Shown in pieces: positions 1 through 64,000 of a stretch of 64,000 bases of DNA. The position numbers and the translations under genes are program-made. Every line of letters begins with the position of its first letter. The stretch's first letter is position 1. The notes below the pieces were generated by a model. That model was not told the DNA's origin. It ran no database searches and saw nothing but the letters and a program-made list of their open reading frames with translations. The stretch lies in IMG/VR virus record IMGVR_UViG_3300042350_003801; one strand, 5' to 3'. The stretch is from a virus. Taxonomy: Duplodnaviria; Caudoviricetes.

Positions 1-615
1 ATTATTGCGAATAGAAGTATATTCTGAATTGGTTTCCCAGTCTGAAGGAACTGGGATATAATTTGTTGAGTCAAATTTGATAATATCACTTGGTTTGATA
101 GTATAGAGATATTTCCAAATATAACCATCGCCACTCTCGCCAGCCTTCCTTGGCTCTAAATCGGTAAAAGTTGGCTCATTTAAAGATGGACGACCGCTCG
201 GATTTTCGGGATCTGCACCGTTGAAAAGACAAATATAAACTTTGTAGTCTTGGTTTACGATAAAATAATTTGAAGAGTAAAGACTTGTTGCTCCCGAAGG
301 TTTTGATGTATTGCTTCTAGTAATATCGTGGCGGTACATATCGTAGGTTGTACCGGAAGCCCAGGTTGTTTTCTTAACAATTTGTTTAGCATTAGAGATA
401 GTCACCTTTTTCAGGGCAATCATCGTGTCCCAATAGTCATTTTCTTGATCAAAGCTGTCTTTAGGTGCTGGCGGTGAAGTATCCCAATCTGTTTGATAGT
501 CCGTGGCATTGGGCAACCCGATAAAAGTGTAGTATGTATCCGTGCCAGCCGTAACAGTTTCAACAAACTTTTTGGCTTGAAAAATTCTAAGTTGGTCTGT
601 AATTATCGCTGACAT
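1..615 (-). CDS. gp8: Baseplate wedge subunit gp8 (3' part lies outside the window)
   Basis: Not in the ORF track. Manual translation from ATG at 615 gives MSAIITDQLRIFQAKKFV...WDTMIALKK...GTTYDMYRHD...YKVYICLFNG...DGYIWKYLY, which matches cyanophage gp8; it follows gp7. Confidence 0.9.
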   Translation of the reverse strand, partial: MSAIITDQLRIFQAKKFVETVTAGTDTYYTFIGLPNATDYQTDWDTSPPAPKDSFDQENDYWDTMIALKKVTISNAKQIVKKTTWASGTTYDMYRHDITRSNTSKPSGATSLYSSNYFIVNQDYKVYICLFNGADPENPSGRPSLNEPTFTDLEPRKAGESGDGYIWKYLYTIKPSDIIKFDSTNYIPVPSDWETNSEYTSIRNN

Positions 616-633
616 ATTAAACTTTTTAGTTAT

Positions 634-3600
634 TTAGGTGTAATTTTTATATTTGAGCGGATTTACCCTTTTCACTATAGGGGATGTACTTATTCCAGTT
701 GTCCCATTATTATAAACTGTAAACTCATTTGAGGATGCTCTTTGGGGAACTGTGATTTTACCCCAACTATAAGTTCCGTAAATGCCAGTGAAACCGATAC
801 CGGTAATGCCATTGTTAGTAATGCTTACAGTAACTTTAGAAACTGAAGTTATACCTATGCCGGTCACAAATGTTTGAGCAATTGAAACATCTGCAACTCT
901 ATAAACATTATCTATGAAACTACTTCCAATTGAAATAATAGAGCTGGATTCATCTAAAGATGTGATTCCATTTCCAATGAAAGAATTATTCAGAACAAAA
1001 TAATAACCAGTCTGAATACCACTAATTGTAATAGCAGAACCGACAATACTGCTGTTTCTCAGTGCGGATTCTTGTGGTATGTAAAGATTGAATACCAAGC
1101 CAGTAGATGCAACTCCAACAGAAGTTGTAGCTATACCAGTAATTATCCCAAAATCCCCTTCAATTGTGCTCGCGGTTATGTTCTCAAAAGCACTAGAAGG
1201 ATTGCTAACCATTACTTGTGGCGGAAGTGATGCAGTATATCCTGCTCCCGGTGCAGTTACTGTTATCGCACTAATTGAACCGGATGTTATAGTTGCCGTT
1301 GCATACGCTCTGGAGGTAGTTGTTAAACCGATTGGAGTTGAAAAAGAAACCTCGGGGGAACTTGTATAACCTTTACCACCGTCTAGAATAGTAACAGACT
1401 GAATTGTGCCAGCAATAGAAACATTGGCGGTAGATATGGCAGGACGAATTTCGTCTTGTGTAATAATCTTAAATTTGTTTCTATAATCCGCTACGGAGTT
1501 CTCGCGCTGATCATCAAAGAATGTTCTAAGATTCTCAACAAAAATTACAGTAGAGGTAATACCAATTGTTTTAATGATATTAGTTGAAGGTTCAATAATT
1601 GGTTCATAAATTTCTCTATTTTTTGGAACTTCTTTTTGGTCAATGAATATGTCCTCGGTTTGTCTGCACCATTTTACCGGGCGGGTGTATGTTTCATCAC
1701 TTGAAACCCCTGGACCATTATAAGAAATAGTATTAACAGAATCTGAAGAATTGACGCTGGATACAACTCTTTCATTTTCTGAATACCCAAAATCGTCATT
1801 CAATTTAATAATATCCCCTGGTTTTATTGTATCTAAAACATCAACATCTATTACATCAACGGACCCCGTGCCCCGATAAAAAAGAACAACACAAGAATAG
1901 CCTTCTTTTGGTGCCTCAGTAAATGTGATGAAACTACTACCGGTAAATTTATAGCCTTCTCCTGGAATTTGAAGAATACCATTTACGAAGATTAAGAGTG
2001 TGGATTCAATATCAATTGGTGAACCGTAACGAGCCCTAATACTCTTAAGTTCATTATCAATTTTGACTGGGAATGATTTTCTTATTCCATTGAATAGATT
2101 TTCAATTGAATCAATAATTTGAAGTTCCCCGAATGTCCAACCGGCAAACTTATTATTGTAAATTTCATCAACAGATAATTTAAAAGTGCTATATGACGGC
2201 GAAGTAATAGTGGGAATACCAACTGTGCCGCCTAAACTTACAGTTAAAACGTCGCCTTTTTTATAACCAAATCCCCGATTTGTTACCTCAAGGTTAATAA
2301 CACTTGAACCTAAACCAACACTAACCTTAACTTTGCCTCCAGTTCCAACACCAGAAGATGGTGACATATATTGAAGAGGTAAATCTACATATGGAAGAGG
2401 GTCGTCAAATTTAACAATAGGCGGATTTGTTGAAGTATAACCAGTACCAGGATTCGTTATGGCAACAGAAACAACTTGACCATTTAAAATTGAGGCAATA
2501 CCAATATATTGAACTGTTGATATACCAGTAGTAGAAACATAAAGCCCGACATTTACAGACTGGAGACCCGACCTGTAGCCGGAACCATTATTTCCGATAC
2601 TAATTGATCCGATGGTTCCGGCAGTAGAAACAACTGCTGTTCCCCCCGCCGCTACAAGTGGTTGAAGGCCAAACCCCTGTGAATACCCCACGGCAACAAT
2701 AACTCCGCCAACAGGTAGCCCAGAGCCATTTACGTCATACGTCTGCGTTGCCGGGGCCCCTAGGAACCTAATAGAGGTGATTCCAAGTGTCTCCTCTAGA
2801 GCGTAACTTCCATAAGTTCTATATGAACCGGTAAAATCTGATGGTGATTGGAAAACTTCATTAATAAGTATTGCCCCGTTATTCTGAGAAAACCCGGCAA
2901 CATTTTGGAAATTAGATTTTATAGTAAAGGAAGAAGTTATTCCATTAAAGTTACTTGAGATATCATCAAATAAAAAGTTTGTTGAATAGGCATCAACATT
3001 GGAATTTTTTGCTCCACTTCGCATAAATACCCGACCATTGAAATTCAAAGTTGATGTAATCCCAACAAAGTCAACATCTTCGCCGGAACCAGTTGTAGTG
3101 CCGATTGGAGATGGACCTTTTGGTGGGTCAACAAAATGAATAGTGCTATCAATAATATTGTAATCACCTTGAACTTTATATACTATTGAATTTACAGAAT
3201 GAGTAGCAATTCCTGTGCCAGCCCACCCACGCTGAACGGAAACATCATTTGTTGTAGCAATGCCAACTGTTACTACTTTTATGATTTCACTGTCAATCTT
3301 TGCAAAATCACCACTGCTGAAGTTTGCAATACTTGAGAATGAAATAACTGTAGAGCCTATACCAACATAAGAAGAGGTTTTAGTGGAAGAGGCAGTTGAA
3401 ACAACCGGTGATTGTATAATGCCTCCTAATGAAATAAGTGCCCTAGTGTTCTGGGAAGTTGCAGTCAAAGTATGAGTCAGACCTGCTCCAACATTTGTCA
3501 AAACCAGAGGAACTGGAATATCTTTAAGAGCAGATTCTGCAGATGTTGAAAGACCAATGGTTGATTCGCTGTATTTTATTACATATACTGTTGAGGGGAG

Positions 3601-6600
3601 TTTATCTGTTGAACCAATTCCACTAATTGATGTAGTTTTGATACCAATTGGTAAAACATCATAAGAGTATGTAAGTTTTTCACCGTTTGTAAAAAAGTGA
3701 TTTTCTAACTGCAAGAAATTTGATGTTATATTTACTACAGTTGAACTGCTGCCAACAAAATTTCTATTGAAAATTGGATTGGTATTATATTTTAAGTCAA
3801 ATTGTCTAGTAATACCATCAAAACTTGGGCTAATATTATCAATAGTTAAAACCCTATTGCCAACTGTTTCCGCATAATCTTGAAGTATTTTATTACCAAA
3901 ATAAACTTGGTTTGAACCCAGGTTTGAATCTATTAGATAATTGTTTTCGGTAACAAGGTCATAATCTTCATTGCAATTTAAATCAACTTCGGAGTCGTTA
4001 AAAATTATGATACTAGTTAATGACTCGGTTTCGGAAGAACCGATTCCGATTAGGTCTTCAGATTCAACCACAAGGTCACTAAATTTCTTGAAGCCCGCAA
4101 TGTGATTTAGACCGCTAACCGCATTATCCCAAGTTTGATAATCAACTTTTGATTTTAACGAATATGCAAAAGAGTTATAATAATTATTGTCTTGAATCCT
4201 TTGAAACTCGTTATCGAGGAAACCCTTCTCAGTAATCCAACCCTTTTTAACTATGGAAGAAGACTTAATATTGTAGCGAGATTCAAAATCATATATCGCT
4301 GAAATCCTACCCCGAGAACGAGAATCTGAACCAACGATCATTAATCCCGATGTAAATTGATCTGTTGTGGATAATGTCAAGAGTTCATTATCACTATTCC
4401 AAAACTGCACAATTCCTTCTAGACCATCTGCCAATACAACTTCACCTATTAAAAATAAATTCTTAGAAAGTTCTGTGGTAAATTGCGGGAAGAACTTTTC
4501 CGGCACTACCGAACCAGAAGAAACTGTAGTATTGTAAACTCCAGGATATTCGGTGAAACTTAATTTGTTGGCAAGATTATATGTTATGGAGCCATTAGAG
4601 CCGCCGATATTTGGGTTAATGTTGGTAACAGTAAATCTGGAGTAATCATAAGAAGATGAATTATACCCCTTGGCCGAAGCATCGGTTACAATTGATACAC
4701 TTTCAACTAAAACTTTATCCCCAACGGCAAAGGGAAAATCTTCAATATTACTATAACTTGAAGTGAGGACTAGGGTGACATCTTTAGTCGTATCGTTGAA
4801 AGAAATTGAGTTAATACCAATTGCATTTGAGTTATTTGTTGGTATAATAATAGGCTGAACGTTATTAATACCTTTGCTGTTTTTAATAATTTGAACTTCA
4901 GAATCGCCAAGCTGATATCTTAAATCAACATCTGGAACTCGCTTTAAAGTTAGACCATCTAATAAGACTAAAGTTGGAGCAAAAATATAATTTTTTCCTG
5001 GTGAAATAATAGAAATTGTTTTTAATGAGGTCTGAGGAACAACTCTAAGAACTACTGGGGGTTGAGTTGATGGTGTAAGGGTTAAATCTGCCGGGTAATC
5101 AAATCCAATGTTATTATTATTAACTCTTTTTATTGCACCAATAGACCTACTAATTACCTCAAAAATTGCGTTCTTTCCTTGGTCGGTTATAACTGAACTA
5201 ATTCCCGGTAAGAATTTATAGTTGCTCCCACCTGAAGTAACTCGTATAGTGTTAATGGGACCGGTTGCGGTTTTAGATGTCGTAGTGTATGTTACGTTAT
5301 TGGTATAGCCGCCAACTTCTGGGATTGCACTGATAACATATGTAAATGCGGTTGAACCAACGCCGCTAATTGAATGCGTTCCAGAATACCCGCTATCAAC
5401 ATAATTGAGAGTATTATATTTTGTATTATTTTCTGTGTCAATAATAACTTGCTTATTTTTTATAGGAGTTAACTTATAATATAACTGATTTGGAAGAGTT
5501 TCATCATAGTTTAAAGTTACTAAAGCATTTAAATCTACACCGATAAGTCCAGATTTAATTACATTGAAATTGGTCCCATTAAAAGTAGTTTCAAATTTAT
5601 TGATAAACTGCTTATCACTGTAAAAATCAAAATCAAAAGCTGGAACTGATTGAAACCCTTCGGTTTCAGCCAAACTCTGGTCCGAAAGGTCAAAAACTGT
5701 GGAATTATTTTTTACAACAATTATGCTAGGATTCACTTCAGAAATTGTGCCATATGAAGCATTGGAAAGCGAAATAATATTTGGCACACTTAGAGTTGCA
5801 TCATAATACGAAGCAGATAAACTTATTGTATTAGAATTTAATACAACGACATAATAAATTGTATTATTACTTAATCCTGTAGTTGAAATTAATGAAGTGT
5901 GAAGAACCTTTTGTCCAGTAAAATAGTTATGACTAGGAATTTGGATTGTTTCATTTAATACATTAACATCAGCTCCAACAAAATCCCTCGGATTTGCGAG
6001 CAACCTTTGAGTGGGTTGATTATATACAATTTTGATGGTTTTTGTTGAATTTGGCGTGGCTGAAACGGTAACTAAATCACCAACACTAAGTTCTGAATTA
6101 GTGGCCGAGAAAATTGATACCAAATTCTTGTCTACTTGGCCAATAGATGAATTATATGAAGTTACAATACTATGTTTTTTACCTGTTCCATTAACATTAA
6201 AGTAAAGAATCTTTGCGGCACTCGTGGTATTATAGCCAACAAAGTTTCCAGTAGAACCAACCCCAACCTTTTCTGTGGATAACCCAACAAAATCATTTGA
6301 ATATTTAACGGCATAAACTGTAGTATTATCGCTCAATAAAGATGTGGTGATACCATTCGTTGATATGGTAATTTCAGTGCCACCATTTATTTTGTAGGTT
6401 AACTTTTCGCCAGTTTTTAGATTGTGTTCTGGAATGTAGATTGATTTTGTTGGAACGAAAACACTAGTGGGACCAACACCTGGACTAGAAAATGTTATCG
6501 TGCTCCCTGGGCCGATACCAATAGATTCGGATGGGTTAAAATAAAGTTCCCTATTGCGATAAGAATTGTTGAAGTCTTGAATCTCTGCATTAACAGAGAA

Positions 6601-9600
6601 TTTTCTTGGGACTTCCCTTATTGTTGCGCCAACAGTGTGATAAGTTCCGGCAGTGCCCCCATAGGCTCGCTCAACAAAAAGTCTTGATGATTGTTTATCA
6701 ATGTTTAGGACTTTTACCTTTTCGCTGTCAATTTGTAAAATATCATTTTCTCTGATATATGGAAAATCTAAGTTTCCGTATAGATTGATATAAGTTACAA
6801 TTCCAGTAATACCAGAGACATTAATATCCGTGTTTAATGTATACTTTTGACTTGAGACTGATGCCCTAAAAGATTTCTGTAAATTGAATTTATTGTAATT
6901 TAAATTTTTGACGGAGATGATATCCCCATTTTCAATGCTGTGGGGTAGACTACTAAACCCGATTACACCGTATGTTGAATTCGGGATAAACTCTACATTG
7001 AAAACTGTTGTTGAACCCACACTGATGCCATTAACTTCCTTTCCTTTAATGGAAGAAACTTCTGCTGATGCATTGATACCGCCTGAAGTTTTGCTATCAA
7101 AAATTAACTTATCTCTAACTTTATAACCGTTTCCTCCTGCTGGGATCAAAACATCTTCAACTGACCCAGTTAGGGTGCTGGTTACCGTAGAGGTTTGGTT
7201 ATATGTGCTAAATGGAGATAGAAGATATTTATAAAAACTACTTTCAGACTTTAACTTAAACGGACTTGTATTTCTTAGCCACCCGGTTTTATTTAAATCT
7301 AATGCATCTTGTTTTGAATAATAATCAAAGTTAAAGGAAATGGGTTTAGATTTATAGGATTCGCCGATAAGATAAGGAAACACTGGTTTAAAATAATTTT
7401 TAAACTGGCCAGTGCTTTCAACTCCTTGGTCTGAAATTGTGGCAAAATATGCATAAGTTCCATTGGGAAAATCTGGAGTGATGCAATACCTGCCATTATG
7501 TTCATCCAGGTCGCCAGAATTATTAAATTCATAGTCCTCAACAAAAATACCAGCAGGATAAAGTGATGCACTTGGGCGACCTCCCTTAAGTTCTAACCCA
7601 TAACTACTCTGTAGTATTTTTACTGCTCCAGATGTTTTGTATTCATAACCATAAGGACCGTAAATTGGATTCCCATCATAAGCCCATCCGATAATCGGAG
7701 AGTGTGAATCTGAAGTGGTTTCTCTATTAAAAGAATCTAGAATTAAGTCTGGACGATAGGTTAAATTATTTGATACATATTTGCTGCTTTGCAACATTTG
7801 CCGCAATTTTCTAGGAGCATACCCGTGAACATACTCCAAACCTAAATCTGAGCGAGTTCCCCTTGTTATGATACCATCATCAACTGTAATTTGATTAGTC
7901 TGTATTAAACGTTCAATCCAGTTAATATTCCAAGATTTTGTATTGGTTCTCAACTCTGCACTTGAACCCGCCGCAACTACGGTTAGTGTTATATTTTTTT
8001 GCTCATAACCATATCCCGGATTAATAATATTAACACTTTCCAATTCACCGTTGGTAATAATTGGAGTTAATACTGCACCATTACCGGTTCCACTAATTGT
8101 AATATCTGGGGGAGAATTATATCCTGAACCTGGATTAATAATAAGAACTTCGGCAATTTTTCCATTTGATATAATTGCTTGTATTATAGCATCTTTTCCG
8201 CTATTAATAATGATGTTTGGCTGGCGATTATAATTAATAATATCCTCTTGTCCATAATTTTGGCCGCCATCTTCCACAAAAACATTATTAATCTTTCCCC
8301 TGAAAATTGGCTGTATATTTATTTCTAAAATGCTCTCGGATGTTAATGTAACCTTAATCGGCTCGTAATTAAAAATATGTTGTCCAGAGCCGGATGAAGT
8401 GAAATCAATATATTGATGAGTCTTCAAATAAAAGTCTTTACTTGTTGATACCCCAACTGTCGCAACTTGTGAAAGTTTGAAGTTATTTTCATCAATTTCA
8501 GTGACATAATAAGAAATATTAGTTTGTATGCCGACAATTGGTGTTTGAGTGTAAGACTCATAAACGACAAGTTCTCCAGTTTTAAAACTATGCCCATTGA
8601 AATTAATGGCATCTGATGCAATATTAATTGCAGAAGAGTCAACAGAAATTCTACGATTTGTATAACCTTCACCTGGCTCAGTTATCGTAAAAGAAGAAAT
8701 CTTTGATTTTGCTTCATATGATACCAACTTGTGAATACCGAATCCCGTTACGCTAAGACTTATTGCATTTAAATTTGAAACTGAATCTTCATAAGTTTTA
8801 TATAGTTTAACCTCATTTAGGCTTACTGCCGAAATGTAGTATTCCGAATCTGTTGTAATTCCTGTTACATAAGAATAACCATCTGGGACGAATAGCACCT
8901 TTTCGTAATTAGAAAAACTGTGATAAGTTGCAAATCCAATGATATTACTAGAAATATTTCCAGTATTGAATGATGCAGAGTGTTCAAAAAGACCAACTTC
9001 GGGTTTTGCCTTTGCTCCCACACCGTTGCCGCCGGTTATCGTTATTGACGGTTCTCCTTTAACAATTAAATTTGAATTAAGCAGTCTAATCTCTTTAAGT
9101 TCCCCAACAATTTCTGGGGTTACTCTTGCCCCATAACCTTGCTCATCTGTAATTTGAATTAAAGGTGGATTAATAATATCATAATTATCACCAGGAGACA
9201 CTACATCAACAGATTCTATTGGTCCATAAAAAACAGAATTTTGGGACTTATAATTTAAAATTTCAACACCATTTAAAAGAATACCAGTGTTGCCAATTGG
9301 TGTTGGCTCAATAATCTTTCTATCTAACGGCTGTGAAATCTTCCTAATTAACTTTTGATTAGTTAAAATTTTACCGGCAAAATCATTGTGTTCTAAAGTA
9401 TTATTAGTTACCGTGCCAGAAACAGATAAATAGATTCCGGCCCGGAGATTGGACCGACTGGTTGCCAATGAAAAAGAGTTATTGTCTACTTTTTTAATAT
9501 AATAAGTTCCCTTCGATATGCCCAGATTACTAGTAGAAGGATAGTCATATAAAACAACATCACCCGATAAAAAGCCGTGATTTGTATAATTTAAAATTTC

Positions 9601-11298
9601 TCCTGAAAATGTTCCAGACACTACAATCCCGCGAGAAGATACGTCTAATGGTTGTTGAAAATAAAATGGTAAAGACGGAGACGCGACAAAAATGTTTTCA
9701 TTTGTGTCTTCGTAAACGTTTTGGACGTTAGCGGAGTAAATTTCTACATTTTTAAAATTATTTGATGAAACTTGAGATATGTTCTTCTCAACATAATCAA
9801 TTGTTGAAAGAGTTAATGGGCCTTGTCCTTGAACTGTAAAATTTGTAACATTTACTTTTGAGTAAACATCTGTGGTTATTATTGCTCCATTGGTTAGAAT
9901 GATACTCAAAGAGTCGCCAACGGTGAAAATGTTATCATCAAAGGTTTCAATTTGATATTTTGAAGTTACCGCATCGATAAGGGTAATACTTCTAACTAAA
10001 TATGAAATTGGAATATTGAAAACCCAATTTTTTGAGCGAACTGAAGTGCTGAACTTTCCTAACGTTTTTGGTTTAATTAAATCGCCCACTGTTAGATTAT
10101 AAGCATTATCAATTTCCACAAAATCCGCAATAACACCAGTTACTCTAACTGCAACGATATTATCTTTATTAGAACCACTATAGCCATATGCAAAGGCATT
10201 AACTCTAACCGATTCCCCGGCTTTTAAATCAACCAGAATTTCGCTACAATCTAAAAATTGAGTTAAGGATTTTGATGTATATTGAATTAAAGAAGAATCA
10301 TCTAAAACTAGAAAGCCACTAGAGGGAAATCCCACAGTAGAGTCTACACTAATGGCACTGGAGCCTGCAATAACTTTTTTAGTTATTCTTGTCTTAGGGT
10401 GAATGGAAAATTCACCAAAAACGGAACCGGCAACGTCAATATCTTTATTGAAATCGTAATCTAGACTTATGATATAATAATCACTATTGTTACGAGATAT
10501 TTTCTCAACCTTACTGATTGAACCGCTTGCTTTCGGATATTGGTCGGTTTTATCTTGGAATAATGTTCTATTTTCTAGCAATAGGGGGTCGCCAAAAAGA
10601 GCCTCCACAACAAGGTCCTTTGATACCCTATATTCTGCTGCAGAAGGCGTAAATAGATAATCTCTTGGTTTAATTACCTCTACTTTTTCACCATAAAGAG
10701 CCCCGAAAAGAATTTCAAAAGATTTGTCTGTTCCTTTTACTGAGTAGAAGTCCTTTGATTTCTCAATGAATAATGTTTGGTTTACATCTGAATCAAATTC
10801 TCTTCCTTCAAACCCTGGAATATATTGCTTTTTAAGTTTATCTAGAAATTTATTAAGAAAAAGTATGCTAAGATTTTCTACAACTGCACCACTTAAATGG
10901 TCATCAGATTCACTTGTAGAAAATTCTAATTGTGAATTGGAAATTCCGCTAAATCCCCTGACACAATCAACAAAAGAAGTTTCAGTTTTTGTTGTGTATG
11001 TAATAATTTCAGAATCAATCTTTAATAGACCATAAGAATCGGGGAACCCATCTGTAGATTCAACAAAAATGTCGGTGTCCGAGAACGAAATGTCTGCGGA
11101 AAGGGTTGTATTTTCTACAAGACGGGTTAGATTCTCAAGTTTGGAGTGACTAGAAAGATTAGAAATCAGATCAAAAGAAGCTCCTGGATATTCCCCCGAA
11201 ATATAATACTGCTTGATAAACTCCACCAAAAGTGGAGACTCTTGCCGCATAAATTCGGGAAATTGGTTCTCAATGATAGAACTTATTTTGACTGACAT
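634..11298 (-). CDS. gp7: Baseplate wedge initiator gp7-like giant protein (3554 aa) with repeated I.V..GG.GY...P.V beta-motifs and an internal YHYH-like segment
   Basis: Lies between gp6 and gp8; N-term IENQFPEF...LLVEFIKQYY and YSVKGT..SFEILF are typical of cyanophage gp7; HSPIIGWAYDGNPIYGPYG...DLDEHNGR is YHYH-like. Confidence 0.85.
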   Translation of the reverse strand: MSVKISSIIENQFPEFMRQESPLLVEFIKQYYISGEYPGASFDLISNLSSHSKLENLTRLVENTTLSADISFSDTDIFVESTDGFPDSYGLLKIDSEIITYTTKTETSFVDCVRGFSGISNSQLEFSTSESDDHLSGAVVENLSILFLNKFLDKLKKQYIPGFEGREFDSDVNQTLFIEKSKDFYSVKGTDKSFEILFGALYGEKVEVIKPRDYLFTPSAAEYRVSKDLVVEALFGDPLLLENRTLFQDKTDQYPKASGSISKVEKISRNNSDYYIISLDYDFNKDIDVAGSVFGEFSIHPKTRITKKVIAGSSAISVDSTVGFPSSGFLVLDDSSLIQYTSKSLTQFLDCSEILVDLKAGESVRVNAFAYGYSGSNKDNIVAVRVTGVIADFVEIDNAYNLTVGDLIKPKTLGKFSTSVRSKNWVFNIPISYLVRSITLIDAVTSKYQIETFDDNIFTVGDSLSIILTNGAIITTDVYSKVNVTNFTVQGQGPLTLSTIDYVEKNISQVSSNNFKNVEIYSANVQNVYEDTNENIFVASPSLPFYFQQPLDVSSRGIVVSGTFSGEILNYTNHGFLSGDVVLYDYPSTSNLGISKGTYYIKKVDNNSFSLATSRSNLRAGIYLSVSGTVTNNTLEHNDFAGKILTNQKLIRKISQPLDRKIIEPTPIGNTGILLNGVEILNYKSQNSVFYGPIESVDVVSPGDNYDIINPPLIQITDEQGYGARVTPEIVGELKEIRLLNSNLIVKGEPSITITGGNGVGAKAKPEVGLFEHSASFNTGNISSNIIGFATYHSFSNYEKVLFVPDGYSYVTGITTDSEYYISAVSLNEVKLYKTYEDSVSNLNAISLSVTGFGIHKLVSYEAKSKISSFTITEPGEGYTNRRISVDSSAINIASDAINFNGHSFKTGELVVYESYTQTPIVGIQTNISYYVTEIDENNFKLSQVATVGVSTSKDFYLKTHQYIDFTSSGSGQHIFNYEPIKVTLTSESILEINIQPIFRGKINNVFVEDGGQNYGQEDIINYNRQPNIIINSGKDAIIQAIISNGKIAEVLIINPGSGYNSPPDITISGTGNGAVLTPIITNGELESVNIINPGYGYEQKNITLTVVAAGSSAELRTNTKSWNINWIERLIQTNQITVDDGIITRGTRSDLGLEYVHGYAPRKLRQMLQSSKYVSNNLTYRPDLILDSFNRETTSDSHSPIIGWAYDGNPIYGPYGYEYKTSGAVKILQSSYGLELKGGRPSASLYPAGIFVEDYEFNNSGDLDEHNGRYCITPDFPNGTYAYFATISDQGVESTGQFKNYFKPVFPYLIGESYKSKPISFNFDYYSKQDALDLNKTGWLRNTSPFKLKSESSFYKYLLSPFSTYNQTSTVTSTLTGSVEDVLIPAGGNGYKVRDKLIFDSKTSGGINASAEVSSIKGKEVNGISVGSTTVFNVEFIPNSTYGVIGFSSLPHSIENGDIISVKNLNYNKFNLQKSFRASVSSQKYTLNTDINVSGITGIVTYINLYGNLDFPYIRENDILQIDSEKVKVLNIDKQSSRLFVERAYGGTAGTYHTVGATIREVPRKFSVNAEIQDFNNSYRNRELYFNPSESIGIGPGSTITFSSPGVGPTSVFVPTKSIYIPEHNLKTGEKLTYKINGGTEITISTNGITTSLLSDNTTVYAVKYSNDFVGLSTEKVGVGSTGNFVGYNTTSAAKILYFNVNGTGKKHSIVTSYNSSIGQVDKNLVSIFSATNSELSVGDLVTVSATPNSTKTIKIVYNQPTQRLLANPRDFVGADVNVLNETIQIPSHNYFTGQKVLHTSLISTTGLSNNTIYYVVVLNSNTISLSASYYDATLSVPNIISLSNASYGTISEVNPSIIVVKNNSTVFDLSDQSLAETEGFQSVPAFDFDFYSDKQFINKFETTFNGTNFNVIKSGLIGVDLNALVTLNYDETLPNQLYYKLTPIKNKQVIIDTENNTKYNTLNYVDSGYSGTHSISGVGSTAFTYVISAIPEVGGYTNNVTYTTTSKTATGPINTIRVTSGGSNYKFLPGISSVITDQGKNAIFEVISRSIGAIKRVNNNNIGFDYPADLTLTPSTQPPVVLRVVPQTSLKTISIISPGKNYIFAPTLVLLDGLTLKRVPDVDLRYQLGDSEVQIIKNSKGINNVQPIIIPTNNSNAIGINSISFNDTTKDVTLVLTSSYSNIEDFPFAVGDKVLVESVSIVTDASAKGYNSSSYDYSRFTVTNINPNIGGSNGSITYNLANKLSFTEYPGVYNTTVSSGSVVPEKFFPQFTTELSKNLFLIGEVVLADGLEGIVQFWNSDNELLTLSTTDQFTSGLMIVGSDSRSRGRISAIYDFESRYNIKSSSIVKKGWITEKGFLDNEFQRIQDNNYYNSFAYSLKSKVDYQTWDNAVSGLNHIAGFKKFSDLVVESEDLIGIGSSETESLTSIIIFNDSEVDLNCNEDYDLVTENNYLIDSNLGSNQVYFGNKILQDYAETVGNRVLTIDNISPSFDGITRQFDLKYNTNPIFNRNFVGSSSTVVNITSNFLQLENHFFTNGEKLTYSYDVLPIGIKTTSISGIGSTDKLPSTVYVIKYSESTIGLSTSAESALKDIPVPLVLTNVGAGLTHTLTATSQNTRALISLGGIIQSPVVSTASSTKTSSYVGIGSTVISFSSIANFSSGDFAKIDSEIIKVVTVGIATTNDVSVQRGWAGTGIATHSVNSIVYKVQGDYNIIDSTIHFVDPPKGPSPIGTTTGSGEDVDFVGITSTLNFNGRVFMRSGAKNSNVDAYSTNFLFDDISSNFNGITSSFTIKSNFQNVAGFSQNNGAILINEVFQSPSDFTGSYRTYGSYALEETLGITSIRFLGAPATQTYDVNGSGLPVGGVIVAVGYSQGFGLQPLVAAGGTAVVSTAGTIGSISIGNNGSGYRSGLQSVNVGLYVSTTGISTVQYIGIASILNGQVVSVAITNPGTGYTSTNPPIVKFDDPLPYVDLPLQYMSPSSGVGTGGKVKVSVGLGSSVINLEVTNRGFGYKKGDVLTVSLGGTVGIPTITSPSYSTFKLSVDEIYNNKFAGWTFGELQIIDSIENLFNGIRKSFPVKIDNELKSIRARYGSPIDIESTLLIFVNGILQIPGEGYKFTGSSFITFTEAPKEGYSCVVLFYRGTGSVDVIDVDVLDTIKPGDIIKLNDDFGYSENERVVSSVNSSDSVNTISYNGPGVSSDETYTRPVKWCRQTEDIFIDQKEVPKNREIYEPIIEPSTNIIKTIGITSTVIFVENLRTFFDDQRENSVADYRNKFKIITQDEIRPAISTANVSIAGTIQSVTILDGGKGYTSSPEVSFSTPIGLTTTSRAYATATITSGSISAITVTAPGAGYTASLPPQVMVSNPSSAFENITASTIEGDFGIITGIATTSVGVASTGLVFNLYIPQESALRNSSIVGSAITISGIQTGYYFVLNNSFIGNGITSLDESSSIISIGSSFIDNVYRVADVSIAQTFVTGIGITSVSKVTVSITNNGITGIGFTGIYGTYSWGKITVPQRASSNEFTVYNNGTTGISTSPIVKRVNPLKYKNYT

Positions 11299-11300
11299 AT

Positions 11301-13211
11301 TTAACGTGTTATATTTTTATTAGAATAACTTGATGATGTAATGTATGTAGTGCCCGAAATATCACCTCCAGAAGAAATATCATCTGGAACCATATTAATG
11401 ACGGATTTGCCAATATCCATTTGTAAATACAAATCTTGTAAACCAATAACATCATTAGATGATGGAGATGTTGAGATTTCAACGAAATTTTGACTATCTT
11501 TAACTATAGTCGTTGATAGAATATTGATTGAACTTATTTTTATTTCACCTTTTGAATAATCAATGGTTCCAACATTACTGCGAACTATGATTGGCGCTGC
11601 GGTAAGGGTAAATAGAACTAATGTTCCGGTATAATTATCGGTTGGAATATCTGTTAGATAAACTGTATCAGCTATGCCACTTACTTTAAATCCGGAAGAC
11701 TTAATATTATACCCTTTTGAATCTTTAATGTGAAATGCATTGCCAAAGCAAATCTCATAATTTGCAAAGGTGTTTATAAGAGCTTTCAAATCACGACGAA
11801 TCTGAATATTTGTTATGTTTGATGTTATAGCTGCCTGGCTATCATCAATGAGCTTCTGAAATTTACTATACTTAAACCTGGCCCCATAGCGATTCAATTC
11901 GTGAGAATCCGCATAAGCCTGAATATTATCTGAAACAGTGCTCTTAACTTGCTCAACTGAAGATGTAAGATTTGGATTATAGTAAACGTTTGTAACATAT
12001 TCAATGAACAGATATTTTAGGTCAATAATTTCAGGCACGATTCCAGATACTGCATAACGCCGCAGTTTCTTTTTTAGATTATCTTTGATGCTATTTGGGA
12101 CAAAGTTACCGTAGAATGGTTTAATAGTAATGAATACTTTTCCATATTGTGGCGGAGTTAATGTCTCTCCCCCATATGCTGAAACACTCTCTGCTTCTGG
12201 ATATATTCTAGGAATAACGGCCTCATAATCTTCAGGGGTTACACATCTACCTTGAGCAGAATAATTCTTTGGTGCCAGTGCTTTGATTGAACTGATACTT
12301 TCTATTTCCTTACCACCACCGGAAGAGATGTTGGTAGTTAGTAGAGAAATTCCAGAAGTGATTGCATTATTGTTATTATCTACAATTCTACCAATAAATG
12401 AAAAGGATGTAACACCGTTTGCCTCTTTTTGGTTTGTTACAACATAGGATGCCTCAATAAAATTTTGATCTTGTAGTGCTACACCGAAGATTCCATCACC
12501 AAAAATTAATTCATACCTTTGGTCTTCAACTTCTTGGACAAAGAAAATCTTAGAGGTAGATGTAACGTTGAATAAATTATCAGCAAAGGTGAACTTATTA
12601 CTCTTAGACGAAATTCTATTATCTCTTACTGTAACTGTTATAGTTGATGTATCAATATTCGGGTTATCTAAAATGTATTTCTGCGGTGGTGCTGGATTTA
12701 TTCCTGCAACTGTAAAGTTGTCAACAACAAATGTGCCTTCAACAATCTCTATGCTCTCAAAATATGCAATATTGTTGACAACTGGAACTGTAATATCACT
12801 AGAGATTGAAAATGTATAAGATTCGTTGCCAAATGCTGAAGACGAGCAAACGAGTCCCTTCTTTAGTGTTAGTGAAACGGGGCGATAAGAATAGGAAGAG
12901 GTATCAACAAAAAATGAAATATTTGCCCGTGCTGCGGTTGCACTTCTTGGAAGATACCCAATTTCTCTTGCTGCCGATACAACGTTTTCCCTTAGTGTTG
13001 CACTATCAAGAAAGACCTCGTTAGAAAGCATATTGCCAATGAAGGCATTAGTATAGGTATTATAGGCAAGAACATCAAGAATAACTGAAAGGTTTGAACC
13101 ATCAAAGTCATAATCGGTAAAATTAGAATTTGCCCGTAGATAATCCTGCAGTGAGGCTCTTATCTGGTCGTAATCTAGAGTGGTGAAATTAACAATTGGT
13201 GATGTTGCCAT
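11301..13211 (-). CDS. gp6: Baseplate wedge subunit gp6
   Basis: LDYDQIRASL..YL...FTDYDFDGSNLSVILDVLAYNT, FLDSATLRENVVS, YELIFGDG and RCVTPEDY motifs. Confidence 0.95.
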   Translation of the reverse strand: MATSPIVNFTTLDYDQIRASLQDYLRANSNFTDYDFDGSNLSVILDVLAYNTYTNAFIGNMLSNEVFLDSATLRENVVSAAREIGYLPRSATAARANISFFVDTSSYSYRPVSLTLKKGLVCSSSAFGNESYTFSISSDITVPVVNNIAYFESIEIVEGTFVVDNFTVAGINPAPPQKYILDNPNIDTSTITVTVRDNRISSKSNKFTFADNLFNVTSTSKIFFVQEVEDQRYELIFGDGIFGVALQDQNFIEASYVVTNQKEANGVTSFSFIGRIVDNNNNAITSGISLLTTNISSGGGKEIESISSIKALAPKNYSAQGRCVTPEDYEAVIPRIYPEAESVSAYGGETLTPPQYGKVFITIKPFYGNFVPNSIKDNLKKKLRRYAVSGIVPEIIDLKYLFIEYVTNVYYNPNLTSSVEQVKSTVSDNIQAYADSHELNRYGARFKYSKFQKLIDDSQAAITSNITNIQIRRDLKALINTFANYEICFGNAFHIKDSKGYNIKSSGFKVSGIADTVYLTDIPTDNYTGTLVLFTLTAAPIIVRSNVGTIDYSKGEIKISSINILSTTIVKDSQNFVEISTSPSSNDVIGLQDLYLQMDIGKSVINMVPDDISSGGDISGTTYITSSSYSNKNITR

Positions 13212-13612
13212 TAACGTGAGGGCTGAAGGGCAAAAGATAACTGTTGTGGTAGGGCCTCAATGCCAATTATATTATAACGAATGACCACATCATATGTGTT
13301 TTCATCATAATTTGGATTAACTTCAACCGCGATTAGAGATATTCTTGGTTCGTAGTTATTAAGAGTATTTTCAATCTCGCTCTGTATTGACGATGCCGTT
13401 GAGTCTGTAATATTTTCAAAAAGACTTCTTGAGACACTGCAACCAAGATTGCTCTGGAAAAACCGTTCACCCTGCAGAGTCAGGACCAAATTGCGAACTG
13501 AGCGAGAAATAGCAGTTTCATTTTTGATCGCAATAATATCATAGGATAAGGGGTTGACCTTAAACGATGAAGAAATATCCTTAAATGATTGACTGATCCG
13601 CTCTACCGGCAT
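13211..13612 (-). CDS. gp25: Baseplate wedge subunit gp25
   Basis: FKDIS..F...P, AISRSVRNLVLT..GERFF, YEPRI motifs; TATAAATA late promoter just upstream. Confidence 0.95.
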   Translation of the reverse strand: MPVERISQSFKDISSSFKVNPLSYDIIAIKNETAISRSVRNLVLTLQGERFFQSNLGCSVSRSLFENITDSTASSIQSEIENTLNNYEPRISLIAVEVNPNYDENTYDVVIRYNIIGIEALPQQLSFALQPSR

Positions 13613-13613
13613 T

Positions 13614-13621
13614 TATTTATA
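13614..13621 (-). promoter_or_regulatory. T4-type late promoter (TATAAATA) for the gp25-gp6 operon
   Basis: Exact consensus immediately before the gp25 ATG. Confidence 0.75.
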
Positions 13622-13633
13622 GAAATCTATATT

Positions 13634-13763
13634 CTATTTATCAGCCCAAAATGACCTTATCTTTCTCTTTTTTTTCTTTACGTTCAAAGATTTCAGTCTC
13701 TTCTTCTAGTGAAGATTCAATGAATTCTTCACTTTCTACTTCTCTGATTAGTTTTTGTTCCAT
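13634..13763 (-). CDS. Small hypothetical protein (MEQKLIREVESEEF..., 42 aa)
   Basis: Manual translation; below the ORF-track cut-off; fills the gap upstream of gp25; end coordinate approximate. Confidence 0.55.
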
Positions 13764-13798
13764 TGTGATTTAGAATGAGTGCCACTATTTATTGAAAT

Positions 13799-13806
13799 TA
13801 TAAATA
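13799..13806 (+). promoter_or_regulatory. T4-type late promoter TATAAATA
   Basis: Exact consensus 25 nt upstream of ORF 13832. Confidence 0.7.
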
Positions 13807-13831
13807 GTTTCACCATAGTTAGAAAACAGTA

Positions 13832-14161
13832 ATGGACCGGCAGGAAATGATGGGGCTTTATGAGTCTTATGTGGGCCTTTATGAGAAGAGTGAGTCTTGC
13901 GATGAATACGAAGATGTAGAAAAAGAAGAAAAAGAAGAAAAAGGTGAAAAGGAGGAAAAAAAATCCGAACCTAATGGTAAAAAGGATAAAACCAAAGACA
14001 AAAAGGAAATGAAGGAGTCTAGTGATCTTTACGACCTAGTTCTCGAGTATCTTCTTGATGAAGGTCTTTGTGAGTCAGTTGAAAATGCTGAGATTATGAT
14101 GGCTCATATGAGCGAGGGTTGGGTTAATGCAATTGCTGAGGCCGATAATTCTTCTAAATAA
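13832..14161 (+). CDS. Acidic late protein with YLLDEG..E.A..M..MSE.W motif
   Basis: Motif shared with ORF 15826; late promoter upstream and terminator downstream. Confidence 0.75.
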   Translation: MDRQEMMGLYESYVGLYEKSESCDEYEDVEKEEKEEKGEKEEKKSEPNGKKDKTKDKKEMKESSDLYDLVLEYLLDEGLCESVENAEIMMAHMSEGWVNAIAEADNSSK

Positions 14162-14168
14162 AATAAAC

Positions 14169-14198
14169 AAAAAACCCTCCTAACCAGGAGGGTTTTTT
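14169..14198. terminator. Bidirectional intrinsic terminator
   Basis: aaaaaaccctcc-taacca-ggagggtttttt between convergent genes. Confidence 0.85.
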
Positions 14199-14210
14199 AA
14201 TGTTAAAATG

Positions 14211-14687
14211 CTATTCTCCAACTATTTCCTTATAATACTCATCAGACCAATAAGAATAATAATCAGTCTTCTTTAGGGCCTCTCTAAATTTCATCAACTT
14301 TTCCTTTGGTTGAGCCAAAATCAAGCTATAAAGGCCGTTATTCGTCTGAACGCCACCAATAAACGTGTCATAATTGGCACAATCTTCAAAAAAGAGCCAA
14401 TTTTCAAACTTTTTATTGTAAAAATCAACCCATTCATTGATTTTTACCAAATCTGTCTCATCAATAATGTAGATAATCACATCATAGCCGTCTTCTACGT
14501 CAATTTTATCGGCAGAACACTCAATAATTCGGTATTTTCCACTTCTTGCATACGGACATACAGAAAAGCCTCCCAGTTCTGGCCGAACTTGGGAGACTCT
14601 CTCTATCCATTTTTCAATTTCCCTGACCGCGATACTTTTTTCGGGCTCCATTTCGGCTTGTCTTCGAATATTTGGTGTTTTTGCCAT
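14211..14687 (-). CDS. Hypothetical protein (LGG..VCPYA motif)
   Basis: ORF track; ends at the bidirectional terminator. Confidence 0.75.
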   Translation of the reverse strand: MAKTPNIRRQAEMEPEKSIAVREIEKWIERVSQVRPELGGFSVCPYARSGKYRIIECSADKIDVEDGYDVIIYIIDETDLVKINEWVDFYNKKFENWLFFEDCANYDTFIGGVQTNNGLYSLILAQPKEKLMKFREALKKTDYYSYWSDEYYKEIVGE

Positions 14688-14761
14688 CGCCTTGTCGTGA
14701 ATTTTTAGGTGTTGATTGAATGTCGCTAACGTTTTTTGATTTTACTGTCATTTTTTACTCC

Positions 14762-14902
14762 TTAGATATACTCGAAATCAATTTTGTCCTCGTCAATTTC
14801 GCCTTTATAGGCTTGTTCTGCAAGTTCAAGAAGAATGGACGCGGCTTCTTCTTCTGTAATCTGTTGATGAATGGTGCGCCCATCATAAAGAATATTGACC
14901 AT
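14762..14902 (-). CDS. Small acidic hypothetical protein (MVNILYDGRTIHQQITEEEAASILLELA...)
   Basis: Manual translation, 46 aa, directly downstream of the glycosyltransferase. Confidence 0.65.
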   Translation of the reverse strand: MVNILYDGRTIHQQITEEEAASILLELAEQAYKGEIDEDKIDFEYI

Positions 14903-14904
14903 AA

Positions 14905-15744
14905 TCAAATAGGGAAGGTTTTTTCGTGACCAATGCGAATACGGGGGTCAACCCAGATTTTAAAACCCTTTTCCTTGGCTTTCAGGCAGAACCCAACGTC
15001 TTCACCACAGAAATCAACGATTGCACCATCTTCAAATGACTGAAGAAGCGGCGGCCACCAGGGGTAATCCATTCCCTCAAACACACCTTTTTGAACCATC
15101 AGCCAACCACCACCAACATAATCACAGTTGAATGGCTTTTTGCGATTTGTCATCGTCTCAACTTTCTCCATATTCATTACACCACCGTTCTTGCGGAACT
15201 CTTCGGCTTCTAGCCAGAATGCACAGGCAGTATGAACACGGTCTTCGGTTGAATACCAGCCCGATGCAATTGCATTAGTCTTGGTTTCATCCACTAGTTG
15301 CTTATAGCCAACAAGTTCACCGGCTTCATTCTTAACTTCCTCGTAAGATACTGCCTCATCTGGTAAGGCAAGATCGCACAGTTGCCAAAATTGTTCAGGA
15401 GTAAAGAACATATCACTATCAATCCACATTTGATAATCATATTCAATCTGTCCTTGCCAGGGCTTCTGTTTGGGGCCAGCAAGAACATTTGCCCCGAGAA
15501 CTTTACAGCGGGCAAAGTTCACCATACTGCTATAATCCTGCATAATATGAAACTGCATATTGTTACTTGCAATTTCAAAACAGAGCTGAACGAAGCTCTT
15601 TAAGAAGTTATAAGAGCAACCCCGACCCGGAAGACAGAGAACAATTGTTTTGCCCTGCATTTTCTGTTTAATTTTTGCATAATCCCAATTTGGTTGAGAT
15701 TCTTGTTGAGGTTCTTTTGCCTTAATCTGAAACCCTTTTGCCAT
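14905..15744 (-). CDS. GT-A (GT2-like) glycosyltransferase
   Basis: VNFARC, YDYQMWIDSD (DxD), GEDVGFC and WVDPRIRIGH motifs. Confidence 0.8.
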   Translation of the reverse strand: MAKGFQIKAKEPQQESQPNWDYAKIKQKMQGKTIVLCLPGRGCSYNFLKSFVQLCFEIASNNMQFHIMQDYSSMVNFARCKVLGANVLAGPKQKPWQGQIEYDYQMWIDSDMFFTPEQFWQLCDLALPDEAVSYEEVKNEAGELVGYKQLVDETKTNAIASGWYSTEDRVHTACAFWLEAEEFRKNGGVMNMEKVETMTNRKKPFNCDYVGGGWLMVQKGVFEGMDYPWWPPLLQSFEDGAIVDFCGEDVGFCLKAKEKGFKIWVDPRIRIGHEKTFPI

Positions 15745-15825
15745 AATAATCGTTCTAATTGTTTAAACGCGCACTATATAGGCATCTGAAAATCAATAAA
15801 TAATATGAACGGATGCTCGTAAAAG

Positions 15826-16335
15826 ATGGATAGCGATAAGTTAAAAGCTGCAATTGAGCGAGGTGCAGAGAGTCTTAAAAGACCAGCTAAAAATGGACAA
15901 ACTCATAGCAGACAAACGGTTGATGCTCATACCGAAAGAAAGAAGAAAGTAGCAGAACTGGCTAAAGAATATTATGAAGTAGTAGCTGATTATCTCTTTA
16001 CTGAAGGATATGCTGTTTCATTTGAGTCTGCTCTTATCGTTGCAGATGTTATTAGCGACGAGTGGTTTAGTGATATTTTAGAGGCAACGGCTGCAACTAG
16101 GGCAACTGTAAGAGGCCGTGGCAGAGTTCCCGGTGCTTCACAGAGAGTGGTTTCAAGAGAAGACCGAAAAGCCGAAGCCAAAGCAAGAGCAGATGAAAGA
16201 CGAGCCCAGTTAGAGGCAGAGAGAAAATATGCCGAAGAAAGACGAAATAATCCTGCAATTCTTAAAAAAGAAGCACAAAAAAGAACTCTTTCAACAAGAA
16301 TGGAAAGAGCTGCTCAAAGGATGGGACTACATTGA
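15826..16335 (+). CDS. Late protein with YLFTEGY..SFESA....SDEW..ILEA motif and charged coiled-coil tail
   Basis: ORF track; AATAAATA upstream; overlaps the next gene. Confidence 0.75.
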   Translation: MDSDKLKAAIERGAESLKRPAKNGQTHSRQTVDAHTERKKKVAELAKEYYEVVADYLFTEGYAVSFESALIVADVISDEWFSDILEATAATRATVRGRGRVPGASQRVVSREDRKAEAKARADERRAQLEAERKYAEERRNNPAILKKEAQKRTLSTRMERAAQRMGLH

Positions 16336-16898
16336 AAACGTTCCAGCAGTTTTTAGATGAAGCCTGGGTTCCTCCGATGAAAAAACTTAAATCTGGGCAA
16401 ACTCCATTGGCAAAGGCTAGAACAAAATCAAAAACAAATCCAAAAATAACCCCAGAAAAGATTGAAGCAGTGAGAACCTCTCCAAAAAGAGAAACTGGAG
16501 ATACTTCTGAGCATCCTGATTTTTCAACAAGACACGAACCGGGCGGCTCTATTGTCTTAACACATAAACATCATCCGACAAAACTCACTCTTACCCCATC
16601 AGGGAAAAACCAATATACAGTTGTGACTGATGTAACTGGAAAAGCGGAAAATCGTCCAGCGGCTTTTAGGTCAATGATGCAATTGAAAAAAGAAGGCATC
16701 CCTCGTGCTGTTCCTAAAACTGGGGGTATGCCAACAATTCATTCACAGCCAGTTGGCCCCAAAAGGGGTGCAATTAATCAAAGACTTGGGTTTTCTGGTG
16801 TATCTTCAACTGGCAATCAATATGGTAAGCCAAGGCGGCTATCACCAAAACAAAAACAAAACCGGGCTCATTCATTCTTACCCGGAGATGCTAAATGA
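16332..16898 (+). CDS. Putative internal head protein with capsid-targeting-like N-terminus; basic; possibly degenerate GNAT C-terminus
   Basis: MKTFQQFLDE|A resembles T4 IPII/IPIII MKTYQEFIAE; KRGAINQRLGF near the C-terminus. Confidence 0.6.
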   Translation: MKTFQQFLDEAWVPPMKKLKSGQTPLAKARTKSKTNPKITPEKIEAVRTSPKRETGDTSEHPDFSTRHEPGGSIVLTHKHHPTKLTLTPSGKNQYTVVTDVTGKAENRPAAFRSMMQLKKEGIPRAVPKTGGMPTIHSQPVGPKRGAINQRLGFSGVSSTGNQYGKPRRLSPKQKQNRAHSFLPGDAK

Positions 16899-17449
16899 AA
16901 ACTTTTGAGCAGTTTATAGAAGAAGCCCGAAGAATACGAGTTCTTAATACATCACATTATACTAGTAATGACAGTAAGGCAAATATCTTACAATCTGGAT
17001 TTAAAGATTCGCCTTCAACTGGCGCTTATCATCCCGATAGTAATAAGAGAACGGTTTACACCACGCCATCTTCAAGAGTTGGGAGAGATTATGGGCACGC
17101 ACGAGTTAATCTAAAACTAGTTAATCCCAAGGTAACAACTACAAATTCTCCAAAACAATATAAGGACAAGGTTAAAGAATTGGTGATGAAACACGATGGT
17201 TATGACTTACAGAAAAAAGCCAAAGAAATAAGCCCGTTTCACCAATCAAGACGAGCCATCGAATCTGGAGCAAAAGTTGTAAGAGCACCAGATGCCCACG
17301 GAGTTGGTCGTTCTGTGGATAGGGCAAGAGGCTCTTATGTTATGGTGGATAAAGATGTTGCAAACAAGAGCATTTCAAGAGCACCTTCTGCAACAATGCG
17401 AAGTGTATCAAAACCAAAAAGAACTAAAACACAACCGAAGAAAAAATGA
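16895..17449 (+). CDS. Putative internal head protein with ADP-ribosyltransferase-like domain
   Basis: MKTFEQFIEE|A, then SHYT...ILQSGF...GAY...VYTTPS..GRDYG, the H/Y-clade ART pattern. Confidence 0.55.
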   Translation: MKTFEQFIEEARRIRVLNTSHYTSNDSKANILQSGFKDSPSTGAYHPDSNKRTVYTTPSSRVGRDYGHARVNLKLVNPKVTTTNSPKQYKDKVKELVMKHDGYDLQKKAKEISPFHQSRRAIESGAKVVRAPDAHGVGRSVDRARGSYVMVDKDVANKSISRAPSATMRSVSKPKRTKTQPKKK

Positions 17450-17628
17450 AAACTTTTGAGCAGTTTATAAACGAGGCAAACGCAGCAAAACCCGATGCCC
17501 TGAGAACTATTGAAAGAAAATGGGAAAACCGACCTGACCATAAAGGTGTAAATGTTTATGCAACTAAAAAAGATAGCCATATAAAACTTCACGATTTATT
17601 TGTTCCACCACATTTGAGGGGTTTTTAA
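17446..17628 (+). pseudogene. Capsid-targeted GNAT-like gene truncated at the IS607 left end
   Basis: MKTFEQFINE|A...IKLHDLFVPPHLRG breaks off at the start of acetyl-CoA motif A, exactly where the IS appears to begin. Confidence 0.55.
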
Positions 17629-17686
17629 ACAATAGTAGATTTGCTACTAAATACTAATGTCAAATAACAAATACTACTAAATAAAT

Positions 17687-18280
17687 ATGTATGTAACATT
17701 AAAGGAGGCTCGTAAACAACTGGGGTTACACCCAAATACTCTTAGAAAATATGCCGACGAAGGTATTATTGATACAATTAAAACTCCTTCTGGACAGAGA
17801 AGATTCAACATTGAGTCTTTCATACAACAAAAACAAAATAGTTTGCAAACAATTCTTTACTGCAGAGTTTCTAGTGCTAGACAAAAAGACGACCTCAACA
17901 ATCAGAAAAATTATCTCATCTCCAAGTACCCAGGAGCAGAGGTCATCTCTGATGTTGGCTCTGGACTCAATTTTAAACGAAAAGGTTTGCGTACCATTCT
18001 GGAACGATTATCGCGGGGAGATTCAATCAAACTTGTGGTTGCCGAGCGTGACCGACTTTGTAGATTCGGATTTGAACTCGTTGAGTATCTCATCGTTAAA
18101 AACGGTGGAGAACTCGTGGTTCTCAACCAAATTGCAAGTAGCCCCGAAAGTGAACTCGTATCCGACATCCTTTCAATCATCCACGTCTTCTCTTGTAGAA
18201 TTCACGGGATGCGAAAGTATAAAAATCAAATCAAAGAAGATAAGGATTTACCCAACCCAAACCCAAAAATTAATTCTTAA
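17687..18280 (+). CDS. tnpA: IS607 transposase (MerR-like HTH plus serine recombinase)
   Basis: LGLHPNTLRKYADEG HTH; ILYCRVSSARQKDDLNNQ, DVGSGLNFKRKGL, DRLCRFGFE. Confidence 0.95.
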   Translation: MYVTLKEARKQLGLHPNTLRKYADEGIIDTIKTPSGQRRFNIESFIQQKQNSLQTILYCRVSSARQKDDLNNQKNYLISKYPGAEVISDVGSGLNFKRKGLRTILERLSRGDSIKLVVAERDRLCRFGFELVEYLIVKNGGELVVLNQIASSPESELVSDILSIIHVFSCRIHGMRKYKNQIKEDKDLPNPNPKINS

Positions 18281-19361
18281 AAATTGGTTCGGTGCTTCTA
18301 GATTTGCTTTTAATGAAACTGTCAACTTTTTAAATGAAAGTGGGCAAAACGCAAATTGGAAAACAATAAAAACTCCTTTACTAAAATCACTTCCAGAATG
18401 GTCAACTAATGTTCCTTATCAAATAAAATCTGTTGCGATTAGAGACTGCTGCAAAGCGTTCTCTATGTGTAAGAGAAAAAATAAAGGAATAACAAAAGAC
18501 AAATGGCACAAAGTTAGTTATAGGAGTAGGAAGGATAGTAAGCAAACGATTTACATTCCAAAATCTGCGATAAAGGAAAAAGGAGTTTATTATACTATTT
18601 TAGGTGAATTGAAAATAAGTGAGGGATTACCTCAAAAAATTATGGATTCCAGATTGACGTTAGACAATGGCAATTATTATCTTATTATTCCTTATGAGCA
18701 AGAAACAACTCTTAGCGAGAATCAAACTAGAGTTGTTGCTTTGGACCCGGGAATCCGAACTTTCCAAACTTTTTATAATCCAGAATTTTCTGGACTTTTA
18801 GGAAATGGAGACATCGGAAGAATTACGAGACTTTGCCAACATCTGGATAACTTAATATCAAAAAAATCAAAATCGGCTTCAAAGCAAAAACAAAGGATTG
18901 GAAAAGCGATTAAAAGAATGAGGAACAAGATTAAAAATCTCGTTGATGAAATGCATCATAAAGTTTCCAAATTTCTAGTTGAACATTTTGACATTATATT
19001 TTTACCATCATTTGACGTTAGCCAAATGGTTAAAAGAGGTAAGAGAAAACTAAATTCAAAAACCGCACGTTCTTTATTAACTTGGTCACATTATAGATTT
19101 AAATGTTTTTTGAAGAATAAATGTGAAGAGTTTAATAAATTACTGTTAATTGTAAATGAAGCCTACACATCAAAAACTTTGTCTTGGACCGGAAGAATCA
19201 ACTATTCTTTAGTGGGTTCTAAGATTATACAAGATGATAGCCATTGTGTCAATAGAGACATAAATGGTGCCCGGAATATCTGGGTAAAAAGCGTCTCAAG
19301 AATTCTTGAGACTTTGGGAGATAGCCCCTCAGGTACTAATACCTGTGCATTGTTAACTTAG
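17751..19361 (+). CDS. tnpB: IS607-type TnpB RNA-guided nuclease (Fanzor2-related clade); true start uncertain
   Basis: RuvC-I VVALDPGIRTF, shifted Glu in VNEAYTSKT, RuvC-III NRDINGARNI; PFWN..LWLP..SWFS N-terminal segment overlapping tnpA. Confidence 0.9.
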   Translation: MPTKVLLIQLKLLLDREDSTLSLSYNKNKIVCKQFFTAEFLVLDKKTTSTIRKIISSPSTQEQRSSLMLALDSILNEKVCVPFWNDYRGEIQSNLWLPSVTDFVDSDLNSLSISSLKTVENSWFSTKLQVAPKVNSYPTSFQSSTSSLVEFTGCESIKIKSKKIRIYPTQTQKLILKNWFGASRFAFNETVNFLNESGQNANWKTIKTPLLKSLPEWSTNVPYQIKSVAIRDCCKAFSMCKRKNKGITKDKWHKVSYRSRKDSKQTIYIPKSAIKEKGVYYTILGELKISEGLPQKIMDSRLTLDNGNYYLIIPYEQETTLSENQTRVVALDPGIRTFQTFYNPEFSGLLGNGDIGRITRLCQHLDNLISKKSKSASKQKQRIGKAIKRMRNKIKNLVDEMHHKVSKFLVEHFDIIFLPSFDVSQMVKRGKRKLNSKTARSLLTWSHYRFKCFLKNKCEEFNKLLLIVNEAYTSKTLSWTGRINYSLVGSKIIQDDSHCVNRDINGARNIWVKSVSRILETLGDSPSGTNTCALLT

Positions 19362-19477
19362 GTTAGCAAAATTCTATCGGCAATGAGTGCTGACTGGTTT
19401 GACAAGATTATCTTAGAGAAATAATATTCTCACTTGTGATAAAACTATGAATCTAATGCCACTAGTCTAATTTATTT

Positions 19478-20071
19478 TTATGGTGCGATTTGATAAGCGC
19501 CAGAAAGGTCAAAGTGCGCATCTTTATTACCACTACTTGCCCAAAAACCACTGTTTGGCGTATTATATTTCCAATCTAAATCTGTAGTTGTTGAAAAATA
19601 ATATAGTTTCATCAGTGACAAACCTTCTGCAACATCAACAATTGCTGCAATATGAAACCTACTTGGGGAACCAGTTCCAGATGTCATATGTAAACTGCCA
19701 CCACGAATAGAAGTGGTGGCAGCAGCAGGAAATGGAAGAGTAAATTGATATTGACCGGTTCCGTATGTTGTCGTCGCGGAAAACTGAACATTTAATCTAA
19801 AGTGACAAATCAATCCCTGTAGAACATAAGAAGCTGTTACAGAACCACCACCAATTGCAAATGTTCCAGAAGCATCGGTAAATTGTGGATTGAAAGTTTG
19901 GTTCACCGAGACAATACCAAAAGGAATACCTCCAGGTGTTATTCCATCCGAAAGACGAATTGGGGTTGTTCCATTAATATCATAAAAAATTTCTCCCCTT
20001 TTACCAATGTATTCAGATGCCGTGGTAGCACCCATTTTATCTGCATAAAGTTTGAAAGTAGTATTAGACAT
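19478..20071 (-). CDS. Mtd-N-like domain protein (fibre/virion accessory)
   Basis: GEIFYD....IRLSDG.TPGG N-terminal motif followed by a beta-rich domain. Confidence 0.55.
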   Translation of the reverse strand: MSNTTFKLYADKMGATTASEYIGKRGEIFYDINGTTPIRLSDGITPGGIPFGIVSVNQTFNPQFTDASGTFAIGGGSVTASYVLQGLICHFRLNVQFSATTTYGTGQYQFTLPFPAAATTSIRGGSLHMTSGTGSPSRFHIAAIVDVAEGLSLMKLYYFSTTTDLDWKYNTPNSGFWASSGNKDAHFDLSGAYQIAP

Positions 20072-20131
20072 CGGATTTTTACTTATCCTTTCTTTTTATA
20101 TTTAGCATTCCTTTGAGTTTTTTGTTGTGGT

Positions 20132-21070
20132 TTAATATGTCTGTTCTTTCATTTCATATTCTTGATTCCAGACATCAATCCCAATATTAGCAATCATCTC
20201 TTCTTTCCACTTATTATTTCTTCCTGGAATCTTATCCCATTTGATTAGAGTTCTTACAAACTTATTCTTACCGTCTTCGGAGTCTTTCCAGATTTTGCTG
20301 AAACAATCATCCCGTTGTTTAATTGAAGATGCAATGATGACTTTAGTAGATTTACTTGCAGTAAACATAGAGAAAATCTTAATGAAGAAGTCTTGTGCAT
20401 CCTTATCCGAAACAAATGCAAACTCATCAAGATATACAAGGTCAAAACTCCGACTTTTGAAAGTGTTGTAAGATGTATTACTGGCAATAACCCTAGAACC
20501 ATTCTCCAATTCTAATGTGGACTTATTATTAATGATAACTTTATGTTGCATCCATTCTGGAAGATTTTCATAAGCAGTCTGTAATCTTTCTAGACTATTA
20601 CGAGCATCTGGGGCATTGAAAGAAAATATTCCATCGGTTACATTATCATTAAAGATGATGTGATGTAGAAGGTAAAAAAGACCGGTTGAAGTTTTACCTG
20701 CACATCTTGAACTTTTACAGATGTTGAATCGGTTGTTGTGATACTTATTAATCAGGTCTTCTTGATAAGGATAGAGTTTGAAGTCTGTGAGTCCCTTATC
20801 AATTGTGACAGTTTTTACATAGTTATTGATGAAGTATACTGGGTCTTTCTCACATTTTTGCAACTCTTCAAGGTGTTTAATGGTTTGCTTGTGTTCATCC
20901 GTGGACCAATAATGATTATCCCATCCACACATTATTGCATTTGCAAACCAGGAGCGCATTAGGTCTTCGTCTCCTCCATGTAGTTCTACAAATTCTTTTG
21001 CCCATCGTTGGGCGTTCATATCATTATTCGGGGGCTTCATTTTGATTTGTTCAGGTGTGAGTTGTTTCAT
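20132..21070 (-). CDS. Terminase large subunit paralogue, ATPase domain only
   Basis: DPVYFINNYVK, LYPYQ, Walker A KSSRCAGKTS, LENGS, Walker B LVYLDEFAF; ends at QEYE with no nuclease domain. Confidence 0.8.
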   Translation of the reverse strand: MKQLTPEQIKMKPPNNDMNAQRWAKEFVELHGGDEDLMRSWFANAIMCGWDNHYWSTDEHKQTIKHLEELQKCEKDPVYFINNYVKTVTIDKGLTDFKLYPYQEDLINKYHNNRFNICKSSRCAGKTSTGLFYLLHHIIFNDNVTDGIFSFNAPDARNSLERLQTAYENLPEWMQHKVIINNKSTLELENGSRVIASNTSYNTFKSRSFDLVYLDEFAFVSDKDAQDFFIKIFSMFTASKSTKVIIASSIKQRDDCFSKIWKDSEDGKNKFVRTLIKWDKIPGRNNKWKEEMIANIGIDVWNQEYEMKEQTY

Positions 21071-21096
21071 AGTGTTTCAATTTATTGGTGTAATAT

Positions 21097-21642
21097 TTAG
21101 GATTCTTCTTCTTTTAGAATATTCTTGGCGAATTCAATTACATCATCTTCCCACATATCAGAATCTTCTAATACGCCATTCGCCCATTTTGCATCTGGTA
21201 TAAAGACGGGCGCGAAGATTCCATTACTTAAATCTTTTCCTCCGCCATAAGAATTCCTTGCTTTATACATATTATATTTTTTAACTACCCAAGTGCCTTC
21301 AAGGATATCATAACAAGTTTCTCCAAATTTAGCATTTTCTAGAACATAGTCTCTTTTGCATTTCTTACACCACCCGTTAGTTGGATTTATGACACTATTC
21401 GTAATAAACTCGCACCAGGGTTTGTCTTTAAAATTCAATTCACAGGAATCTGGTTTTGTTCTTTGTTTTATTGGCTTGTTAATTCTATTTTTAAGCCATT
21501 CAAAATGTTCAATATAACTATCAAAAGAGACTTCATCAAGATTTATAATGCAATGCTTATAACGATAACTGCCAATAAATCCTGGATGCTTGAGAGTAAT
21601 TTCTTCTATTCTTTTTGCTTGTTCAGGTGTTAGTAGTTTCAT
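21097..21642 (-). CDS. Hypothetical protein (MKLLTPEQ start shared with the terminase paralogue)
   Basis: ORF track; operon context. Confidence 0.7.
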   Translation of the reverse strand: MKLLTPEQAKRIEEITLKHPGFIGSYRYKHCIINLDEVSFDSYIEHFEWLKNRINKPIKQRTKPDSCELNFKDKPWCEFITNSVINPTNGWCKKCKRDYVLENAKFGETCYDILEGTWVVKKYNMYKARNSYGGGKDLSNGIFAPVFIPDAKWANGVLEDSDMWEDDVIEFAKNILKEEES

Positions 21643-21658
21643 AATGTTCGGTTCTTAT

Positions 21659-22051
21659 TTAAGATAATTTTGAAATATCTTCATCTTTCAGAACTTCTTC
21701 TTGAAGTTTTAGAACTGGTTGCAAAATGAATTTTCTGAACTTATTTACGATATTCTCACGAAGATAACGTTCCATTAGAACCGAATCCCACTTTGGCGGA
21801 CAAGATAAAATCTTTCCATAATGATGCGCGAATAGTTCTTTCCAAAATGAACGATGGTCTTGTAATGCCTCCTTATTTACGGTAATCTTAAATTCTACTA
21901 CTGGAATTAGATTGTCATTAACATAGGTTTTTTCTTCAAATTGAAAGGCATTTTCGTCTTCGAAAATACTGTATTCTGGAATATGAATACCGTGAGTTTT
22001 TAGAGTCTCTTTAAGGTGTTTGTCAATTGTAAAGTTTGAAAATAATGTCAT
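21659..22051 (-). CDS. Hypothetical protein
   Basis: ORF track; operon context. Confidence 0.65.
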   Translation of the reverse strand: MTLFSNFTIDKHLKETLKTHGIHIPEYSIFEDENAFQFEEKTYVNDNLIPVVEFKITVNKEALQDHRSFWKELFAHHYGKILSCPPKWDSVLMERYLRENIVNKFRKFILQPVLKLQEEVLKDEDISKLS

Positions 22052-22155
22052 AATGTTGGGGTTTTGGGGGTATTATGTATGGTTATGAAAACAATGATAG
22101 TATGAATAGGAAGACTCCGAAGAGTTCAAAGAATAGGAGGATTTGGAGCATTTTG

Positions 22156-22983
22156 TTAATTGGGAGAATTTAAAACTTTTTTCTTTCTTCCACCAACTCC
22201 AGGGCGCTTTTTGCCTTTATTGGGTGGAACTTTACCTTTCATTGGGTTTCTATCTCCTTGCTTTGAGAAATGCCTACAGCAAGTTTGCCCCATTTTTAAT
22301 CCGGTAACTAGAACTTCTCTTTCTCCACCACAATCACAATACACTTTAACTTTAGACCATTTTGTTATTCTGGTTGGAATGTAAACTACAATCAATCCTC
22401 TTCTTTGACATTCTTGTGTAATGTGGTCTCTCCAATACTTATCGCCATAAGATGTAGTTCTATTTTCTCGCAGAATAACCTTTGCTTGTTTCAATAAAAC
22501 CATAACTGAACCTTTTGACAATCCAATTTTATTTGCAATTTTAGTGATTGAAAGTTTTTCATTTTCATACAAATTTCTTGCATATTCTCTATACTGTTCA
22601 TTAATGCTTATTCCTCTGTTCCACCCACCTTCAAAATAGTCATTATTTGTTTTGTTAATGCAAAGCGGATTGTTTTTTAAAACGTAAGTTTGGAGAACAT
22701 TAGTCTCATAATCAACAGCACCTTTATCTGATCCAAAAAATGCTATAGGATACAAAGTCCTTTTTAAAAGATTCCAATCATTATCGGAGGAACTTCCCAA
22801 ATAACCATCGTTTAAATTATGAGTTGAATGCTTTCCAAAATAAAAGTAGTTCGGTTTTTCTTCTGAAACTACAACATAAACATAATGAAACTCTCTAGTG
22901 GATTTACTTCTAACACTTTCCACTAGAAGTTTTGAATACAACAATTCCTTGTGCATAGGTCTTATAGGTTTTAACGGCAACAC
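22156..22983 (-). CDS. Free-standing GIY-YIG homing endonuclease (Seg-like)
   Basis: YVY..........YFGKH......GYLGSS catalytic head, HTH-like segment, CxC/CC cluster, NUMOD3-like NPMKGKVPPNKGK tail. Confidence 0.85.
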   Translation of the reverse strand: MLPLKPIRPMHKELLYSKLLVESVRSKSTREFHYVYVVVSEEKPNYFYFGKHSTHNLNDGYLGSSSDNDWNLLKRTLYPIAFFGSDKGAVDYETNVLQTYVLKNNPLCINKTNNDYFEGGWNRGISINEQYREYARNLYENEKLSITKIANKIGLSKGSVMVLLKQAKVILRENRTTSYGDKYWRDHITQECQRRGLIVVYIPTRITKWSKVKVYCDCGGEREVLVTGLKMGQTCCRHFSKQGDRNPMKGKVPPNKGKKRPGVGGRKKKVLNSPN

Positions 22984-22996
22984 TATTTATCGTAGT

Positions 22997-23023
22997 AAAA
23001 AGGAGAGAACCGAAGTCCTCCCC
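22997..23023 (-). terminator. psbA intrinsic terminator
   Basis: GGGGAGGAC-TTCG-GTTCTCTCC-TTTTT, followed by GATAAATA (late-promoter-like) at the nuclease start. Confidence 0.85.
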
Positions 23024-23062
23024 AATTTTGCCGTTATTGGTCTATAAGACCAACTCTATTTA

Positions 23063-25079
<2,017 letters not shown>

Positions 25080-25190
25080 ATTTGAAAAAGGGTAGAAAAT
25101 GTTCGTAGGGACGAACGTGATTAATATTTCTTCTCGCCCTTAGAGAAGATATGAGAGACGTATTTGACGTGCAAAGTCTCGGTAAGCACG
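25080..25190 (-). ncRNA. PhotoRC-II-like structured psbA 5' leader
   Basis: GCTTACCGAGAC...AAATACGTCTCTCATATC..AAGGG...GAAATA...CGTCCCTACG...ACCCTTTTTCAAATATG resembles, from memory, the cyanophage psbA leader motif (GAGAC/GTCTC stem). Confidence 0.7.
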
Positions 25191-25224
25191 GGCAGCAATG
25201 TGAGGATTTCCTGACTTGCTGATG

Positions 25225-25258
25225 TATTTATAGTAACACTATGTTACGTTTTTGTCAA
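25225..25258 (-). promoter_or_regulatory. psbA composite promoter: sigma70 TTGACA-N17-TACTAT overlapping late TATAAATA, with a GTAAC-N5-GTTAC palindrome in the spacer
   Basis: Read directly on the minus strand. Confidence 0.75.
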
Positions 25259-25917
25259 TGAGTATTTGTGCTGGTTGAGGGATCGTCCAGGTTATCAAAC
25301 ATAAGAAAGAAAACTGGTTGCCGGCCCCGTTCTTCCAGAATGTGTCGTCCTATTAATTCACATGATGCTGCTAATACGGCAGAGGTGACTTGTAGGGTTA
25401 AAGCAGACCAACAACCATTAGCTGGATTATAGCCGTAAGATGATTGTAATAGTGCATCATACTGGTCCTTAACATTATTAATTGGGGAGGGTTTTACAGA
25501 TGAAGCCGGATACTCACTAAAGACAATATCTGCTACCTCTTTTGCAATATTCTCAGCTTCTTGTCTGGCGTCCCAAGAAACACTTTCAGCGGCTTTTCTA
25601 GAATTTAGCCAGGTTAAAAGTTTGGCTGCACTCAAGTTATTTGTTCCAATAGCCTCATCTAAGGCTGCATCTGCGGCAGCCAAGCTATGACTAAGCTCGG
25701 GAAAATTATTGAACCGTATTTTTACTTCATTCCATTGTTTTTCCGTAAGAGTATCAATATATTTCCAAAAGTCAATAACGGCTTGATAGTTTGGTCCAAG
25801 GTAATATTGGGGATACCACAATATTTTGGGGTCGTTTATTTTTTCGCTAAATTTACTGTGCGTTTTTGAGAATGGAAAATGTTGTAGTAAATGAGATGGT
25901 AGTTTAAAGTCTGTCAT
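25255..25917 (-). CDS. GPNY/NFW paralogue family member 1 (no tandem array)
   Basis: YLGPNYQAVIDFW..IDTL..KQW...ELIGRHILEE.G..PVFF.MF. Confidence 0.75.
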   Translation of the reverse strand: MTDFKLPSHLLQHFPFSKTHSKFSEKINDPKILWYPQYYLGPNYQAVIDFWKYIDTLTEKQWNEVKIRFNNFPELSHSLAAADAALDEAIGTNNLSAAKLLTWLNSRKAAESVSWDARQEAENIAKEVADIVFSEYPASSVKPSPINNVKDQYDALLQSSYGYNPANGCWSALTLQVTSAVLAASCELIGRHILEERGRQPVFFLMFDNLDDPSTSTNTH

Positions 25918-25959
25918 AATTCTCCTTGTGTTAAATGTTTATTTGGTGTCACTTGTCCA

Positions 25960-26205
25960 TTACCTCTTATAATACTCAATTGTTTTCTTATTAATCTCAA
26001 TCCTCTGGTCTACTTCAAAAGTATCATTCAATGTATATTCTTCAATATCAATCTTTGGGCCTTTAATTCCGGTAGATTTTTCTACAAGAGCGAAAGATTC
26101 TTCCAACAACATCATATTCACTTTCGCTAGATGATAATCATCAAACAACCCACATTGATGAGGTTCTTCGTGGGAGTAATAGTAATAAAGTGAGTAGATT
26201 GTCAT
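25960..26205 (-). CDS. Hypothetical protein
   Basis: ORF track; overlapping-gene operon. Confidence 0.6.
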   Translation of the reverse strand: MTIYSLYYYYSHEEPHQCGLFDDYHLAKVNMMLLEESFALVEKSTGIKGPKIDIEEYTLNDTFEVDQRIEINKKTIEYYKR

Positions 26206-26759
26206 TTGTTTTCAGTAACAGTAAACCTTTGAGTAAGGAAGTCACCAATGATGTGCATAAAGTTACTCCATCTAAAGTATCTTTCCTTAGTGGTATAAAA
26301 GAGTTCAATATCTTCTGCACAAAGAAACTGTGAGTTATTCTTTAAAATGCTTTCTACAATATTAATATCAAAGTCCCACTGCTCGGCAATCTGTTGAGCA
26401 GTCAACCAGCCATATCTAGATTCCTTGATTGCAAAAACAATTGTAGAAGTTGTTTCTTCTAATGTATTAAAATGTTCAGCAACAAGAGCTTCAACATCCA
26501 CTGACTTGATGGCCGCTCTTACTTGGTCTAGAGAAAGGGTTGGTTCACCTGAATTTCGATGGTCTTCCAGGGCAGTTGTGCCGGTTTTAACATCTTCTGC
26601 ATACTCTAAACCGATCATAAACCGACGAGCAATAATTTGTTCAAAGGCTTCTCCCAAACTGTGCGCCACGCCATCATAATGGTCATTACCTTCGGGACCA
26701 TCATATAATGACCACTCATAATGGTCATTTTCTACTCTATGCCATATTTCAATGTTCAT
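26202..26759 (-). CDS. Hypothetical protein
   Basis: ORF track; overlapping-gene operon. Confidence 0.65.
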   Translation of the reverse strand: MNIEIWHRVENDHYEWSLYDGPEGNDHYDGVAHSLGEAFEQIIARRFMIGLEYAEDVKTGTTALEDHRNSGEPTLSLDQVRAAIKSVDVEALVAEHFNTLEETTSTIVFAIKESRYGWLTAQQIAEQWDFDINIVESILKNNSQFLCAEDIELFYTTKERYFRWSNFMHIIGDFLTQRFTVTENK

Positions 26760-26937
26760 TCCGTTCTCCTTTTGCTCTATCTTCAGAATAAACTTTGGTT
26801 GCTATCTTGGCAAGTTCAAGATAAGTTTTAAACATTTTTTCTTGATTTTCTGCTCCCCATTTACAAACAACTCTATAAGAAACTTTTTCCGTTATAAGCC
26901 TAGTGTAAATGTTTGCTAAAAGTTCTTCGTCGTTCAT
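26749..26937 (-). CDS. Hypothetical protein
   Basis: ORF track; overlapping-gene operon. Confidence 0.55.
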   Translation of the reverse strand: MNDEELLANIYTRLITEKVSYRVVCKWGAENQEKMFKTYLELAKIATKVYSEDRAKGERNEH

Positions 26938-27504
26938 TTAAACCCCTCCAGATTCTTGAAATGTATTAAACCTAATTTTTCCATTGCTAAAAACTGTAAT
27001 TGGAATATCCTCTTCACCTACGATTAATGTTTGGTCCCATTTCTCGCTATAGGAGTTTCCCCACCAATCTGTACGAGGTAAATATGCCCGGTATCCTTCC
27101 ACAGTCCTTTCAATTTTTACTATAACAGTTCCGAGTTTATTTCCATGAACCGGATAATTTCCATTGATATACCACTGAGATTTTTTATCTCTAAAAACTA
27201 TTTTTAATGCCCAGGATACAGCAAAGCCATATTCACCAATTTCCATTTCATTGATAGGCTTTTCTTTTTTCACTGCAGAAATCTTATAATTATTCCCCTC
27301 AAGTATTTTAACTCTTTCTTCCAGAGACTCAATTCTATATGTCAATGAAAGGTCCTCGTCTTCCGGTTCACATAATCCGAGAGCGTTTATAATTTCATCC
27401 ATATATTTTTCAATGGAAGTTAATCTTTTTCTTGTCCCATCAACAAAATCTTTAACCCACCAACGTTTTTCAATCATAATCGTGCTCTGCTTTTTGTTCG
27501 CCAC
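26938..27504 (-). CDS. Hypothetical protein
   Basis: ORF track. Confidence 0.65.
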   Translation of the reverse strand: MANKKQSTIMIEKRWWVKDFVDGTRKRLTSIEKYMDEIINALGLCEPEDEDLSLTYRIESLEERVKILEGNNYKISAVKKEKPINEMEIGEYGFAVSWALKIVFRDKKSQWYINGNYPVHGNKLGTVIVKIERTVEGYRAYLPRTDWWGNSYSEKWDQTLIVGEEDIPITVFSNGKIRFNTFQESGGV

Positions 27505-27713
27505 CTATTATGGATCATTTTTGGTGAAATGGCCGTTTGAGTGGACAGTTTTTATATTGGCCCTTTTTGGCGGAATTTTTTGGGCGGGAAATTTTTTTGA
27601 GAGCAGGGGGTGTCTTAAGCCATATGGGACCCAATGGTTTTTATTATAAAACGCACTTGGGGGGGGTATGGGTATCTTATCGCTAGGCCACACCGGGGCA
27701 CCGCCGGGACGGT

Positions 27714-27756
27714 AGTATATCTGTCCCATAAGAACCACTGATGGGACAGATATACT
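27714..27756. repeat. Perfect 16-bp inverted repeat
   Basis: AGTATATCTGTCCCAT-aagaaccactg-ATGGGACAGATATACT. Confidence 0.9.
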
Positions 27757-27823
27757 GCTCACAAACCCCAGCAAGACTGGCCCCAATAAGATATACAAAT
27801 CAGGGCCAACTGCTAATCATACT

Positions 27824-28105
27824 TTACACCCCCAACTCTCCAAGGCGGAGAGCTATCCTATGCCGGGCAATCCTGGCCCCATTCAATGTAAACATAAACC
27901 GACGACTACCCTTTACGTTTACAACAATACGGCAGCCGATCACTACATCAGAAGGAGGATTGCCAAGCCCAGTGTAACCCTGGCAGTGGTATTCTGCCTC
28001 GGCGATCATACCATCGCCGTGCAATCCGCCGCTATTGAGAGAATCAATGGCGAACTGTTCGGTATCATTGACCTTTGCCAATAGCTCGTTCATTGTAGAC
28101 AACAT
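27824..28105 (-). CDS. Hypothetical protein
   Basis: ORF track. Confidence 0.6.
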   Translation of the reverse strand: MLSTMNELLAKVNDTEQFAIDSLNSGGLHGDGMIAEAEYHCQGYTGLGNPPSDVVIGCRIVVNVKGSRRFMFTLNGARIARHRIALRLGELGV

Positions 28106-28151
28106 GGCTGAGATTGCGATGGGATTGTGTTAATGAAAGGCTAGAGATTTA

Positions 28152-28442
28152 TTACATCCTCTCATTACAAACGATGCGGGAAGTATATTGCCGGCCGTCA
28201 CGGTAAAATACTAAAAGGTCGGAATGTAGCTCCTGAAGAGTTTCATCTAAGGTTTCATATTCTTCTCTTTCAATATAACCAGACTGTAACATCCCGGCGG
28301 CACCCGAATCACCGAATACTAGGAACTTTGATGTTGCAACTACCTCGAAGTAATCATCCTCGTTCTCAAGAATGCCGACATAATCGGCGCCGGAGATGTC
28401 AACCGCAGACCATTGTGTGTTGGCCATTGTTTGCACCGGCAA
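28152..28442 (-). CDS. Acidic hypothetical protein
   Basis: ORF track; promoter -10 TATGAT upstream. Confidence 0.7.
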   Translation of the reverse strand: MPVQTMANTQWSAVDISGADYVGILENEDDYFEVVATSKFLVFGDSGAAGMLQSGYIEREEYETLDETLQELHSDLLVFYRDGRQYTSRIVCNERM

Positions 28443-28504
28443 CCTGCCGGGGCTGAACTACCCTCTAATCATACAGCATCCACAACCGGAACGGTCGGAA
28501 TAAC

Positions 28505-28672
28505 CGATAAGCATTGCTAATGGTTGAGGACTTGACAGGCTGGGCTGGTTCTGTTATTGTAGCTTCATACAAGGAAACCAGCGCAAGAAGCGCATCATAT
28601 AAGCGGACACAATAAACCTGCTCGTTAATAATAGCATCTAAAATATAAAGAAAGGCCCGCGATTGCGAGCCA
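28505..28672 (+). repeat. Divergent-promoter/sRNA cassette, copy 1
   Basis: ATAAGCATTGCTAAT palindrome, TTGACA-N17-TATTGT, TTCATACAAG, GCGC-AAGAA-GCGC, CACAATAAACCTG, terminator hairpin. Confidence 0.85.
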
Positions 28673-28697
28673 TTTGTTATTCTTATCGGTCAACTCT

Positions 28698-30224
28698 TTA
28701 AGATAACTTAGCCGGTACATTGACCATGGTTAGGTGTTGCTTAGCACGGGTGACTTGCACATAGCAGAGATGATCTTCTTGTGCAAGTTCCCATTCTTTC
28801 TTTGCAAACTTGCTAGGAGAATAGAGATCCATCCCTAGACAGAATACGCGATCCCATTCTCTACCCTTTGCCTTATGGATTGTGCTGAGAGTTAATACTT
28901 TCTGCTGGCCAGCTTCAGTATCACCAAACAGGCTACGAATCTTGCCGACAAGTACACTAACATCATCTTCATCGTCGCATTGTGTCATAAACACCTCTAA
29001 AGTTTTAGCCTTATCGTCTACATTCTGTGCCTTTGTATTATCTTCCTTGGAGATAAACTTCTCAATCTCATTCGCGGCCCATTGCTCCACTTTAGATCTT
29101 AATTTTCCCACGGTTTTGATAGACTTCCATCGCGTAGTAAGTGCAATTAAACCCTCGCCAATCTTGCGTCCTTCAACTTTACAAGCTACCCCTCCTCTCA
29201 ATAGAGAATATGCAAGCGAAACTAGCGGTTTTGTATTACGACAAAGGATAGCATCTTGCCTCCCAGTAAGTTTAACAACCTCGGTCAATTCACAGGCATC
29301 CACTATACCATCGGGAGCAGATTCGTGTGCTTCAATATGATCCACCCACTGATTCGCAACCTGAACTATAGCCTTAGGGCAACGATAAGTCACAGTTAAG
29401 GGTAGAGTTTCCGCATTAAACTCTGACCGAATGTTATCTAATGCAGCAGAATCTGCACCAGTAAAACCATAAATTGCCTGGCAAGGATCGCCCACAGCGA
29501 ATAGCCTACCTGATGGATTTAGCATCATTTTAACTAATGCCCGGCGCGTTGCATTAGTGTCTTGAGCTTCATCCAACAAAATGTTATCATATTGCCAAAT
29601 CTTCATCTTATTAAGAATAGGCATATAGATCATATCTGAAAAGTCTACAATATGAGTAAGAGAATTGCTCACCTTTAGTAAATACTGGGCGGCATCAATT
29701 CCCTGTGACTCGGTTATACCATCTGGCAGAGAATCTAACAAGTTATGATGATCTAGCATTGTCATCCAATTATCTACATTATCTTCAACGATTGCAGCAA
29801 TTCCGCATTCTTTGGCCATACCTGCAGCCGTTGTAACGAATTGGCGCAAAGGTTCATGTTCACCATTAAACTCACGGCGGGCTAATTCTCTTAGTTTGTT
29901 ACCATCCACCTTGACGCGACTTACAGCCCTACGAATAGCACCGAATCCGAAAGAATGCAGAGTGCCAACCTTAACCCTATCACCCAGATTAAGGGGTGCA
30001 ATCTTATCAGCAATCTCTAGGCTAATTGCCTTGTTAAATGCACAGAATGCAACTGATCCCTTAGTTGCATTAACCATCTCAACTAATGTTGTAGTCTTGC
30101 CTGCTCCTGCTACCGCTTCCAGCACAAGATTAGCCCTGGAAGATGTAACAAACTGAACGGCGGCAGCTTGCTGTGTGGAGAGTTGACGGGCCATGGCAGG
30201 GAGAATCCCTAAGTGCTCCGACAT
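28698..30224 (-). CDS. UvrD/Rep-family SF1 helicase
   Basis: AVAGAGKTTT, LLDEAQD, VGDPCQAIYGFTGA, TYRCP, TIHKAKGREW, YVQVTRAK. Confidence 0.92.
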   Translation of the reverse strand: MSEHLGILPAMARQLSTQQAAAVQFVTSSRANLVLEAVAGAGKTTTLVEMVNATKGSVAFCAFNKAISLEIADKIAPLNLGDRVKVGTLHSFGFGAIRRAVSRVKVDGNKLRELARREFNGEHEPLRQFVTTAAGMAKECGIAAIVEDNVDNWMTMLDHHNLLDSLPDGITESQGIDAAQYLLKVSNSLTHIVDFSDMIYMPILNKMKIWQYDNILLDEAQDTNATRRALVKMMLNPSGRLFAVGDPCQAIYGFTGADSAALDNIRSEFNAETLPLTVTYRCPKAIVQVANQWVDHIEAHESAPDGIVDACELTEVVKLTGRQDAILCRNTKPLVSLAYSLLRGGVACKVEGRKIGEGLIALTTRWKSIKTVGKLRSKVEQWAANEIEKFISKEDNTKAQNVDDKAKTLEVFMTQCDDEDDVSVLVGKIRSLFGDTEAGQQKVLTLSTIHKAKGREWDRVFCLGMDLYSPSKFAKKEWELAQEDHLCYVQVTRAKQHLTMVNVPAKLS

Positions 30225-30557
30225 CCTACCACACTTTCTGCCACGGATGGCCAGCCTGTCAGATAATCCTAACCGATATAATAAAGAGCAGGTTTATTGT
30301 GGCCGTTTATATGATGCGCTTCTTGCGCTGGTTTGCTTTGTTGTTCATATTCTACAGCCTTATGCGCCGGTTTCTGGTTGGTGTGTGCCAGTGGTTAAAG
30401 TGTCATCAGAGGCACCCAGAAGCCCTTAGAAGGTGCTACAATACAGTGAGACAAGCAAAGACAGCGGGCGAGCCGCATTTATATAAATTGGCACAATAAA
30501 CCAGCCTTGAGATAATAAGATATAAATAAAGGCCCGCAATCGCGAGCCCATTGGTTA

Positions 30558-30989
30558 TCAGTAAACCGTTTCAATGTCGGCACATTGAAGGATACCAGAC
30601 GGTTCAAGTCTGATAGAATCGCCATAATCAGACTTGATGCACCGAATGTTACTCCAACCCAGTTCATATTTCACCGCCCGAATGATAGCAAGATCCGTTT
30701 TCTTGCCGAGAATAGGCACCTCAAACCTCCTATCGATAGTGTTCACTTCACCACCAAATAGGCCATAAACAGTAACCCCAACCGATGGCACTTGTTCATA
30801 GCTGATACTATCAACACAATAATTGGCATAATCTGTTACTGCCTCCACTATATCATCCTCCCTATCAACAATGAATACCTTATTGCTAAACCTTTTATTA
30901 TAGTCTGCGGTTTCTTCTTGAGTGAGTTCTTCATCTTCACAGTCGGTGCTAAAGTCAAACTCAACTTTGGTGATTCTGTAAGCTGGCAT
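30558..30989 (-). CDS. Hypothetical protein
   Basis: ORF track; consensus sigma70 promoter upstream. Confidence 0.7.
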   Translation of the reverse strand: MPAYRITKVEFDFSTDCEDEELTQEETADYNKRFSNKVFIVDREDDIVEAVTDYANYCVDSISYEQVPSVGVTVYGLFGGEVNTIDRRFEVPILGKKTDLAIIRAVKYELGWSNIRCIKSDYGDSIRLEPSGILQCADIETVY

Positions 30990-31037
30990 TGGTCTGAATC
31001 TGAACGTCCCACTAACAATAAACTGTTTTCGTCAGTA

Positions 31038-31225
31038 TGTCAATGGTTGATTGATAAGCATTACTGATCATTCAAGGGCTTGACATACTGGGTTGATTCT
31101 GTTATTGTATGTTCATACAAGGAAAACCAGCGGAAGAACCGCTACAAATAAGAAGCCACAATGATCCTGCCTTTCATTATTAGAATATAAACAATACAAA
31201 AAGACTTCCGAGTTGGAAGCCTTTA
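31038..31225 (+). repeat. Divergent-promoter/sRNA cassette, copy 2
   Basis: Back-to-back TTGACA..TATTGT on both strands; GCGG-AAGAA-CCGC. Confidence 0.85.
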
Positions 31226-31602
31226 TTATACCGACTTATCGGGCATCGGTAATAACAACCGGCATCGGTTTCTGCGGCCGTTTGATCTCAGCGCCGGGGC
31301 GATAGACTGGCCGCAGTGTAGTAGACGGACGGACAGGGCGAGGAGCCAGAGTAGGAGCAGTCATCGGAGGTTGAGCGGTTGACTCCATAATCTTACAGCA
31401 TGAACCGCCAGACCGTCAACCAATCGGGGGCCATTGGTCAGAGAATGCTCACACTAGGATGGTTTCATAGATTATCGGTGATTCTATCCCATCCTACCTG
31501 CCCACCAGAATACCACAAAAACCAAAAATATAATAAACCCGCAGACATTAAAAAGGCCAGGGATATTAACTCCCTGGCGCCGGTTATACTGGAGCCCCGT
31601 AA

Positions 31603-32166
31603 TCACTCCGGGAATTGTGAAGAATAAGAAGGAACTATGCTCACTTTCATGCAATGTTCAAACGGAATATCACCTTCCATAGGATTAAACACATACCATT
31701 TATGTTCCCTCTGGAATAACTGACAACCGCAATAACGCATCAGGATTCTATTCATTCGCTCTTTAGTTGAGCGGCTCCTTTTAATAGGATCGTATAGAGT
31801 TACTCTTCCTAATACAGGAGCATAAAGGGCAATGAGTTTGCCATGATGCATAAAATGGATCAGCTCAAAGATGGAACCTACATCCGTAGCCTTAATTTCA
31901 TCGTTATTTTTCTTGTAGTTGACATGATTCTCAGCATGGAATAGCATCGTCTTAATACAATCAGCCCCGCCGCGATCGTTTACAAAATCCTGGCGTTCTT
32001 GCCAGTGCTTGAACTTAAGAAGTGCTTCGTAATACTCTGTGTAACATATGCGCTCGGCGCCTTCTTTATTTAACCGAGTGTAACCAGCCGTGCGGACTTT
32101 ATCCGATTTAGTATAATGAAATGCCTTGTGGTGCGCTAGAAGAGTAGAACCCGTGAGGCGTTGCAT
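31603..32166 (-). CDS. Hypothetical protein; C-terminal part resembles ORF 36678
   Basis: HG..IA.....T....STK.R.N.IL...Q....WY pattern shared; start moved to MQRLTG. Confidence 0.65.
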   Translation of the reverse strand: MQRLTGSTLLAHHKAFHYTKSDKVRTAGYTRLNKEGAERICYTEYYEALLKFKHWQERQDFVNDRGGADCIKTMLFHAENHVNYKKNNDEIKATDVGSIFELIHFMHHGKLIALYAPVLGRVTLYDPIKRSRSTKERMNRILMRYCGCQLFQREHKWYVFNPMEGDIPFEHCMKVSIVPSYSSQFPE

Positions 32167-32242
32167 TTGCTTACCGGCAACCTGCCGGTGGTTGGTTGAC
32201 TTGCTTATCCTACAGCATCGGGAAGGGTTCTGATCGTTTCCA

Positions 32243-32410
32243 TTGATAAGCACTACTAATGGGTCAAGGGGTTGACAGACGGGGTTGAATGGGTTATTAT
32301 AGTTTCATACAAGGCAACCGGCGCAAGAAGCGCATAATATAAGCGGCCACAATAATCCTGACTTTTAATAAAAGGATATAAAGAAAGGGCCGCAGATTGC
32401 GAACCCATTT
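32243..32410 (+). repeat. Divergent-promoter/sRNA cassette, copy 3
   Basis: Same elements; GCGC-AAGAA-GCGC. Confidence 0.85.
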
Positions 32411-32413
32411 GTA

Positions 32414-32800
32414 TCAGACGAGAATTCCTCCATTATTTCTAATTTCCTCAGTGAACATACTAACCAAATCTTTATCCTGCTGAATCTCTTCTTTTGTCTT
32501 GAAGTTGAAGAGAGAATCAAAGAGTTTCGCTACTTTGATAGCATCGGAAAGGTGAATAAACTGTGCAGCAGAGAATCCAGTGGCGAGATGAGTAAGTCTC
32601 CAGCGAAAACGTACAGGGGTTTCTTTGGTTGCAGGGCCGTCATCTTCAAGATCGCGGCGATAAACCATGCTGGCATGAACTGCTGTGTTCTTGCCTTTCC
32701 AGCGAACTTGAATAGGCCGATCATACAATCTTTCACCGGTGTCTTTATTCATCATGCCGATAAGAATGGAAGCCATGGAGCCGATTGTTTGAGTACCCAT
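32414..32800 (-). CDS. Hypothetical protein
   Basis: ORF track. Confidence 0.65.
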   Translation of the reverse strand: MGTQTIGSMASILIGMMNKDTGERLYDRPIQVRWKGKNTAVHASMVYRRDLEDDGPATKETPVRFRWRLTHLATGFSAAQFIHLSDAIKVAKLFDSLFNFKTKEEIQQDKDLVSMFTEEIRNNGGILV

Positions 32801-33006
32801 TAAGAATACAGCATTTTTGGTGCCGTGCTCTTATTGTGTGCCACCTTAAAAACCGTCCACCGAGCCTGTCTTACTGGCTTGTGGTCTGCTATACTGATTA
32901 CATCGGGCGCAAGAAGCGCAATAAACAAAAGGCCACAATAAACCTGCCCTTTAATACTGTACAAAGAATAAAGAAAGGGGGAGGATTGCTCCCTCCCCGG
33001 TTATAC

Positions 33007-33390
33007 TCAGTCTGCAATCATCGGACATTTAATACCTTCCCACGCCCTTGAATAGTTATCAATAACCTCGTCAATAAGAGATTCTAGCTTAGGGTGATAA
33101 GTGTAATTACAAACAATCTCTTCCGGTTCATTGCCGAGAACAATCCACAATCTAGCTCGCATTCCGTCTTTGTTAATGTAGACTGTGGCCGCATCCACTG
33201 AAACTATAATATCTGAAGCAGAATGGCGGATTTTTGTATTAGATTGCTCTTGGTCAATCTTGATAGTTTCCTCACCATCATTTACAGCAGTGATAGTGAA
33301 TCCTTCCTGTTGAAACTTGGCAAGAAGAGACCTAACGGGAACCGACCAATTAAAAGCCGTTTGGAAAGGTTTTAATTCGTGGCTAGCCAT
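33007..33390 (-). CDS. Hypothetical protein (AVNDGEE...WIVLGNEPEE motif)
   Basis: ORF track; start moved to MASHEL. Confidence 0.65.
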   Translation of the reverse strand: MASHELKPFQTAFNWSVPVRSLLAKFQQEGFTITAVNDGEETIKIDQEQSNTKIRHSASDIIVSVDAATVYINKDGMRARLWIVLGNEPEEIVCNYTYHPKLESLIDEVIDNYSRAWEGIKCPMIAD

Positions 33391-33446
33391 GATGCAATTC
33401 CTTGAAGACTCCTTAAGAATACCAGAATTGAGAGACAGGGATCTTA

Positions 33447-33476
33447 GTGTGTGCCAGTTCAACAACTGGCACACAC
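33447..33476. promoter_or_regulatory. Perfect copy of the recurrent early-promoter palindrome
   Basis: GTGTGTGCCAGTT-caac-AACTGGCACACAC; about 20 imperfect copies lie between 30 and 62 kb. Confidence 0.75.
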
Positions 33477-33545
33477 AGCCTGCTTTTGGTGCTTACATAA
33501 ATAATACCAAAAAACCTTTAATAAGGATGTGATTTATTATTCCTA

Positions 33546-33773
33546 TCAATAATAAAGAGATGTAGTTTTTGTTATAGGTTTAGCCCTTAAAAGCGACTCA
33601 CCTTTAATCAGTCTCCAAGCCACATATTTGCGCTTCCTACATTCTTCCTCCGCCAGCTTCTCTTGATTGAAACGACTGTTTCTGCCGTCAAGTCTAATAA
33701 CTGAACGATCACCACATGCTGGTGCTAATTCTCCCGTTAGATTAACTTGGAAAAACTCTGCATAAGTGGCCAT
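33546..33773 (-). CDS. Hypothetical protein (CGDRSVIRLDGR motif)
   Basis: ORF track; start moved to MATYAEF. Confidence 0.65.
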   Translation of the reverse strand: MATYAEFFQVNLTGELAPACGDRSVIRLDGRNSRFNQEKLAEEECRKRKYVAWRLIKGESLLRAKPITKTTSLYY

Positions 33774-34028
33774 TGGTCTGTGGAGCGGTTGACCTTCATA
33801 CAATAGCACCGGGAAGCCCGACCCGTAAAGCATCTGTCAGCGATTGCCCACACTTGAGCGGAAACTCTTTTTATCGTAGATTCTGGCGGAACCGATGGGC
33901 TATCCTACCCTTGCCACCAGAATACGAAAAAACCGAAAGTATAATAAACCGATGGCCATTCTTAATTACAATAAAAAGAGCCAGAGGGATTCTTATACCC
34001 CCCGGCCCGTTATACTATCGGTTGGGTA

Positions 34029-34718
34029 TCACCGAGCACTGCACAATACACGAGTTTGGCTACCTGATGTTTGACGATGTAGACTTGCATTTGCTCCAGC
34101 ATTGGAGCCTAATTGAGCGGCAATTCCACTAGGCTGAGATGTACGATGGGTGCGAAGTTTAAGGCGAGCGATCACTACTGCAGTGTGTTCCTTATCGGGA
34201 TGATCCGCACGATTGAGTTTCATTTCATACAACCGATCTCGCACCTTGGCTGCGTATTGTTTACAGAAATTGGATCGGAATCCGTAGGCATTATAGGAAT
34301 TACCCATCAATTCGGCTAATACCTTCTCACCAGCAATTGCAGTCTCACACTCCCGGATCATACAACCCTTCAGGAAATCGTAGTATAAACGAACCTGAAT
34401 CTGTTGCGCCTCTGTGCCAATACACTTAAGAGTTGTAACCTTCCTTCCAGTTTGATGGCTAGGGCTGGACATACCGAGAGCATCATAAAACCGGGCGATT
34501 GCACAAAAAAGAATAAGATGCGATTCGTCAAGTTTCTTATAAGTCTCAAACGCTTCAGTAAGAACCTCAGGTGTATTGACATCATCAATTGTTACACCGT
34601 GTTGTTTACACAGTTTATCAATAAGTGTGGCGGCAGCATTAGCCTCGCCATCAAAACCTGTTGATTCTTGCAGCCTGAGCATGGCTGAAATTTTCTTAAG
34701 GATGGCTTGACGATCCAT
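34029..34718 (-). CDS. DUF2786-like protein
   Basis: MDRQAILKKISAMLRLQES..FDGEANAAA.LIDKL...HGV N-terminal pattern. Confidence 0.7.
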   Translation of the reverse strand: MDRQAILKKISAMLRLQESTGFDGEANAAATLIDKLCKQHGVTIDDVNTPEVLTEAFETYKKLDESHLILFCAIARFYDALGMSSPSHQTGRKVTTLKCIGTEAQQIQVRLYYDFLKGCMIRECETAIAGEKVLAELMGNSYNAYGFRSNFCKQYAAKVRDRLYEMKLNRADHPDKEHTAVVIARLKLRTHRTSQPSGIAAQLGSNAGANASLHRQTSGSQTRVLCSAR

Positions 34719-34782
34719 TGATCTGTGGAGCGGTTGACCTTCATACAATAACAGATTAGGAGCCCTTTGGAAGGGTTTCATT

Positions 34783-34955
34783 GATTAGCAATGCTTATTG
34801 TTCTAAGGCTTGACATAGTGGGCTGGTTCTGTTATTGTAGCTTCATACAAGGAAACCAGCGGAAGAACCGCGACAGACAAAGTGCCACAATAAACCTGCT
34901 TCTTAATAAAAGAGTATAAAGAATAAAGAAAGGGGAAAGATTATTCCCTCCCCGA
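34783..34955 (+). repeat. Divergent-promoter/sRNA cassette, copy 4
   Basis: Same elements; GCGG-AAGAA-CCGC. Confidence 0.85.
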
Positions 34956-34982
34956 TAAGTATGAGAATCGTTTTAGTATTGC

Positions 34983-35216
34983 TTATGCATACCAGTTTGC
35001 GGCAATTTCCTTTGCATTGTCACCAAGAAAAATATGGACAGCACGATTAGGTGCTCTACCGAGAATTTGACAACAGCGTTTCAATTCGTCTCCATCCGCT
35101 TGCACCCGGACGTAGGCTGCATAAGCCATATTGACGGTTGATGCTAAACCATTGTCGCCAGTGTGGCCGCTTACAGTATAATTTGAATGGCTGGCACATG
35201 CAGTAAAGAAAATCAT
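34983..35216 (-). CDS. Hypothetical protein
   Basis: ORF track; start uncertain. Confidence 0.5.
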   Translation of the reverse strand: MIFFTACASHSNYTVSGHTGDNGLASTVNMAYAAYVRVQADGDELKRCCQILGRAPNRAVHIFLGDNAKEIAANWYA

Positions 35217-35267
35217 TGAAGGGAAGCGATTGGGTTGGAAAGGAAACAGGGAAACCTTTTGTTGTAA

Positions 35268-35489
35268 TCAATAGGCGTGAAATACCTCTAGGATCTTATC
35301 GTTTTGAACAATCTTGGCATGAGGATAGAATACCCATTTTGAACCAACATTGTTGATTGCATCATAAGCATCCTCTAATGTTTCGTGAACACTATCTCTG
35401 ACTTCTTCATCATCGTCATTGAAAAAGTAAACAATTAGATCATCTTCGGAAATTAAATTGGCGGGTCTTTTGTTAAAAAAGGGGAACAT
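35268..35489 (-). CDS. Hypothetical protein
   Basis: ORF track. Confidence 0.6.
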   Translation of the reverse strand: MFPFFNKRPANLISEDDLIVYFFNDDDEEVRDSVHETLEDAYDAINNVGSKWVFYPHAKIVQNDKILEVFHAY

Positions 35490-35561
35490 TGGATGTCTGG
35501 GGGGTGACTAATGAATAATAGGGCACCTAGAGAGGCTTCTAGGTGCCTCTGGTGCCAATTA

Positions 35562-35897
35562 TTAAGCTGGCACGCTAGCCCTTGACTTCAGGAATGTTAA
35601 TGCTTTATCAACATCTTCTCTTACCCACTTAGGAAGATTTTTATACTGCACAAACGCGATAATCTCATTATGAATCATCATACAACAGTCTGCATAACAA
35701 TTACCCGTTTTGCCTTTCATTTGATTAATTCCATCTAAAGTTATTGCCGCCTGTAGATTCCAGAAGAATCCTGAAACACTATTGGCCATTTTTTCACTTC
35801 CCGTCCCTTTAAGACCAAGACGATTGGCTAGCCATCTTCCCCTATTTGTGGAAAAATGTTCTGTGAACGGAATTCCACCAGGAAAGGGATTGTTCAT
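35562..35897 (-). CDS. Hypothetical protein
   Basis: ORF track; consensus promoter upstream. Confidence 0.65.
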   Translation of the reverse strand: MNNPFPGGIPFTEHFSTNRGRWLANRLGLKGTGSEKMANSVSGFFWNLQAAITLDGINQMKGKTGNCYADCCMMIHNEIIAFVQYKNLPKWVREDVDKALTFLKSRASVPA

Positions 35898-35945
35898 CTG
35901 CTGAAACCTGAACTACAAACATAGAATAAACTGTTTTCTTCTCGT

Positions 35946-36135
35946 TGTCAATGGTTGATTGATAAGCATTACTAATGGGTCGGGGGCTTGACATACTGGC
36001 CGGGATGGGTTATTATAGTTTCATACAAGAGAAGAAGAAGCGCAAGAAGCGCATCATATAAGCGGCCACAATAAACCTGCCCTTTAATACTGTACAAAGA
36101 ATAAAGAAAGGGGGAGGATTGCTCCCTCCCCGATT
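35946..36135 (+). repeat. Divergent-promoter/sRNA cassette, copy 5
   Basis: Back-to-back TTGACA promoters; GCGC-AAGAA-GCGC; 3' part nearly identical to 32905-33005. Confidence 0.85.
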
Positions 36136-36139
36136 ATAC

Positions 36140-36334
36140 TCAGTCTTTCATAAGATCGTCTACATTTAATTCCAATCCTTCCCCTATAATTTTGAGTGTA
36201 AGTTCCTCCATCTGTTGATGGGTGAAAACTTCATTTTTATCCATAGGATTTACCCAACCAAGTTTTGTTGGATCTGATAACTTTTCCTTAAGAAGATTGA
36301 GCAAAAAGATTCCTTCCTGGTCTGTGAGTTTCAT
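36140..36334 (-). CDS. Hypothetical protein
   Basis: ORF track. Confidence 0.55.
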   Translation of the reverse strand: MKLTDQEGIFLLNLLKEKLSDPTKLGWVNPMDKNEVFTHQQMEELTLKIIGEGLELNVDDLMKD

Positions 36335-36340
36335 TTTGGT

Positions 36341-36604
36341 TTAGATGGATTGAAAAATGCGGAAACCATAATCACGAAGAAGCACTCTCCCGACAACATT
36401 ATTAATGGCATCTGAGAGTGCTTCTTCGTCTGTATATTGTTCAGAGTAACCATTCAAAGTTATTTCTTGATAGCCTGGAACTTCGAGGTGAATTGTTCTA
36501 CTTTCCCCCACCAACTTTATCTCACATAAGGCAGAAATAATCTCTGCCATTGTGCCGATCGCGCTAATCGTAGAATCCCGATTAACTATACAGTACTCTT
36601 TCAT
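36341..36604 (-). CDS. Hypothetical protein
   Basis: ORF track. Confidence 0.6.
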   Translation of the reverse strand: MKEYCIVNRDSTISAIGTMAEIISALCEIKLVGESRTIHLEVPGYQEITLNGYSEQYTDEEALSDAINNVVGRVLLRDYGFRIFQSI

Positions 36605-36677
36605 TTTCAGCTCAGAAAGGTGGGTGACTTGTATAGAATACCCGTTTATCGGGTGAAGCGGTTAAAGTGTGTGTCAG

Positions 36678-37025
36678 TTAAACAACTGGCATATTATCTT
36701 CAAACTCTCCTTTATCACAATACCATACATAATCCTTCTGGAAGATTCCCCCCAGATTGTAATGATGTAGGATAGAGTTGAGGCGCGATTTGGTAGTCTG
36801 TGTCTCCCATCCACAGGAAGAAAGAATCATCTTATTGCCAGGAAAGATGCTGGCAATCTTATGGCCGTGAAGTTTAACTTGAATCTCCCTTGAAGTAGAA
36901 GAAATTCCGCCACTCACATTGAAATACTCACCACGATGTATGATCTCAAAGGAGGTGTTATCTTTCCGCCAATCGGTCTCATTTGAGATGGCGCGAATCA
37001 TCTGTTGCTCAATGATGCGGGACAT
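36678..37025 (-). CDS. Hypothetical protein (IEQQM..A...W.KDNT...LHGHKIA...GW.T.TTKSRLN)
   Basis: ORF track; start moved to MSRIIEQQ. Confidence 0.7.
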   Translation of the reverse strand: MSRIIEQQMIRAISNETDWRKDNTSFEIIHRGEYFNVSGGISSTSREIQVKLHGHKIASIFPGNKMILSSCGWETQTTKSRLNSILHHYNLGGIFQKDYVWYCDKGEFEDNMPVV

Positions 37026-37260
37026 TGCGGTTGGAGCTGCTGACTTGTATAGAATACCAGGATTAAAGCCTTGTGCTCTTATTGTGTGCCAGTTGTTGAA
37101 CCGTCCACCTGGCCGGTTAAACCGTCTTAATTCGTGCCATACTGTATTCATTGGGCGGAAGAACCGCGACAGACAAAGAGCCACAACAAACCTACCGTTT
37201 TATAGTCATATAAATAATACCAAAAAACCTCCAATAAGGAGGCTGTTGGTTATACTTAAC

Positions 37261-37488
37261 TCATACCAATTCTTTATACTTTTTCTCCTTTATTTCATAG
37301 TAGGTTTCAGTAAGACACTCTCTTAAACCTTCAAGACGATTCAATACGTCTTGAACCTGAATTGTCGTGTCTGTGTGGAACTTATTGGATTGCAAGTATG
37401 CCCGGAAGTTCTCTAGACAATCCCGTGCATCCATTACCTGTTCAGTGTGTGCAGCGGTTGCAACCTCCAGTTTCTTGATGTGATTCAT
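37261..37488 (-). CDS. Hypothetical protein
   Basis: ORF track. Confidence 0.6.
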   Translation of the reverse strand: MNHIKKLEVATAAHTEQVMDARDCLENFRAYLQSNKFHTDTTIQVQDVLNRLEGLRECLTETYYEIKEKKYKELV

Positions 37489-37571
37489 TTGTGAACTGTT
37501 GTTGACTTGTATAGAATACCATAATCTGTTGCCGGTGGGGAGCCGGTGTGCCAGTTTTTAAGGTGTCACAT

Positions 37572-37973
37572 TTATTCCCAATAACCTTCTCTACCATCCC
37601 TCAAATAAGATGTTACAATGACTGGAACTTTATCTGGCCACTTATATGATCCAGTATCTTCTAGGCCTTCCATTACGCCGGTAACTTCTACTGCACTCCC
37701 GTCTGGGGTTTTGTAGATCTTAGTGCCAAACCGTTCTGCTGCTGATGGGCTATAGAATGCCAGTCTTTGCTTAGTTGAACAGGTGTAGATAAACCTCAAA
37801 AACTCTGACAGTTTAGTATTATCGTAAAAGCAATCTGCTTCTGCTGGGATAATAATAAACGGATACTTTTCCTCCAGTCGGCTAATAAGAAACTGTCCAT
37901 ATTTTTGATTACCTTTATTTGAAAGCCATACAGAGTTTGCCTCACTCATAAACAATTCGAGGCAGAATTCCAT
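37572..37973 (-). CDS. Hypothetical protein
   Basis: ORF track; N-terminal extension trimmed because it runs through a promoter. Confidence 0.6.
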   Translation of the reverse strand: MEFCLELFMSEANSVWLSNKGNQKYGQFLISRLEEKYPFIIIPAEADCFYDNTKLSEFLRFIYTCSTKQRLAFYSPSAAERFGTKIYKTPDGSAVEVTGVMEGLEDTGSYKWPDKVPVIVTSYLRDGREGYWE

Positions 37974-38382
37974 CAGTGGTTGGAGCGGTTTACTCCTTAA
38001 GAATACCAGAATCTGTGGCCTGTGGGGAGCCGGTGTGCCAGTTTGTTGGCTGGCTGGGAGTTCTTTATACTTTGTGTTTTTTCGGTGATTTTTCTTGTGC
38101 GTTTGGTGCAGGGTTGTTGATCGTTTTATAGAAGGCGGGCCAAGTCCACTAAGACCAGCCACACGAGAACGGATTTTAATAAGAAGAAATGACTATAAAC
38201 AGTTTACAATAAGACTGGCCAACATAAAATGACTTTTAATAAGATACACCAACTAAGAATGGTTCTCAATAAGATACTTTTGGATACTATCCAAAAACAC
38301 CATAAAAAACAATAATAAACGATTAAACAATAAAAAATGACCATTTTTAGTGGTCATTTTAGTTAAGTTTGGGGTTAAGGAT

Positions 38383-39273
38383 TCAATAAGAAACACACCG
38401 GAAGGCCCGCACTGGATAAGTGCAGGGCTTGAGAATGTTACATTGGATATCATTATCAAAGTTGAAGATCACAGCTAGACTTAAAGAATCTCTCTCGCTA
38501 GAACTCCAATACCATTCCTTATTGAATTCATCTGGAATTACCGTATAGGCAAGTTTCAGTTGCTCTACAGTAGGAACAAACCATTGCATCGGGATAAACC
38601 CCTGAGATGCGAGTTTAACATACACTTCCCGAAAGTGACTGGTCCACTTACATTTAACTTCGGTAGATTTGGGTGCAACTAATAGTGCTAATCCGTTTTC
38701 TTTTTTGAGAACAATAGAGCCGTCTTCAAGGGTATCTCCTACTTCTGCATCTTTAATGGTAGGTGCCTTTTTGGATTTAAGTTGTTCCTTTAGTCTAGCC
38801 AATTGTTCTTCTGTGTCCTTAATAGACTGGAGCAGTTGTAGTTTAGGCTGTGTTTTTAGGATCATTACAATGTCCATTGGATGTTCGGCACAGTAGACAT
38901 AATTTCCTTCTGTGGTCCAGGTTTCAGTCCCCCATAATACTTCCATTTTGAATGGATAGACACTTCCATTTGTGTGTGCCTTAATGATGCCAGTAAGAAC
39001 TTCACCGTTGCGTAGAGCAATCATTACTTCGGTGTTGAGAAATTTGGAGAGGTTGATAGTCATTTGTTGTTGTTGGGCGAACAGTGAAAGACCTAGCTGA
39101 AAATTGAACAAATCAGCTTCATAGGCCGCGTAAGTTCGGTAGAATGAGCGGTTTTTCTTGACATTTTGGATGGCCATTTCTAGGCTATCTTTTGTGTAGT
39201 AAGTTGCCGATCTAAACGGTTTGGTACACATTGCCAGGCCGTCTTTAGTCAGTTGCCAATTGCCCAGTTGCAT
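38383..39273 (-). CDS. DUF1566/Lcl C-type-lectin-fold protein with an N-terminal Sm/SH3-like domain; candidate DGR target
   Basis: WFVPTVEQL...YWSSSE...FNF...VRAFR C-terminus. Confidence 0.7.
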   Translation of the reverse strand: MQLGNWQLTKDGLAMCTKPFRSATYYTKDSLEMAIQNVKKNRSFYRTYAAYEADLFNFQLGLSLFAQQQQMTINLSKFLNTEVMIALRNGEVLTGIIKAHTNGSVYPFKMEVLWGTETWTTEGNYVYCAEHPMDIVMILKTQPKLQLLQSIKDTEEQLARLKEQLKSKKAPTIKDAEVGDTLEDGSIVLKKENGLALLVAPKSTEVKCKWTSHFREVYVKLASQGFIPMQWFVPTVEQLKLAYTVIPDEFNKEWYWSSSERDSLSLAVIFNFDNDIQCNILKPCTYPVRAFRCVSY

Positions 39274-39345
39274 TAGAACCTCGTGATTGACGTTGTTGTT
39301 CTACAGGTAACGGATGCCAGTCCGAGTTGTCTGTATGCCAGTTTA

Positions 39346-39957
39346 TCAACCGGCCACAAAACCTTCAAACATTGGCACGAAAACTGGATTATCAATACCA
39401 CCAATTAGTTCATAAGTGGCATTCCCGGCGGCATTCCTGGCGGCATTCCTGGCGGCATTCCAGGCGGCATACCCGGCGGCATTCCCGGCGGCATTCCTGG
39501 CGGCATTCCTGGCGGCATCCCTGGCGGCATTCCTGGCGGCATCCCAGGCGGCATTCCAGGCGGCATACCCGGCGGCAATCCTGGCGGCAGACATGGCGGC
39601 AGACATGGCGGCATTCCTGGCGGCATAGTCTAGGGCATCATAACGGCGGGCAACTTCATTCCATTGGTTCTCGGTAAGACCGTCCATAAACCACCAGAAG
39701 TTAATGACGGTTTCGTAGTTTGGTCCTAAAAAGTCTTGTGGATTGGTTAGGGCTTCCGGGTTTTGAAGGCCGTTGGAGAAGTTTTGATGTGCTTTGGAGT
39801 ATGCCAATCGTTTAGGAGTAAGAACATAGTTGTTGACCAAAAGATTGGATAGTTTGACCAACAATTCAACTTGTTGCTCCAATGTAAGGTTCCCAATAAT
39901 TTCATCAACAGTAATTTGAACTTCAGTGGCGGGAGCAGGAAAAATAATCGGGCTCAT
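39346..39957 (-). CDS. GPNY/NFW family member 2 with a 17-unit xxAA array
   Basis: Conserved flanks plus tandem 12-nt units at about 39418-39625. Confidence 0.8.
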
Positions 39958-40031
39958 GGGTTGTTGTTTGCAGTTGACTTTGGTAGTTTAGACTACGGGT
40001 TGGAACAGTGGCGGACCCAGTGTGCCAGTTG

Positions 40032-40727
40032 CTAGACCGTCAGGTTGTATATCATATCTCTATGTTTTGTTGTCCATTCAAGATTGGAGTATCCTCCTTG
40101 TTCATATACCCTATCACATTCAATTTCATTATTAAGATAGTTCAACCAGGCAGTGCAAAAATTCATTGCAACTTCCCTCACACATCCCGGTGAGTTATCA
40201 TTAAGTTCATAAACCAAGGAATGCCTTTCAGACAGAGGATAAGGTCTTACATACTTGTACTCGCCGCTTAACACGGTTCTCCTTGGGTTATTCTCTTCTT
40301 CTACGAGTTGTTGGTATAAACTACCAGCAGTTAGGTCTTCCGGTTTAATATCGGGGAAGACATACTTTGCAAGTTCTTGTTCGATGAACTCTTCTTTATT
40401 CCAATTACTTTTTCTTTCTTTGCCTAGTTCTTTGAGTAAATTCTCCATAGATTTTCGTGTTTCTTCCCTACGCTCGGCGCGTTGTTCAATATATTGCCTC
40501 CATACTGGCATTCTCTTCTTTATCATTTTCTCTTTATTGAATTTGGGAAACAAATGAATTGGCAGCTTATCTTCAATGTCAATGGGTGACTGAGTTACTT
40601 CATCAATATGATATCCGTTTCCAATGGTAAAGAGAATATGGTTAAGAACACTTGCTGGACTAGGGAAAATACTATGATATTCGCCCATTTGATATGAAAT
40701 AAAATTGCAGATTGATTGAATTGTCAT
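40032..40727 (-). CDS. Hypothetical protein (SIFP....L.H..F.IGNGY)
   Basis: ORF track. Confidence 0.75.
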   Translation of the reverse strand: MTIQSICNFISYQMGEYHSIFPSPASVLNHILFTIGNGYHIDEVTQSPIDIEDKLPIHLFPKFNKEKMIKKRMPVWRQYIEQRAERREETRKSMENLLKELGKERKSNWNKEEFIEQELAKYVFPDIKPEDLTAGSLYQQLVEEENNPRRTVLSGEYKYVRPYPLSERHSLVYELNDNSPGCVREVAMNFCTAWLNYLNNEIECDRVYEQGGYSNLEWTTKHRDMIYNLTV

Positions 40728-40785
40728 TGAAGGTTTGGATTTTGTTGTGGTTCTAGTGTATCACCTTAAGAGATGGCACATCTAT

Positions 40786-41184
40786 TCATTCCTTTTCAAG
40801 ATAAAAGCCATACTTGGATACTTCCTCTTGAAGGTCTGATAACCTAGAGAAAGTGGTCAAATTCCTATAGAATTCACTATTGGCAAATTCGTCAATCAAA
40901 CGAATACATTCCTCTTTAGTTTGAAAATAGCGTCTGCACACAAGAAGACCATCATCAATGTTGCTAATGGTCATTTGAACACAGTGATCATATTCGACCC
41001 ATTTATAGCCCCCATAGAAGTTGTAGCCAATCGTGAATTCTACAATTCCTGCACCATAATCGAGAAACTCAAGATGACCAGTCCTGACAATTTTTGAATA
41101 ACTATAGTCCAGGCTGGACTTATTGTAATGGTGAACCTGGCTAACTGCATCTTCGATGAGTTTGTGTAGTTCGTAAAGTTCCAT
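40786..41184 (-). CDS. Hypothetical protein
   Basis: ORF track. Confidence 0.65.
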   Translation of the reverse strand: MELYELHKLIEDAVSQVHHYNKSSLDYSYSKIVRTGHLEFLDYGAGIVEFTIGYNFYGGYKWVEYDHCVQMTISNIDDGLLVCRRYFQTKEECIRLIDEFANSEFYRNLTTFSRLSDLQEEVSKYGFYLEKE

Positions 41185-41262
41185 TTGTTTGTTGTTAAGG
41201 TGTCGGAAGTTGCTATTCTACAGGATGGGTTGGAGCGGTTGCGGGTTTATTGTGCCGGTTGT

Positions 41263-41487
41263 TTAAGTAGCACACATTTTCTCAACTGTTTCCAATTCAA
41301 TTCTTCCAGATTCAAGTTCATAAGGACTCGCAATATTCAACCATAAAATGAATTGGTCACCAGTTAAATCTGTGATAGGATTTACTTTAATAATTGAAGG
41401 GCGAATTGATTGGTAATAACTATCATACTCGAGCAATTTATCTATTTTGGCTATCCGAATTTTATCTAACAATTCAATGTCGGTCAT
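41263..41487 (-). CDS. Hypothetical protein
   Basis: ORF track; overlapping-gene operon. Confidence 0.55.
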   Translation of the reverse strand: MTDIELLDKIRIAKIDKLLEYDSYYQSIRPSIIKVNPITDLTGDQFILWLNIASPYELESGRIELETVEKMCAT

Positions 41488-41738
41488 TGGTGATTGTCCA
41501 TTTTAAGATCTAAGTGATTAATAGTCCAGTCAAGTGCTCCCTCATTGAAAGAAACTCCCGCTTCATGGAGTCTACAAAGTTCCTCTGCAGTTTCTTTATA
41601 ATAACAAGTGTTGCACCCGTAACAATCAAGCCAAAAGAAAGGGAACCACCAAGGCTTATATTGTGCAGTAAAGAACTGGCATTTGCGACCCCCATCGAGG
41701 TTAAAATAAAACCAGTAAACACGATAAGTTGTCTTCAT
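41484..41738 (-). CDS. Hypothetical protein
   Basis: ORF track; overlapping-gene operon. Confidence 0.55.
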   Translation of the reverse strand: MKTTYRVYWFYFNLDGGRKCQFFTAQYKPWWFPFFWLDCYGCNTCYYKETAEELCRLHEAGVSFNEGALDWTINHLDLKMDNHQ

Positions 41739-41947
41739 AGTGCATACTTCAATACGGTGATTGCATCTGGAGTGAGGCGCACCCTCTTATTTTGGTGATC
41801 AAGTTCAGTCAGATCAGGATGGCTTTGTTCTACAACATGCCTCCAAAGTTTATCGTTAACTTGGCGCCACCCTTCGCCAATATCGGCGGAGCGTTCAATT
41901 AAACGAAGCATAATCCTTTGATTTTCTGTGACTTTTTGAGATTCCAT
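41735..41947 (-). CDS. Hypothetical protein
   Basis: ORF track; promoter upstream. Confidence 0.6.
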   Translation of the reverse strand: MESQKVTENQRIMLRLIERSADIGEGWRQVNDKLWRHVVEQSHPDLTELDHQNKRVRLTPDAITVLKYAL

Positions 41948-42012
41948 TGGTGATTAGCAACGTTGTTATTCTACAGGATGGGTTGGAGCATCACCGCTCC
42001 TGTTGTGCCAGT

Positions 42013-42480
42013 TCAATAACCGTACACAAAGTCTTCAGTCACATTAGGAATTGGAGTGCGGATTAGATACACTTCGCAATAATCAAATACCCGATAACGA
42101 TTGCTTCCGGCCCAAGTACCAAAGGTTTTATACACCCAATCGCAACTATAATCACTTGTTTTCCAATGCTCAATCGAATTTTCTACATCTTCGATTAATT
42201 GAGGTGAAGTTGGACGACACTTCCTATATGCATTGGTGATTGCAATCTTTTCTGCGCTCGGATATTTAAAAATATCCTCATTTCCATATTCATATGACTT
42301 GAAATAATTTAGAAAACAAAGATAAAAATGCACATCCTCTTTGGTTAGACCGGATATTATTTTAGTTTTGTAATTATCGCCATCGTTTTCCCACGATGTA
42401 ATACGAATCTGATAGCCAGAAGGAATGCTGTCCATTTGAGTAGTTTTTGATGTGATTGTATTATAGCCCGTTAAAGGCAT
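42013..42480 (-). CDS. Hypothetical protein (ITSWENDGDNY motif)
   Basis: ORF track. Confidence 0.7.
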   Translation of the reverse strand: MPLTGYNTITSKTTQMDSIPSGYQIRITSWENDGDNYKTKIISGLTKEDVHFYLCFLNYFKSYEYGNEDIFKYPSAEKIAITNAYRKCRPTSPQLIEDVENSIEHWKTSDYSCDWVYKTFGTWAGSNRYRVFDYCEVYLIRTPIPNVTEDFVYGY

Positions 42481-42522
42481 CTGTGAAGTTGCCTCAGTGC
42501 CAGTTTTTGAAGTGGCACATTT

Positions 42523-42795
42523 TCATTGGTGTTTGGCTCGTGTTGGAGTTGCATAAGCCCAGGCAATTACATCATCAATTACATAATTGTCTCTTCCAAA
42601 TTGTTTCCATTCATATGTTTGTTCTTCTTCATCGGTTTGCAGGTAACCATAGTAAATATCACCAGTCCTCGTCTTAATGAGAACTGGAATACTCCAAATA
42701 AAGCCGGGAACAAACTCGCCATCTGGAGGTTGATTATCCCCAGGCCAATCATACCAACCTATTGACATTGCCAAACTCCTTTGTGGTGAATACAA
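42523..42795 (-). CDS. Small hypothetical protein (DUF551-like pattern)
   Basis: W......PPDG....VLIKT..G.....V.AW pattern. Confidence 0.5.
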   Translation of the reverse strand: MYSPQRSLAMSIGWYDWPGDNQPPDGEFVPGFIWSIPVLIKTRTGDIYYGYLQTDEEEQTYEWKQFGRDNYVIDDVIAWAYATPTRAKHQ

Positions 42796-43172
42796 CTAAA
42801 CTTTGGTCCAGTTTTTAATGATGCAAACAATCCTTGATCATCATCTGCTGCTGCAACAATTTCCACGAATGCATCGCCTGCATATCTTTTTTCGGAAAGG
42901 GTTGTATTGGGGAAATCGCAATAACCATTTTCCCAATACTGACAAGATTCACAATATCTCTCCGATGGAGGAGTATACTCTTCAATTTTTACAATGTCCG
43001 TTGGGTAATCTTTAGTGCTAATCCATTTGCCAGCTTGAGTGTATTCTTGATCGTTTATTTGATAGGGAAATTCTTGAGATTCACTATATTTTACAGTTCC
43101 TACTTCAGTATCACCATAACGGGTTGTGATGGTTACAAACTTATCAACGTAGTCTGCAAGATTGATAGTCAT
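42759..43172 (-). CDS. Sm/SH3-like domain fused to a CxxC..W..C module
   Basis: MTINLADYVDKFVTITTRYGD..VGTV; CESCQYW...C...C. Confidence 0.6.
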   Translation of the reverse strand: MTINLADYVDKFVTITTRYGDTEVGTVKYSESQEFPYQINDQEYTQAGKWISTKDYPTDIVKIEEYTPPSERYCESCQYWENGYCDFPNTTLSEKRYAGDAFVEIVAAADDDQGLFASLKTGPKFSCIHHKGVWQCQ

Positions 43173-43210
43173 TGTTGGTCCGGTGGGGTTGACTTTAGAA
43201 TCTGGATCAT

Positions 43211-43648
43211 TCATGCCGACAGCCACCATTTGGGCTTTTCCGTTTTAATATCATACTTGCGAACAAATTCTACCAATCTCCGGTGTTCTTCATCGGACAC
43301 GGAAAGAGATTCGGGGCACAATTCTAGAGGGTCACAATCGTAATAAACACTCATTGTTTTCACCGCTAAAATAAAACGAGGATAATAACCTGTTCCATAG
43401 TTAATAACCCTAACAGGCACGGGATTAGTATTCAACCATACTTTTAGATTATCATACCAAACGGTGAAGTGTTCGTATGTAAATCCTTCTTTATATTTAC
43501 CCTGCTCATCGTAGGGAAATTCAGCGGGATTAACAAATCCGTTAACCTCTGCCCACCAAGATGAAATGTCACCAGAGGGATCGGGGCTCCAGGGAAATAC
43601 GAATCCATATTGAAACAAACAGCCGTAACTTAGATTAGCAGAAATCAT
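43211..43648 (-). CDS. Hypothetical protein
   Basis: ORF track. Confidence 0.7.
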   Translation of the reverse strand: MISANLSYGCLFQYGFVFPWSPDPSGDISSWWAEVNGFVNPAEFPYDEQGKYKEGFTYEHFTVWYDNLKVWLNTNPVPVRVINYGTGYYPRFILAVKTMSVYYDCDPLELCPESLSVSDEEHRRLVEFVRKYDIKTEKPKWWLSA

Positions 43649-43745
43649 TTTGCTTTGGGTGTGAGGATGACTTGTTGAGTCTATGGCGCCGATAGTGGTT
43701 TCAGGCTGCCGCTTGTGCCAGTTGCTAAACTGACCACTTAATAAA

Positions 43746-44225
43746 TTAAGAAAGTTTTATGCGCCCGATTGCATCGGCTAGCGGTGTTTTTGGTCTTTCG
43801 GGCATACCCCACTTTTTAATTTCTCTGTCAGCTTCTATAAGAATACAACGACTAGTATGCAAAGTTAGCTTGTCTCCTGCTGCCTCTAATAGTTCAATTG
43901 CATCTAAAGGAAACTCCTTGTTTCTGAATATCGCATCCCATTCTCGGTCGGGGATATAATCACCTCGGGCAATTCGTTCTCTACCAATAGTCCAGCAGAC
44001 AACACTAAGAACTCTAGGTGTAACAAATCGTCTATAGTATTGATTTAAGGGATGCTCAGAATTTAAAATTGATAAATCGGATTTTGGTTGAGCCAAATAG
44101 TCTTTGCGGGTGATTGATGTTTTCATTGGCTGTTGCGCGGTTGACTTTGTTAGTTTAGGCTGTGGGTTGGAGCAGTTGCGGGTTGCCAGTGCCAGTTGCT
44201 CAAGTGGCCAATACGGGATAATCAA
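43746..44225 (-). CDS. Hypothetical protein (true start probably MKTSITRK)
   Basis: ORF track; N-terminal part runs through a promoter. Confidence 0.55.
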   Translation of the reverse strand: MIIPYWPLEQLALATRNCSNPQPKLTKSTAQQPMKTSITRKDYLAQPKSDLSILNSEHPLNQYYRRFVTPRVLSVVCWTIGRERIARGDYIPDREWDAIFRNKEFPLDAIELLEAAGDKLTLHTSRCILIEADREIKKWGMPERPKTPLADAIGRIKLS

Positions 44226-44790
44226 TCGGTAGAGTAATCCTTGCGACTACCCTATGCACAGTTTCATCAATAGGTAGACTCTCGTGCAGGAATTGGCTGT
44301 TGCCATAATACAGCATATTGGGTTCCAACAAGAATCCTTCTCCAACTTCAATTTTCGAGCAGTCGCCGCCAATATAGGGACTGCCAGCAAAGATTCCATT
44401 CCATCCTTTACATGTGGGATAGGTTGAGGCAATCAACATTCCACCAGTTTCATTCTCATAAGAAAGTTTGTGATGTTCAGATGATATAATCCTACCACCT
44501 TCACCAACTTTCCAACCGCCACCCCAACTAAGGGTTTCTGGAATATAATTCCCATCAATATGCTTTCCACCGCGCCTATGAGTTTGACCTTTTTCTACAA
44601 TTTTACCATCTACAGTAAGATATGCAGTTCCTTGTTTGATTGGTAGAAACTCAATCATTTTTGCAACCATTGAATTAAACGGTTGTGAAATTTCTGATAA
44701 GGTTTCAAGACTAAATGGGAGCATTTTGATTTCCCCACTATAGTTTGGAATTTGAATTTCGTAGAGCTTTTGTGAAATTGAAGTGATCAT
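44200..44790 (-). CDS. Putative 2OG-Fe(II) dioxygenase-fold protein
   Basis: RRGGKHIDG (HxD), distal LHESLP, R..ARIT final strand. Confidence 0.6.
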   Translation of the reverse strand: MITSISQKLYEIQIPNYSGEIKMLPFSLETLSEISQPFNSMVAKMIEFLPIKQGTAYLTVDGKIVEKGQTHRRGGKHIDGNYIPETLSWGGGWKVGEGGRIISSEHHKLSYENETGGMLIASTYPTCKGWNGIFAGSPYIGGDCSKIEVGEGFLLEPNMLYYGNSQFLHESLPIDETVHRVVARITLPIDYPVLAT

Positions 44791-45143
44791 TTTGATTCCT
44801 TTGTTTTAATTACGGAGATGGTTGATGGTGTTGGAGTAGTTGTGGGTTTCTTGTGCGAAAAGAAATTAGTGAACTTCGGCAGATGTGTAGGATTCTTAAT
44901 ATCTGCAATTAACTCACAGGTTGCCTCCCATGCGAGAATCATAATATTACCATAAAGGTTAGTAAATTCCTTACATTCATCTTCGGTTATATCATCTAAC
45001 CGCATCCAAAAGTCTAGGACTGCCTGAAAGTTCGGTCCTAGAAAAATCTGTGGATTTTTTAGGGCTTCAGGGTTTTGAAGGCTACTTGCAAGACTTCGAT
45101 GGTAGTTGGAATAGCTCATAGGAACAAATGAGATGGTTAACAA
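44787..45143 (-). CDS. GPNY/NFW family member 3 (short, array region absent)
   Basis: SLQNPEALKNPQIFLGPNFQAVLDFW...AWEATCELI. Confidence 0.75.
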   Translation of the reverse strand: MLTISFVPMSYSNYHRSLASSLQNPEALKNPQIFLGPNFQAVLDFWMRLDDITEDECKEFTNLYGNIMILAWEATCELIADIKNPTHLPKFTNFFSHKKPTTTPTPSTISVIKTKESK

Positions 45144-45240
45144 TTAAATGGGGGGGGGTGTCAAATAAAGAATAGCAGGCCAGACAGAATTTGTCAAGCC
45201 TGCAATGATAAGCAGTTCTTATGCTCGCTCAGAATTTAAA

Positions 45241-45711
45241 TCAATCAAAAACTGGGCCAGCAACATCAAAAGTAACCCGGATTCTATTGTGATTAGCAAC
45301 ACTAGCAGCCTCACCAAGAGCTGCACTCACATAAACCCAAAGAGATTCTTTCAGTCTTTCTGGTAGAGTAATGTAAACACTCAAACCTTCACCAAAGAAA
45401 GTGAGGAGAGCCTTGGGATCATTGCGGCTATTGTCCGCATTTTGCCAAAGTTCAATGATCCTCTCCATCTTTTCTTTGGTAGCAGAATCACTAGAAAGAT
45501 CCTTTTGAATGGAAACGGCAACGTGGGCAGGGTGAATCCAATTAGTCATTTTGCTTTTGAGTAGGTGGGGTTGACTTTGATAGTTTAGGCTATGGGTTGG
45601 TCGGTTTGTATGGTGGTGTGCCAGTTGTTCAGGTGTCCTTGTTGAATGGAGAAATAGCCAGAAAATATAACGAATCAAGCAACTCGCTAAGATAACTGAT
45701 TCTTGAATCAA
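45241..45711 (-). CDS. Hypothetical protein (true start probably MTNWIHP)
   Basis: ORF track. Confidence 0.55.
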   Translation of the reverse strand: MIQESVILASCLIRYIFWLFLHSTRTPEQLAHHHTNRPTHSLNYQSQPHLLKSKMTNWIHPAHVAVSIQKDLSSDSATKEKMERIIELWQNADNSRNDPKALLTFFGEGLSVYITLPERLKESLWVYVSAALGEAASVANHNRIRVTFDVAGPVFD

Positions 45712-45851
45712 GAAACATAAAAACCAATGCTCCAGTGGTAAAAACGACTCACAGTAAACTGAGACTAATTAAAATGATAGCAAATGGAAGACCAATAAGA
45801 ATATGGATTATCTTTGTCTTAAGTGAAAGTTTAGATGGTTTCATTTGCTTA

Positions 45852-46067
45852 TTAGTTTTTTGTTTTAGCGCCAACTGAACCGCGAAGTGCTGCAATAAGT
45901 GCTGGCACATATGAAATATCAATAGAAACTACTTGTTCAGATTCATAATCATCAGGAGTTCCCAGCCAAATCTCTACAATATGCCCTTCGGTTTGTCTAG
46001 AAATAAAGGGATTAGTTTTTTGTTTGGACATTTCAATCTCTCCCTTTGACCAGAAACATTCGGTCAA
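45852..46067 (-). CDS. Hypothetical protein
   Basis: ORF track. Confidence 0.55.
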   Translation of the reverse strand: MTECFWSKGEIEMSKQKTNPFISRQTEGHIVEIWLGTPDDYESEQVVSIDISYVPALIAALRGSVGAKTKN

Positions 46068-46701
46068 AAATCATAAATGGCAATTCACCATTTTCGGAGC
46101 CAAGATTCTTCTCTACAAACTCAATAATAAGAGCCTGCATCACCTCGGCATACCTTTCGTGGGATTCAATATACTTAATTGCTTCTGGTACGAGTGCAGT
46201 TGCAATAGCATCAAGAGTTTTAGACTCTAGAGCATTAAGAGTAATTTGTTTTGGTTCAGGATCTACGAGTTCAATTTTTACAATATCAAAATGACTATTA
46301 TTCCAATAACTAGTGCCATTTCTAAAGTAAGAGTAGAGACAATAGCCAAAATAAAAGTTGTAGTAATTTCCCCTAAGTTGTAACCTGCCAGTTTGTGTTC
46401 TGTCATTCTTAAGAATGACTTTCACATCTTTGTCAACATATTGCGAAAGATCAATATTCATTGGTTGTTCAGGGGTTGAGAGTTTAATTTCTTTAATGTC
46501 TGAGATGGTTTCAACATGAGAATGGCGACCGTATTGCCAGTTCACAGAAAAATAACCTTCTTTTGTGTATGTGGCCCCCGCTACAGCGTATGGATATACG
46601 TCGCTTTTGTTAGCTTTTACTTTAACCGAAAGATGGGTTTGTTCGTTGTTTAGAGTAACATCAACGGTTTTTCCGACAAATTGTGAAAGATCAATGGTCA
46701 T
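46033..46701 (-). CDS. Protein with two tandem Sm/SH3-like domains
   Basis: IDLSQFVGKTVDVTLNN... and IDLSQYVDKDVKVILKND...DIVKIE. Confidence 0.65.
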   Translation of the reverse strand: MTIDLSQFVGKTVDVTLNNEQTHLSVKVKANKSDVYPYAVAGATYTKEGYFSVNWQYGRHSHVETISDIKEIKLSTPEQPMNIDLSQYVDKDVKVILKNDRTQTGRLQLRGNYYNFYFGYCLYSYFRNGTSYWNNSHFDIVKIELVDPEPKQITLNALESKTLDAIATALVPEAIKYIESHERYAEVMQALIIEFVEKNLGSENGELPFMIFDRMFLVKGRD

Positions 46702-46740
46702 TTGTTAATCCAGGATTTACTATTAAATGGTAGCAGGATT

Positions 46741-47154
46741 TTAGAATGGTTGGAGAGCCGGTGTGCCGGTTTCACCAATGGCACAATCAAAAAGTGGAAG
46801 CACGACAATATGCTCACCGTCTTCAATAAGTTTGTGCATACAAATCAGTTCGTGAGTTGCCCAGGCTATTGCTAATCTCCCCGTGTGACTTAAATTTTCA
46901 GGTGCAGCAAAAACATCTTCCCAAATATCAGCCTCATTCTCATTCGTTAAAACTTTATTGGTATATTCAATAAGGCGAATTGCATAATTGTTATTAGTAC
47001 CTTCAAATTCTACATATCTTCTTTCAATAAGTTTTTCTTCTTCTGAACTAAGATCCGTTACAAATGACCAAAAATTAAAAACCGCCTCATAATTTGGGCC
47101 AAGTTTTTCTTCTGGGCTATCGATATAGTTTTGCTGAAGTTGGAACAATGTCAT
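46741..47154 (-). CDS. GPNY/NFW family member 4
   Basis: PEEKLGPNYEAVFNFW...WATHELICMHKLIEDG...LPLF. Confidence 0.75.
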   Translation of the reverse strand: MTLFQLQQNYIDSPEEKLGPNYEAVFNFWSFVTDLSSEEEKLIERRYVEFEGTNNNYAIRLIEYTNKVLTNENEADIWEDVFAAPENLSHTGRLAIAWATHELICMHKLIEDGEHIVVLPLFDCAIGETGTPALQPF

Positions 47155-47393
47155 TTTTTAATAGGGACAGAAGTAAAGGCAATATAGGGGCAAAAGTTGC
47201 CCCCGTTGTGCCAGTTGTTTATGTGGCACCCTGCATCGTTTCACCTATTCATCGGCGATTGATAAAAAGAACGAAACACTGTAACCAAAATAATGGCCGT
47301 GCTAATGATTCCAATAAATCCGAGAACGGTGATATAATCGCCGGAAAAATTAAGAGTGTCGGGCATAGTAATTAAGAGCGAGGGAGTAGCTGG

Positions 47394-47828
47394 TTAGGTT
47401 TTATCCAAACCAGAAAATAGAGGAACAAACAATAAATCCTTACCATCGTCCAAAAGCGTGTGCATACCAATTAGTTCATAAGTGGCATCCCAGGCGGCAT
47501 CCCAGGCGGCATTCCAGGCGGCATACCCGGCGGCATACCCGGCGGCAGACCCGGCGGCATTCCTGGCGGCAGACCCGGCGGCATTCCTGGCGGCATTCCT
47601 GGCGGCAGACCCGGCGGCATTCCTGGCGGCATAGTCTAGGGCATCATAACGGCGGGCAACTTCATTCCATTGGTTCTTGGTAAGACCGTCCATAAACCAC
47701 CAGAAGTTAATGACGGTTTCGTAGTTTGGTCCTAGAAAATTCTGTGGATTTGTTAGGGCTTCAGGGTTTTGAAGGCCGTTGGAGAAGTTTTGATGGGCTT
47801 TGGAGTAGTTCATTCTTTTAAAATGCAA
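47394..47828 (-). CDS. GPNY/NFW family member 5 with a 12-unit xxAA array
   Basis: Conserved flanks plus tandem 12-nt units. Confidence 0.8.
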
Positions 47829-48022
47829 ACTTTGGCATCTTTAATAGCCTCTTTTTTAGTTGCAAATGGGCCATTAAAGTCTTCATAGTAATAACCCGGA
47901 GTTACTAATCTGTCACCAGAGGTTTCCCTCAACCCGTGGACTGTATTGTAATTGTCGCACTGATCTTGATTAAAGAAAAATACTTCAATTCTACAATCTG
48001 GTGCAATGTTAATGAATGGCAA
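47810..48022 (-). CDS. Hypothetical protein (GYYY....GPF.T..EA motif)
   Basis: ORF track. Confidence 0.6.
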   Translation of the reverse strand: MPFINIAPDCRIEVFFFNQDQCDNYNTVHGLRETSGDRLVTPGYYYEDFNGPFATKKEAIKDAKVCILKE

Positions 48023-48220
48023 GGCTTTTGGGCGAACAACGGTAGTATGGCCGGTTAAATGGTCGGTTGGTTGGTCAACGTGCCAGTTCTCAGATTGGTT
48101 TTTAAATGGTGTCTGATAAACTGAAGAGGCTAGAGGCTCCTTCTAGGGGCTTCTAGGTGCCTCTGGCGGCCAAAAAAGAAAGGGAACCATTGCGGTTCCC
48201 CGTTTACATCATCAATCGCC

Positions 48221-48520
48221 TCACCAATCGTCTTCCTCCTCGTCCTCATGTTCATCTTCATCTTCTTCATCCTCATCTTCATCCATACCTAAACCATAAT
48301 AATAGGCATCAGTAATAGCGTGGATAAGGCCATCAAAATCTTGTGAGGGCTGAAACCTCGGAATAAATTGATTCACAATTTTTTCACCATAGTCTAAGCG
48401 AAGAAGACTAAGGTATTGTTCACGACTTGAGTAGCCGTTTTCAGTGTAGATGCACATTTGATTAGCCGTGTGAAACGTTAAAACGGAGGTCAACAAAAGG
48501 CTGGACTTGATGAACTTCAA
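48221..48520 (-). CDS. Hypothetical protein (Y..NGY.SR..YL..L..DYG...DFDGL) with an acidic tail
   Basis: ORF track; start uncertain. Confidence 0.6.
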   Translation of the reverse strand: MKFIKSSLLLTSVLTFHTANQMCIYTENGYSSREQYLSLLRLDYGEKIVNQFIPRFQPSQDFDGLIHAITDAYYYGLGMDEDEDEEDEDEHEDEEEDDW

Positions 48521-48829
48521 GAATGACGATTTCTCGTTCTTCTTGATTATTCCAAACCCAGCGAGATTCGCGGGTCTGAAGATCCCGTTCAGGAGAAAGA
48601 GTGAACATCAGTAGTTGCTCCAATCGTTAGGTGTAAAAGACTGCATCACATCATAGTGATTGTCGTTTTCGGCAATAGGCATTTTGTCCTGATTACGTTT
48701 GGTTCGGTGATCTTGTTTGCGTTCAAATTGTCGTTGGTCTTTGTAGGTTCTGCTCATAAGCGGTTCCTTTGTTGACTTTGTTAGTTTAGGCTATTGGTTG
48801 GAGCAGTGAAGGGGCTAGTGTGCCAGTTG

Positions 48830-49594
48830 TTAAAGTGTCACAACAAATGTTCCATGAGAATCATCTTTTGCGTTCTTCTTGAGAAAGGGAGCAATCCCCA
48901 GCCAATCGTTATGTTTTTCTCTGTTGAACAGATAAAGATAACTGCTGATGTGCTCAGGAATCCTACAAGAGAAAAATTTATCAGTTTTCACCAATTTATA
49001 GATTTTTGCATAGGTTTCTTGGTCGGGGCGAATGATAATGTCACTGATACATTTATCATAACCATCGTGACAATTATAATAAGGAATATCCTCAATCTTC
49101 AGATCTTCTTTATTAAGAACCCAAGGATGTCCCTTAAGATACTCTAAAAGTTCGGGGAGATTGCAGTGTTTGTTACTGAAGGGGGAGCCAATGTAATCAA
49201 ACCCACGCGGAATAGTATATGGAACAGCATTTGAATTAAAAATCATATGACCAGAACTATAAAACCAAATAAGATTCTTTTCAGAAATGTTACCTTCAAG
49301 AATCTCTTCATCACTCATTTCGTGATATTCATGGTTCCAGAACGGATTATTAGTTTTAATGTATTCAAAGAATGAGTCCCTAACTAATGCCGGTCTGCAT
49401 TGTCTAAGAACTTTCAGATTTTTATCTTTGACTGCATTGATAACTTCAACTACTACGGAAGTCTTACCCGATGGCTCCACCGTGGAAGTCATCACTTTAA
49501 GATAAGCAAGACTCGTATCCACACCCGGAATAATGTAATCTATGGTCGCCGTAGATGTTTCGTGGCGAGTGATTTCAAATGATGCGAGTTCCAT
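48830..49594 (-). CDS. Hypothetical protein
   Basis: ORF track. Confidence 0.7.
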   Translation of the reverse strand: MELASFEITRHETSTATIDYIIPGVDTSLAYLKVMTSTVEPSGKTSVVVEVINAVKDKNLKVLRQCRPALVRDSFFEYIKTNNPFWNHEYHEMSDEEILEGNISEKNLIWFYSSGHMIFNSNAVPYTIPRGFDYIGSPFSNKHCNLPELLEYLKGHPWVLNKEDLKIEDIPYYNCHDGYDKCISDIIIRPDQETYAKIYKLVKTDKFFSCRIPEHISSYLYLFNREKHNDWLGIAPFLKKNAKDDSHGTFVVTL

Positions 49595-49697
49595 AGTTCT
49601 GTTATTAGTCGTTTTGTTGTGGTAAGTGGGTTGAACGTGTTAATGCTAACCCGAATTTGCGGCAAAGTTGGCGGGAAATGTGCCAGTTGTTAAAGTG

Positions 49698-49889
49698 TCA
49701 CTCCTCTACAACAATACATCTTCTACATTCTACATAAGAATCATCTTCATAAAATGTGTAGGCAGGAGTATTAAGAATGGGATGATTGATTAAACCTTTA
49801 ACTGCGTTAATCATTAGCCCAGACTTGAATGGCTTCTTTTTCTTGCGCACTTTCATTGTACTGTTGGGTAGCGGGGAATGTATTTGCAC
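49698..49889 (-). CDS. Hypothetical protein (KPFKSG..IN.VKG.I.HP)
   Basis: ORF track. Confidence 0.55.
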   Translation of the reverse strand: MQIHSPLPNSTMKVRKKKKPFKSGLMINAVKGLINHPILNTPAYTFYEDDSYVECRRCIVVEE

Positions 49890-50245
49890 AATGGGGGGTA
49901 TTGACCCATATAAAGATGTTCATTAATAACGTAGTAAATATCGCTCATTTCATACCTAAAATCATATGAGAGTTCATTTAAAGACGCTTCATACTTTAGG
50001 TATTCTTCATCCAAATCGTATCCGCTTTTCAGCCAGTTGAGAAGGGCTCTATCAATAGCATAGGGATATCTACCTTGTGGTTCACGAAAATAAAAATGCC
50101 CCGTTACACGTTCAAACTTACTAAAAACCAAATCATATTTATCGCAGAATGGATGAATTACCTCGCGGGCATATTCATTTGCCAAAACTGCAAGTTTTGA
50201 TTCAGCTTCTCTAATAATCAGTTCGGCTTGTTCGGTGATGTTCAT
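49853..50245 (-). CDS. Hypothetical protein
   Basis: ORF track. Confidence 0.65.
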   Translation of the reverse strand: MNITEQAELIIREAESKLAVLANEYAREVIHPFCDKYDLVFSKFERVTGHFYFREPQGRYPYAIDRALLNWLKSGYDLDEEYLKYEASLNELSYDFRYEMSDIYYVINEHLYMGQYPPLCKYIPRYPTVQ

Positions 50246-50257
50246 TGGTTATGTGGA

Positions 50258-50890
50258 TTACGTTGTGATCATAGCAGGAGCAACCTGTACTGAACTAGAC
50301 GCTGTGCCAGTTTCAAAATCGTCCTTTAGAATGAACAGAGAATTTAAATTAAAGAATACTCCAGGTTTTTCTGCAACTGTTGCAGAAATTTTCTTAGTTT
50401 GCGGATTAATTGTAATATCTGAAACTGTTCCAAACATATAAACTTTCTTACTTTTTCCATTTTTTCCAGTAGGTTTGCGTTTCCAAACTTGCTTACCGAT
50501 TAGTGGAGTTAAATCTTCAAGCAATGAGCATTTGTAATAGCCATTTGGAATAAAATCGCCTCCACTATAAGGTTTTGTCCCATTTCCTTTCTTAAAGTTG
50601 CAACCGGCACACATTGGTTGCAGATTGTCTAAATCATCACTTCCGCCAAGCGACTTGGGAATAATATGGTCAACGGTAAGTGGATATAAATCATCGGTGT
50701 AAATATCCCAATGATTTCCCCCTCTACCTTCACCTTGAATCAAACGGGTGCCAATCTTACCACAAGTTACACAAGTGGTTCCCTTGTGGTAAAATACTCT
50801 AAGGCGAGGGTGACTTGAAAATGTCTTAAGGTCTGCAAGAAGTCTTTCTTTAAGAATTTTGTAATGAAAGACTTTGGTTGTGGTAATCAT
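50258..50890 (-). CDS. HNH endonuclease
   Basis: CVTCG...TVDHIIPKSLGGSDDLDNLQPMCAGCNFKKG. Confidence 0.9.
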   Translation of the reverse strand: MITTTKVFHYKILKERLLADLKTFSSHPRLRVFYHKGTTCVTCGKIGTRLIQGEGRGGNHWDIYTDDLYPLTVDHIIPKSLGGSDDLDNLQPMCAGCNFKKGNGTKPYSGGDFIPNGYYKCSLLEDLTPLIGKQVWKRKPTGKNGKSKKVYMFGTVSDITINPQTKKISATVAEKPGVFFNLNSLFILKDDFETGTASSSVQVAPAMITT

Positions 50891-50902
50891 CTCAAATTTG
50901 AT

Positions 50903-51257
50903 TCACGCTATAAGCGTAGCAGAAGCATCCTGGGCTGAACTAGTCGTTGTGCCAGTTTTAAAATCGTCCTTTCCCCAATCTGGGTCGTTAATAAAATTGT
51001 CAGACGGATTCCAAATATGAAGACTTTTCTTCATTTTACCAAGTCTAGACATACTTGTTAATCCGTGTGGGATAGGCTTATCCCATCCATTTTTCTTTGC
51101 CTGGCCAACAGAAGGAAATAGGCCAATTTCTACAGCAATGTTTGCCATAGTCCAATGTTGTTGGAGTTCAATAGAAACTTCCGGTTCAAAATCGCACCAG
51201 TCAGATTCAGGTAAATCAAAGACTCCCTTTTTTTACAAAGTTAAATTCTAATGTCAT
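50903..51257 (-). pseudogene. Small gene with a +1 frameshift in an A7 run
   Basis: ATG at 51257 hits TGA after MTLEFNFVKKGSL; the +1 frame reads GVFDLPESDW... straight into the tracked ORF MANIAVEIGLFPSVGQAKKNGW. Confidence 0.55.
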
Positions 51258-51309
51258 TGTTCTAAGAAAAAGTGGTCCCCCAAGATGAAACATCTCGGGA
51301 ACCGTGTAC

Positions 51310-60432: not shown

Positions 60433-61137
60433 TCAGGAAGCAGAGGTTTTGAGGTTACGAACGTTGAAATAGAAGCCAGACTTATTGGCTTCTAATTTTT
60501 CATCCAGGAGGTTTTGAATCACCGCCAACGTAGCAGCGGCTGCCATAAAGTTGGCGGCGATAAGTTGCGGGCGAGACTCTTGAAGTCTGGCACAACTACC
60601 GGCGCGAGGAATTTCATCTTCCGGTTGGCTAATGTTGGGAACAACATCTTTTGGATTCATTCCAACATTCTCTCCATTGATGCGACCAAACCAAAGTGTT
60701 TGACCGCGAACTTCTTCAATACCATCACTGTTACCAGGAGTAATAAAGAAAAAGTCTTTGTCGGTGCAGGTAAGCATAATGGCATCAATTACAGCGGCGC
60801 GGGTTGCATCGTTATCAACCGCTGCAATAATCAGTGGAGACTCACTTTCCTCCAGGAAAGGAACAAAAGATGCCATCGTGATGTACTCACCAAATGCATT
60901 AACATTAGTGAGACCCATTGCACTACACATCTCAGCCATTGCATCAGCCTTATTTTGACCAACGTGATCCGGTGTCATAAACTGACGACTCTGATTCTTA
61001 TTCTCAAAGTCATCACCATCAATAATCGTAACCATATTGTCACGAGTCGCCGGATGATACTGAAGGGTTTTAACAAGAGGTGGAATAAGATACCCACCGG
61101 TACCGCCAGTTCCGATCACAAAAGTCTTATCAAACAT
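60433..61137 (-). CDS. ThiF/E1-family ubiquitin-like activating enzyme
   Basis: VIGTGGTGG, IDGDDFENKNQSRQ, GQNKA, AVDN, candidate catalytic Cys in GSCA; no Zn CxxC pairs. Confidence 0.92.
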   Translation of the reverse strand: MFDKTFVIGTGGTGGYLIPPLVKTLQYHPATRDNMVTIIDGDDFENKNQSRQFMTPDHVGQNKADAMAEMCSAMGLTNVNAFGEYITMASFVPFLEESESPLIIAAVDNDATRAAVIDAIMLTCTDKDFFFITPGNSDGIEEVRGQTLWFGRINGENVGMNPKDVVPNISQPEDEIPRAGSCARLQESRPQLIAANFMAAAATLAVIQNLLDEKLEANKSGFYFNVRNLKTSAS

Positions 61138-61210
61138 AAAGAAGAAGAGGGGTGAAGGACAAATGAATCATAGGGCAAAGATTGCCCCTAGGATGAAGAA
61201 GTGGACGGTT

Positions 61211-62122
61211 TCACAACTGTCCAATAAGTTCTCCATTTTTGGTCACAAACCATTCTTTTTCACAAGAATCAGGCATCGTAAGATAACCATGATAGCTAAC
61301 TCCTTCGTGCTCAAGAACTGTTTCACGAAGAGGAAGAAGCATCATATAATTAGCCTCTTTAATGGGCTTAAATCCCGCCGAAATCATCCAGAAAAATGCA
61401 GAGATGTTATCTTCGGCATGGAGCATAAAGAGAGCATCTGCTTTTTCTGCAATGAACTTATAGTTCTGGGCATAGGTCTTAAAGAAGTTATCTGTGGCAA
61501 TATCATTTTTAACAATCTCATTATTCCGCACGAAATCGTGAATCTTGGTGAGATCGTTATTAAAGGGACTATCAAAAAACAACTTCACCATACTTTTAAG
61601 CGACTTTGGCCGCTCATTTCCTCCCCAACAAATAGCATGTGAACTATGAGTATTCGCAAGATGCTTACGTTGTTTGGAAAATTTAATCCTATTTTTAACA
61701 ACTTGGGTTGCCTGAAGGAATGCTTTCTGGTATTCATTAGTTGCCTGAAACCGTTTGTCGCGAGACTTAATATCTAGACTCAGTTGAAAAACAGTAGGAG
61801 CAACATCAAATTTTACTTTATTTGGTTCAGGAACTGCTAGACCTTTGGGGCATACACTTTCCGGGCCAAATCCGCTCTCTTGAACCGGATCACACCGACG
61901 ATTATTAACGTGTCTACAAGAATAACAGTTGTCTCTAAAAAATATATCATAAAGGCCGAGAGAATTGGGATTTACTTGGTCAACCTTGGAAAAGTTGTCC
62001 TCCATATGTGCCGCTAGAAATAGCCGGTCAGTTGTGAAGGTGTACGAAATTGCCGTTGTTTGAGTAGGAAGAAGATGAAGATTCCCCTTTGCGGGGGAGT
62101 CGGAAAAAATAACTGAATTCAT
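61211..62122 (-). CDS. Prokaryotic E2-like conjugating enzyme (PRTRC protein B / Prok-E2_D-like)
   Basis: LANTHSSHAICWGGN...FFDSPFNNDL; ICWG Cys sits at the E2 active-site position. Confidence 0.72.
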   Translation of the reverse strand: MNSVIFSDSPAKGNLHLLPTQTTAISYTFTTDRLFLAAHMEDNFSKVDQVNPNSLGLYDIFFRDNCYSCRHVNNRRCDPVQESGFGPESVCPKGLAVPEPNKVKFDVAPTVFQLSLDIKSRDKRFQATNEYQKAFLQATQVVKNRIKFSKQRKHLANTHSSHAICWGGNERPKSLKSMVKLFFDSPFNNDLTKIHDFVRNNEIVKNDIATDNFFKTYAQNYKFIAEKADALFMLHAEDNISAFFWMISAGFKPIKEANYMMLLPLRETVLEHEGVSYHGYLTMPDSCEKEWFVTKNGELIGQL

Positions 62123-62207
62123 TACGGTTTAACGGGTTAAGTGATCATTTTAAGTATAGGGGCAAAACTTGCCCCGTTCTACTATCGGTGTGCCAGTTCA
62201 ACGGCTG

Positions 62208-63320
62208 TCACGAAGACAACTCAATTTCAACTCCAATAAGAAAAGCAGCAAGTTGTTGCTTCATTTCATCAAGAGCATCCGAATCATTACGATTCTGCTT
62301 TAGATAATCCTCGAGCAAGTCAATAATGGGATAAATGTCTTCGGCGATTGGAACATCATTGGTAGTTTCAGTTACGTCAATAATTCCATCACTAAAGTAG
62401 AACGGATCGCTACACTTATCTTGCCAAGTATCACGATATTCCCAACTGTATTCAGAGTCTTCCCCATCATTGACGCCATAACTGTGGCTACAATACTCTT
62501 GATAAGAATTGTAAGTCTTTTTGGTTACAGGATTTTGCCTTGCTGGGGGAAGTTTCTTGAGAATGTTGCTCGTTGCAGCACGAACAGCCCGGCCACCATT
62601 GAAACCATAGGTAGCAGGAGTAGAGAAGTCAACATACTTGAGTACATTCTCGTGAAAGGTTACACCTTCTATGGGAGTTGCATCAATTAGATTATCATAA
62701 TGAAGTTTGAAGCGGCGATTGTTACCAGTAACACTGGCAGCAATTTCATACTTCATAGTCTTGGTATTAATCTTACCCACAGTAAGATGAATTCCAGGAT
62801 CGCCTAGCTCGTACTTATCATCAACGCCTGAGAAGAAGGCATTCATCGTATTATGCGAGTGGCTAGAACCTACAGGAACCCACCCTTCAGGAGGATAAGA
62901 CGTAAATTCTTCGCCAGTAACAAGGTCAACACACTCATCAAAGTTATCAGCCTTGACGCTTGCGGCTGTTACTTTTTGTTTGGGAACAACTGCACGATAT
63001 TGAGAAGGATTGGAAGCATTACGCAAGAAGCGAACAGATACTTCCATCTGTGAAGGAACCTTGTCTACAAAGTAGAAACAAAGTTTAATCCAACGGGACC
63101 AAAGATCGGCCGGAACGCGATGAATATCTTCCCTAACTTCAAAATACTCAAGAATTTCTTTAGTAAGGTCAAAGTTAGCCTCGGGGTCTGAGCAAGGGCG
63201 CAAGTAACTAACCCACGGACCTTTATAGACTTCCCAGGTTCCATCATCCGGTGTTCGTAGAATAGAAGGTGGAGCTTCAACCACGGGAGATTCTTCAATT
63301 GTGAGAGTTTCTTCGGTCAT
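62208..63320 (-). CDS. JAB/MPN+ metallo-isopeptidase (PRTRC protein A-like) with an acidic tail
   Basis: MEV..., VPKQKVT..SV, SHSH.TMNAFFSGVDD (JAMM HxH..S..D), GIHLTVGKI. Confidence 0.85.
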   Translation of the reverse strand: MTEETLTIEESPVVEAPPSILRTPDDGTWEVYKGPWVSYLRPCSDPEANFDLTKEILEYFEVREDIHRVPADLWSRWIKLCFYFVDKVPSQMEVSVRFLRNASNPSQYRAVVPKQKVTAASVKADNFDECVDLVTGEEFTSYPPEGWVPVGSSHSHNTMNAFFSGVDDKYELGDPGIHLTVGKINTKTMKYEIAASVTGNNRRFKLHYDNLIDATPIEGVTFHENVLKYVDFSTPATYGFNGGRAVRAATSNILKKLPPARQNPVTKKTYNSYQEYCSHSYGVNDGEDSEYSWEYRDTWQDKCSDPFYFSDGIIDVTETTNDVPIAEDIYPIIDLLEDYLKQNRNDSDALDEMKQQLAAFLIGVEIELSS

Positions 63321-63335
63321 AATGTAGTAGGAAAG

Positions 63336-63381
63336 AAAAAACCCGCCCAGTCATTGAAAACAACCGGGCGGGCAGGATTCA
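63336..63381 (-). terminator. Intrinsic terminator between Ubl and JAB
   Basis: CCCGCCCGG...CTGGGCGGG followed by a T-run on the minus strand. Confidence 0.7.
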
Positions 63382-63396
63382 AGAGAGCTGAAGAAA

Positions 63397-63666
63397 TCAG
63401 GCGGCGCCTTTGCCTTCAGCTTTGATTACACCACGGACGGTTTCACCGGGACGGACTTGGGTAGGGCCAGGCACTTCAACGTTGTTGATAGCGAAGGTGC
63501 GAACGCGAGTAACGTCGCTGATAAGACGATGGCCGTACTCACCGAACAGTTGGGAAACGGTCTTGCCATTGTACTGTTCAAAGGTGAGAGCCAGTTCTTC
63601 CTCGTTCACCACAAGGGTAACGGCGGCGCTGGTATCTTGTTGGCGGAGGTTATCGTAGAAAGACAT
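63397..63666 (-). CDS. Ubiquitin-like (beta-grasp) modifier ending EGKGAA
   Basis: 89 aa; first gene of an E1/E2/JAB operon; TV..L...F.INN.EV.....VRPGETV strand pattern; near-terminal Gly. Confidence 0.72.
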   Translation of the reverse strand: MSFYDNLRQQDTSAAVTLVVNEEELALTFEQYNGKTVSQLFGEYGHRLISDVTRVRTFAINNVEVPGPTQVRPGETVRGVIKAEGKGAA

Positions 63667-63764
63667 AATGATTAATTTCAGGGTAAGGGACGGTTGTTGT
63701 GTTTGAGGCGTTTGCCTCGTTCACCCTTATAAACTAACACAGATTGGTTGGTTTGGGGTGAATG

Positions 63765-63990
63765 GTGGACAGTTGATTTACTGGCCTTGGGGTTTGGTGA
63801 ATGTTGCGGGAGGACCGCGATTCACTTTAAGAAGCATAACACCTTTTTCTAAGTTTGGGGTGAAATGTGGACAGTTGATTTACTGGCCTTTGGAGTTGAT
63901 GAATGCTGCGGGTGGCCCGCGATTCACTAGAAACAACATAACAGGTTTTCTGGGATTGAGGAGTGGATGGTGGACGGTTGCTAAAGTGTC
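63765..63990 (-). repeat. Tandem 102-103 bp promoter plus hairpin units (may continue beyond the window)
   Basis: GTGGAC(A/G)GTTG starts at 63765, 63867 and 63970; the first two units share about 75 nt. Confidence 0.8.
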
Positions 63991-64000
63991 TTAGGCTTAT

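What the first reader, a model, noticed from the sequence alone, without database searches (positions are those of the whole stretch)
28505..37205. Repeated divergent-promoter cassette that appears to transcribe a conserved small RNA against the gene flow
Seen: five full copies (TTGACA at 28532, 31080, 32272, 34810, 35988), two partial ones (about 32905 and 37155) and one inverted copy (about 30276-30340). Each full copy has a leftward promoter for the next gene, a TAAGCAwTrCT palindrome, and a rightward TTGACA-N17-TATT(G/A)T with no ORF behind it. This is followed by TTCATACAAG, a stem that covaries (GCGC-AAGAA-GCGC versus GCGG-AAGAA-CCGC), CCACAATAAACCTG and the terminator of the converging gene. 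Known: mobile promoter/stem-loop cassettes (PeSLs) shuffle modules in T4-type phages. Inference: here the cassette also encodes a multi-copy 100-130 nt sRNA, perhaps a protein sponge or antitoxin mimic, or a protein-bound DNA site.
Basis: partly seen in the sequence, partly recalled or inferred. Interest (0 to 1): 0.72.

Follow-up and report, generated by a model that had tools for sequence, protein, structure and literature searches.

The report
Multi-copy cyanophage early small RNA
A group of lake and estuary viruses of cyanobacteria carries 7-12 copies of a short non-coding gene, each with its own promoter and a conserved small hairpin, pointing against the neighbouring early genes; the family is in no RNA catalogue, and neither its expression nor its job has been tested.

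Summary
The window, from a T4-like (Kyanoviridae) cyanophage, has nine copies, not eight (the extra one is at 30464), and the 'partial' and inverted copies also sit behind their own -10 boxes. Each unit reads: promoter, A-rich leader, 4-bp hairpin, 23-24-nt A-rich linker, CAC...CCTGC, AT-rich tract, terminator of the converging gene. I found 164 distinct copies, counting these nine, in related phages, including cultured Synechococcus phage B3. In an independent test, 58/58 hits found without specifying the 5' arm still paired fully; G-U pairs occur, A-C never, so the sense strand folds. In two complete genomes all copies lie in one 6-7 kb cluster at the end of the early array. There is no Rfam family and no hit in 185,579 prokaryote genomes. 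Best reading: a PeSL-like cassette carrying an undescribed early ~110-nt RNA that binds a protein (0.45). Rivals: R-loop replication origins (0.22), a termination aid (0.15), an oriT-like nick site (0.08; matches the RP4 nick, but no relaxase found). Expression is untested. The scan noted a similar, possibly identical, family on other DNA (e1-5318698; not confirmed by sequence).

The parts
28507..28521 (.). 15-bp palindrome between the divergent promoters (copy 1); probable operator/activator site
   Evidence: same motif between divergent promoters in L004-L009 and B3
28532..28560 (+). sigma70-type promoter of RNA copy 1 (TTGACA-17-TATTGT)
28581..28621 (+). RNA core copy 1: GCGC/GCGC hairpin, linker, CAC..CCTGC; predicted transcript about 28567-28680
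28654..28671 (-). terminator of the converging helicase gene; probable 3' hairpin of RNA copy 1
28698..30194 (-). UvrD-like SF1 helicase gene, bracketed by copy 1 and the inverted copy (neighbour, not required: absent from complete genome G001)
30288..30328 (-). inverted RNA core (copy 2), behind a TAGAAT -10 at 30354-30349
30385..30406 (.). GTGCCAG-N8-CTGGCAC-type box shared by the back-to-back promoters of copies 2 and 3
   Evidence: (family D6)
   Evidence: 57 bits
30530..30549 (-). terminator after copy 3
31015..31068 (-). leftward TTGACA-17-TATTGT promoter (31043-31015) and palindrome (31054-31068)
31080..31170 (+). copy 4: promoter 31080-31108 and GCGG/CCGC core 31130-31170
31200..31224 (-). 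terminator after copy 4
32246..32260 (.). palindrome of copy 5 (leftward -10 TAGGAT at 32212-32207)
32272..32361 (+). copy 5: promoter 32272-32300 and GCGC/GCGC core 32321-32361
32390..32402 (-). terminator after copy 5
32890..32947 (+). copy 6 ('partial'): TATACT -10, short leader, full core 32907-32947
32978..32998 (-). terminator after copy 6
34784..34798 (.). palindrome of copy 7, reversed orientation (leftward -10 TATTGT at 34750-34745)
34810..34899 (+). copy 7: promoter 34810-34838 and GCGG/CCGC core 34859-34899
34932..34953 (-). terminator after copy 7
35923..35976 (-). leftward TTGACA-17-TATTCT promoter (35951-35923) and palindrome (35962-35976)
35988..36080 (+). copy 8: promoter 35988-36016 and GCGC/GCGC core 36040-36080
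36111..36131 (-). terminator after copy 8
37138..37195 (+). copy 9 ('partial'): CATACT -10, short leader, full core 37155-37195
37226..37244 (-). terminator after copy 9

Best explanation
Each intergenic cassette is a terminator-plus-early-promoter unit of the PeSL type into which a small non-coding gene is built on the opposite strand. Shown by sequence comparison: every copy has a -10 box, then a 4-6 bp hairpin that folds on the sense strand, a 23-25-nt A-rich linker with invariant A positions, and CAC-N4-6-CCTGC. Inferred: host RNA polymerase makes a roughly 100-120-nt RNA from each copy right after infection, ending at or near the hairpin of the converging gene's terminator. Also inferred: the hairpin and the CAC..CCUGC motif, held a fixed distance apart, form a two-point binding site for one protein, and 7-12 separately promoted copies give a high early dose, so the RNA titrates or redirects that protein. 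The partner is unidentified. I put a transcribed, folded RNA at about 0.85, and action as a diffusible protein ligand at about 0.45.
For: Stem kept in 59/59 first-round copies, with inner pair C-G 33, G-C 25, A-U 1 and outer pair G-C 34, A-U 21, G-U 4; the inner pair is the top covarying pair. Independent test: a pattern lacking the 5' arm gave 58 distinct metagenome hits, all with 4/4 Watson-Crick pairs, against 18% for shuffled arms. In 140 copies at fixed geometry the outer pair is G-C, A-U or G-U and never A-C, which points to sense-strand pairing. Pair counts on model alignments: 91% and 100% paired, 0/500 shuffles reach the covariation score, and slid registers collapse (these alignments lean toward the model). 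Wholly different stems occupy the same place in B3 and S-SRM01. The -10-to-stem distance runs from 7 to 52 nt and is never shorter, so the hairpin always lies inside the transcript, while stem-to-CCTG is 23-25 nt in 159/161. At least two promoter classes drive the same core. Loop length is coupled to a linker tetramer 12 nt before CCTG (CAAG with 37/45 five-nt loops, 1/74 four-nt loops, within each of three stem types), as a folded or protein-bound RNA would be. A 4-bp stem suits RNA better than SSB-coated DNA (own knowledge).
Against: No expression data. The sense-strand U-tract is weak (5 or more T in 51/121 copies, against 95/121 on the gene strand), so the 3' end may be ragged. All copies sit in one 6-7 kb cluster and nearly every copy is intact (161/164 with a hairpin), which fits a local, cis role as well as dosage. 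One sister phage (L007) keeps about ten such promoters with a shorter, hairpin-less motif. No partner protein, target or known sponge motif was found. The copies are related, so pair counts overstate independent events.
Confidence: 0.45

Rival explanations
1. The cluster is a bank of transcription-primed replication origins of the T4 oriF/oriG/oriE type. The early transcript forms an R-loop in the AT-rich tract after CCTGC and primes leading-strand synthesis; the hairpin and CCTG motif act on the nascent RNA or on the displaced DNA strand (helicase or primase loading).
For: T4 origins are a promoter plus an A+T-rich unwinding element within about 100 bp, and oriE uses an early promoter next to a direct-repeat array (PMC3016281). 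Here the 30 nt after the motif are 87% A+T, the sense strand is purine-rich with GGG in 36/59 copies, all copies are in one locus, and an AT-rich repeat array borders the cluster in the window (38219-38337), L006 and B3.
Against: T4 origins share no local sequence motif and their unwinding element is replaceable, unlike this conserved core. GC skew follows the coding strand with no switch at the cluster (uninformative rather than negative). The SF1 helicase is absent from complete genome G001 and from 15 of 17 unbiased loci of 6 kb or more. A repeat array also borders the syntenic region of S-PM2, which lacks the element.
Confidence: 0.22
2. The unit works in cis as an insulator: polymerase fired toward the converging gene's terminator pauses or collides there, sharpening termination of strongly transcribed single-gene units and shielding the next promoter and the downstream late genes.
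For: Eight of nine window copies face the terminator of a converging gene. The cluster is the last part of the early array before gp25/gp6/gp7. Each copy is individually maintained. L007 keeps the promoters without the hairpin. PeSL stem-loops are proposed to stop early spill-over into late genes (PMC2839356).
Against: It does not explain the invariant CAC..CCTGC, the fixed 24-nt spacing or the loop-linker coupling. Copies just upstream of the helicase gene run with the gene and have no converging terminator. Pause and terminator hairpins normally sit within about 8-11 nt of the RNA 3' end (own knowledge).
Confidence: 0.15
3. The core is an oriT/T-DNA-border-like nick site: transcription exposes the sense DNA strand, which folds the hairpin 5' of a CCTG^C scissile site for an HUH endonuclease, driving excision or shuffling of the single-gene modules or rolling-circle initiation.
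For: The RP4 nick 12-mer printed in PMC3772185 scores 19.4 bits under the family matrix, like a true copy (median 19.2; p 3.6e-7 per site, found post hoc after many motifs were tried). Relaxase nick sites lie 3' of a hairpin on the same strand (PMC4814116). Window copies resemble the reverse complement of the T-DNA left-border primer in PMC5816537.
Against: No Relaxase, Rep_1, Phage_GPA or Mob_Pre gene reached a cut-off in two complete and three partial genomes, and no shared G001/B3 protein has an HUH motif. Only 42/164 copies, and 0/9 in the window, fit the MOBP consensus YATCCTGY. The hairpin is about 28 nt from the would-be nick, against 8 in relaxase sites. Linkage between columns shows no break at that point.
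Confidence: 0.08
4. The core is a double-stranded DNA site for a protein, or an inert passenger copied along whenever PeSL-type recombination adds a gene.
For: Copies are mosaics with low linkage and share blocks within the window (D15/D16), as cassette recombination predicts.
Against: Half-sites of a DNA palindrome would vary independently, yet mixed arms are not seen. Different stems coexist in one genome, so the copies are not simply homogenised. An inert passenger would decay, yet 161/164 keep a hairpin.
Confidence: 0.06

Closest known systems
PeSL (promoter-early stem-loop) cassettes of T4-type phages RB49/phi1, PST, nt-1 (PMC2839356, PMC4122927)
   Same: Repeated intergenic units in a hyperplastic early region, with a G/C stem-loop terminator, an AT-rich tract and a sigma70-type promoter for the next single gene; mosaic copies between variable genes.
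   Different: Here each unit also holds an opposing promoter, an operator-like palindrome and a conserved folded non-coding core; the AT-rich tract lies about 100 nt or more from the gene promoter's -35. A term search of PMC2839356 found no 'antisense' or 'cyanophage', and the parts of PMC4122927 read describe no second promoter.
T4 R-loop origins oriF/oriG and oriE (PMC3016281)
   Same: Promoter plus AT-rich tract within about 100 bp; early promoter next to a direct-repeat array.
   Different: T4 origins share no motif and are spread around the genome; here 7-12 motif-bearing units are clustered.
MOBP oriT / T-DNA border nick region (RP4; PMC3772185, PMC4814116)
   Same: CAC(C/T)TA(T/C)CCTGC core 3' of a hairpin on the same strand.
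   Different: No relaxase found, consensus met in a quarter of copies, longer hairpin-to-site distance, always behind a promoter.
Phage decoy RNAs (pseudo-ToxI of phage TE, RNA anti-CRISPRs) and Csr/Rsm sponges; multi-copy NsiR1 of Nostoc (all from own knowledge)
   Same: Small multi-copy non-coding RNAs that act by dose; NsiR1 copies each have a promoter.
   Different: No Rfam match to ToxI, CRISPR repeat or NsiR1 models; RsmY 25.9 bits against a cut-off of 57; no GGA loops in the window copies.

Membership tests
PeSL cassette | Repeated intergenic stem-loop terminator plus sigma70-like early promoter for the next gene, in a hyperplastic region | tested here: met
   consensus -35 on only two of five leftward promoters
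PeSL cassette | AT-rich region directly upstream of the gene promoter's -35 | tested here: not met
   the AT-rich tract is separated from the gene promoter by the RNA core, the opposing promoter and the palindrome
PeSL cassette | Mini-circle formation or recombination between cassettes | not testable with these tools
   mosaic copies and low linkage are compatible
Any Rfam 15 family | Score at or above the gathering threshold | tested here: not met
   no hit in the region; best sub-threshold hit RsmY 25.9/57 bits
CsrB/RsmY-type sponge | Several GGA motifs in hairpin loops | tested here: not met
   one hairpin per RNA; window loops are AAGAA or GCGAG; AGGA loops are a small minority of the family
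Type III antitoxin mimic / RNA anti-CRISPR | Tandem pseudoknot repeats like ToxI, or likeness to a CRISPR repeat | tested here: not met
   no tandem array in the units; no ToxI or CRISPR-repeat model listed at E up to 10; the host's own repeats are unknown
T4-type R-loop origin | [quoted passage not shown] | tested here: met
   87% A+T over 30 nt after the motif; promoters
T4-type R-loop origin | Persistent R-loop that primes DNA synthesis | not testable with these tools
   needs R-loop and nascent-strand mapping
T4-type R-loop origin | Location at a strand or skew switch (true of three T4 origins, not all) | tested here: inconclusive
   no skew switch in G001; skew tracks the coding strand
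MOBP oriT / T-DNA border | Nick consensus YATCCTGY | tested here: not met
   0/9 window copies, 42/164 overall, although RP4's 12-mer fits the family matrix
MOBP oriT / T-DNA border | Cognate HUH relaxase | tested here: not met
   none over cut-off for four Pfam families, no HUH motif in shared proteins; other HUH families and host-encoded relaxases not tested
Intrinsic terminator on the gene strand | U-tract right after the small hairpin; G-U pairs on that strand | tested here: not met
   5 or more T in 66/161 copies only; wobble pairs work only on the opposite strand

The most novel reading that the evidence does not exclude
The cluster is a transcription-activated DNA-processing platform: each promoter opens the DNA and exposes a hairpin plus an oriT-like CCTG^C site that primes replication or is nicked. 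It would give T4-like cyanophages a sequence-defined origin or module-excision system of a kind not described in this group, whose origins I could not find described.
Probability: 0.25. Interest if true: 0.8.

Novelty: new variant of a known kind. Interest (0 to 1): 0.6.

Why it matters
These phages devote 7-12 early promoters to a non-coding product, which suggests a job at the very start of infection. If the RNA is a decoy, it points to an unknown host or phage protein, possibly a defence factor, in picocyanobacteria. If the units are origins, they would locate replication initiation in T4-like cyanophages. The family is present in cultured phage B3/B23 (seven copies in B3) and, diverged, in S-SRM01, so both readings can be tested directly in existing phage-host pairs. 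It also extends the PeSL idea: the shuffling cassette itself carries a gene.

Tried and rejected
RNA runs: no RNA holder listed; this is not evidence either way. No whole genome is held for the window. Doron et al. 2016 (Syn9 transcriptome) could not be fetched, so I could not check whether the GTGCCAG-N8-CTGGCAC box is the published early-promoter motif. Peptide reading: the ATN-AYA-YAA triplets after the hairpin start with ATG in only 49/164 copies, so this is not a conserved minigene. A second stem or pseudoknot: RNAalifold and mutual information give only the 4-bp stem; loop-to-CCUG pairing fails for the window's AAGAA loops. Resemblances recalled from memory and dropped by inspection: boxA/boxB antitermination, anti-Shine-Dalgarno, XerD arm of dif, sigma54 -24/-12, MotA box, PriA assembly site, preQ1 tail, T4 gp43 operator; none is kept across subfamilies. 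Host origin: no match in 185,579 prokaryote genomes (pattern fits the commoner subfamily, not the window's). Helicase linkage was an artefact of using the helicase as bait. A relaxed pattern built on the window subfamily gave only single unrelated hits, so no close relative of the window's own variant was found. S-PM2, S-B05, DSL-LC02 and S-SM2 show no copy in the regions upstream of gp25 that I fetched. Paper searches found no description of the element; the library lacks most subscription journals.


Full report
Context. The window comes from a T4-like cyanophage: it carries an intron-split psbA, and its gp25 has best matches in Synechococcus phages of the Kyanoviridae. The only cultured phages with DNA similarity to the flagged region are B3 and B23. 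The region is a run of single, mostly unannotated genes on the minus strand (Kyano_Gp96, DUF2786, a UvrD-like helicase) with 150-300 nt gaps.

Observation. All five full units are exact, with none in shuffles. The 'partial' and inverted copies lack only the TTGACA promoter; they have complete cores behind other -10 boxes. The core therefore travels with more than one promoter class, which is the first sign that the transcript, not the promoter, is the conserved thing.

The family. Relatives found through the helicase and through DNA patterns gave copies in nine IMG/VR contigs (some near-identical) and 64 metagenome contigs. After de-duplication there are 164 copies, the window's nine included. 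Cultured phage B3 has seven in the same genomic position, just before gp25/gp6/gp7. S-SRM01 has two diverged copies that a descriptor finds but the covariance model does not. S-PM2, S-B05, DSL-LC02 and S-SM2 showed none in the regions examined. In two complete genomes every copy lies in one 6-7 kb cluster at the downstream end of the early array. No Rfam family reaches threshold and no prokaryote genome matches the pattern.

Anatomy (shown). A -10 box is followed after 7-52 nt by a hairpin; the lower limit equals the expected start site. The hairpin has 4-6 bp and a purine-rich loop. The linker has near-invariant A positions and ends in CAC-N4-6-CCTGC. Then come about 30 nt at 87% A+T and the terminator hairpin of the converging gene. 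In the window's predicted transcripts the hairpin has pair probability 0.9-1.0 in eight copies and 0.33 in the ninth.

Is the hairpin real? My first set was seeded on perfect stems, so I ran a test without that bias. A metagenome pattern that specified only the 3' arm and downstream motif returned 58 distinct hits, all with four Watson-Crick pairs, against 18% for shuffled arms. Across 140 copies the inner pair is C-G 70, G-C 67, U-A 2, A-U 1, and the outer pair G-C 88, A-U 43, G-U 9, never A-C. That asymmetry places the fold on the sense strand and argues against a double-stranded palindrome or a gene-strand terminator. B3 and others replace the stem with unrelated sequence that still pairs. 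Model-fitted pair counts agree. The copies are related, so these are counts of sequences, not of independent events; but four inner-pair states, a G-U intermediate and more than ten unrelated stems need many events. Loop length is also tied to a tetramer in the linker within each stem type, which suggests a tertiary or protein-imposed geometry; the window's own subfamily (AAGAA loops, 23-nt linker) was left out of that test.

How it most likely works (inferred). Host polymerase makes a short RNA from each unit early in infection. The RNA is mostly unpaired, with one small hairpin and one invariant motif at a fixed distance, which is the layout of a protein-binding RNA. Many separately promoted copies would supply a large dose from one incoming genome. 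I give this 0.45, and a transcribed folded RNA of any function about 0.85. The weak points are the absence of expression data, a weak sense-strand U-tract (51/121 against 95/121), strict clustering, and a sister phage, L007, with the promoters but no hairpin.

Rivals. (1) R-loop origins: promoter plus AT-rich tract plus a bordering repeat array match T4 oriF/G/E (PMC3016281), but T4 origins share no motif, skew is uninformative and the helicase is absent from a complete genome with eight copies; 0.22. (2) A cis aid to termination or insulation explains the geometry but not the motif; 0.15. (3) A nick site: the invariant 3' motif scores RP4's oriT nick 12-mer like a true copy, a post hoc match after many motifs were tried. 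Against it, no HUH enzyme was found, no window copy fits YATCCTGY, and linkage does not break there; 0.08. (4) A duplex DNA site or inert passenger; 0.06.

Comparison with what is known. The backbone works like a PeSL (PMC2839356, PMC4122927) but differs in carrying an opposing promoter, a palindrome and a conserved folded core between the terminator and the gene promoter, so I call it a variant, not a plain member. It fails the tests for Csr/Rsm sponges, ToxI mimics, CRISPR-repeat mimics and MOBP oriT. Earlier notes of this scan include the same stretch read in other windows, and a follow-up on another freshwater phage (e1-5318698) that describes a variable 5' hairpin plus conserved core, antisense to the early array. 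It may be this family; look-ups by sequence returned nothing, so I could not confirm it. These notes are leads, not support.

Verdict. A real, clade-restricted, undescribed multi-copy non-coding element with strong structural evidence and no demonstrated function. New variant of a known kind; interest 0.6.

Noticed in passing
L004 3339-, L005 5417-, L006 15971-, L075 7837+, L078, L122 6561+, B3 (L049 about 15190+): Long-leader copies in related phages carry SD-like purines and an ATG/TTG-X-Val/Ala-stop minigene ending 15 nt before the hairpin; none of the window's copies has it.
   Followed up: partly
window 38148-38360: AT-rich direct-repeat array (30-nt period at 38219-38277, 10-nt period at 38294-38337) borders the cluster; arrays sit in the same place in L006, B3 and S-PM2.
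   Followed up: partly
window 27564-27760: Left boundary of the cluster: GGCGG(G)AATTTTTT repeats, a G run and a 13-bp inverted repeat; similar repeats lie at the syntenic boundary in L006, B3 and S-PM2, with a non-coding TTGACA promoter in L006 and B3.
   Followed up: no
window 30385-62211: GTGCCAG-N8-CTGGCAC box, about 20 copies, mostly some 30 nt upstream of early -10 boxes; also in all related phages. Probably an activator site; could not be checked against the Syn9 paper.
   Followed up: partly
window 31603-32184 (-): Kyano_Gp96 domain fused behind an N-terminal segment resembling the small conserved protein at the cluster edge in G001, L006 and B3 (AbrB-like by recollection; Pfam did not call it). 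A candidate binder for the palindrome or box.
   Followed up: no
L007 190-8740 (-): Sister phage with about ten opposing promoters followed by a shorter, hairpin-less motif containing ACCT(G/A) and a T run; either a reduced or a different RNA.
   Followed up: partly
L050 (S-SRM01) 35600-41000: Many copies of a TCTCGTCGAGA palindrome in the syntenic cluster of S-SRM01.
   Followed up: no
window 45208-45222 and 34972-34986: Two further, degenerate copies of the 15-bp palindrome without an RNA core.
   Followed up: no
window 23063-25203: psbA split by four group I introns, with a PhotoRC-II leader; already followed up by others.
   Followed up: no
window 31500-31580 and 33915-34005: Two gaps in the cluster have a related but different motif (CCACCAGAATAC, A-rich tract, terminator) with no hairpin core or opposing consensus promoter.
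   Followed up: no
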